NCBI GenBank assembly: GCA_964057225.1
Contig: OZ059898.1
Location: forward strand, 7,130,001-7,194,000
Direction: 5' to 3'
Origin: Auanema rhodensis
Lineage: Eukaryota > Animalia > Nematoda
DNA length: 64,000 nt
Positions 1-64,000 of the stretch are shown here, one piece after another. The notes under the pieces were generated by a model. It was not told where the DNA came from. It did no database searches and saw only the letters and a program-made list of their open reading frames with translations. Positions within the stretch are counted from its first letter, which is position 1. Every line of letters starts with the position of its first letter. Position numbers and translations under genes: made by a program.

Positions 1-1672
1 GAAGCTATAACAATTTAAAATTTTCAATTCAATGTGATGTCAAAAAACCTTCCAAAACATGTTTTCAAATGTTTTTTTTTAAAAACTGAAGTGGAAAGAC
101 TTCAGCTTTCATGTTAATTCGATTAAAACGTTTTTATAAAAGATAATAATAGATATTATATTTATATATATATATATATAATTATTATAATTAATATTAT
201 ATTAGTTAATATAATTATATTCAAATATTATATTTCTTATTCTTATGTTCTTCTTTAGTGATATTCTTTTTCTTTCTTTTTCTTTATTTCTAACATCACC
301 ATCAAAACCGCAAAACTAGTTGGAATCGTTAACCAAAGGGTGTCGTTAGACTAACAGTTGCAATTCAATAAGACATCTTACCCTTCATCTCCTCTCTACG
401 CCCTTCTAACTATCTATCTAACTACCCACCTACCATTCCCATCTAACATCTATCCCACCAATTTGCTCGTTACAACTTCTTTCATACTTTTCTACCAAAG
501 TATTATTAAAACTTATATCTATATCTATATATATATAGAAATATACTTAAATAATCTATAATTATAATAATATAGTTAATAATGAAATGAAAAATATATT
601 AAAGAAGATGAGTAATATTCTTATTTATATATTAAAAGTACAAAAATAGTTCTTTTGTTCTTTTTGAACGCAACCATTCTATTTGTAACAATTTAATCAA
701 AATGATTCATTCACGTATTTCCACTTACAAATCTTCAATTATGCAAATTTTTTAAAATAAAAAATTGGTTGATCATGCTAACAGATATAAGCCCCTTTCT
801 AAGATGGAATTTGCAGAAGGAACATCATCCTCAGATGTCATTCTCTTCTTCTACACAATATCCTAACAATCTATTTCTCTCTTCTTAAACATTGATGTTC
901 ACTCTCTCTCTCTTTCTCTCTACGACAAACCACAATAGGTATGTATACTGAAGGCGAAATGGAAATGAAGAACTGGTTTGGTTGATGATGGACCACAGCA
1001 AAGTTTGCAATCGTCTAATGTTCAGAAAGAGAGAGATAAAGAAAAAAAGAAAGAGAGAGTAAGAGAGAGAGTAAGAGAAAAAGAGAGAACATAAGAAACA
1101 AAGAAATGCAGAGAGAATTGGTTGGGTGTGGGTAGGTGGTATAACTTAGGTATATGAATTTATAAAGAAAACAAATCACAATGAGTGAGAGTGAAAGAAT
1201 GAGGATAGGGTGAATGAGAGAGAAAATGAAAAGAAAGTAAAATGCCAAATGAAGAGATTGACAGAAATCGAGAAGAAAGAGAGAATTGCAGTTGATGATA
1301 GTATGATCATCTAACTGGGTGTGGTTACCTCTTCTCTCATCTTTCAATTTCATTAGGTGTTTTCGATGGCAACACCCGGTAGCAGTAGCTCATCATTCAG
1401 TAACTGGCTGACAAGCACAATCAGTTCACTGCCATTCGGTGTCAACGTCATGATATGTTTTAGACCCCCATATATAATATTATAAGTAAAAGTAATAAGT
1501 AATAAAATGTTTTATAATTTATATAAATTAATAATAAATATTAATTTATATAAATTATTAAAAATAAATATTTTTATATTTTAAATAGAAATAATAATTA
1601 GCAAATAATATGATATAGTTATAATTCAGTTCCTGTTTAAAATTTAAAGTTATTATAATTTTAATAATTTAC

Positions 1673-1751
1673 CTGATCCTCTGTAGTATGTGACTGAGTG
1701 GGCATGACAGGCAGCTATGCCCAGAAGAAGCAGCGCTATGGCTTTTGCCAT
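1673..1751 (-). CDS. Putative first coding exon of a secreted protein (signal peptide); the rest of the gene was not found and is probably left of the window
   Basis: A TTTGTAG acceptor lies just upstream of the ATG. The exon translates to MAKAIALLLLGIAACHAHSVTYYRGS (basic N-terminus, hydrophobic core, small residues at the cleavage site) and ends at a CAG|GTAAAT donor. Confidence 0.5.
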
Positions 1752-4700
1752 AGTAGAATGTGCCTACAAATAATAAATTATATATATAAATTAAAACAAA
1801 AAATGAAATTTATTGAAGATAACAAGAAGCAGGAAGACGAATGAGGACTACAATTGGTCACTGATAGGATGTGAATCAGTAGTAAGGTGAATTGAAAACG
1901 AGAAAAAGGTTGGACAAGCAAGACGGACGTCGTCACGCCTACATCAACTGTGTTGGAATGGCATTTCGATGAAAATGTAGAAATACAATTATCTATATTT
2001 GTGGTTCATATAATGAAATATAAAATAAAAAGATTTTAAATTTGAAACATTAAATGAAAGAAACGAAGAAGCTTCTCAGATTGATGAGGAGTTAAATACA
2101 AAAGTGGGTGGGTGTGTGGGTGGGTGGAACAGTACCAAATTTGACCTCGAGATCAAACCTGACATTGTCTTTAAAATTAAAAAAATATTTTTTTAGTAGC
2201 AATGATGAGATTAATTTATTAAAAATGGAAATATGAGTATGAAAATATATTTTTCTGAATAAATAAATTTAAAGAAAATAATTTTATGTGAAGGAAAAGG
2301 AAACTTTTTGACAGATGTGATAGCTTTTATTGGATGAAGATGATGATGTGAAGAGAGACTTCAAAGATTCATAGCCCTCAACGTCATCTTCATATATCTC
2401 ATCCTCATCATAAAAATGAAAAGAATAACATTTAGATACATTGAAAGCGCCAAGTGCCTTGACGAACTGACTGACTGACTGACTGATGAACGAAGAAAGG
2501 ACGACGGACTGTCTGCCCCTGGAAGATGAGAGACTGGACGACAATGCGTCTGATCTAGCCTATTCATCCCATCCGGCGGATGATTGTTAAAGATACGTGT
2601 ATAGACAGATAAACATAGAATGATATAAGAAAACAGGCGGTGATATTGTCTAACGTCTTCTGAATATGGCTTCAAACGTCCACTATGTCGTCATCGTCGT
2701 GTTCTTTTTTTCTCTCTTCTTGTTTCTTATGATGAAATACATGCTGACTATGATACAATTAGACATTACCATGAACAACAATTCAGTTTAAATGCAGATG
2801 TGCTGATTCTGATGTCTATATAGCCAACTTCAGAGACATCAGTATCGATGCCGTCGGAAATTTCTTCTGATGATTTGCTTCAAAGAGTCATATGTCGTTC
2901 CAATGTCACCAGAAATAAGCGAACATCACATCTATATCCAGCTGTGAGTGCTTTATGAGTGAAAGCATTACCATTTATGGCTTATACAATCTTTTTTCTC
3001 ATTCAAGTCCAAAAAGAACGTTTACAAATGAAACGGACAAATAGCCTCAAGGTGAGCTTTTTTGTAATTCAATAGCTTATAATGATAGAGAAACTTCAAA
3101 GACACCTCAAATAATTTGAAAGAATAATTAGGATATAAGATGAAAGATTAGAATAATTCTTGGAAAGAAAAAACAACAAAAATGTAAAAATTGAGAAGAA
3201 TGAGAGGGAAGACGCTAAAATAATTAATTGAACTGATGATAATCAGATAATTACCGAAACGTTAAAAGAAACATAGATGTAATAATAAAAAGAATAGAAA
3301 ACTAATGGCCTCAACCGGCTCCATCAACTAAAAAGAAACTAACAAAACGATAAAGAGAATGAAAGAGAGAGAGAGAGAAATAGAGAGGTAAGTAAAGAGA
3401 GAGGAGGTTAAAGAGAGAGCTGAATCATAAAAGCCATTATATGAAACTATATTTGAGAAATTTGCATGATGTTTCATTGTGATGAAACATCCATTTAATC
3501 AACAAGTATTCCAAAAAATCATTCAATGTTTTTGAATAAATAGAAAGATTAATGATAATAAAGATATAAAGTTAGAATTAATAGAATAAAATGAAAAAAG
3601 AATCAACTTTTTGTTTTATTCAATTGGTAAAAGTCGTTGAGGGCGTTATATACTTTTTGGATTTGTTTTGGGTGTATCACATTAACGAATTTCGAAATCT
3701 TATTCCATCAAGCTAAAGAAAAAACTGAAAAGCCCTTTTGAATTGGAGCCACACCTCTTCTTTTGCTTTTCCCCCTATACCAAAGAAGGCGTAATGTTGA
3801 AGAATGGGGATAAAGCTGGAAGAACAGTCTGAACAAGCATTTTACTTCCATTGGAGGTGGATGACATTTACCATCCAATCTCTTCTTTTCCTGATGCTTT
3901 GTGGGAAAAAGAAAAACGATTGTATACCATAATATCATTACTCAGCTTTGAACATGTTGGCAGACAGTATAGGGAAAACATACAAATTTAGAAAAATTGA
4001 AAGATAAGTGGATTTCAATCGAATTTTAATATTATTATAATAATTATATATATAATAATTTATATGTTTAGAAAAAATATGAGATATTTATATGTACATA
4101 TGTATATTTTTTTTTAATTAAAAAAAAGAAAATAAAAAGAACATGGATCAAGAAAATATTGAAGGAAGTTTCATATTCTTTTTTCTTTTTTTGTTATTAG
4201 ATTTGTGAAAATCTAATAAGATCGGTAAGATGAATGACTCAGGATTGCTACTTTTGATTTCATAGAAGGTGGACACGACTCATTGCAAATTCAAACACAG
4301 GCCCAACCCCAGTGGAAAAGTTGTTAGCAGTTAGCATTCGGTAGGAAGAAGGCGAACAAGAAGAACAACAACAAGAAGTATTAAAACAGGTTTCAAATGA
4401 TACTATTCTTAACTATATACATATACATCTATATATATATATATATAGTTAGTTATATGTATAATTAGTATAATATATTCTTTTTTTAGACGAAATAATA
4501 TAATAACAATATATTTTTTATTTCTAAGATTTATTACTTAAAATTAAAAATGTATTTACTATTTTCCTAAAAATAATTGTTTTTGAATTAAAAACTGTAT
4601 GAAACATACATTTATTGCTATTAAATAAAATTAAAAATATAAAATTTTGTAGGATATTGCTTAAAAGCTACAATTATTTCCATACCATTCGTCAAATTTT

Positions 4701-7700
4701 CTAAAGATTATCAAGGAAGGAAGAAAAGGCTTTAATCAGGTTAACAGTTGAATAAGTGAAAATAAAAGAAAAAGAAAAGGAAATGCTATGATGATGATGA
4801 TAACAATGATTAGAGAAAAGCGAAATGTTGAGGTTTGTGAGAAAGTAAAAGATAAAGAGAGAAAGATAGAAAGAGGTAGATCATCATGAATAAGACGGGA
4901 AGTGTTGCGCAAGAAACAAAAAATCTGGAAAACTCGTGGACTGATTGCCAAATTTAGCTAATTGATAAGAAGCTATACTGAAAGTATAAGGAACGCGTTT
5001 TGTCCCAAATATCTCTCTTATCTCCTCATTTGAAATAAAAAAAGAAAATGAACGAAAAGAAAGCAAACTGAAACATAAGCTAATGGTAAATCGAAATATT
5101 TTATGTTTTTTAAATATTTGAATGAAGTTTTTTAGAATTGTGAAATCTACATACATGACGAAGATTTGATATTTTGAAATTTTTCATAAGATTCTGAAAA
5201 AAATATTTTTTGGATAAAATGAACTTTGGAAGCTTTCAAGCTTCACAAAGGATGTTCAAAGACATTGAAATGTAGGATACATGATGCTGATGATAGACAG
5301 TTAGAAGAATGACAAAATTCTTCTTTATCTTCTTGGGCATGTTTGATGACCAGAAAGGCAAAATAAAGTGGGAAGAAGGGGTGTGGTTATATGACTGTAG
5401 CATCATGGTGGCAGACAACTAGCTAATAGGCAGCAATCCAACATCATCATCATCCTCATCATAATCATGTTAAATCAAATTGATCTTAAAACGTGTTAAA
5501 AGAGTTAAAGAAAAAAAAAGAAAAAAAAAGGATAATTAATAGAAAATAAATAATTTATTTACTTTTGTAATAAAATAAAATAATTATTTAATATTATATA
5601 TTTCATATAAATTTAAAACTTAAAGCTTATTTTACCTCATATGATATATAATATTTTTAATTAATAATAAAATATACGAGGTCAATAGAAAAGATTAAAA
5701 TAAAAGATAAAGATCATTAATCTTTCAATTTTATTTAAATGTTTTTACTAGATGAAGTTATTTCATTTTCAGATTCCATTTAAGGTCATTTCTTATTTTG
5801 AGAGAAATGTGATTAACAGGTAAGAGAAATAGCTATAAAGAGAATGAAACAATACAAAAGAGAGAGAGATAGAGAGAGAGAGAGAGGGAGGAAATAAAGT
5901 CCTTGTCACCCCCTGTGGACCCCACCCACAATAAAATTGGAAAAAAATTCTTTTCTCGTTTTTTTTTGTTGATACAATTGATATATGATTAGAATGAATT
6001 CATATAGTTAGAATAGTAAAAACATTGAATGAGAATGATGTTTCAAGCATATCGCATATACCCTTCACCCGTTCTTCAATTTCATTTTCAGCAGAAAAAA
6101 AACTTTTTTTGTCATCAAAATTGACCAGTTTAGACAAGTATATAGCATTTTCTACATAATCATACATTAATATGTTTTTTATATAAATTCAAAACTTTAA
6201 ACGAAAGGTTTTTGCTAATAATCAAGTTTTCCATTGAATGCATAATTATATTTCTCTTGAAATGTTTTTCCTATAAAAATATCTTAAATGATAACTATAT
6301 TATTCAAGTTTATATAATATCTTTAGTGATATATCATATATATATGTATAAACTTGATATATACTTTAGTAATCATTAAAATGTTTTCAAAACAAAATTT
6401 GTTTGTTCAAAAAGGGAATAATTCAAACAGTAATTTTTAAAAAATTATCATTTAAATCAACATATATGATATTTATATAATTATATTTATAATTAAAACA
6501 TTAAAAATTTAATTATTTGTAATTAAATTATATTGAAACATTGATTATCATCATTATATGTATATTTAAAGATTAATGATTATGGTTTATGAGAGCAATA
6601 TTTCAAATGCCAATGACCATTAAGTTTTTAAAATGTTCCACCTAAGCAACATCATCCATCTCTACTCTGATAGGCGCCAAGGACGCCATCAAGCGTCTAT
6701 GTATCTAATCTCATGGTGCATAATGATGACGATACGATCATAAATTCGTTGGATGCCCCCACGAAGCAGATAATGGATTATCAACTGGAAAACTCGGTAG
6801 CTGATCATCGCTCTAAACAGGTTTCTAGGACCATGCGACCAGCACCTTACAAGCTGCCGATGGAGCTTTGACTGGGCTAGTCAGATTGGTAGGAACGTTA
6901 GTATTTGCCCTAGGGGTATTTTTCAGATATTTCATTTCAGCAGAAAGTGATTAGAAAAGTAATAGAAAAGGAATGTGGATTGTAAAAAATCTTGAAAACT
7001 GTCGTATACTATCACGACATGCTTTTACATAATTTAGAAGATTTTAATTTTATAACGAGAGCTTGAGAGAGGGGGCAGAGAGAAAGGGAGTCAGGAAAAG
7101 AATAAAAATGAGGAAATATTAAGCTTATCTATTCATTGATGCTGAATTCACAAAAGAAGAGGAAATATACATTTTGATCAAAAATAATGAATATCATCAT
7201 TTAATTTACATTACGGTAAAAGAAAATATCTGATCAAAAATTATTTCAAATCATCTTAACAGATCCGTTCCAATTAGGATTTCATCCAATTGTGGTCATA
7301 TCAAACATTCCGAAACAGCTAAAGCAGATGAACATCAACATAGAAGTCTGCAAACTTGTCTTGAAATAGACAAAGAGAGAGAGGGAGAGAGAGAGAGAAA
7401 TAGAAAGAGAGAAGGTAAAGAGATGTCTCTTGGTGACTAAAGTGTGGAGATCATATGATGATGGGATTACATAGTAGAATGTGGCAGATTCAATAGAATG
7501 ACCAAAAGAAACAAAGAAACTGTTCGAAGTGAAAAAAACCAAAAAAACAAGATAAATATTCTTAGATAAATAAAAAAAAAGAGAATAGGATAAGTGGAAA
7601 ATATGAAAATAACCGTATTACATAATAATTCAATATACATATGTATGTATAAGTATATTCATATATTATATATATATATATAAATATATTATAATAATTA

Positions 7701-9132
7701 GAAAATAATAAAGATTTTCAATGATTTTTGATAAATTGAATAGAAAAGATAAATAAGACATTAAAGATATTTAATAAGAAAAAATACAAAAGAAATAGAA
7801 AAGTCATTCGATGAAATATATAAAAAATAATTTTAATGAAGATGCAAATTTAATTTGAAAAGACATTGATAATGAATTTTGAAATTGGAAGCCGGATAAG
7901 CAACAAGAAGAAGAAGAATAAGAAGAAGATGAAGAAGAATAAGGAGAATGTCGTGATGATAATGATAGTGTCAAAGATAATAGAATGTGATTGAAATACA
8001 AAAGAAAAATTTAAATTCAAGAGGAAATTTAATAATTTGAAATGATTAAAAGAGAAAGAAGATGATGATTTTTATTTTAAAAATAAAAATATTTTATATG
8101 GCATATGTATTGTGAAATTGTAAAATTCTTAAAAGTCATTATGTGTGGTATACGCTTCAGATGACACATGCTACATGAACAAATACATGGAAGAAATGTG
8201 GATAAATCAAAAAAAAAAGAAGAAGAAGAAGAAGAAGAAGAAAGTTGAAACAGGCTCTTAAGGTCATAATTGTAGTAAGTGATGTATTAATATATACCTA
8301 ATATATAATACATTTTTAAGAAAAAAACAAATAAAAAATAAAATAATTTGTTCTTAAATATATTTTATAATTAAGAAATTATTTATAATTTAAAGAATTA
8401 TATTTCAAATAAAGAGAAAGAGAATGAAACAATGACAGTTAGAATATTATAAATGGAAACATTATTCATTTATATTTCAGAACAAATCCGAGAATAGTTC
8501 CGTTCATCGTCAATGTCATCATCATCATCTTCTTCTTCTTCTTCTTATACTTCTTCATGTCCTTTTCTATATCCAGCTTTTAAAATGAACATGAGGAAAA
8601 CGATAATTGCTTTGACGACGATATTCATGTCGGTGACTTCGTATCGACCTCGTCAACCAAAATGAAAAGGCAAACTAATAAACATAATGGAATAACGAGC
8701 AAAGAAGAAGAAACATTATAATTCTTCTTTATATAAAACAAAAATATAAAACTTTGAATACCATAAAGAAGATGAAATGAGGTTAAAATTTATTTTTATT
8801 TCTTTGTCATTTGTTTGTATTTGCATTAGTTTACAGAGACCATATTCATGTCTATCAAGACTATTTTCATAAAATATTTAAAATAAATTATAAGAAAATA
8901 TCTTTATATTATGCCATATGCATATGAATAACCCAACTTCTTATAATTTTTGTAAACACAAAATACTACATCAAACGATCAAAACTAGTTATAAACTATG
9001 TGCTTAACCATTGTTATATTTAACCAGATTTTCTTATAATTTAATTAGAAGATTAATGAATAATTTGGAAAAAAGAAGTATCTAAATGTAAAAAAAAGAA
9101 AGATTTACTAATACATTCATTAGAAATAAGAT

Positions 9133-9219
9133 AAGTTCACGTAGTATTTAAAGATACAACGTGAAAGTTCACGTAGTAGCCAAAGGTATAACGTGAAAGT
9201 TCACGTATAGGACAAAGGA
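9133..9219. repeat. 32-bp tandem repeat, about 2.7 copies, with palindromic junctions ACGTGAA-AG-TTCACGT
   Basis: Units aagttcacgtagtatttaaagatacaacgtga and aagttcacgtagtagccaaaggtataacgtga, plus a partial third copy, are visible directly. Confidence 0.8.
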
Positions 9220-10084
9220 CAGATGGATGGATGTCATAATTAATATAAAATATAATTATAAATTAATTGTTATTAATTCATAATAGTTATACAAACTAGT
9301 GATAAGTTTAGAAAGGTAGAATGGAATAGAATAGTACGAATTCATATGACCTTGTATATGTACAACTGACTATATGAAGATATTAAAGAGAGGAAGAGAG
9401 GAAAGAAGAGAGGGTTATAATCAAATGATTATCACGGAAATAGAGGGATATGAAAAGAAAGTAATTAATGAAGAGGAATAAAGAAAAAATAGAATTAAAG
9501 AGAGAGAGAAAGATAGAGAGAGAGTTAGGCTGATAGAGAGAGAACGCTGAAAAGAAAGATGGAAAGGTATAGGGTAATAGAGAGATAAACCATGAAGGAA
9601 TCAAATTAAAAAGGTAAAAGAGAAGTCAACAAGAGGAAATATATGTATGAGAGATAACTAAATGTATAATGAAAATGTTTTCATTGTATTTCACTTCATA
9701 AGTTATGTTTTCCATTCAATTTTTGATTTTTATTCATTTTTCAATTTTTTTAAAGTTTTATCTTTGTCTAGTTATACTGTATAATACTGTACTAGTGTAC
9801 TGTATTCATTTCTATTATATTTTATAAAATTTACAAGAAAAAAACATTTTATTTTGTATTTCAATGAAGAATTAAAATCAAAAATGAATATATTTTGAGC
9901 AAAAAAAATACAAAAACTTTCATATCCAGTTAATAATATCACAGAAAATTATTAAAATACAGCACCGACATTCAATGTAATACTCTATATTGAGAATTTA
10001 TATTATATTTAAAGATAAACTATATTACATATATCTATATGTATAACTAATTTTTGTACATAATAGTTTGTCTTATTTAGTTGT

Positions 10085-13000
10085 CTAGAATGCTACATAA
10101 GTTGTTGGAAAGCGTCCGGTTTTCGATGAATGGCCTCCAGCAGTATCCATCACATGGCCAACTAACCAATCTGCTCCAATCCGATCTTCAACTATAACAA
10201 CTTGACCAGCTCGTATCTAAAGATAAATATTGTAAGAAGTTGGAAACGATTGTAAGAAATACTTCAATTTCATCATCATGCTTTGGCTCAAAATCATATA
10301 AAGCCCGACATAATGATGGAGATGAATCAGCTGGTTCATCAATGATTGTTGTTGGTCTAGTTGATGAACTACAAAATCCTTCATCACTTATCTGAAACAT
10401 TTAATTATATAATATAATTTGTAATAATTAAGATTTATTGATTAACCTTATCATATTCTTCATAATCATCACTTCGAAAACTTGATGGAGCATAATGACT
10501 TTGAATAGATGGTGTTAATGATGGTGGAGGAAGTGAACGATCTTCTCCTGATAATGGCATTGTTAATACAGTCATTGGAATACCCTACAAATAATTATTG
10601 CATAATAACTATTAACTATATAAAACTCACAGATTTATCTTTTAATTTATGTTGAAAACGACTTAAACGATGAGTTCCACGGTTCTGTCCACCATCCAAA
10701 CTATTTATTGCATCATTAATTTTATAATAAAGATATTCAATAAATTCAATTAAAGTCTATAATATAATTATAAATATAATTTTCTTTTAAATAAATAAAA
10801 ATACTATTTGTTTTGTATTTGTAGCCATGATATCAGCTCTTCCTTGACTATATAGTTTAGTTAATTCTTTATCCAATTTATGATGTATACGCATTAGAGC
10901 AGAACGTCTTCGTTCAGAAGACATTACTTCTCCAAAGTTTTCTGCCTGTAAAATTATAAAAAGTTTATTTATATGTAATAGTTAAAGTTTATAATGATTG
11001 TTTTCATTCTTTTTTAAATTTTAAATAATAATATTAATGATATATAGTTATTGAATATAAGTAAACAATAATAGATTATAAGACCGTACAAGGTCATAAT
11101 CATCATCATCTTCATCATCATCAGGTCTTCTTCTTCTTCTTTAACCTTCTTATTGATTCTGTTTTCTACTATGTTCCTTGTTACCTACATTGTTCACAAC
11201 TCATGTCCTACACACACACACACACACACACAGATAGGCCAAGGATAATGACCATGTCTTCTCTTAAATCCTATGTCTTCTCTTATTTCTCAGCAAATTT
11301 TTAATAAAATATAATATTATTTTATTTTATTTTATATAATTAATATATTTTATTAATTTACAGATATATATGTCTAGAAATGGTTTATGGCATTCTCGTT
11401 TAAAGCTAACTATATGTTCATGTTCATTACTTATTTGCGCCATCTTAATTAAACAACGTCAACAAGAAATTGAGAAAAGTTTTACAGAAAATCATCAAAA
11501 AAATGTAAAATTTGATTTTAAAACAAAATATAAATTATATATTATATTTAGAAAAGTGATTTTTTTGAAGATGTTGACTATGCCTTAGAAACATTAGATT
11601 ATATGCAAAAATTAAAAGATTTTAAAGCATATGTACGTCCAGTTATTGAAAAAGTATAGTTAATAGAAATTAATAAAATATTTGTAATTTTAATTTTATA
11701 GGAAAGTCCTCTTATTGAACATTATTGGTCATGTTATCTGGATGGTCCAGGACAATTTCATACTGATCCATGGCTGGAACATCATGGATTTTCCATTTTT
11801 TCAGCATATTATGATCGTCGTCCAAATTCGTTATTTCCCAGAAATCATGCGATTCAGGTTTAATTAGCAATATCTTCGTTAAAATTATATATTTTATGTT
11901 ATATAAGGTGTTAACTATGCATTTTCGTACATTTAAAAACGAATCAGACGTTTTTTGTAATATATTTGTTGGCAAATTGAGTGCTGTTGTGAAAGGATAT
12001 GCTAGAGAAATATGGCAAAGAGGATGGGATCCAAGGTTATCTTTCTTTTCTTTTTTCTTTTTTTGTTTTAAAAATATAATTTTTAGAGATCATTTCTATA
12101 TACCATACTTAATTACATGTCCTATACCAGATCGATTAAAAGATCTTAAAGAAAAATATTCTATTTCATTAAGTAATGAACCATGTACAAACGTTCCAAC
12201 ATCATTACTTGTTCAAAATATTCAAAAAAATAATGAAGATGATGATGAAAATTATGTTGCTGTATGCGTTAAAGGAATGGATTTCAAGGTATTTCTTTAA
12301 TTATATCATATAGTTAGAGAAGTTTTTAATTTTTAGGAAGATATCTCATCTGATTTAATTGAATGGTTTGAAGCTCAATTTCTATTTGGAGTTTCTAAAA
12401 TTCAACTCTATACATATACAGTATCACCAAAAACTCAAATGGTTTTAGATTATTATAAAAAAAAATATAATGTTATAGTGGTATAGTTAATAATATTTTA
12501 ATAATATTATTATTTTTATACTAATTTAGACACCACTTACACTACCAGCTAATTCTCCAAATATACCTTATGTACGAAGTTCATATATTTGGAGAAATCG
12601 ACAACAAAAACGTAGACATGAACTTATTCCTTATAATGATTGTCTTTATAGGTAATGATATATTATAAAATATAATTAACTATACTAACTATATCTATTT
12701 AGACATATTAATACTCATCGTTATATATTAATTATTGATACTGATGAGATAATCGTTCCATTACAACATAAAAACTATAAGGATATGCTTAAAGAATTAG
12801 AAAAACGAAATGAGAGTATGCTTCTTAGTTCTTTGTCTGTTCGAAATATTTTCAAATTTCCAACAAATCAAACTAATACGAAGTATCAATCAAATATTTT
12901 GAAAAACAATCGAAGATCAAGCAAACCTAGTGCTCCTGGTGAATATGGTAAGAGTTTCACAAGGTAAATCATAACTAACTATTCCATATATTTTGATTTA

Positions 13001-14792
13001 AAACTCTTTTTCTTTCAGAACATCAAATATAGCAACTGTTTTTAATCATTTTGCATTACATCGATTATCTGATAAAATAGTTCGAACAAGTCATATACCT
13101 ATAGATATGGCTATAAAACTACATTATAAGAAGATATGTCCAATTGAATCTCAACATGAATGTCGAACATTACAAGAGGATACAGAAATTGATAATAGTT
13201 TAGATTTATATTCTGATATACTTGATCAACGGGTTCAAAATGCAATGAAAAACATTGGAATATAGAATTATTATTATAATTATTTGATATATTTTTACTT
13301 AATTTGTTGTTTTTTATTTATATTTTTAAATAAAAATAATTATAACTTACGTATAAATCAGCAAGAATAATTTGATTGACAGAAGGAGAAGCAGGTTGTA
13401 ACATTTGAATATAATCAGAAACTTCAGAAGATATAGCTAAATCTAAATTATTTGTAAATCTTTCAAACATCTGAAAAATATTATTTATGAATGAATTTAA
13501 AGAAAATTATTAGATACTTGCTGAAGATTAGGCGATAACTGTTCAATCTTCCTCTGATATCGACCTAAAGCTGTTTGGCAATGAACTAGCCTTTGACGTT
13601 CAACTGATTCAAGACTTTCAACACCTTTTCGAAGAACACTTTCTGTAACTCTAAAAAGAAAGAAAAAGAATAGAAAGAAAGAGAATAAGCATACCTTCTT
13701 TGTTTTTCCATATCAATAGTATCCCAAATATAAACATCTTCTAAGTTTATAACTTGATCATGTAATTTTTGACGTCGATTAGGACTCTTAATATAAATAA
13801 AATATATAATTATAATAAATATTATATTATTTTACTTTTGATGAGGAAATAGTTTCATGTTCTGCTGAATTTTCAGCTTTTTCCAACTGTCTCGAAGCTT
13901 CATATAAATTTCTTTTAATTCTTTGTGTATCTTCTTTTTTATTTTTTAATTTATGAGTTTCTTTATCAACAAATAATTCAGCCTATAATAATATATAATT
14001 ATAAATATTTTAAAAATTATTCAAATATACAGCTTTTATAGTTCTTTGTTGACCATTTTGAACGGCTCTTAATGGTTGTATAACATCATCAGTCATTGCT
14101 GATCCCAGATTACTATAATATTTTATAATTTTGTATATTATATTAATTTATTTTATAAAATAACTAACTTATGAATAGTTGCATGTACATCAAATTGTTC
14201 AGCTACAGTAGTCCATCCACGATCTATTTCTCTAAAAAAAAAAAGAAAAAACTTTACTATTTACACATAATAATAAAATGATTAACTTATTATAATTATA
14301 ATAATTTTAAAAAATTATAAGATAACACTAAAACTAACGATTCAGCTCCATGAGTAACTTTGTGTAAACGAGCTGATAACTTCTTTAAAGATTTTGAATA
14401 ATGAAAATCCAAATTTGCTCTAAATTATAAAAAATAAAAATAATAAAACAAATATATATAAATAACTAACTTTTCTTCTAAAATTGAAATAATTTCTTTA
14501 AGTGAATCATTATTTTTTTTAATAGTTTGTTGTAATTGATCATAATTAGATGGAGTCTATAATATAAATATATTATATAATTAAAATATTTTATAAAATT
14601 TACTGCAAAACGATCACCCAATGTTGTTGGTGTAGATAATGTAGGAAGTTGTACTAATCCACTTAAACTACCTATATACATATAGTTAATTAATATAAAA
14701 TAGAATTATAGTTTACCTTGTCGGGATAAATTTCCCAAATGGTGTACAGAGCGAGATATTGAACGTCTAAGACGATTCATTCGACTATTCAT
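10085..14792 (-). CDS. NOSTRIN: NOSTRIN-like F-BAR / HR1-like / SH3 membrane-trafficking adaptor (multi-exon)
   Basis: Spliced GT-AG exons give an F-BAR domain (..ANLDFHYSKSLKKLSARL..GWTTVAEQFDVHATIH..). The segment ILADLYAENFGEVMSSERRRSALMR resembles NOSTRIN, and the C-terminus is an SH3 domain (CRALYDFEPKHDDEIEIRAGQVV..DWLVG..GRFPTTYVAF*). Confidence 0.8.
11370..13265 (+). CDS. Glycosyltransferase family 92 (DUF23) type II membrane protein, nested in the 2.4 kb NOSTRIN intron
   Basis: N-terminal TM segment, then FSAYYDRR, VAVCVKGMDF..LIEWFEAQFLFGVSKI and ELIPYNDCLYRH..IIDTDEIIVP (DxD motif). Short GT-AG introns; TAG stop at 13263-13265. Confidence 0.85.
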
Positions 14793-14951
14793 CTTATTCC
14801 CAATTACAACAATATTATTTTGAAGTTTATTTATTTGTTTTTTATATTAATTATATTCTTAAAATAAAATAATTAATATAGATAAATAGATAGATATACA
14901 ATTATATGAAGAAAAAATTTACACAAGAAATTAAGATTTTATAAGAAATAT

Positions 14952-14954
<3 letters not shown>

Positions 14955-15010
<56 letters not shown>
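14955..15010. repeat. (AG)28 microsatellite; many smaller (AG)n, (AT)n, (CA)n and (GAA)n tracts occur elsewhere in the window
   Basis: Seen directly. Confidence 0.95.
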
Positions 15011-15014
<4 letters not shown>

Positions 15015-16300
15015 AAGGATAATTAGAATGAATATGATGATATGATAGATGAATTATAATAGATAAATTGATAAATATATGAATATATAATATAGAAATG
15101 ATGATATGGAAAAATAATTATACGTAATTGAATAACAAATGACCATGTAAATAATTATAATCAAGGACATACATATTTCTTTAAATATATTTCTTATAAT
15201 TAATTTATTATTTTTAATAATTATAATATTTTAGAAAATATGAATATTCGATTTTCTAGTCTATCTTCAAGATGTGCAATCAGAAGAGAAGCAAAATAAA
15301 AGCAGCTTAAGTAAACATTTCAAACAAGAAAAAGACATTTGAGAGATAAAACATACGATGAGCCAAGTATTTTCCTATAACTCATGGCATAGAAAACTAA
15401 AAAAAACTTTAAGAATAAAGTTAAATATAAATAAAATTATTTATTTTTATTAATATTATTTATAATTAAGTTGTATTATATGTTATAGGATTAAAATAAT
15501 ATAAATTATGTAAAAAGATGAAATACAGTTCTTGAAAATAAAATTAAAATTTTAAAAATTTGGACAGAATAGTTCTTGCATGAAGTAGAAGCAAACTATT
15601 TAACGTTTGCTAACTATAACAATATAAAATAATAAAATTATTATAAATAAAAAAAAAGGAACCAAAGTATAACAAAAGACTTGAATATACAAATATTCAT
15701 TGATGATGATGTTCGTATAAAACAAGCTACACGTCTTGTAGTAGAATGGCAGAGAACAGCTTGAAGAAGTTCTTATGATGGCGGCAAGAATTTGACATGA
15801 ATAAGTGAAGACACGAAAGAAATGTTCAGGAGGTTGAGAAAAAAGTTTTGTTAGATTCTAGTTAGGCTTGATATGATTGAAGCTGGTTTCTATTAATACA
15901 AATATAATCTTCTAATTATATATGTTTAAATAACATTAAAAAATTCATTTTTTTTACTTGAAATTAGATTGAAAAGACGGTTGGAAGATGATAAAAAGGA
16001 AGAAAAGACAATAGATGATAGACGAAGACGAAGAAGTGTGAAGAAAAAAAATAATATTTGATAATATTGATTTGCAAAGAATAAACTAAAAATAGATGAT
16101 AAGGTCATATATTGATAATAAATGAAATGAAAAGTATTTATATTGATACTTTAAGTTAAGTCAAATAATAACAATATTTAGTATAAAATAATAATTAAAA
16201 TTAAAATAATTAATAAATAAAAATATTAAAAAGAAATAAGAAAACTATAACAATATACATATATTTATATGAATAGAGGAAAAAAGAGAAGAATAGCATA

Positions 16301-16331
<31 letters not shown>

Positions 16332-18925
16332 AAAAGAAAGAGAGAGGGAAATAGAGGGAAAGAGAGAGAGAGAAAAAGAATAAAAGAAAGAGAGTGAGAA
16401 AGATGAATTAGTAGATGAAGAGAAAAGTATGAATAGAGAAAGTATGATCACATAAGCTTCAGTTTAAATCTGATTCATCTGATGAATTTTACGGAGGTGG
16501 TAGACGATTCATCATTGTTATCAGTTTTCAATGCCTCTCTCTTACTTTAGTGCTTGTTCTCTGTATCTCTCACTCTGTCTCTTTCAATACAATATAAAAA
16601 GAAAGTTTGAATGGTTTGTTGAGTAAGGGATAGACGAATGAGATTTACTACTTCGAACCGTTTCATGATCAACAATTCGTGTGAAAACCAAATATATGTA
16701 TAAGAATAAGATTATAAAATATTGATTGAAATGATTAGTATAATTTAAATTTTAAATTTCATAAAATAAATTATAAAATCAATCAAATATATAAGTATTG
16801 TATATGAAAATAAGGAATTGACAAACAAATCTACAAAGCAGATGGTGTGAAATCAATACTCAATGGTCCGTCCTAACCCAATGTCAGAATAGATAACCAT
16901 CTGATTTTCCTCATTTTATCGCTCAGAAATAGTATATTCATAACATATATCATTGAGAGAGTTTAGAGAATATAAGAAATCGAAACTATGAAAGAGCGTT
17001 AAGTATAGGAAAACTATGACCAACTAACTATATAATCGAACTTTTTCTAGTTGGAAGGTTGGGAAACGGTTTGAAATATTATGAAGTCGAATATAGTTGC
17101 TCGATTAACAATGGATCACGACCAGCATAGAGATGAAACTATCCGGAACAGCTATTCAGAATGGATTGTCTGCCCTTCATCATAACAAGTAAGTGAGAAT
17201 AGCAAAAAGGGTCAAAACAGATAAAGGGAAAGAGAGAAGAGATGTAACTGTAGTGGAAGAGTAAAAGAAAGATGAAGAGTAATAGAGATATTTAACTTAA
17301 ATCCATGAAACCAGCTGCATATTTCAAAGATTGCAGCTTGAATGTCAGCTGGAAATACTTAAAGTTCGTAGCTGAAAAATTGAGAGAAAAAAGAAAAAAA
17401 AGAAGTACGTAATAGTTTAAAAGAAAAAAAATAAATGAAAATCAATAGAAATCGAAGAGAGGACATTTCAATTCAATGTTAAAGGCATAATCCTGTTAGA
17501 TCATTTGCCTGAAACAATACGATTTACATATTATAATCATATTATTTAGTTCAAATAGTTAAATATTTTCTATAAGAATAAAAGAAAGAAAAAAAAAGTA
17601 TTTTAGTTACATGTTGTTATGTTGTGACATATGCTTTTGTCATTTGTTCAAAAGAAATTTTAAAAAATGAATTAAATCAAATGAAATCGATAAAAATAAA
17701 CAAAAACATTTATAAATAGTTAGTGTCATGTAAAATAAATGTAATATATTTGTATATAAATAAAAGTTTACCATTTCTAAAACATTAATTATATGTAAAT
17801 ATATAAATATTGTTTGAATTCTATTTGGTTCAATTATTTTATTTAAAAAAAAGAAAAAAAGGAAAGCAAATCAATAGTTTAAAAGGTTTGAGAAAAAGTC
17901 TCAAATATCTTGTGGTGTTAAAAAAAAAAAAGAAAAAGTTACAACTAATATCTTTCTTTTTTTTGTTGATTATATCATTATATTATTAATTATATATAAT
18001 ATAATTAAATTAATATATTATATATTATACTAAAATGATTTTAGCGAATAAGGAAATGGTTGTTTGTGACAATGTTCGTGTCGTATTGGTTCTTTCCCAT
18101 ATAAGGGTTCAACCAATCAGATTCGCTCCAATGCCGATTGGTCAACAAAAGGATCTGATTGAGTGAATATTGAATGTTACAGTTCTAAATTCAATGATTA
18201 CATAATGTTTTTTCTAAATTTATGCATTTTATTACAGTTAACTATATGAATAAATGAAAAATATTTTTAAATAAATAGAATATGAACTATAAATATATAT
18301 TTTTGAATCGAAATAAAGAAAGAAATGTTTTGGGTTAATTACTAATGAAACATATTTGGAAAATAAAGAATATTAGCAATGCTACTGGAAGAAAAGAATA
18401 ATACTTCAGGAGGAAAATAGAATATCAAGTGCTAACGGTTCGAATCTGGGTCTAAAATTGAATAATGATGTCCAGAAGGACAAGGTCATTGAATGATGAG
18501 TGAGAGAAATGAGAATTGAAAAGGAAAACTAAAAGGAAACGAAGAAACAGAGCCTATTAACTTCTCTAAATACATTCCAGCATTATGAATAGTTTCTATG
18601 AATATTATGGAAAAAAAAGGAAACCATTTTCATAAAATCATCATTTTTTGAATTAATAAAAGAAAAAAAATAAGAAAAGAACACATAAAAGTAATACAAT
18701 CAAAGTTAAAAATAACTTTTATTCTAAAAGATTTTTTTATGGTTCATTTCAAACAAAACAATGAAACAAACGGTTGTGACATTCAGTTTTTTCTTCTTTT
18801 TTTTTTATCAAAGAAAGTCAATGAAATGATTGGAAAAAAAAACTTTATAATACAAATTTTACATAAATTTGACACATTAATGATTATTTCTTATATTATA
18901 CATAAATAGATATGGTTTATATAGT

Positions 18926-19391
18926 TTATACTTGACAGCATACAAGATCCAATGATTGAGGTCTTTGTATTGTACAGTTACAACTTTCTTTCCAACGATC
19001 TAACATTTTCTGAAGAAATTAATTAAAATTTTTTTTAAAATTATAATAAACTTACTTTACTAGGACATAATGATTTAAGTAAATTTCTAAAACTACAATC
19101 AGAACATGGACAGCATAATGTGATGAATGAGCAATCAAGAAAAGTTGGTGGAAGTGCAACAGAAAAATGCGTTGGTTTCTGTTTCAAACGAGCTGGCTGA
19201 ATATTAAATTTTTTTTAAATTTAAAATTTATTTGTATAATTAAAACTTACACAAAAATTTAATACTAATATAAAAGCAATGAATATTACACATGAATATG
19301 TAAGTAAAAATAGAAGTAATACTATAGGAAATGGATTATAATCTTCTGCTTTCTCAGAAACTTCATAAGCTTCTGTTATAACTATATCCAT
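18926..19391 (-). CDS. Small (~121 aa) single-pass membrane protein with a Cys-rich tail, 3 exons
   Basis: MDIVITEAYEVSEKAEDYNPFPIVLLLFLLTYSCVIFIAFILVLNFC|PARLKQKPTHFSVALPPTFLDCSFITLCCPCSDCSFRNLLKSLCPSK|KMLDRWKESCNCTIQRPQSLDLVCCQV*. Two phase-0 GTAAGT..TTCAG introns keep the frame. Confidence 0.7.
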
Positions 19392-19848
19392 GTTGATTCA
19401 TATGTATAATAATAGAATAATATGAATAATAATGTTTTCTTAGATCACTAAAAGAAAAATTAAGATATTGGTCAGTTTGTTATTGATTTACATTGGTTGC
19501 TATGGTAACCAAAATATTTCATCTTATTTAAATGTATTTATTATTTATAAATTATATATAATTTTATTATTAAAATTATAATTAAAATTATAAAAGAAGA
19601 TCTTTAAAAATATTTTATTTTAAGAGATTATTTGAATAAATTGATTACAATATGAATTAAAAGAAATTATAGAAGTTCAAAAGTTAAATTAAAAGCTTAC
19701 AAAGTGTACCCGTTTACTTTTAAAACCTGAATGATCAACTTCTAAAGTCATAATCAACCTAAGCTACAACTTTTTGAGAATATATTGTCTATTACATGAA
19801 TTCTATTTTGAATTTGAAATATAAAGCTAATTATGTTCGCACACAAAT

Positions 19849-21587
19849 TTAACGTTTACGGACTCTTGGAGAGTCTTCAATAAAATTATCAGGAAGAGAA
19901 ATAACTGAAGACATTGTGGACATTGACCTGAAAATATTGCTTTTAAAATATTTGAGGAAGAACTTGAAGTTTTCTGAAAAGGGAACCAGTGATCTCGTGG
20001 TGTAGTGGTTATCACATCTGTCTAACACACAGAAGGCCGGCGGTTCGAGCCCGCCCGAGATCAATAGTTTTTGTTTTTTATGTTTCGGTTTTACACGAAT
20101 TATTTTTATATAATTTAAAAAGTTATTAAACTTTTTAAATTATATAAAAATAATTATATAATTTAAAAAGTTATTAAACTTTTTAAATTATATAATATAT
20201 TACACGAATTATTTTTATATAATTTAAAAAGTTATTAAACTTTTTAAATTATATAAAAATAATTACATTAGAAGATACACCAACCTATAATGATCTACCA
20301 CACTTTCTTCAGCATATCGTCTGGAGGAGAATATTGTATCGAAATGGTAAATATGCCAACTATCCAGAAACCATAGTGTTGATCCATATAAAATACATAA
20401 CAAAGCTGAAGATATGTAAGATTTTGAATAAAAAAAAAAGAAAAATGTTTTATTGCACCTGCCAAACAGGTTATATGAAAACAGAATGATAACCGGAAAA
20501 GAAGAACAGTTGATCCATGTTCAGTTGGAAATCGAATAGTCATCTTCCGAGGTATATTACTTATAAAAATAAAATTTCCTTAAAATATAATAATAAATAT
20601 ATAATTATAATTAATTATACCTATTGTAATAAATATTCCTGTGGTTAAAATAGTTTTTGAAAACATATGAGGAAGAAAGCAAAGACATAATAAGCTGATA
20701 CTCCATGTACAAAATGAAAACCATAGCATACATCCGGTATAATATCCTTAAAATAAAATACAATTAATTCTCTTATATTATATAATTATAAATATATAAA
20801 AAATAATAATTATTACCTGCAACACGATATTGTCTACCCCAACTAAAGCCATTGGCTGAAAGATATTCCATAACTTTAAGTATTGGATATGGTAATCCTC
20901 TTTTTAATGCATTATCTAGTTCTTTTTCCAATATATGAACTGTAATATAGTTATATTATATTTAAATTATATATTATTATATTATTGATTTTTATTATAT
21001 AGTTACCATCTTTGAAAGATATTCGTTCATTGTATTTCAAAGGACTTTCACCATTTTGATTGACTTCAATACCTTGAATAGTAAAAGAAATATATAAATA
21101 TATATAAAATTATATATAAATTTACTCGTTAATGACATATTCATGAACTGTAAACCAACTCGAACAGTTATATTTGCTTTGATAGTATCAGATGAAAATG
21201 CTTTGAATTGAGCCTGAATTTGTGTATCAGAACGATGCCAGCATGGATGATATATTGAAACTAAAATAATAATTATTATATGATATAGTATATAATTTAT
21301 AAATAATATTATTAATTACCTAATAAAGAACATCCAACAAACATTAAAAATAAAAAGCTGATAGTTGATGAAATTCGACATTTTCGAATACCACTTAATA
21401 TGATTAGATAAGCTATAGATGGAATGAGAAAAATTGAAACTATTCCAACAATACTTGTATCTTAATCATATTTAATTTATATTATTTATAATAAATAAGA
21501 ATAAATACCTAAAGTGACGGGTGTTCGGTTTTCACCATATTGTGTCGGAGCTCCATACTCTCGGAACGCCGTGAACCATCCGAACAT
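19849..21587 (-). CDS. doxa-1: Dual oxidase maturation factor (DUOXA / NIP-moladietz family)
   Basis: N-terminus MFGWFTAFREYGAPTQYGENRTPVT and internal GLPYPILKVMEYLS..GFSWGRQYRVAGYY are family motifs, with several TM segments. The last exon (19849-19927) is joined in phase by a TTTTCAG acceptor. One-to-one orthology to doxa-1 is inferred. Confidence 0.85.
19991..20063 (+). tRNA. tRNA-Val (AAC)
   Basis: Cloverleaf with GATCTCG/CGAGATC acceptor stem, anticodon arm TCTGT-CTAACAC-ACAGA, GGTTCGA T-loop and a downstream T-run terminator. Confidence 0.97.
20098..20264. repeat. Array of three AT-rich palindromes: two 58-bp copies with perfect 27-bp arms and one shorter copy
   Basis: aattatttttatataatttaaaaagtt-atta-aactttttaaattatataaaaataatt occurs at 20098-20155 and 20207-20264, with a truncated copy at about 20154-20195. 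Confidence 0.9.
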
Positions 21588-22641
21588 GTCACATAGGTCT
21601 CACAAACAGCTCGTAGTTTGGAAACTAAGAAGAAAAATAATTTAATATGAAGATGAATAAGAGATAAATATTTATATATTAAAGAAAATTATACATAATG
21701 AAAAGATAAATATGCTGTTTAAAGGACAATCGGATTTATGTGAGAGAATTCGGACGGAAAAATCCTCGAAGACGGTCAACAGGTTTTAAGCTTTGAATGC
21801 TTTATACCAAACATATACATGCACGAAAGCGAACAGATCAGAGAAGCAACTGAAGATTGCAAAACGGAAGAACAGAGGGATGAAAGGAAAGAAGAAAAGA
21901 GATGGATAGGAAATTGAAAAAATGATTGGAAATTACGTTAAAAGAATTGAATGATAGTAGATGAAGAACACGTAATCAGCTGTTTTATGGATATGATTAA
22001 AGCTGATCAAATTGACAAGCATAGTATCTTTCATCAAAAATATAATATAATATTATTTTTTTTTTGAAAAAGAAAAGAAAAAACAATAAATATGATAGTA
22101 TATATAATATATTTTATAATTTATAATATTATAATCAATATATTTGATCAAAATTATTATGAAAAACAATTTTTTTTTGTTGTTGTTGTAAAACAAAATA
22201 GAAAAAGGGTCAGTTTGCTGAAGTTCATTAAGAAAAGGAACAAGGAACATGATACAATTTTAGGAAAGATAAAGCTGTGAGAAAAACGCCCAAAGAGTGC
22301 TTCTGATAAATCTGATAAACTAGATGAAACAGATGCCTTTTCAAGTGGACTGTTAAAAGCTAATAGATGATGAATAGAATAGGAAGTTAATCATAACAGA
22401 TGACGTTAAAGATTTTCTTTTTGTTAATAAAGAATTGAAAATGAAAATAAAATAGAAGATATATATAGTAAAGAGTATATATAGTATAGTTTAGTTGATA
22501 TTATGTATTTAAAATTTTCAAGTTTTTCCCTTAAAGCATAAACTTATTTTGTTATTTATATAGAAAAGAATAAGTTATATATGATATAAGAACTAGAATA
22601 TAAAAAGATTGTTATTGAACTTCATACATGATATACATGTA

Positions 22642-23341
22642 CAGTCCTGTGCGATGAAGGTTGCACACCCCTATGTTAGAGGCCCCAGATTTCCCCTTCA
22701 AACTACAAAAAAAAATTTTTTTTTAATTTCAAAAATTTTGCGAGTTTATATAGTATATAGTCAGTAAAAATAAATGTTAATACAATAAAAACTGATTTCA
22801 ATATTATTTTCTAAATTTATAAAGAAAAATAGTGTTTTTTGACTAATTTGAATAATTCATCTTAATATAACAAAATTTGAGATTAGGAAGAAGTTAATTC
22901 ATTAGAAATATTTTAAAATGATTCTAAACACAGAGCTCGATCAATAACCAAGTTTTTCCTATGGCATAGCTTCAAACAAGTAAGCTTCATCATCTGAATC
23001 TTACTGAATATCTATGAAGAGAACTTGGTTGACGTACAACCAAATTCTCCCGTTTAAAAGAAAAATTGATGTTTAGGGTACTCCTAACATTCTATCAAAA
23101 AATTATTTCTGAAATCTTGATGAAATTTCTGAAATTCATGAAAAAAGACTTCAAGCAGTTTATGAAAATTTCGGAGACTTCAGAAAATACTTTTAAACAT
23201 GATTTTCAAAACTTTAAAGATTTTTTCTGAATTCATTATCGTTTTTTAACATCCAAAATATATTTTTTCTGAATTTTTGTAGTTTGTCTGAGAAGGTATA
23301 AGGGATTCTAGTGGGTGTGCAACCTTCATCGCACAGGACTG
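22642..23341. mobile_element. Non-autonomous Tc1/mariner-type element (MITE), 700 bp
   Basis: Perfect 29-bp TIRs CAGTCCTGTGCGATGAAGGTTGCACACCC (22642-22670 and 23313-23341), flanked by TA on both sides. The ends start with CAGT as in Tc1/Tc3, and there is no transposase ORF. Confidence 0.92.
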
Positions 23342-24678
23342 TATACTACATGTTGTATACAAGCACAAAAGTATTTTTGAAAAAAAAAATTCTGGATTTG
23401 CCATAGTGAACGGAATGATTTCGTTTCAAACAAAAAAAATGTAAAATTTCTCTCATAGAAAGACATCCTGCTGTGTTGTCTGAATTACTGAATCATATTC
23501 TGACGTTAGCTTAGCTGAAAACCGAACGATCAGAAATGACATCGTTTTGAAGTACAAAAGAGGTTCGGATAAAGAAGAGAGGGGGGAATCTTCAAGGCCA
23601 AAACCAAGCGTTATCTTAGAAATATATAGATTTGAAAGCTTTAGAGCTTTTAGAGCATAAAAAGCTTTTTTTTTTAAGAAAAGTTATAATAAAGAATATA
23701 ATATATAATTAATAATTTATTAAAAATACAATAGAAATTAAACAGTTTGCTATATCTTTTGAAGGAAAAAAACTTCATGTTATAGCTATAAATTACATGT
23801 TTTTGAAAGAAAAAAAGAGTAAAAAAAACTTTGTTATATCAGAAAATCCGAGTTAAAGGTTCGTAGTACATTTTGCTTTCAAAATTTCAAAAAGGAAAAA
23901 CAGGTATTTGATGTAACATAATAAGAAAAAATAATAGATGAACTTTAAATGAACTATAAAACAAATTATTTAGTAATTAGCTATTAATTAAAATTAAATT
24001 ATTAGAATATATTAGCTGAATAAGGTGTTTTTACATCTCAAACATGTAGTAGCATGTTCAGGAATCAGATTTCAATCTGATCTTCTCAGAAAGTCAGACT
24101 GTCTGCTTCGATTGATCAACGAAATCTATTATTTCATTCTTTCTGTTCATCGGTTTCATTCATTCGTGTTTATATCCTTTCTTTTCTTTCCTTTTTTTTT
24201 TAAATTCTTATCCTACCGCTTCTATCGGAATCTAATGGCAGCAACCCGTACCACCTGCTTCTCATCAAAAAACTTTGTTGAAATTTCTATTCTTTTTCAA
24301 AAAAATATAAAAATACTTATAACTATATATAATTATATGAAATAATTAAATTAGATTATTATATTTACTATTACATATAAAATTTTAATTATCTAGAGCA
24401 TTATAAGGGTCTAAATAGAAAACTAGATTGATAATCATTGAAACTGATCAGTTTGACTAATTGGCATTTACAATTAACTATGCGATAATTGACACCAAAT
24501 ACAATATCTGTAAAAATACAATCTATGATATGTTCCTAAACCATATGAAACAACTTTAAAACACTATAATTTGGAAAAAAATAATGAAAAGCATACTGGA
24601 ACCATCAAACATTTTTTTGAAAATGAACAAATTTTTAAATTTTAATATTTTTCGTTTTCATCTTCTCCCCCTCTCTCT

Positions 24679-24718
<40 letters not shown>

Positions 24719-27129
24719 ATCTTTCTCTCTCTAACTATTTGCTAACTAGAGAGAGATAAGAGAAAGATAGTTAAGAAAACTTTTAAAAAACATATTCAGT
24801 GTTAATGGTCATATACGATACTATTCTCGAAATTTAATATTAATTCATTGTAAAGCAAAGAATTCTTAAAAGTGAGAGTTACTTAGAAAAAACAGAAAAA
24901 AATGAACACAGGAAAACAGGCATTGTATTGAGAATGGAAAATGAAAGAAAAGAAATATACAATGATTGAGGAAAATAGGATTTAATTCGTTTGACATGAA
25001 CTGGTTGTGTTCTTTTCCAATTCTTCTAACATACGTGTATATTTCTAGTATATAAAGGTTTCTTTGTGTTAAAATATTGAAAAAAACTAAAATAAAATAT
25101 AAATTCTAACGTTGAGAAAAGTACAGAAGTGGATCATGTCGAAACTTTAGTGAGAAAAGGCGTAAAGCTTTCGACAACAAATCTCTGGTTATCTCGAATT
25201 AATGCTAGATTTCTTATTAGGATGACATAAGTGAGGTTTATTAGATTGTAAGCAACAGACAGATTATTCTAAAATCAAATGTATTAAAGAGGGATTAATA
25301 TATAATGAGTGAATAAGAGAGAGAGAAAAAGATTCAAACCAGTTGTTTACAATGGCAACGAAAATTGTCGTAGACGCCACAGAACCAGATAAAGATTGTT
25401 GGGCTTGATGAGAGAACACAAGGTTGGATTGTGATCGTTCATCATGAAAAAAGACAAGAAGTAGCTTCTTTCTAATATGCAATTAATAAGATTAAAGTTG
25501 TATGAAAAAGAAAATAGTTAATATATATATATATATATATAATTAGAAGATGATTTATGTATAAAGTTATAGTTAATGTCTGGGTCATATCTGTTATATT
25601 GCAACAAGATAAGAAATATAAGTCAAATGTAGAATATTACACTGAATGAATAAAAGTTTAATATAAAGAATAATAATTTCTATTTATTTCTTAACTCTTA
25701 ACTATATGTATAAATATATAAATATATAGTTTTTATATAATAATTTCATCATAATATTTTCTAAATTTTTATATTTAAATATAATGAAAACTATGTGATT
25801 TATAATATATGTATATAATTCTAATTATTTTATATAAACTAGTTTAATTTTGTGTTAATCTTTTGTTATTTTTATAATAATATTAGATTAGATCTAAATT
25901 TGAAAAATATCTTATAATTTGTATTTTTTTAACTTATTCTCATATATATTTAATACTAAGTTAAGTTGATAATATCACATATCAAACTCTGAAAGTTATT
26001 GGCATATTGATTTCAAATAACAATATGTTTATTAATTTCTTTTCCATTCATTCTTTTTTTTTACTTCCTCTTCAATATTTTATATATATAAGAAATATTT
26101 TTATATGAAACAACCATCTAACTATACGTATATTCAGTTTATATTCAAATATAAAAGATCGAAAAATCATGTTTGTTCAAAAATTAAATAAAGCTTTCCC
26201 TCTACATTTCGCAAACTCGTAGGACTACAAACACACATACACACATCATACATCGCTCTTTCTCTCTCTCTCTCTCTCTCGTTTCTCCAATGAATAAACT
26301 TTGGATATTGCTTCTTCGTCTTTTTCTTCTTATTCTTCATTAATTATCACAATTTTTGGTGTTCGTTTTCCAATTTTATGTTATTAAATCATGTTTATAA
26401 TAAACTTTTACTTATTTTACTTATATTTTTTCTCCTATTTCATATCAAATATTAGATATTGATTAGCTGGTTTCAAGAATGCTTACTAATTTTACTATTT
26501 TTTATTTTTTTTAGTAATTTTCATGTAAAAAATGGAATGAATATGATTTTTTTTTCAAAATAACTAAATAAACTAGTTATCTTGAATGCAGAGAAAGAGC
26601 ATAATAGCATTTTCAGAAAAATATGTTGTTTTTCATACTTTAGATGCTATCGACATTAGCTTTTTGTCATATATACGATATATTTTTAAATAGTTATTAA
26701 TCTTATTCTAATTATTTTATGAAATATCATTGAAAATCTTAAAATTTAAGTTCAATATAGTTGAATGTTTAGATGATTTCTTCTTCATATCTTGTGCTTT
26801 GTACATTTTTGTATGTTTCATTGAACATATAATCATAATCAAAACCAAAAGTTCAAATGAAATCAAAAGCTGTCATTTTGATCGGAAATTTAGGGTATGT
26901 GTGCCTATATATACATCTATACACACATATATGAACATTCATTTATAATTTAACCTGTTAGACGACGACTTCAACATTCATTTCATCTAATTTCAATTAA
27001 CTATTCGTCCAGAAGATTCTTTTATTTGTGTATTTCACTTTTATAAATATTTCTATATATTTCTTTTATTTCAAAATATTACTAAATTCTTCAGATTTTT
27101 ACTTTATCTTACATAATATCGAAAAAGAT

Positions 27130-28241
27130 ATGATTCGTGGTTTACTATCTACAAGAACATATGGTAACTTCTATTTTCAATTTTTATAATTGTTTTATAT
27201 TCTTAATATCAAGCTTCTTCAATTGCAAAAGGGGATGTATTCAAGAAGTATTCTTTTGTTCAAGCTTCAAAGAATGATACTGACAAAATAGTGGATTTCT
27301 TATCGCATAGATTCATTAAATTTGAACCACACAGCAAGGTTTCATAATATCATTAGAAATTTATATATTAAGTACCTATCTATTTAGTCTTTGAAACTTA
27401 CACCTAATGATATGAAACCTATAGTGCAATATATTGCTCATAGAAGTTTGTGCCATCCATTCTCTTATCTAATTTATCATAAGGTATGTTTAACTATTAA
27501 ATTTGTCTGTATGTAGTACTTTTGTGACTGCTTGGCGCAATGGTAGCGCGTTCGACTCCAGATCGAAAGGTTGGGCGTTCGATCCGCTCAGTGGTCATAA
27601 TATTTTATCAATATTTCTCTAAATTATATACATTTTTTTATATGGTAACACATGTTTAGGATACATCTGAGCTTGTTGGATGTAGAATGTTTTCCATTGG
27701 ATATAGAGATGAATCCAAAGATGTTAAACCTTTCGAATTAAATGTTGAAGAACTTAATAAGAATGTACTTGTTTTAAGTAATTTTATATTTCTTTTATAA
27801 TCATACTTGTTTATATTTTTAGTTGACACATTGGAAAAAGCTAAATCACACTTTTGGAAGCATGTTGATCCATCAATTGAGAAAGTGATTAGACGAGAAA
27901 TCACATTTGTTGAAAATGCTCATCAGCGTCAAGGAATTGCTAAAGCACTTGCTCATCATGGTTTCGATATTGAAACATTAAAGGTATTATAGTATTATCA
28001 AGAAAAAAATGATAACATAGTATTGATTAGGCTCAAAATTTTGGTGGCTTTGTATCAGAAGCATCATCAATTGCTAATCAAACATTGTTAGAAAAACAAG
28101 GTTATCAGTGCTTATATGAATCAGATTTAAGGCTAAAGGTATTTTTCCTTATAATTTGCCTTTCTTCATTATTTTTTTCTATTTCAGATGGATGATGGAA
28201 CAGATTGTATTAAAGTATACTTCAAAGATATTAGAAAATAA
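27130..28241 (+). CDS. GNAT-family N-acetyltransferase (AANAT-like)
   Basis: The spliced product has ..RFIKFEPHSKSL.., the acetyl-CoA motif A (ITFVENAHQRQGIAKAL) and motif B (SEASSIANQTLLEKQGYQ). Introns are canonical. Confidence 0.85.
27526..27597 (+). tRNA. tRNA-Trp (CCA), inside an intron of the GNAT gene
   Basis: GACTGCT..AGTGGTC acceptor stem, anticodon arm TTCGA-CTCCAGA-TCGAA, GTTCGA T-loop. Confidence 0.97.
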
Positions 28242-28559
28242 AATTAAAAAAAAGAAAAGGGATAATAGTAAAGTTTACTTATAGTTAACCCGTGTATAAA
28301 ACATTGAAAAAAAGCATTCAATTAAATAATATACAATGTAAATTAGAATAATAAAACTAGATTAATACATTTTAAAATGTTTGTATAATTATATATTTTA
28401 TATAATCTACTGTTTTATAAAATATTATTATTATTATTTTTTTATACAAAATTATAAAGATATAATATTTAAACAATTTAATCTTTTATATAATTATCAT
28501 TTACTTTTTCTAAAATATTTATATATAGTATGTACATATATTAGACTTCAATTCATTTC

Positions 28560-31500
28560 TTAGGCAGCTTTATCTTCTACAGCATACTGTCTAATGATTT
28601 GAATGGGTTTTCTACGTTCTGTAGCTGGATTTGGAATTCCACGTTCATGTTTTCGAATGTATTCTTCTACTTTTCCTCTGCTGATACCCGTAGGAAGACT
28701 GGCTTTACGTTGCAATAAAGCTGAACCACGACGTTGACGGCCAGGTGATATGGATCGGCTTTTTTCACTCTGAAGACAAGTAAAATATAAACAAAAACTT
28801 CAATAATAAAGGAGAATCATGCTATAATATGAGGTATTTTCTCTACTTTCTATACAATAGAACTTGTATTCTAAGCATTAAATGAAGCTTCATGCAACGT
28901 AAGGTTTACTAACTATGCTTTATGAAAAATTAATATTTGAAATAAGCATTAAAAGCCTAATTAAATTAAGTTGAAGCATTAATATGTCAGTATTACAAGC
29001 ATAAAGAAATTTTAAAATAAAGTAGCAAACCTAGCATGTTTAGCTGTCTCATTTCAAATCTGAGACGTATTTCATCTGAAACTTTGAATTAATATAAAGA
29101 ATATGTGTGTATATCTATATATGCATTCTGAAATTTTATAATCAAAAAGTTTCTTACCGTACTAACTAATTGGTCTCCCTCTTCTTCAATATCATCAGTA
29201 TTATGTGTTTCTTTATGTCTAAATATGAATTTATTAGTTTAAATGATTATTTAAAATATTTTACAATTGATGTAATCTACTGATCTTTCTTCGACCTCTT
29301 GTTGACGAACGTTTTCTAATATTAGGTACAGAATCTACGAAGAAACCTCTTCTCTCGGATGGTCGGTCAGTTCTGAAGAGAAATTAGATAAAAGTTATAA
29401 GAAGACGTTTTATCCAAAACGAATAGAACCACTAGTTTGGTTATACTCAGTTTTTGAATTGGGTTTGTCATTTACTTGAAAGGTTCAACTTCGCGACTGG
29501 ACAAGGGTGCTGCAGCACAGACTGGAAGAAATTGAGTTTTGTTATTCCTATACTCATCCAGCCGTCGAGCAATTTTTAAATAAGAATCATCTGTTTGTAT
29601 AATAACTTCCTATAATTTATATAAATTAGAAAAAAAATTGAAAAAAGTTTCAAACTTGACGTAAATCATCATCATAAATACTATTTCCTAGTCCGGATGT
29701 AGAACTTGAACGAGCACGATGTCTATACAGAATAATTCTTGAAATAGTTTTGTTGTTTTAAACTAACGTTACTCCAAGACTAGTACTTCCAATCATGCTA
29801 CAAACAGCAGATCGACACATCCGACTGTCCATACTGTCACACATTTGCAATCGTTCATCATTACCTTCGTGACATTCTCTGAATAATAAATGATAAACAA
29901 ACGTTGAAAGTAAAAAATAAACTTGAAATCTGTTTCACAGCTGCTAGCAACACTACGCGTTGCATATTTCTTATCAGTTTCGCCGTCTGTTTGAATCATA
30001 GTTGTCCTAGTTGTCTGAATAATTGGTGAGGTTGTACGGTCAGTATTCTCACGACATGAAGTTTGAATTGAGCGATCAGCTTGTGATACATCAGACTGAA
30101 AATGAATAAACAATAATAAATTATAATTAAAAATTGAAAAGTTCACCTCATCAGTCGCCATAGTCTTTGATACTAAACCTAGATCAGTAGAAGTACTAGC
30201 TGATGATTGCGGTACTGTAGTTTCATGAATGGAAGTTTGAATTGACCGATCATGCCCATCAGGTTTTTCATTTTCACGTAAAGATGTTTGAATAGAACGA
30301 TCATTATAGACATTATCATAACTTTCAGAAGACATTAATGTTTTTGAACCAAGTTTTTCTTTTAAATTATTGTTTAAAGGAATAGGAGATGTAATAGCAT
30401 TTGTTCTATTAATTTCATCCGTAGCAATAGAACGATCAACATTATAATGTCTGAAATAGTTTCTTTATCTTAATTAAAATAAATAATTTCGAACATACAT
30501 TGATGTTTCTACACTTTTATCTCGCATGTCATATTCTGCATCAACACTTGTAGATATCAAATTAGAAAATCTTGCATCCGTAGCACGATTCTGTAACAAA
30601 TTTGTGCTGAAGAAAGTTATTTGGGGGAAAAAACGTCAAACCTGAAGTTGTTGAGTAAAAATAGGATCAGTGCCTCGACTATGTGTTGAGTAGATAGATG
30701 TGTTCATACCTTGATCCTAAATTATTTCACATAATATTATAAAAATATAATATATACATACAACATTCCATCTTTCATCCATACTTCCACTCATTACACT
30801 AAGAACTTCAGCCATTATCTCACGATCCTGTAAGATAAAATAAGAATAGAAGTATTAATAAACTATTTATTACAGTAAATTCACGCTTAGCATCGACTTC
30901 GCTCAAAAATAGTTGAGAACTTGATAAACCAGCGGATGATGTACTTCTATCCACTAACAATGGATTTACCTTTGAGCTCTAATAAATTCATTTTTAATTC
31001 AAAATATAATATTCAGAGTTAAAACCTGTAAAGCTGCTAATCTTAGTATAATTTCATCCAGTTGAAACTGAGCAATATCTGTTTGAACCTCTTGAGATAC
31101 TCCATAATGTTGTTGTTGTTTTGAACAATTTTGACAATGATCTCCATGTTGTTGCTGTTTCTCTGCTCGAGCAGATTTACATTGCAAACTTTAAATATTT
31201 GTATCATTTTATAAAATAAATATTTATATTAACCTTATAGAATCCATTGGTAAACTAGTAGCATCAGAAATAGAATCTTGATCATCAAATGCTATATCTC
31301 TGAGAGGAATTACTTCATCAACATTCGTATGTTGATGAGACCATTGTGTTTCTTGATGTTGAGGTAGAGCCATACTAATTGGATCACAAGCCATGCTCTG
31401 AAAATAAATTCAATTAATATAGTTTTAAGATAATTATCATATATATTTTATTACAAATTAGAAAAGATAGCTTACATTAGCAGTAGCTTGAACTTGTGTT

Positions 31501-34500
31501 CCTGTCATACAGAATGCAGGTGCTTCAGTTTGAATATTCTTATTATTCTGATCACGAACTAATCTTTCAAATTGCTCCGCCTTAATATAACTTGTTGTAA
31601 CTCTTAATATGATTTAAGCTTTACCGTGTGTTCAACATCCGCCGCTTGTTTCTCTGTGATAAGATTAGATAGGACACATTGAGCAAATATGCCTTCATTA
31701 TCCATGATATCTTTAAGTAATTGGCCTTCTCCCATAGCTAATCCACGTTGTATAGCTTCTTTATATTTTTTCTATAAAATATTATATTTTATATATTTTA
31801 GAAAATATATTTAACCTGCATTCGTATTTTTAATTTACATAACCATTCTTCTATTTTGATTTGAATAACAGATAGAAGCATAGATACAATAGATAATCCA
31901 ACTATTACCAACCAAAACATAAGAATAAGCATTCTTGGACAATCTGGTACAACATCACCTACAAAATCATAAAATATAAATTTTTATAAACTTTTAAATA
32001 CTAACCTAAACCGATAGTTGATAAGGATATTACAAAAAAGTACAATGAGGTAAAGAATGTCCATTTTTCTTCCCAAAAAAGAAAAAGAGCAGAACAGGAA
32101 CAAATCCATGCAATACATATAAACAAGGCTAACCATATTGGAATTGTTCTATAGATTAAACAATGAATATATTATTATTATATGAAAAATATACCTTGAC
32201 TCTTCTTCCTCTTCTTCGCTTTCATCAACATCCAAATGAGTTCCTGATTCTAAGTCCAAGTTCCTATAATTATTTTGTCAATTAAATGAAAAATAAATTA
32301 ATTTTACATTGTATCCAAAGATTTCTTTTTTTCAAATTCATGTTCCCTAAAATCAATAAATGAATAAAATATTTTAAATAATACAGTTCTAACAATTTCT
32401 CTCGACATCGTTTAGCTTTCTTCTCCGTTCTATAATTTTGCCACCAAAGTGTTACTCTATCAGTTAAGAAATGACCATATTGTGAAAGAATAGTAAGAAC
32501 AAGTGGAATACCTATAATATATAAATTTATATTTTAATATTTATAAAGTTTTTACCAATTATAGCATATATTACTGTTAATGATCTACCAACTAATGTAC
32601 GTGGAGCAATATTACCATATCCTAAAGTATTGGTTTTCAATAAAGTTGAACAAAGTTCTTCATAACATTACCTATAGTTGTATAAATAGTTCCAGCATAA
32701 TACAATGCTCCCCATATATCCCATTCTAAAGCATCAGGTAATTTGATACGGTTGCACTCATTTTCATAACGAATTAAAATATCTCTAAATTTAACGAAAT
32801 AAAATATTTATAATTAAATTTTGATAAGAACCTAGATCTTATAGTTCCTTTTCTTCCATCTCCTTCGTTTATTATTCGAGCTAAAGCAGATATAGTTGCA
32901 TTTCGTAAGATACTTAGTTCATTTTCTTCTTTTCTGAAATGAAAAAACCTCAGCATGATTAGTAGATAATTCTGTGATTTCAAATCTACAATGTCCCATT
33001 ATTTCAAGAATGATTGAAAATCGTTAATCACCGACAAGAGAATAGGCTAAGCAAGAAAGATAAACACAATGATATAAGATAGAAGAACAGAAGTTGTATT
33101 AACCTAATCGAAATTGATAAAGAAATATCAAAAGAATTCGTTAAAAATTAAAAATTATATGACATATATAGTATAAACTTACTTTCTCAACTCTTTTTCA
33201 TGTTCATGCTCAGCTACATAAAATGTCCAAGCTCCCATTATAGTATATAGTAATAAAATAATAGTCGGTGCATAGTTTCTCATACCCCATTTATCATAAT
33301 AATATCTGGCCTTAAAATTGTATTTATTAAAACTTTAAACTTCAAAACTCTATACTTTTCCAAATAACGTTACAGGAGGAGGACCGATTCCAGCCAAACC
33401 ACCTCCAAACTGGGTGGCTCGACGCTCAGTCCCGGCCACACTACCTAGTCGAGAAGTATGTGACAACATCTGGAAAAAATATTAATCAAAGTTTTATGTA
33501 AAATTTTAAGAAAAAAAGTTTGAAAGAAGAAATTTTTTTTTATTTTATATACTGAAATGTAGAAATAAAAATAATGAAATTCCTTCAACACCCCCCCCCC
33601 TCCCATATTGCTATTCTCTCAAAAAGTCAGCTGCTATTGAGAGATATTAGTCTATTAAACAATGAATTCAGAAGATGATGATAGACTTTTACGACGTCAC
33701 TGATGAGATGATTTTTGAATTTTTACTGATTAGTAACATGTTGAAAACAAAAAAAAACTTACATCTAACACAGAAAAAGAAGAAAAGCGATATTTAGATC
33801 CAAGAGATGTTCCTGAGAGTTGAGAAGTTGGTCTTGAAACTCTTAAAACATACAATTTAGAATAAATCAATATTATATTTATTATATGAATTTGTTCATG
33901 AATATAAGTATTAAAAGAAAAGAATTGCAGTAGATGATATTCAATATATGATGAAGGAATGATTGGAAACTTTAAAACTTTGACAATCATTGCTCAAGTA
34001 CGTAACGTGAGATGACTTAACATTATACGAAGTGAAGTTATTGAGTAATCTCTAACACTAGATAGTATTACAAAAGTCGAAAAAACAGAAATATTGTTGT
34101 AAACAAATAATTTTTGAAACAAATTTTTTGACCTAAGAAATTAGTTTCAATTTTAAATAATACCGTGTAATTACTTCAGTTTATAAAACAAAATACAAAC
34201 TAAAGTCATTAAGCTCAGGCTTTCAATTTAATATCAAAAGATAAAGAGCAAAAGTTAAATAACATAGAACAGTATTAGTTCTTGAGATTGATAGATCGAA
34301 TGAACTAAGTGAGCGTAACCTGAGATATATTTCAGGTGTTGTAACTCGTAAAAAATATGGTGAAAGAGAAGAGATAAAGCAAAAAAGTATAAAATTCACA
34401 TAAAAATAGAAAGAACTAGTGCACATGCTACAGGACAAAAATTGATTTACCTCGAAAATGAATAAAAATACTTTATAAGAAAGCAATCAATGCTGCAAGC

Positions 34501-35762
34501 TTAACTTCTCTGTTTTAGATTTCAAATATTTTCTCTTTTAATCAGCAACTGTTTCTCCAGCTTTAACAAGCTTCAACTAGCTATGCAAATCACATGTGCT
34601 TCAGTCTGTTCGTCTTTCGAAACATTTCAGAAGTTTGTGTTATTTGATGGGTTTGAATAGCTAAGACATGCCAATTTGAAAAATGAAATAATTTTGAACT
34701 TGAAAGTTAAGAGCAATGAAATGAAAAAAGTATAAAACAAAGACTAAGAAGAGGATAAGTAGTAGAACTTAACAAATAGCAAAAAGAAATTGCTATTGAT
34801 AAGATGTAGAAGAACTCAGTAACAGATGAATGAATGATGAATCTCTAATGAGAATGAAGGAAAATATCATAGTAAGCAATAATATTAGAATGGTTTTTAC
34901 AAACTAGAAGATCAAACTGATAAATAAGTTCATCTACTAAAATATCAATAATCAATGATTATTTTATTAAAATCAAATATAAAATGCTTTCATAAACTTT
35001 GGCTGAAATCACTGAGACAACAGTTGGCCCAGCAGTACTGCTCGAAAAAACAAAACGAAAACTTCAACAGCATAAATTTTCTCCCATCTTGAATTTTTTT
35101 CTTATTATTCTTGATAACCTTGTCTTCTAGGTTTCAACCATAAATATAAAATATATAATATATATTTAATTTAATGAAAATGGGAACATGAATATAGTAC
35201 TAAAATTAAATTATAAAAATCTTGTTGTGTTTATCATTTATTGAGAGTTTCCCTAAACTCACAAATGAAAACTTCACAAAATTTGAGCGATAGCTGTGTA
35301 ATTCTATGGAACAGGAAGCTAAAATTGTGACAAAGCTTCTTGAGATAATCAGAGAACAGTGACATCTAAAATAACAGATGCACTGAGCCTTTATTCTGCC
35401 ATACTAATGGAATAACGAGGCTTTTAATGATTAAAAGAAGTGAATTGAAAAAGAAAAAAGAAATAATGAAGTCAGACAACAAGCTGATGACAAAATAATT
35501 CTGAGAGATATGGATAGGTAGTGAGAAGATGATCAATTTTTCGCCGATTAGTAATAAGAAATACAAGTTGTAGAATTAAATATATAATTTTTTTAACCTT
35601 TTTCTTATAAAATTATGTTTAGAAAATCAAAAATGAAGCTTAGAAAAGGGAAGAAGAATTAAAATACCTGGCATTATCATATTTACTGTTCAGTAAATCA
35701 TCTGTATATCCTTCAGCAAGTTGAGTCGTTGTTTGTGATAAATGATGTAACGCCGAAAACAT
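28560..35762 (-). CDS. Two-pore-domain (K2P/TWK) potassium channel with a very long C-terminal tail; the 5' exons at 35.7 kb and 33.8 kb are less certain than the core starting at 33470
   Basis: Pore 1 WDIWGALYYAGTIYTTIGYGNIAPRT and pore 2 WTFFTSLYFFVISLSTIGLGDVVP, with four TM segments. Exon phases are consistent through to ..YAVEDKAA* at 28560. The specific twk ortholog was not recognised. Confidence 0.9.
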
Positions 35763-36303
35763 TCTGAAATGAACTATGAAAAATTGAATTAAATCAATAA
35801 ATCTATAAAATAATTAAGTTAAAAGAAGTGAACTTACTTCTATGTGAGGCTTAGTTGGGTGACACCGATGGCAGTAAACAATAAAAGTGTAAGACGGCTG
35901 GTCCATTTGCATATCACTCTTACCGCCAACCTAGTATCGATAGATTACATATAGTAAAGCAAAATTCTATTTTGGTTGAATGGAATCAATGAAATATTAA
36001 TGAATGAAGTAGCAGCTAAATTATTTTATTTTAAAAAAAGTTGACAAATTCCGAAGTATAAGAATAGAATTTCTGTATAAGTTGTAGCTTTTGATGCTCT
36101 AACCTATTTAATCAAATAAGATACTCTTCAAATTTAATTTAATTTGAATAAAAATAAGAAATAAACAAATAAATAAAAGCATAAATATTATATTATTATA
36201 TACCATTAAACACATAATATAATATATTAAATTATTAAACAACATCAGATTACTGTAATAAATAAGAAAAATATAAGAAAATCCGAACAGATGATTTTGA
36301 TCC

Positions 36304-37875
36304 CTACGGACTGTTTTCAGGAGTCATTATCGAAAGACTCATTACTCTTCCAATTCTATTTCTTCCCTGAAACAAAAAATTATTAAAATAATATCCTACT
36401 TGACTTCACCTCTTTGAAACATCCACTTATGGAAGAGCAATCTCCCATTGATTCATCTACAAGACTTTTGTGTGAACGTTGACAATCAACAGAGTTTGTT
36501 CTATCTCCATCACAAGCGAATAGCGCTGGCATATAATTATATTTTTATCAGAAAATAATTTCTTACTGATGTTGTTCAAATCGGAGGCTGAATCCGACGT
36601 GGCTGTACCACTATACGTTTCAGTGGCAGCAAATAAATTATGACACATCTAAATTCAATATAACTTTTGAACATTATAAGTTTATAACCCTATCAAGTGT
36701 TCCAACTGTTCCTGCCGTACTTGCCGGATTAGTAATCATGTCCTCTTCATTGTCTACTTCATTATTTCGCTTAAATCAAGTTTGAAATCTTTCTAATATA
36801 CAACGAATACCGTTTCTTCAATAGCATCAGGGATTTCACTCACAGTTTCCTCACATGGCAGATAAACAGATTGCACTTCGAGCATACACGTAAAAAACAA
36901 TACAATTTTTAAAAAAATACAACATCTAATTTATCTGTGATGCGCAGTTGTTAGTTTGATATGAGATAAGTCATACGATAGTGCTCTAGGATCCAAGTTA
37001 TACAACTTATCACATGAGTAAAATCCTTCTGCCTGGTAATGTGGCGGAGCGTCTAAAAGTTATGATAATGTTATCAACGGATGTGTCTTATACCAGATGT
37101 ATATATAATACGAAAGCCAGCATTTTTATTTTCCGGCAGTGGATTTAATATTTTTCTATAAAAACTATTTTTGAACCTAAATCAAGCATATCAAGCTGAC
37201 GTGCAAAGTTCCTTAACCAAGTATAACAACTGTCTAGTATTTTGTTTAACATGCTCAGGTCCTTTATATTTAACAGGAGTTACCAACTCACCACCTCCAC
37301 TAAAAATTAAAATTATAGAATTGCATGTCAACATCTAAACAAATTGCCTTATGAATGATGCTGAAGTGTTTCCATCAGTATAGCACATTTTCCAAGTGTA
37401 TACTTCCACAGCAGAATCTATATCATGCTCATTTTCCCCAACCTAAAAGAAAAATAACAATTTGAGTTATGTTATTAAATATATCTTACCACAAGCATGA
37501 ATGAATCCAGAAATCGTAACTTTATGGCTTCACCAAGCGCGCGAAACTTATTAGCTATGCGCAAACCATATTTATCTTCACTATTCATTACATAGGTTTT
37601 AATAATCCCTACAAAATGTTTTTGGAAGAAAAGAAATATGTTCGATGTTACCTTCAATTGTTTTTTTCTTAAATAAATGACTGGGTAACAACTTTCGTTT
37701 ACAAATAATATATACAAAAACTAGATAAATACAACGCAAAAAAAAGATATCCGAATCGTTTTTTTCCTCAAAGCTTTTAGGAAATGTGTCTTCCCACTAA
37801 AAAAATATTTAACAACTTTCCATTTTATGAAACTACCGTGGAAGTTTTCTTTGATTTTGTTTCTTCTGTAGACAT
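36304..37875 (-). CDS. Meiotic HORMA-domain protein, HIM-3/HTP family (paralog 1, with C-terminal tail); needs one GC-AG and one AT-AC intron
   Basis: WEDTFPKSFEEKNDSDIFFLRCIYLVFVYIICKRKLLPSHLFKKKTIE, ALGEAIKLRFLDSFMLV, EVYTWKMCY, RIIYTSDAPPHYQAEGF and LTTAHHRCMLEVQS follow the HIM-3/Hop1 HORMA pattern. The tail ends GRNRIGRVMSLSIMTPENSP*. Confidence 0.85.
36890..36934 (-). other. 45-nt AT-AC intron in HORMA paralog 1
   Basis: CACAG|ATAAAT...TTTTTTAC|GTGT. Removal deletes an in-frame TAA and yields TTAHHR-CMLEVQS. Confidence 0.75.
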
Positions 37876-38077
37876 TTTGAAACAACCGGTTGGTACTATA
37901 TCAAAATAAAAAATGACAAAGTCCCTGCCTTTTTATTTTCTCATATTCGGTAAATGGCACGTAATATATTATGAAAACAAAGTAAAAATTTTAAAATTCG
38001 GAACATATAAACAATAAGTATATAAAAATCATTTTAAACATTTTAAACATATGGGTCTTCTCAGAAGTAATGATGGA

Positions 38078-39118
38078 TTAAGGAGTAAAATAACTAGTCA
38101 TCACCGTCATAATACCTGTGAAATATATGGAATAGATGTGGAAAAATAGCTGAGCTAAAACCAATATAAACTTTAAAACTTATCTTTCTTTTTTTCCCAC
38201 TTCATAATTGGAACATTCAATAGCATGAGCTATATCATTTAGCAGATAATCGCCACAATCTTCAAAATTAGGTAATTTATAATCCGAAGGAGCATCTAAA
38301 TTATCTCATATAAATGGTAAAATCAAAAACCGAATCAACATATTGAATACTTGACTTGAAAGCTAACTGTCAGTTTCTCAGGTAATTTTTTAAGATTTTC
38401 TCTAAATTGATATCATGAGAAATAAAGAAGAACTGTACAACATTACTTGCATACAGCATTCAAGTATATTAACAAATTCTTCAATTCATTCTTATTAGAA
38501 TCTTCAGCATTTGCTTTTGTTGATAAATTATCATCTTCTCTGAAATTTTCTATTATAAAAAGGTATTATCAAGACATTACTTTTCAGTTGAAACATTATT
38601 GTCTTCGTCATAATGAATTTGAAAGCGAAATACTTCACTAGCCTTAGCAGGATTAGAAGAAACGCCAAGCTGAAATATAAAGTAAAATATTCATAATTGA
38701 AATAAACAGTATTACCACCAATACAAATTCTTCTATATATTTTAATTGTATTGCACGTTTCAAGGATTTGAAAATATTCAACATTTTGAAACAAATATCT
38801 AGTTTACTGTTTAAAGTATAGATGCTTAGTCCAGCTGAAATAAGAAAACAGCTTAAAATATGCCTGAAATACCAAACGTTTTAAAATTATTTTTTTGAAT
38901 GCTTCAGGTGGGAAAATACGTCTTCGTTTCATTATTAATGAAAAAGCTAAATAAATGCTTCTGGTGATATAATGAACAGAAGCGCGATCAGTGTCACCAG
39001 ATTCATTATTCTGAATAATGGACTTATACTTTGGATGACATAGGAGATTAACCTTTTCCAGAAACTTACCCAAATCAATGTTTATTGTCAGTTGACTTGA
39101 TTCGGAAAAATCGGACAT
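38078..39118 (-). CDS. Second, divergent meiotic HORMA-domain protein (paralog 2, essentially HORMA only, ~250 aa); needs one AT-AC intron
   Basis: YITRSIYLAFSLIMKRRRIFPPEAFKK, SLKRAIQLKYIEEFVLV, EVFRFQIHY and VKYSIYAPSDYKLPNF align with paralog 1, and most intron positions and phases are shared. Confidence 0.8.
38118..38183 (-). other. 66-nt AT-AC intron in HORMA paralog 2
   Basis: GAAAG|ATAAGT...TATTTCAC|AGGT. Removal deletes an in-frame TAA and yields KKER-GIMTVMTSYFTP*. Confidence 0.7.
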
Positions 39119-39424
39119 TCTATTTCTGAAGTTAAAAATTTGCTTTCAGAACAATAATGCAGAATAAAGAGAAATTAATGTATATTCAAAAAAAAACGAA
39201 AAAAAGTTTCAAAAGTAATCTGGAACTTTTTCTTAGAATTTTTTTTACATAATCATGAACCTCAAATTTCAAAATATTCTGAAATCTTATTAAAGATTCG
39301 GATAAGCAAAGGAAATTGTTTACAATACAATATTCAGCAAGAGTATATTTTATTGGAATATCCAAACAAAACAATAAACTTATAAAAATCAACAATCTAA
39401 TTAGCTCTATTCATCTAATAACTT

Positions 39425-40520
39425 CTATGCGTCAGGCTGGATGTTATCGAATACTTGCTTCGTGTTATCATCTTCCTGAAAAAAAGAACTGGTAAAATTA
39501 TTGCAAAATAACTTCTCGCCTGAATAAGTTCATAAAACTTCTCAATTTTTGAAGCATCATCTCCTTGAACCGGAATTGGGTGTTTTGGGCGGTATTCTAC
39601 TTCAGCGGACTCTACCGAAAATCTGGAAAATTATATTAATTAAATGGAAATGTTAATTTCAAATTTCACTTCAATTTGCTTAGCTCATTCTCTATAGCCA
39701 TAACTTTTCCTGCTTCACAAATTAACTCGAATTTTTTTCCATCGTCTTCAATTAAAGATACTTCTTCAACATCTAACTCTATTCCAATTTCCTCCATCTG
39801 TATCATGAGAACAGTTTATATCATACAGAAATCTTTTATACCTCATCTAACTTCATTTCTTTACCATCTCTAGTTGGTGATACAACCAAAATACCTTTTT
39901 CGTCAAACCAACTTCTAACACCTGAAGAGTCTGCTGCCAATCGGAATCCTCCAACCTATAGCATTTTTAGGGAATACATAATATTTTCATTCATTTAAAA
40001 AACCTTATTGAAATATTTTCTTAATGTATTCTCGAAAGCTTTCTTGTTATCTGTTTCCGCAACTACAATGAAGAAAGAACCAGCTGGGCCAATCACATCA
40101 AAGGCATATTCAATTTCTGGACGATCCTGAAATCAATACTACTGGATTGAAAATGAATAACTGAATCTTACTTTCATTTTTTGAAGAAAATTTCTGAAAG
40201 TGTCCACAGGTAATCCCTGCGCCTTGAATTCAGTTTCAACAGCAGCTAAATCTCTGTTTAACTTCAAATCGAAACCACTTCTCGAGATGGCAGCTTTGGC
40301 CTTAAAAAAAGTATAAAAAATGAAAGAAAAAAATGATTACCTTTCTGAGTAGCATATTTGTGGCTTTAGATTTAATGAGATCATTTTTTCCTTTGATATG
40401 TTTAATATTTTGCCATTTGGAGTGCCCTTTATCTAATGGAGGACTAAAATAAAAGTTCGAATTGGCAGAAATAGAGATAGGCCTTTTAGCCAAATTAATT
40501 AAATGACGGGATGGGAACAT
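39425..40520 (-). CDS. TACO1: TACO1/YebC-family mitochondrial translational activator (a possible extra ATG micro-exon at 40585-40587)
   Basis: GHSKWQNIKHIKGKND signature after a presequence-like N-terminus; GPAGSFFIVVAETDN, FDEKGIL and C-terminal EDDNTKQVFDNI. One GC-AG intron. Confidence 0.9.
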
Positions 40521-40718
40521 CTAAAGAAAACATGTTTTAATGAAACATTCTTGAAAACTCTACTATTTAAATATTGGACTTAACCATTATTTTTAAATTC
40601 AATAATTAACAAAAAAATATTATATTAACAATGAGAAAAATCAACAATTAGTTATGATTTAGCATTTACCGACATGAAAAATAATGAGATCACAGAAGAA
40701 AGTAATAAGTAATTGAGT

Positions 40719-43912
<3,194 letters not shown>

Positions 43913-44241
43913 TTTCAAATAGTGCTAATGAACCAATCCAATAAAGCTGTATGAAGATAATTTTTTATCATAAATCGCACTTAAACTACTAATGTATACT
44001 GGCTCACAACCAAAAACATAAATGCAAAATGATAAAATAGCTATTTATAAAAAAATAAGCCATATGTACATTATTACATAGCGTAGTACAGAAAATAATC
44101 ACATTGCAGTAACGACATAGGTAAAATTAACTGTAAACCTGAAGAGATCTACACGGGCAAATCAAAATAATGCTAAAAAATGCTAACGGATAAGAGCACC
44201 TAGATCTGTACATGGCGTATATACATTCTTTATTACTACAA

Positions 44242-45885
<1,644 letters not shown>

Positions 45886-46485
45886 TCTAGTTGAAACCTC
45901 AAATATTTCTGTTGCCCCCTAATCCATTTGATAAAAAAAATACAAGTATATCATCGAATAAACGACGCATTTAATTAAAACAACAAATATAGCTTATCGT
46001 GTTTTTGACAAGACACAAACAACAAAAAACAAAGTTGATGAATTAAAACAAAAGCATTCAAAATCTAAAGGATATTTTGAGGCAGGAGAAAAACGACTGC
46101 AAAAAGATGAGCGCTTATTAGATTATTAATTAATCGTAAAGATCTAAAAATGAGGGTAAGCCGAAACAGGTTGGAACCAATAATTGTTTGAACAATAAAG
46201 GAACTTCCCAAAGATCCTGGAGAGCCAGTGTAATTGTCGGCAAAGGAAACAAAAAACAAACGTTATCCATTGCTTAATAAAACCATGTGATGGGTGTTCA
46301 ATGAGCTCACAGAGATTAGCGTACGCCTCATTCTGACAATCAAGCTAAACTGTATAATTTATCGTCATGAGGCTTAATCATCAAATTAATCTACAAATAC
46401 ACTCGGGCAACATAATAGAAATTTAACAGTCAAAAATGTAAAACAACAAGTTGTAGGAAACCTAAAATACCATGAAAACCATCTT

Positions 46486-49400
46486 TCATTCGAATGAATG
46501 ATGGCTATCTTCGGCTACTTCCTTTTTGTCAGATACAGGGCTGCCTCCTCCAAAAGCCTGTGCCTGGGGGTATAATTGATGAGCAATCTTTGTGATAGCA
46601 TCAACCTAAATGATAATTTATAGAATTATTAAAATTAAATTTGAATTCAATACTTCTTCTGTAGTCCAAGATCCAAAACGACCATACTTAATTCCATCGA
46701 AGAACTTGATGAAAGTCTTAAGAGTTCGGCCAGCAAGTTTCTCATCTTCCAGAGATTTTTTCAGCCAATTTTTCGTTGTAGATGCAGAAGAAGGATCAAT
46801 AAGAATATTTGCTTCAGCAACTAAAAAAATTTTTTTTTAATTTCATTAAAAGACTACATACCTGCAACTCTATGCGGCAAACTCTCAAGATTGGAATTCT
46901 TAAAATCTTCGTTCAGTTTCTTAGCATCTAAACTACCGAAAAGTGGCTCTTCCAATTCCTTGGCAAGATCTTCAACCATTCCAGACAGATTTATTTTTAC
47001 CCCTGGGATATGTAAATGAGCAAAGCAACTTTTTTGGGATTAGTGTAATGAGCCATTAAGCGACACACTTAAGATAGGATTTGAAATATCTCTGTTAACT
47101 TACTATGAAGAGCATATTTGACTTTAGCAACATGAAGAAGGGGATGATCTTTGGAAAGTTTCGCAGCTTCACGCAAACATTTAAGCATCAAAAGAACCTT
47201 ATTCTGAAAAAAGTAATGCAGTTGCAGTTTATGGTTACTCTATCACAACCTTTCTCAAGTATACTTCAAAGCACAAGGTGTAGCCGGTCACATGATTACA
47301 GCCCAGCATATGCAATGGTTGAGCAAACTTAGCTGCCTCTTCTAAAGGATCGGCAGGGCTCAGAAGAACCTCAGGGTCAAGATGGACGTCGTCTTTCTTC
47401 AAAATTTGAAATAAGAAAACTATTTCATAAAATAATAAACCTTCTTTTCGTTCTTCTTAGCTTCTTCCTCACGTTCTTTTTCTTTTTTCAACTTCTTTTT
47501 TATTCTCTTCTTCTCGGCTGCCGACATTCCTTCTTCAATTCCAGGCTCACATACCATGTCTTGGGGTCGATCAATCATTCGAAGATAAATCTTCAACAAC
47601 TTATTATGTTTATATGTGTATTTATCAAAACCTTAATAGCTAATTTCGCGGCCTGATAATAATATTCATGTTTGCGTAGAATATCCTCCATCCGTAAAAG
47701 TTGTACGTATGCACATAATGTCATTTTACGTAGGCAATAGGTATGGAAATCAAACTGATCTTCTACCATATTAACAAAATGCTGAAAATAAAGAATATAT
47801 TTGCAATATTAAAAATAATATTACCTGTTCAACTTGGTGAACTTTCTTTAAAGCATGACCATATTTACCACCTTTACGATAAGCGCGAGCACTTTCCAGT
47901 TCCCACCACATGCATTGCATATCATTCAGGGTGGTTGAGGCACGTTCACGTTCCTGAAAATTAAAATTAATTAGCGAGGCCCTAAAGCTCCATTAAACAC
48001 CCTAGTGAATTTTGAGCACATATTTTCAGCTTCATCAACTAATCCAGCACGCAAGAGATACTTTGCGCATTTGCTATTAATATACCTGAAAAAAATGAAA
48101 TTTATCATTAGATTATAAATTTGATAAACCTATCTGCAGTATCCAGTGATTGAGCTTCTTCTAGAATTCTAGCTGCTTCAGATAAGTCCCCAGCGTGCTT
48201 AAATAAAAACTTAACAATTAATCGTGAAACCTAAACAAACTTTAAAAATTTTAGCTCTAATCATAAAAGTTTCGATTAATGTAGGCGTATGGCTTTGAGC
48301 TTTATCAACATAACGAAGGGCAATCGTAGTTTGCTTAATACGATCATAGTGCTGAGCAACGAGTAAATATAGCCACAAAGCTGATGTTGGAGATTCAATG
48401 GTATCGGAAGAATCTAAAGCAAGATTGGTAGATAATTATAAATTTTGACTTTTTTCTAAAATTCACCTTCAAAAGAACCGTTTCTATATCCATTATCTTC
48501 AATTTTTCGTACGAAGTCCAACAAAATTGATTCAATAGAAGCTACCTGAAAAATAATTATAAATATATTCAGCAAAATAAATTGTAACCTTTTTACTATC
48601 GTTATATAAAGGCACCAAATTTTTGAAAAGACTAGGAATTCCCTTTCTCAAACCCATCGAAATCCAGCCTATCAGCCGTTTCTTCAATTCATCGCCTAAA
48701 TTATGTGATCATAGAATCTTTAAAAATATCATATTTTCGTACCCTCAGCAATATATAACGGTTGACGACGAGGAACCGAAGCTCTTTTATATTTTTCGGA
48801 CATGTCATCATACAACGCTAATCGTTTGGCGGCATCAGCTCCTGTAATCAGAATCTAATATTATATTTTGAAACTGCCTGTACCTTCACCAAGTCCTAAA
48901 CATTCCTCAAGCTTCGCATAATAAGCTAAATTTTCGGGATTTCGATCGATCAGTTGCCGCCAAACTCTCTCCGAGTCTTCCAATTTACCCAGTTCGATTA
49001 AAATATTACCTTAAAGGAACCAAGAGTTAAATTTAATATTTAAACGTTTACCTCTTGTTTCCATGTAAACAACTTTATCAACAATCTGGGTAGCGTTTTC
49101 CTCTAGTTTATCTAACGCAGACTGTGGTTGTCCAGCTTCTCGTAAAATCATAGCTTGATACATCAACAATTCGGAATACTCATAATCGTATCCAGTAGGC
49201 TGAACACATACAGTTAACATTTATCAATTTTAAGATCCACCTGATTGGAGAGGCTAAATTCGGTAATGATATCTAAAGCTTTTTCATAATCCTTGAGCAA
49301 ATGATATGCTGTAGCATAGCCAATCCAATTTAGTTTTTGATTTGGGCGAAGGCGTAATAAGTGATAACGGCTTTCCTGAACAGCACATTTAATCACATAA

Positions 49401-50004
49401 TACAACATTACAAACCTTGTATCCCTCATAATCACGGAGTTGGATTTGTAACAGAGAGAGATCACGGAGAATTTGAACATTATCCTTCTCCATTCGAAAA
49501 GCGTTTTTATAAGCCTGGGACATAGAATATTTATTAATAGAAAAAAATGTCGGTACCTTAATGGCTTCGTCATATTTTTTGTCAGCACGTTGAACAAGTC
49601 CATAAACATGCCAGCAAACATACGATTTCAAATCAGCCTTAAAACATTATTATTATACTTATAATGAATTGTTTATTACCGTTAAGCCTTTCTTAACGCA
49701 CTCTAAGGCTTCATCACGCTTACCCATACAACTAAGAATAAGACCTTTCATTGAAAGAGTTTCTAAAATATTATAAGTATAATTTGTACTCATATTCTAA
49801 AACCTCCATGGTCAGCAAACTGCGGATTAGAAAGAATGATCTTAGCATACTTTAAGCCAAAACGGTATTGCTTTGTTTCGTAACTTTTCTAGATATAACG
49901 ATTATTATTCTATTTCTCACTAATTAACTTACGATGATTTTCTTGAAAAGTCCAAGTTCCTTTGCCGGGAGTTGTTGACTGCTGGACTGGCCTGGAGGAG
50001 CCAT
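46486..50004 (-). CDS. NAA15: NatA auxiliary subunit NAA15/16 (TPR protein)
   Basis: [72 protein letters not shown] and [16 protein letters not shown]. Confidence 0.96.
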
Positions 50005-50451
50005 GCTCTACCCTAGCGAAATTAAAAATTAAAAATATGAATAATGACCCTAAATGGCTACACACTACGAAACCATGGTTCTGGGTAATAAAAACAGGGT
50101 GCCAAGACTGTTTTACTATGAACGATAGTAAATCTACTATTAGTTTACAAAAAAACATAAGCAATTGTAGTTAAATTCCATTAAAAAAATGTATTCTTCA
50201 TTTAAAGTTACATATAGGAAATAGCTTTCTTCGACATTTTGCGTATATGCGTTGAATTTCTAACATCACGAAAACTCACTCTTTCTCGTCACCGTAGACT
50301 GACCACAAATTTATTACGGTAGTTTCAGCTTGGCTTCAATTATTATATTGTTTTTATGCACTCGCATTTACAAAACATTATTTTTAAATTGTAAATATCG
50401 ATATTTAATTTTTTTTCTTCCAAAAAATTACGGTTTATTCGTTTAGTATTT

Positions 50452-51433
50452 ATGCATATTACAATAAAGCTATTGCGAAAAATGTAAGTCAATCTATATT
50501 AATAGAAACATCTTTACTTTTTTTAAGTTGCGTTCCGAAGCGTTATCATAATTTCAATACAGCTTTAAAATATGATCCAGTCCAATTAACTTATATGAAA
50601 GAAACATGCATCGCTGTTGATGCTAACGATAATGTTGTTGGAAATGTATCCAAAGAAGATGCCCATAAAATGCCTAATCGTAAGAAAATTTGAAAAATAA
50701 GTTAATTTTTATATTTAAATTTTCAGTTGTTCTACACAGAGCGTTTAGTGTTTTTGCATTCACACCTGATAATAAACTTATAATGCAAAGAAGAAGTGAT
50801 TCAAAAGTAATCATTTATGCTTTATTTAGTTTCCTATTTTTGACACTAGATAACTTTTCCTTCATTATGGACCAACACTTGTTGTAGTCACCCTCTTTAT
50901 AATGATGTTGAATTGAACGGATTGGAAGGAGTGAAAAAGTATGACCTTTTGGTTTTACATTATTAAAATTTTTTCTTAGAGCTTCGGTTAGAAAATTGAA
51001 CCATGAACTTGGTATTAGTGATGTGCACATGGATGAAATTGTTCCTATTGGGCGTTATTTATATAAGGTTTAATTTTTGATTTTGTTTCAAAAGTAAATT
51101 CATAATTTCAGGCGGAAATGGATTTCACCTGGGGCGAATATGAACTTGACTATGTTGTTATTTTAAAAAATGTAGATCTTTCGCGCTTAAGTCCCAATCC
51201 AAATGAAGTTAGCGATATATGTTGTTTAGATCTCAAAGAGCTCAGTTCATGGGTATCTAGAAGTATGTTCTTGCGAAATTTAAAGTTTTTACTAATACTT
51301 AATTCAAGGTTCCTCTGACTTCACCCCCTGGTTTCTTTTACTTCAAAAGGGACACTTAGAAGCATGGTGGCAAAACTTGAGATCATTAACAAAATTGGAT
51401 TTTAAAAGCGACATAATTAAACTTACAAATTAA
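50452..51433 (+). CDS. idi-1: Isopentenyl-diphosphate delta-isomerase (type 1)
   Basis: [72 protein letters not shown]. Confidence 0.95.
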
Positions 51434-51532
51434 ATAATTACTATCGTTGTTCTCTTCTATGCATACTGTTTTTCATATTTCAATACCACCCAACATTGCT
51501 AAGTTTATGTTCTTATATTATTTTAGAGAATC

Positions 51533-52198
51533 ATGCATAATGTGTATTCTCGAGCAAATAACCTGTTCGCATTTACCCTTTGGGTCTTGGCTGGAGTAAC
51601 TTTTGCTTGCTTCTTATCCACATTCTGGGCAGATTATACAACCAAAGTTGATATAGTAGTCCACAATCCTAGAGTGTACGTGATTTTAATTACAAATAAT
51701 TTTTTTTTATTTTAGAAAGTCTGTTGTAGACTATTCTTCAGCAAGTGAAAAATCGGATCTAGGCCTTTTGGACTTTTCTGTTAATGTTGACTTCACAAAT
51801 GTTTTCAATTGGAATGTTAAAGAAGTTTTTTTATATTTGGTTGCTGAATATAAAACAAAGGAAAATGTGAGATTTTGTTTATATATAATTATTGATAATT
51901 TTGTTAAGGCAATGAATCAAGTTGTTTTGTGGGACAAGATCGTACTTAGAAGTGAAAGAGTTGTATTGGATGTCAGACGTATGCAGAGCAAGTACTACTT
52001 CCTTGATGATGGACAACATCTAAAGAACCATCAAAATGTTACATTGAAGCTTAGGTTTTGCCTGTTGAACTGTTCAAATAACCATATTACCGTTTTAGAT
52101 ATAATGTTGTACCTAATGCTGGTTATCTCGGTTTGGCTGAAGCTACAGGAGATGTTGTTGTGAAGTTCCCTGATACATACATTACAAGCAAGCAGTGA
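51533..52198 (+). CDS. spcs-3: Signal peptidase complex subunit 3 (SPC22/23)
   Basis: MHNVYSRANNLFAFTL..FNWNVKEVFLYLVAEY..NQVVLWDKIV..KYYFLDDG..YNVVPNAG. Confidence 0.95.
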
Positions 52199-52444
52199 TC
52201 TTGTGTTCTTTTACTATACTTTGGGTTATTTTATGTGTATGCGGATATTTAAATAATTTATTGCGGTAAACTAAAATACTCTATATACAATCTATAAACA
52301 CTCAGTGGTGAGACTCATCTTACCGATACAACCTTAATAACCCGACTTATGATTAGATTCCTAGATTTTGAAGTAGTCAATGTGAGCAAATTATATTCTA
52401 TAATGCCCGATTTCAAATACTTGGCGTCATAGTATCCTACTTCA

Positions 52445-54586
52445 TTAGATTGAAGTATGCGTCGATCCACTGGGGCGTAGGCCACCAATACTCGTGTCAC
52501 GGGCCTTAAGAATTATTATTATTAAATCTTTTCAAACCAATTAACAACCTGATAAAACAATATATAAGCAGATTCTGAGTTCTTCTGTACACCTCCTTCA
52601 GAAAGACCGAAAAACTCTTCCATTGATGACACATCCATTTTCTACAACAATGTAGCATTTAAAAAAGTCAAATATTAATACTTTACATCAACTATATCAT
52701 CATCGAAAAGCAACCAGAACGACGAACTCTTAACTAAAGTTATATAATGTCCACGATTAGGTGTAGCTCCGCAATGTACAACAGCTGCTACCAGATCATA
52801 CAAACGGTCCCCATTCGAAGCATCATCACTCTGTATTTGGAAATAAAACTGAATCATAAAAATATGACTTACAACATTGAAAAGTCTTAATTCTAAAGGA
52901 AACAAGACCCGATAAGAAAGTTTAGTGTACCTACTCAATTGATCAACATATTTGAATCTATAAAAAAAAAGAAAAAAATACTAATAAAACTAAAATTGTT
53001 GGACCTTTTCAAATGTAATGCGAGCATCTGTGGTAATCTTTTAATTCGCATTCTTTTTTGAGCTTCCTGTTTAGATGAACAAATTTCGCAGAAATATTTC
53101 TAAAAAAATTAAATGGAAAAGTTTCCATTTGTGCAACAAACTTGGTCTCCTTTTAATGTCTCTGTTTCACTAAATACGCGCAGACAATGGGTAATAGAAG
53201 CATTCTGCTCAACATCAACAGACAAATCTAGAAAATCTTCATCTTTGCTTGACACCTGAAAATTGATTTTTAATCAAAAATAAACACGTCTGATTATCTC
53301 ATAATAATATTGAGATATAAGCAGTAGTAAAGAAAAAAAGAAAACAAATAAAAACTTACCGTATCACAACATAAACAACGTGTTTCATTAGTTAAAGTTC
53401 CTTGAAAAATTTCCTGAACCCAGGTCATTTCATTCTTTGTACTTAAAAAAAAGCAGTGTAACAAATGTATATATAGTAATTATCAAGTTTTGGAATAGTT
53501 CAATTAATTGAATAAGGTTCAGAGTGCATAAATATTTTTAAAAATTTGAAAAGATTTCCAAAGGTTTCATAGAGAAAACATAAAATTCTAATTTATCTTT
53601 TTGAAAATTTTGTTATTATCTTTAAGGCTTTATATTTTCATTTGGATGACGTATCATTTTTGAATAAGAATGCTTCAGTTCTAGAAATTATTGGAACAAG
53701 AGAATGAAATATGAAAAAAATGACATATGAATAGTAAAAAGTGTATTGAGCTTAACAAAAGATATCAAATTCCAATCTCATTTATCAATAAATTAAACAT
53801 CTTAATTTAGTACATACTTAGAAAATCGTTTTTTATTTGTTTCCATTTATTATAGTTTAGGAAGTTAGAAAAGTGCAGATTAATCGAGACTTTCAAACAG
53901 AAATATATATCTAAAACTCACGTTTTATCTTCTTCCCTTTTTTCCATACCAGTAGATACAGGTCCTTTTTTTAGAGTGCCATTTTTAGCAGATTTATCAT
54001 ACTCAGTGTTTTTCTCCTCTAACAATGTCTCTGATATAGTATTTAATAAATAATTAAGAAATTCATGAGCATCTTGTTGCATATAGTTGTCAAACAATTC
54101 TAAAAATTATATCGATAGGAAAGATATCAGTTACATTACTACCATTTTCACGTTTTAACTTTGTTATAAACCGCTTAGGAGCTATAGTTCCTACTCGTCT
54201 TTTTTGAGTGGCAATATTATGAAAAAGATCGGCAAGACATGTGACCAAATTTTCTTTTTGGTGGCCTAGAATTAAAAAAAAATAATAAAAGTGATTTGAA
54301 AATAATTATTTTACCTGATTTCTTTAAGGACTGTTTGTATTGCAAAATCCGTTCTCGAAAAGGTCGGCAAAAATATAACGCTTGAATCACAGAGTTGCAA
54401 TAACACGTATTCCCAAACTTAGAATATATCATCAACAGAAAACTAACATTACTTCACTTACATTGACCAAACCGTAGAAATGTTCATTACCAGCGACTTC
54501 GCCATTTATTTCTTTCTCAAGTTGAGAAGAGGCGTTTGCGCCCTATAATATAAAAGATAATTTTTTTTTTTGAACTTTCTGACCAT
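52445..54586 (-). CDS. usp-46: Ubiquitin-specific protease USP12/46
   Basis: M|[30 protein letters not shown] (Cys box), [11 protein letters not shown], and [18 protein letters not shown] (His box). The first coding exon is the ATG alone. Confidence 0.96.
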
Positions 54587-55578
54587 TGGAAATGACGCCT
54601 AAACACCAACTACCGGCCCGTGTATTTTGAACTGACTGAAATATTCCTAGTGAACTGAAGTTTTTTTCAAACAATAAAAGAATATGGAACTCGACGAACC
54701 GAAAATCAAAAAAAAAACAATAAAGCATGATGAATATTAGGGTTATGACCGTGGATATATAGTTAAAAATATTAAAAAATCAGAACGGATGCGGCACACT
54801 ATTGATTGGCATGGAATGAAAAGTTAAACGAACCTGGATAGAGTTGATATAAAATATTCTCGAGAAAGTAAAAGGTCTGATTTTATTAAATAATAGGTTT
54901 AACAAAAATCTAAGTATTTTCTTTCACATTAATATATATAACTCATAATAAAATTGAAGCTACGCTTTAAATTCTTGGAAAATATTAGCTTAATAAGATA
55001 ATTGAAACAAAAATTAAATAATTTACAAAATGATTAATCAAAAAATAATGACAAAAACATAATTGAACAGATTGATTACTGATCTTTGTTGTGTTCAAGA
55101 AGTTTAGAATTTGAATAATGTTGAAGAAAGGCTGCTTGCTTGCTAGCTAGCTGCTAGTTGTTAGCTGTTTAGGGTGGTAGAAGTTCTCTGGTTGCCTGAC
55201 TCTAAGCCTACGCAGAGGCTGTGTCGGGAAGCAACACTATGCGTGTCTAACTCTATTGCGCAGTTCGCCTCTTCTAGCCACATTTAACATTGCTATAGGA
55301 GAATGTCAGATTCAGTTTATTTTTTGTTTTAATTTCGATGATTTTATTTCATTTGAAATCTATAATTTAATAAAGTTTGCATATTATTTGTTCGAAAATC
55401 TCTATCATGCATTTTGTACAGTTTTCTTCGCCTTAAATTCAAATAAATTAAAAAATAACATCTATAACGATTTAATTATTATTTTTAAATAATGTAATTA
55501 CAACATTGCTTTGATTATTTAAGAAAATAGTTCAGGGATTGAAGTATTGTTCTCAACTATCAGCTATAGTAATGTTGA

Positions 55579-58054
55579 TTAGGGAGCGAAGTAATGATTT
55601 CCCTCAGAAAATGGAGGGACAGGAGCTTCACAGTTCGGAAGCGATGGGTTCAATTTCATGGAGCTGGGACTCATTACATATCCATCTCCAGAACGGTGGA
55701 AACTGAATTCAGCAAAAGAAGCAATACAGTCGACATCCCTGTAATATAATTAATCAAACTTATTATTCCAACAAATAAGGAAGGAATGAGGTTTCCCCAA
55801 GTATGATAGAAAGAGTGAAACCTTTTTAAACGACTGTAGCACACGTGTGGTGTTAGACAACGAGAAACCGACATGGTCCAGTGCTCTTCGTTGATTGCGC
55901 CCATGCATCGATCAAAATCCTACATCTAACTACTGATAGGAACAAAACTGTATAAAACCTCGAATGATTCTGTAGACGACTTATTAAGTGCAACTTCTTT
56001 GAAGCTTTCGAATGTTTCTTGCAATCGCGTGCTCCATTGTCTTAATAATGATAGTAATTAAATATGATAACTCCACTAACTTGTTGAGGATTTCACGTAA
56101 AGGTGTAGTGTCTATAGTAACAGGAGATGGAACACTGCTATGTGAATGACGTAGATGATAAAAATGTGCCTAAAGGGTATGATAAAGTAAAGCTACTTTT
56201 ATCCAGTAAACCTGTCTACATGGAACTCTCGTTTGTACATATCCAAAACGATGAATGCCTGTCTCGTGCATATTAACAGAATCAACACGACCTGAAATCA
56301 AGATATGATTTTATGAAACGTCGAATCATTTTAATCTGAAAATGAAGAGAAAACCCACTAGCATTAATGGCAACTCGAGTCTTCATTCTCCAAACATTAC
56401 AATTCATTTTCATTTTTGTGTTCATTAGAAAATCAAAGTTGAAGTTTTGAAGATTTGAGTAGGACTAAAAAAATTATTATTATAAAAAATTGAAATAACC
56501 AACATTTTGAGGAAGTAATTGGAATTGTGTATCACGGTGCTCGAATAGTAGTGAACCAGCTTGAGGATGTTCGGCAAATAGATTCTGAATTCAACAAAGT
56601 TAATGAAATTTCTTTTTATAATTTAACATTAGATATGTATAGATATAACAATATAAATTTAAAATATCGCTTACTCGAAGAATTTGGAGATTAATTCCTG
56701 GTTTTATATCATTCAAATCGGGGGGCAAAAGCATATCATCAATATCAGTAAAAACAACCAGATCTGCCCATGGCTTTACAAAGTACAAACAATTCACATG
56801 CGATTCTTCAATTCCTAAATTATAAAACATAAATGTTTTGAGAAACTAGTGAATCAAACCTCGACTAAGAACGAGACCATTAGGATTTGTGTCTGATAAC
56901 ACTGGCCACTTAGGCCATTGACGTATGATTACATGTCCTAAAAAATAATTATAAAATTCATTATTTCATCAATTATGTAAATTTGGAATAAAACAATTAA
57001 ATGATTTAAACAAAGTCCGGAGAAAAACTCCAAACATACCTTTCTTTTCATATTCTTTCAGAATCTTATAGGTTGATGTCGAAGCAGACTGTATAGGAAC
57101 TACTATTTTAGTTGCTCCTAAAGATAACCCTGAAACGAGAAAAGTAAACGTTTAGATATATTTAATTGAAAACAACAAGTTTCTATTCCAACTAGCATAA
57201 TTTCCCAGTCAGTATATGTGTACATTGGAGCAACGCATACAACCAAATCCTGTTTCGGGATCCTATAAGAGTGAAAACAAATGATATTCTTCATGAAACA
57301 ATGAAGTACTTTAAAGGTTGTTCTGGCACAATTAGCATGGAATCTTCCAGCTGAGGTGTCGTACCGATTCTTAAAGAGGAAGCGCTTTTTACTTTGTTAC
57401 TGATAATTCTATTAACCTAAATTCAGTGATACTAGTAGGATTTACTTCACATTCTGCTATATGTCCTGACCAGGAGCAAATATCATTTGCAGCTCTTTTA
57501 CCTCGATGAATTCGTTCAACATGAGCGTGTGACACTGAAAGAATAATCGCAAATTATTTTTGTGAAAATTGAAAGTAGAGTAACTAGAAAAAGAGCTATC
57601 TTCTTTTTTTGAGAAGCAGTATACAGGATGTTCCATTCGACTATCACCCAAAAAGTGCAAAACCTAATCGAAAACTCAAGCTTAATACAAAACAACGAAA
57701 CAAACAGCATATTTTCCATTCACGTTCTGTTCAGATTTTTCTCTATAAAATGCTCCCAAGATAATTTGACGACTACCTAAACAATAATCTTCAATCTTTA
57801 TAGTTTAAGAACACAAACCGATTTCTTTGGTTAAAAATGTATCTCCAATATTTTTTAGAGCCCACATATTGATAGTTCTTTGATACCAAGCAAACCCACA
57901 TAATACTGCTAATATAATTAGAGAAATTTTATAAACCTACAAAATCAAAACAAAATTGTTTACATTAGAAATTAAGAGTTACCCATTCCCCAAGTTGTCG
58001 TAAACTTAACAGACGTAAAACCTGTAGTCTTGAAACTATTAATCTTAAACGCAT
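55579..58054 (-). CDS. Glycosyltransferase family 92 (DUF23) type II membrane protein
   Basis: N-terminal TM segment, then DLVVCVAPMYTYTDW..IETWLSLGATKIVV and EESHVNCLYFVKPWADLVVFTDIDDMLLP (DxD motif). Canonical introns; ends ..GNHYFAP*. Confidence 0.85.
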
Positions 58055-61000
58055 TTTGATAGAGAAATTTTCCTATTATGAATAATGAATCAGTTAGTAT
58101 TGTTGCAAGCAGTGTGTATCTAAGCGGTAAATTTTTCTGGAAAAAAAAGCTTAATATTACATTAGAAAACTATTGAAATCAATGAATTTGAAATGGGGAC
58201 ATGAATAAGATGTTGTGTTAGGATCGAGGTATGAATAAGATGTCGGAATGAGATAGACCTGAAAATCGGATAATCAGCTATGTTCATCGCTTTCCTTTCA
58301 CAGTCAAATGTAGATAGATTGAACTTTGAGATAAATCCCCAATCTCGAACCATTTTATAACTGAAAAAGAACTTGAAACTTTTAAATGAATTATATTTAA
58401 ACTTATAAACGAAATACATCTCATCCTGATAACAACTAGTACAATAATTCCTATGAATCTAGTTTAAGAGTAAATAGCCATTTTGCTATAATAAAAATAA
58501 AGTCTTGTCCAAGAATAGAAAAGAGAAATTAAAAAACAGACATATGCATGCATTTTGAGCATATTTTGTCCTAGCGGAGCATTATGTAAGCCCTGAATAG
58601 GCTTTTTGATTACTTTTTAAACTTTTTTTCTAGTCACATTAAACATCACTATACTAGAGATTTTGAGTTTTGAGCAATTGAAAACAATAAAATGACAAAG
58701 TTATTTGTATTCTTATCGAGTTTCTACAGTATGTGATATATTTGAATTTCAGCTGATAATAGTTTTATCCGAATACGATCCCATTTTCTCATATAATTAT
58801 AGGTTTTTTACTATGCTCAAATTTCATGCCAAGAAAACATACCAAAAAATCTTTTGTCACTCTCAATCTATCGTTGATATTTCGAGCAATTTTATATAAT
58901 ATCGGATATAATTCAAAATTATTGAAGTTTTCATCAACATTATTATATTTATTAAGTATTTGAAAATCAAAAAAAAGTAATATAACAAATATAAACATAA
59001 AAGTACAATTGGAAAATGAACTGTTAGACGAAAATAAAGAAAAGATAAACATAAGAGAAGTGTGTTTCCTTTTATGTATATACGTATACTCTCTCTTTCT
59101 CTCTCTCTTTCTCTCTCTCTCTTCTACTATCCCTTCATATTACTCTTCTGAAATAATCAAATAGTTTTATTTTTACTTTTCATTAATTTTTTTCTATTGT
59201 TCTAATGATAGTTAAAAACAATAAATGAAATGCTATTTAACAACAATTTGAACTGCTTTTTCTTCATAAAAAGATAAATTTTCATATGTTATACAATTCT
59301 AATTCAATAGAAAGTATGCTTAATAAGATTTTAATTAGTTTCAACGGTTTGTTTTGAAACACAAATATGGGCCCAAACAGGATGGAATGAATTCGCAAAC
59401 TTTGATGCATTAGAGAAAAAGCTGTTCCGGCCATATAGTGTATAGAAATTTATATAAAAATTCAAAATTATTTATTTTTTTATTATTTCATCTTCAATTT
59501 CATCTTCAATTTCTTTATTTATTTAAGTATTATTTGAATAATTTTTCAATTTTCTTATATAATTGCTATTAAGTTTTCGCTCAAAACGGTTTAGAAAAAT
59601 AGTGACTAAGCTGACATATACATCAACCATGATTGAGTTTATGCAAAAAAATTAGCAACTCATAAATAAAGTTCTGTTTTTCATTGCTACAAAAGTATTG
59701 AACTACAAAAATTCGAAATTCATGACAACGTTTTGTTAGCTTCCTCAAAAACCTTTCGCACATCAATTCTCATGTATTCTATGCTTTTGGTGATCTTTGT
59801 TTATTCACATGAATATAGACAAATGTTTAGTAAACTTATCTATATCTTTTGTAATCTTCTTTTTTTGCGGTATCAAATAACGTTGGAAAATTCTTTTAGC
59901 CCAATCCTATTCAATTACTATCAAAAAGCTGTTTGAGTCAATCACTCTACCCACCGTCATCGTTTTATGTTATTTTCTGGCCTTTTCCAAGCGAACAACA
60001 TTCATTCAATTCCTTTTCTTCCTTTTTCTCTCGGTTTTCAGTACACTAAGATTTAAATTCTTAAACTAATAATTGGAACTACATCCTTAGTCCGTTATGT
60101 ATTTTATGTATACATGAATATACTATATATACATAGATTTCTTCCAGTTCTTATGTTGTTTCCTTCATATCTGACAGCAGATATGACAGTCTGAAACTCC
60201 CAAATATCAGACATTTTTTCTTTGCTTTTCTTCCGCATAAATATTCTTTGAGATAGACATTCATTTGAATTCTCCTATTTCTATATTTCTTATAATGCGT
60301 TTTTTACTTATAACGGACTATATACGATATAACTATATAAAGAAGTCCTCTATATATTATAATTTGTTTTAAAAATTCAACTTATATCTTAAACTTGCAT
60401 GTTGATTTTTTTGTGTTGAAAGGCAGGCAGATTTTCACTTTATTTTTATTATTTTACTGAGAGCCAAAATATAACTGAAGATCTCTCAGCAACATGAGAT
60501 AGAAAAAAGCTGTGGTGAATGAGGTATTAGTCAAAATACCTGATGAGCAAAAAGCATTTGTCATCCCTCGTGTATATATTCTTATAATGCTTGAAAGAGC
60601 TTTTAAAACTAAAATATCTATTTATTACTATATTTATCATTCAGGTGTATTTGTTTCTTTTAAGAGTTTTACATAGTTTATTATTATACTTGAACTCTCT
60701 TAGATCTCATAAACTTCGTACTAACAAACCTTTCACACTCATAGACCTGAATACTAGTAAAGTTTCTATGGATAACAGAAAAAAAACTTAGAAAAAGTAT
60801 TTTCCGAGAAAAAACAATATGCCACCAGATAATTTTATGAGATACATACATAAAGGCAAGAGAAGAGAGTCAGTATAGAACGTTAAAGAGATAGAGAAAC
60901 GACACCCCGTTTAGTAGGTGTATTAACGGGTTAAATGGGAAAACAGAACTATCCTTATTATTCGCCAGTTATTTTCTTCTTTAGAAAAAACCCAAATTGA

Positions 61001-63816
61001 GTTTCTTCACTATTTCAACACCAGCTGTTGCTGGCTCATTGAAGCAATGCTTCGTTCATTGCTTATAATTTGTGAGCTGAAACAGCATTGAAACAATTTT
61101 TCTTTTAGTTGTTTTTTGCTATTTCCTCTGAAATATGCACACTATATAAATCTAGAAAAGATTAAATAAAATAAAAAATTATATATATATATACATCTAT
61201 CTATCTATCTATCTATCTCTCCCTCTCTATGTGTATATATATATTCATATTCCGCCTGACGAAATTTTTATTCGTTTGGTTTTATAGTTTATTTTCTCAT
61301 AATCGGTTGCCAGTTTTCATTTCCGCTTACGTTTGATATATGTATCATTCATGCCTTCTTCTCCTAATTTACGTCTCTACACCTGAAGTAATTTTTTTCT
61401 TTTAAAATTATTGCATGTTCATGCTCTACCGTTCAACATTCTGTCTATTGTTTAGTTATTTCCTGACGAACAAACATGAATTTTCAGACTGAAGATTCAA
61501 ACAAAAAGTTGAAAAGAAAAAACAAACTTCTAACACACGAATGCCTTTTCATTATCTTCCGTTCTATTTTAACACGTTCGGTTGACTTCATTCAAAAATA
61601 TTCAATTTCTGGTCAAACCATCGTTTTAATACTAGAGTTTCCAAAGCATAACTATCCTTTATTAATGGTAATTCAATTCTTCTTCCTTTCACAACAATCT
61701 AATTTGAATATTCGAAAATATTTTGTAAAACTCTTCTTCATATCAGCTTAAATATACAAATACAAGTATAATAAAATTTCTTTGTGCACTCTTGTCAATG
61801 GTATAAAAATACTTCTTAGTATCTTCAAGAAAGCTTCTAAGTGTTATAAGAATTTGAAGAAAATATGATAAATTTATCTTATATGTACATATGTTTTTTT
61901 CATAATGTTAATGATAATATGTTAGAAATGGAGTGAAAATCATGTAAAGACTTCGTGTATATTCGAATTAATTGAATAATTATTGGAAAACATGCCCTTC
62001 AAACATTCATATATTTTCTAAAAGAAAAACAATAAAAAAGAACACAAGTTCTATTGAAACAAAATCTAAAAAAAGCACTACCTATGATATCCAAGAAAAT
62101 ACGACAAAAATTATTTTTAAGCTTAAAAATCTCAAGTTTAAAAACATTTTCTTTGCTGTTTCATGTTTCTCAAATGATCTTTTCATAATCATTCAATAGA
62201 TAAATACGCTCTATGAATAATAGGTTGCTGACGACGTGCACTCAAAAAAAATTGAAATTGAGATTTGCACATTGCTATGATGGGGCCAGCTATTTTGCTC
62301 GAGCAATACGTTCATTATTCACATTCAATCTTTTCTAATTTTTCTTTTCCCTTTTCCAGCTAGATTATTAAATTGTCTGTGTCAAGCTTCTATATATGCC
62401 TACATGTATATATTTTTCTATATATACTATATATAAATATAAATATATATATTATGGATGTATTAAAGTATAGATATACATACGTTTATACATGTAGATA
62501 AATTATCTGAGTTCACATTTTTTTTAAATGTTCATGCATTTTTTTTTTGAATAATTAACAAAAAAAATTTCTGTAGTTCTGAAGTTTTCTCATTTTTTAT
62601 TAATAAATATAATAAAGACAGGCATCAACTATCCTAATATCTATATATAGCTTATCTGTATCATTGACCAACCACTTAAGGATCAGAAGTCGGATGTCTG
62701 CACTAGAAGCTGACATCATCCCTCTCATCAGCCAGTACATGAAGCCATAATTGTGAAACAGAATGTTATCGAAAACTGTCAACAGAAGAAATATGAAAGG
62801 GTGCCAAAGAACATTCACGGCGTGTTTCTTCTACTTTTGTCTCGCTAGAGTTGAATGAAAAAAAATTATGCTTGCAAGCTTTTACGCTTTTCAAGTATAT
62901 TTGGAACAGAATTAATAAATATGAATGGTCAGCACCTTTTTCACAATAATATTATTATAAACAACATTTTCGGTTAAAAAAAACACATCGAAAACAAAAA
63001 AAATAAAGTGTGAAGTAAAAACTTGCTTTAGTAAAACTCCTCTACCTTTTCATCATGTATGTATTTTAGACGAAGACGTTTATTCATCCTGTCATTAATC
63101 AACATTGAATTGTTTTTTAACATTTTAAAGAATATTCATTTCTTGTTTATATAAGAATATTTAATTATTATTTTTCTTCTTATTGATATCATACTTGATG
63201 ACAAAAGCTCATTGATCTCTTCTATTTTATAATTTTTTTTTCAAATTACTTCATTGCTCTGCAGAAAAAAAAAATGTTGTTAACTCTTACTAAATTTCTC
63301 ATTGGGAGAGTGAAACTCTAAAGATTAAAGTCAAAAGAGAGATTATACTTCAGACTATTGAAATAATCTTGCTTGAATTCAGCATTATTCCACTGAAAAG
63401 TGAGAACATAATGAATGAGAGCACAGAACGAAAGGTGAAAGATTGGGATGTAAAGGACGCAGGATGTTCTCATTATTTCGGCATTTCCTTTTTTTCTCGA
63501 AATAACAATTTTTGATTTTTATTTCTCATTTTTAATTGTTTCTTTTTCTGTTTCCATTGTTCGAGGTGTTCTCAATTGTTTTTCTTGCATTTAAAGATTG
63601 GAATGCTTGATGTGCATGTCAAGAATATCTTTGAAGTTCTGTGGCGTCCTCGTTTCATGTGGTCCATCCCATACTATGATGTGCTGCTGGTCTTACATAT
63701 CGTTGTTGTAGAATAAGTAAAAAAATGTTCATTTTGGCTTTCGTCCTTGATTCTAGAATATACATATTCTTTCTCTCTCTCTCTCTCTCTCACTATATAT
63801 ATATATATATATATAT

Positions 63817-63847
<31 letters not shown>

Positions 63848-64000
63848 TATATATATAGAATATGTATGTATATATGTATATTATATAAAGAATATATATA
63901 TATATACCCTTATATTCATCCAACTACAAATCTTCTACAACAGTAATGCTGTTTCAATTGAAAATCTGTTTTTTGTTTTTCTTCTATTTATTGTTCATAT

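Follow-up and report, generated by a model that had tools for sequence, protein, structure and literature searches.

The window (the whole stretch of Auanema rhodensis DNA that was analysed, 64,000 nt in length) has a base composition of 24-35% G+C and carries short-intron genes on the minus strand at about 36-44 kb, two of which are HORMA genes. HORMA paralog 2 (38081..39127, minus strand) was modelled from transcript contigs and the reading frame, with 8 exons encoding 237 aa between the ATG at 39118 and a stop codon at 38080-38078; three of its introns (39052-39011, 38580-38540 and 38446-38402) were placed by record arithmetic together with the reading frame. Its SL1 acceptor is a TTCAG at about 39125-39127 on the same strand, upstream of the ATG, where one contig carries the loose letters CAAGTTTG, i.e., the end of the SL1 leader. 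HORMA paralog 1 (36300..37892, minus strand) is HTP-1/HTP-2-like and was modelled from contig joints, with 12 exons encoding 365 aa, an ATG at 37875 and the C-terminal end ...MTPENSP. One paralog-1 intron (37300-37347, minus strand) is of the GC-AG type, with the boundaries ataag/GCAATTTG..TTTTTAG/tgg (here and below, a slash marks a splice boundary), and is skipped in 4/4 runs. The two HORMA genes stand in tandem, tens of bases (about 50-100 nt) apart, and probably form an operon.

In paralog 2, the exon at 38184..38295 (minus strand) encodes a P-S-D-Y-K-L-P-N-F motif, and its frame runs on through ...APSDYKLPNFEDCGDYLLNDIAHAIECSNYEVGKKER (...YEVGKKER) into a TAA. The preliminary description of this DNA had read this AGA TAA as the start of a 66-nt AT-AC intron, and the frame does read ...GKKER and then TAA. 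This intron (38118..38183, minus strand, phase 2) has the donor AG/ATAAGT and the acceptor TTTCAC/A, and the minus-strand letters around it are ...AAAGAAAG/ATAAGTTTTAAAG...CCATATATTTCAC/AGGTATTATGACG, or, with a wider 3′ flank, GAAAG/ATAAGTTTTAAAG...CCATATATTTCAC/AGGTATTATG. When the 66 nt are removed, the frame continues as R-GIMTVMTSYFTP-stop, in which GIMTVMTSYFTP is encoded by the last coding exon (38117..38081, minus strand). The proposed splice is confirmed by the joint 38116->38183, which skips 66 nt in 3/3 runs covering paralog 2 (X1, X2 and X3), as seen in assembled contigs, which are blind to minor isoforms and splicing efficiency. This joint has a 1-nt ambiguity, for which the possible registers are AT..AC (38183..38118) or TA..CA, with no third.

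A second AT-AC intron, also in phase 2, lies at the homologous position of paralog 1 (36890..36934, minus strand), where the frame ...APPHYQAEGF...TTAHHR likewise meets a TAA and the letters are CACAG/ATAAATTAG...GTTTTTTAC/GTGTATGC. This intron is 45 nt long, with the donor AG/ATAAAT and the acceptor TTTTTTAC/G, and the joint 36889->36935 skips these 45 nt in 4/4 runs, leaving AT..AC on the coding strand without ambiguity. Over 207 residues, the two proteins are 26.6% identical (E 4e-20), and their alignment puts the AT-AC introns of both into one column and one phase, phase 2 (R/C vs. R/G). Thus, the shared position and phase that had been proposed earlier for the two introns, which differ in length and sequence, were reproduced by the contig-based protein alignment, in which two more upstream introns also coincide in position and phase between the paralogs.

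The transcript contigs came from four public runs, all of one study, and were mapped onto 36250-39150, over which they contain zero letters differing from the window and skip every intron. The paralog-2 contig ends at about 37927 and the paralog-1 contigs start at about 37892. Because the other introns are skipped at GT-AG ends and one contig carries the end of the SL1 leader, the contigs represent spliced mRNA; the remaining introns listed in both genes are GT-AG, except the one GC-AG intron. From the sequence alone, the two AT-AC splices would have been undecided, since both introns have a length that is a multiple of three and are open except for the TAA, and since each gene offers an in-frame 51-nt GT-AG option. 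These options, GTGGGA..CTCAG in paralog 2 and GTATGA..ATTAG in paralog 1, are unused in the contigs, and either would destroy a conserved protein block. The exact pair ATAAGT...TTTCAC at a spacing of 38-80 nt has 1 occurrence in the 64-kb window, and the relaxed pattern ATAA[GA]T..TTT[CT]AC has 15 matches there, the majority of which fall in AT-rich DNA outside coding regions or on the non-coding strand.

A search with a two-row profile of exon 2 from both paralogs matched eight HORMA proteins among 1.84 billion. One of these is P0001, which NCBI lists as a protein from Auanema sp. JU1783, the nearest public relative found; word-based protein searches with P0001, P0002 and P0005 returned no protein of the window species and no Caenorhabditis member. 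The JU1783 locus L001 (CALQYR020007457.1) is syntenic with the window, carrying an XPD helicase, TACO1, a HORMA gene and then the HORMA gene of P0001. In the JU1783 paralog-1 ortholog, the alignment of P0001 to the DNA leaves out 44 nt at the homologous site, cacag/ATATGCTC...TACTAACTCAATTTAC/atgttc, with the AT-AC ends cacag/ATATGC..CAATTTAC/atg, and the public gene model of P0001 was already built with this AT-AC splice. The JU1783 paralog-2 ortholog reads cacaa/ATAAGTTTTAGG...CCATTTTCAC/aggtaa (acceptor end ATTTTCAC), again with AT-AC ends, and removing these 42 nt gives ...NEDYHK-GKLSVWSQYEKNKRINVTI, which aligns with GIMTVMTSYF of the window and reaches the very stop codon that closes the public gene model. 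For this gene, the AT-AC splice is suggested by sequence and protein conservation. The public JU1783 model containing paralog 2 ends at the downstream stop codon at position 2828, and therefore some splice across the TAA is required. The intron interiors have diverged between the two species and the AT-AC ends have been kept. Since both JU1783 orthologs share these ends, sequencing error as their cause is excluded, in agreement with the preliminary description.

Two further observations were made at the JU1783 locus. The public call at L001 565-2828 fuses a TACO1/YebC-like gene and the paralog-2 HORMA ortholog into a protein of 499 aa, which is probably an annotation error; the window counterparts of the fused genes are separate, the HORMA gene among them with an SL1 site to itself. 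In JU1783 paralog 1, the AT-AC intron includes, within L001 4027-4051, a perfect TACTAAC branch site some 10 nt short of the intron's 3′ end; this yeast-like element is uncommon in nematode introns and may make up for the weak intron ends.

Pfam applied to single exons of the window gave one weak HORMA match, in exon 2 of paralog 2, with an E of 0.011, which is below the Pfam cut-off. For P0001, the paralog-1 ortholog, PF02301 is present, the match to C. elegans HTP-2 (E 4e-24) extends up to the junction, and C. elegans HIM-3 is matched with an E of 3e-17 over the HORMA domain. Across the junction, all relatives carry the block HH[RKGA]/xxxxVxS[IV][YF][IL], which is restored by the AT-AC splice. 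The 13-residue tail of paralog 2 aligns with this family strand block and with the JU1783 ortholog (G.[ML][TS]V.[TS].Y). The AlphaFold model of P0001 (whole-model mean pLDDT 55) has a beta-strand immediately behind the junction, at residues 241-248, where the pLDDT is 71-77. The 13-residue tail is thus predicted, on this model, to be a structural strand of the HORMA domain and not a dispensable extension; a stop at the TAA would lose this beta-strand, and therefore the splice would be needed for a complete protein.

A C-terminal end, ..TPENSP or ..TPG.., is common to paralog 1 and its relatives; paralog 2 lacks such a tail. The HORMA-domain match of its ortholog P0001 and a long tail with a conserved C-terminal end make paralog 1 similar to C. 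elegans HTP-1, HTP-2 and HIM-3 (PDB 4TZL, 4TZO and 4TRK). In contrast to these proteins, the 237-aa paralog 2 is short, stops directly behind its HORMA domain and is evolving at a very high rate. By homology, a meiotic role may be assigned to both paralogs. Between the two Auanema species, the identity of paralog 2 is about 33% (window 38081-39118 vs. L001 1854-2828), and that of paralog 1 is about 55% over the whole protein and 80-88% in the N-terminal exons.

It is very improbable that paralog 2 ends instead at its in-frame TAA (...GKKER), with the downstream sequence being a 3′ UTR that possibly contains an overlapping UTR intron, GTTTTA..CACAG. A canonical GT..AG pair does overlap the site in both species, but 66 nt rather than 64 are missing from the contigs of three runs, so that AG is joined to AGG, and the alignment of the 13-residue tail with the family-wide block and the JU1783 ortholog, together with the beta-strand that the block forms in the model, argues for translation beyond the TAA. 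A minor isoform keeping the TAA or using GTTTTA..CACAG could be hidden in the contigs. Among the outcomes that would speak against the AT-AC splice, the preliminary description had named transcripts stopping at the TAA and transcripts using GAA/GTGGGA..CACAG/, and both were absent from all contigs of the runs covering paralog 2.

The ends of this intron were compared across the HORMA relatives, as the preliminary description had suggested, giving AT-AC in the JU1783 orthologs and GT-AG in all others recorded. At the homologous position, and again in phase 2, GT-AG ends are found in two other JU1783 genes, P0002 (aa/GTTAGT..TATAG/g) and P0009 (aa/GTAAGT..TTGCAG/g), and in Angiostrongylus cantonensis, Pristionchus fissidentatus, Necator americanus and Dictyocaulus viviparus. 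Because GT-AG occurs at the same position in P0002, P0009 and these four other genera, the intron position is old and the AT-AC state is derived. The earlier suggestion of a conserved feature of meiotic axis genes, however, does not hold in general, as JU1783 P0002 and P0009 have GT-AG at the same position. P0002 and P0009 form a second tandem HORMA pair (JU1783 L002 3001-6436), 75% identical and located on another contig, and with it the count of HTP-like HORMA genes in Auanema comes to at least four.

A maximum-likelihood tree contains a branch, with a support of 77/100, that separates the four AT-AC genes from five GT-AG genes; the two paralog-2 genes pair at 93/98 on very long branches. 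Fixation of the AT-AC state most likely preceded the paralog duplication, and the state has persisted ever since. The claim that it predates the duplication is accordingly retained as the most parsimonious one, given that both paralogs are syntenic in two species and that the tree branch is supported at 77/100. The alternative, that AT-AC arose in one paralog and was then copied by gene conversion, or that it arose twice, could draw on the tandem arrangement of the paralogs about 50-100 nt apart and on the support of just 77/100 for the AT-AC group. However, a protein identity of 27% and introns unlike in length and sequence leave no trace of a recent conversion, AT-AC is already present in both paralogs of two species, and two independent double changes at one site are very unlikely, making this alternative quite improbable as a whole.

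The four AT-AC donors are ATAAGT (window paralog 2), ATAAAT (window paralog 1), ATATGC (JU1783 paralog 1) and ATAAGT (JU1783 paralog 2), all of the major type except that A stands where G would be expected, and the acceptors, in the same gene order, are TTTCAC, TTTTAC, ATTTAC and TTTCAC, i.e., nematode acceptors with C replacing G. At positions +2 to +6, the donors match TAAGT at 5/5 in window paralog 2 and JU1783 paralog 2, at 4/5 in window paralog 1 and at 3/5 in JU1783 paralog 1. Thus, the paralog-2 intron of the window, with 5/5 matches and the acceptor TTTCAC, indeed mimics the nematode consensus with its end bases swapped, as described earlier. Compared with the U12 donor ATATCCTT, the donors ATAAGTTT, ATAAATTA, ATATGCTC and ATAAGTTT match at 4-6/8 positions. 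The best matches to the U12 branch site TCCTTRAC in the AT-AC introns reach 4-6/8, and 16 ordinary introns of these genes score no differently. The branch site TCCTTAAC was not found 10-20 nt from the 3′ end of the AT-AC introns; JU1783 paralog 1 carries a TACTAAC of the U2 type in its place. An Rfam scan of the window found no snRNA genes; it found two tRNA genes, at 19991-20063 and 27526-27597, both on the plus strand.

A reading as U12-type (minor-spliceosome) AT-AC introns, or as what remains of such introns, could appeal to the AT-AC termini and to the JU1783 paralog-1 donor ATATGCTC, which matches ATATCCTT at 6/8. This reading is nevertheless extremely improbable in view of the window donors ATAAGT and ATAAAT, the branch-site scores that do not rise above the ordinary-intron background, and the homologous intron of the relatives, which is an ordinary GT-AG intron with GTAAGT-like donors. 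In addition, the Rfam scan of the window was negative for snRNAs, the minor spliceosome has reportedly disappeared from nematodes (PMC10639083; PMC1557818), and C. elegans is without U12-type introns (PMC1557818). Since the minor spliceosome is reported lost in nematodes, we infer that splicing of the Auanema introns depends on U1, U2, U4 and U6. Taken together, the intron is very probably a U2-type (major-spliceosome) AT-AC intron at an old phase-2 position of HTP/HIM-3-like HORMA genes, derived from GT-AG and inherited through duplication and speciation. The comparison of sequences points to the use of the major spliceosome, to a single origin and to the route of change proposed below.

The proposed route starts from a phase-2 intron that members of the nematode HTP/HIM-3-like HORMA family have long carried, mostly with GT-AG ends, just before the exon of a late HORMA beta-strand. 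In the common ancestor of the two Auanema paralogs, A would have replaced G as the first base of the intron and C would have replaced G as its last base, with the rest of the consensus kept (A/TAAGT ... TTTCA/C). The first and last intron bases interact in the second step of splicing, where an A..C pair can replace G..G. If this contact also operates in Auanema in the second catalytic step, the double change would still splice and either single change would splice poorly, because A..C can replace the G..G contact. The route may have gone through GT-AC, nematode acceptors being recognised mainly by their TTTTC tract, and the AT-AC state would then have been inherited via the gene duplication and the subsequent split of the two Auanema species.

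Persistence of the AT-AC ends could also be attributed to selection for a slow or conditional splice, such that germline or sex-specific factors gate the complete HORMA protein. The ends have been kept in four genes of two species despite diverging intron interiors, and an unspliced mRNA would lack the structural strand, both of which are consistent with such selection. However, the in-frame AGA TAA is without meaning of its own, because any phase-2 intron starting with (G/A)TAA yields a TAA there; the stop is a by-product of phase 2 and of the TAA in the donor consensus. Moreover, the AT-AC state can persist without any benefit, because reversion needs two coupled changes. That selection maintains the ends in this way is therefore unlikely, and it is equally doubtful that they act as a selected switch by which both HORMA genes are spliced only under particular germline or sex-specific conditions. 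If such a switch did exist, unspliced mRNA would end at the TAA and yield a HORMA protein without its structural strand, and non-canonical splicing would be tied to the unusual X-chromosome meiosis of the genus.

U2-type AT-AC introns (also called 'AT-AC II' introns) reportedly occur in vertebrate sodium-channel genes. Similar to the Auanema introns, U2-type AT-AC introns have AT..AC ends with the rest of the donor intact (A/TAAGT) and no U12 signals, only the end bases being jointly changed, and in the vertebrate sodium-channel family the AT-AC state is common to paralogs, as in the Auanema HORMA genes. In contrast to the known cases, the Auanema introns occur in a nematode, are very short (42-66 nt) and end in a TTTCA(C) acceptor of the nematode style; their GT-AG ancestor is readable at the same position, and the dependence on the major spliceosome is deduced. 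U12-type AT-AC introns have the AT and AC termini in common with the Auanema introns, but the latter lack the ATATCCTT donor and the TCCTTAAC branch site. Non-AG acceptors are also said to be tolerated in C. elegans, where, as in Auanema, the TTTTC-like tract is kept and the terminal G is missing; in Auanema, however, the first base of the donor is changed as well, producing a compensated A..C pair. By analogy, this likeness suggests that the acceptor may be recognised mainly through its TTTTC-like tract.

SpliceRack covers about 610,000 introns from five model species and records 24 of them as U2-type AT-AC introns (PMC1557818, Sheth et al. 2006), comprising 15 in human, 6 in mouse, 3 in fly, 0 in C. 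elegans and 0 in Arabidopsis (PMC1557818). None of the 94,072 C. elegans introns in that collection is of this type (PMC1557818). A literature search found no paper on nematode AT-AC introns or on HORMA gene splicing in Auanema. The novelty suggested by the preliminary description is thus retained in part: no earlier description of the nematode case was found, but the U2-type AT-AC class is already known and rare. What is new is the presence of AT-AC introns in nematodes; the very rare U2-type AT-AC class to which we assign them is not, and no new mechanism is involved.

The two introns of the window provide an RNA-verified natural pair in a nematode, for which the ancestral GT-AG state is readable in paralogs and in four other genera. 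They are a clean evolutionary example of a coupled change of the first and last bases of an intron, and the resulting AT-AC state has persisted through one duplication and one speciation. For genome annotation, gene finders that accept no intron ends besides GT-AG and GC-AG would end paralog 2 prematurely at the TAA and would divide paralog 1 or splice it wrongly. Auanema is, moreover, a candidate for asking how far the nematode spliceosome tolerates non-canonical intron ends. The direct gain for meiosis research is modest and consists of the correct protein sequences of two divergent HORMA paralogs. Elsewhere in the window, an open frame of 180 codons at 29793-30335 (minus strand) contains a repeated DRSIQTS motif and is possibly an exon of a repeat protein.
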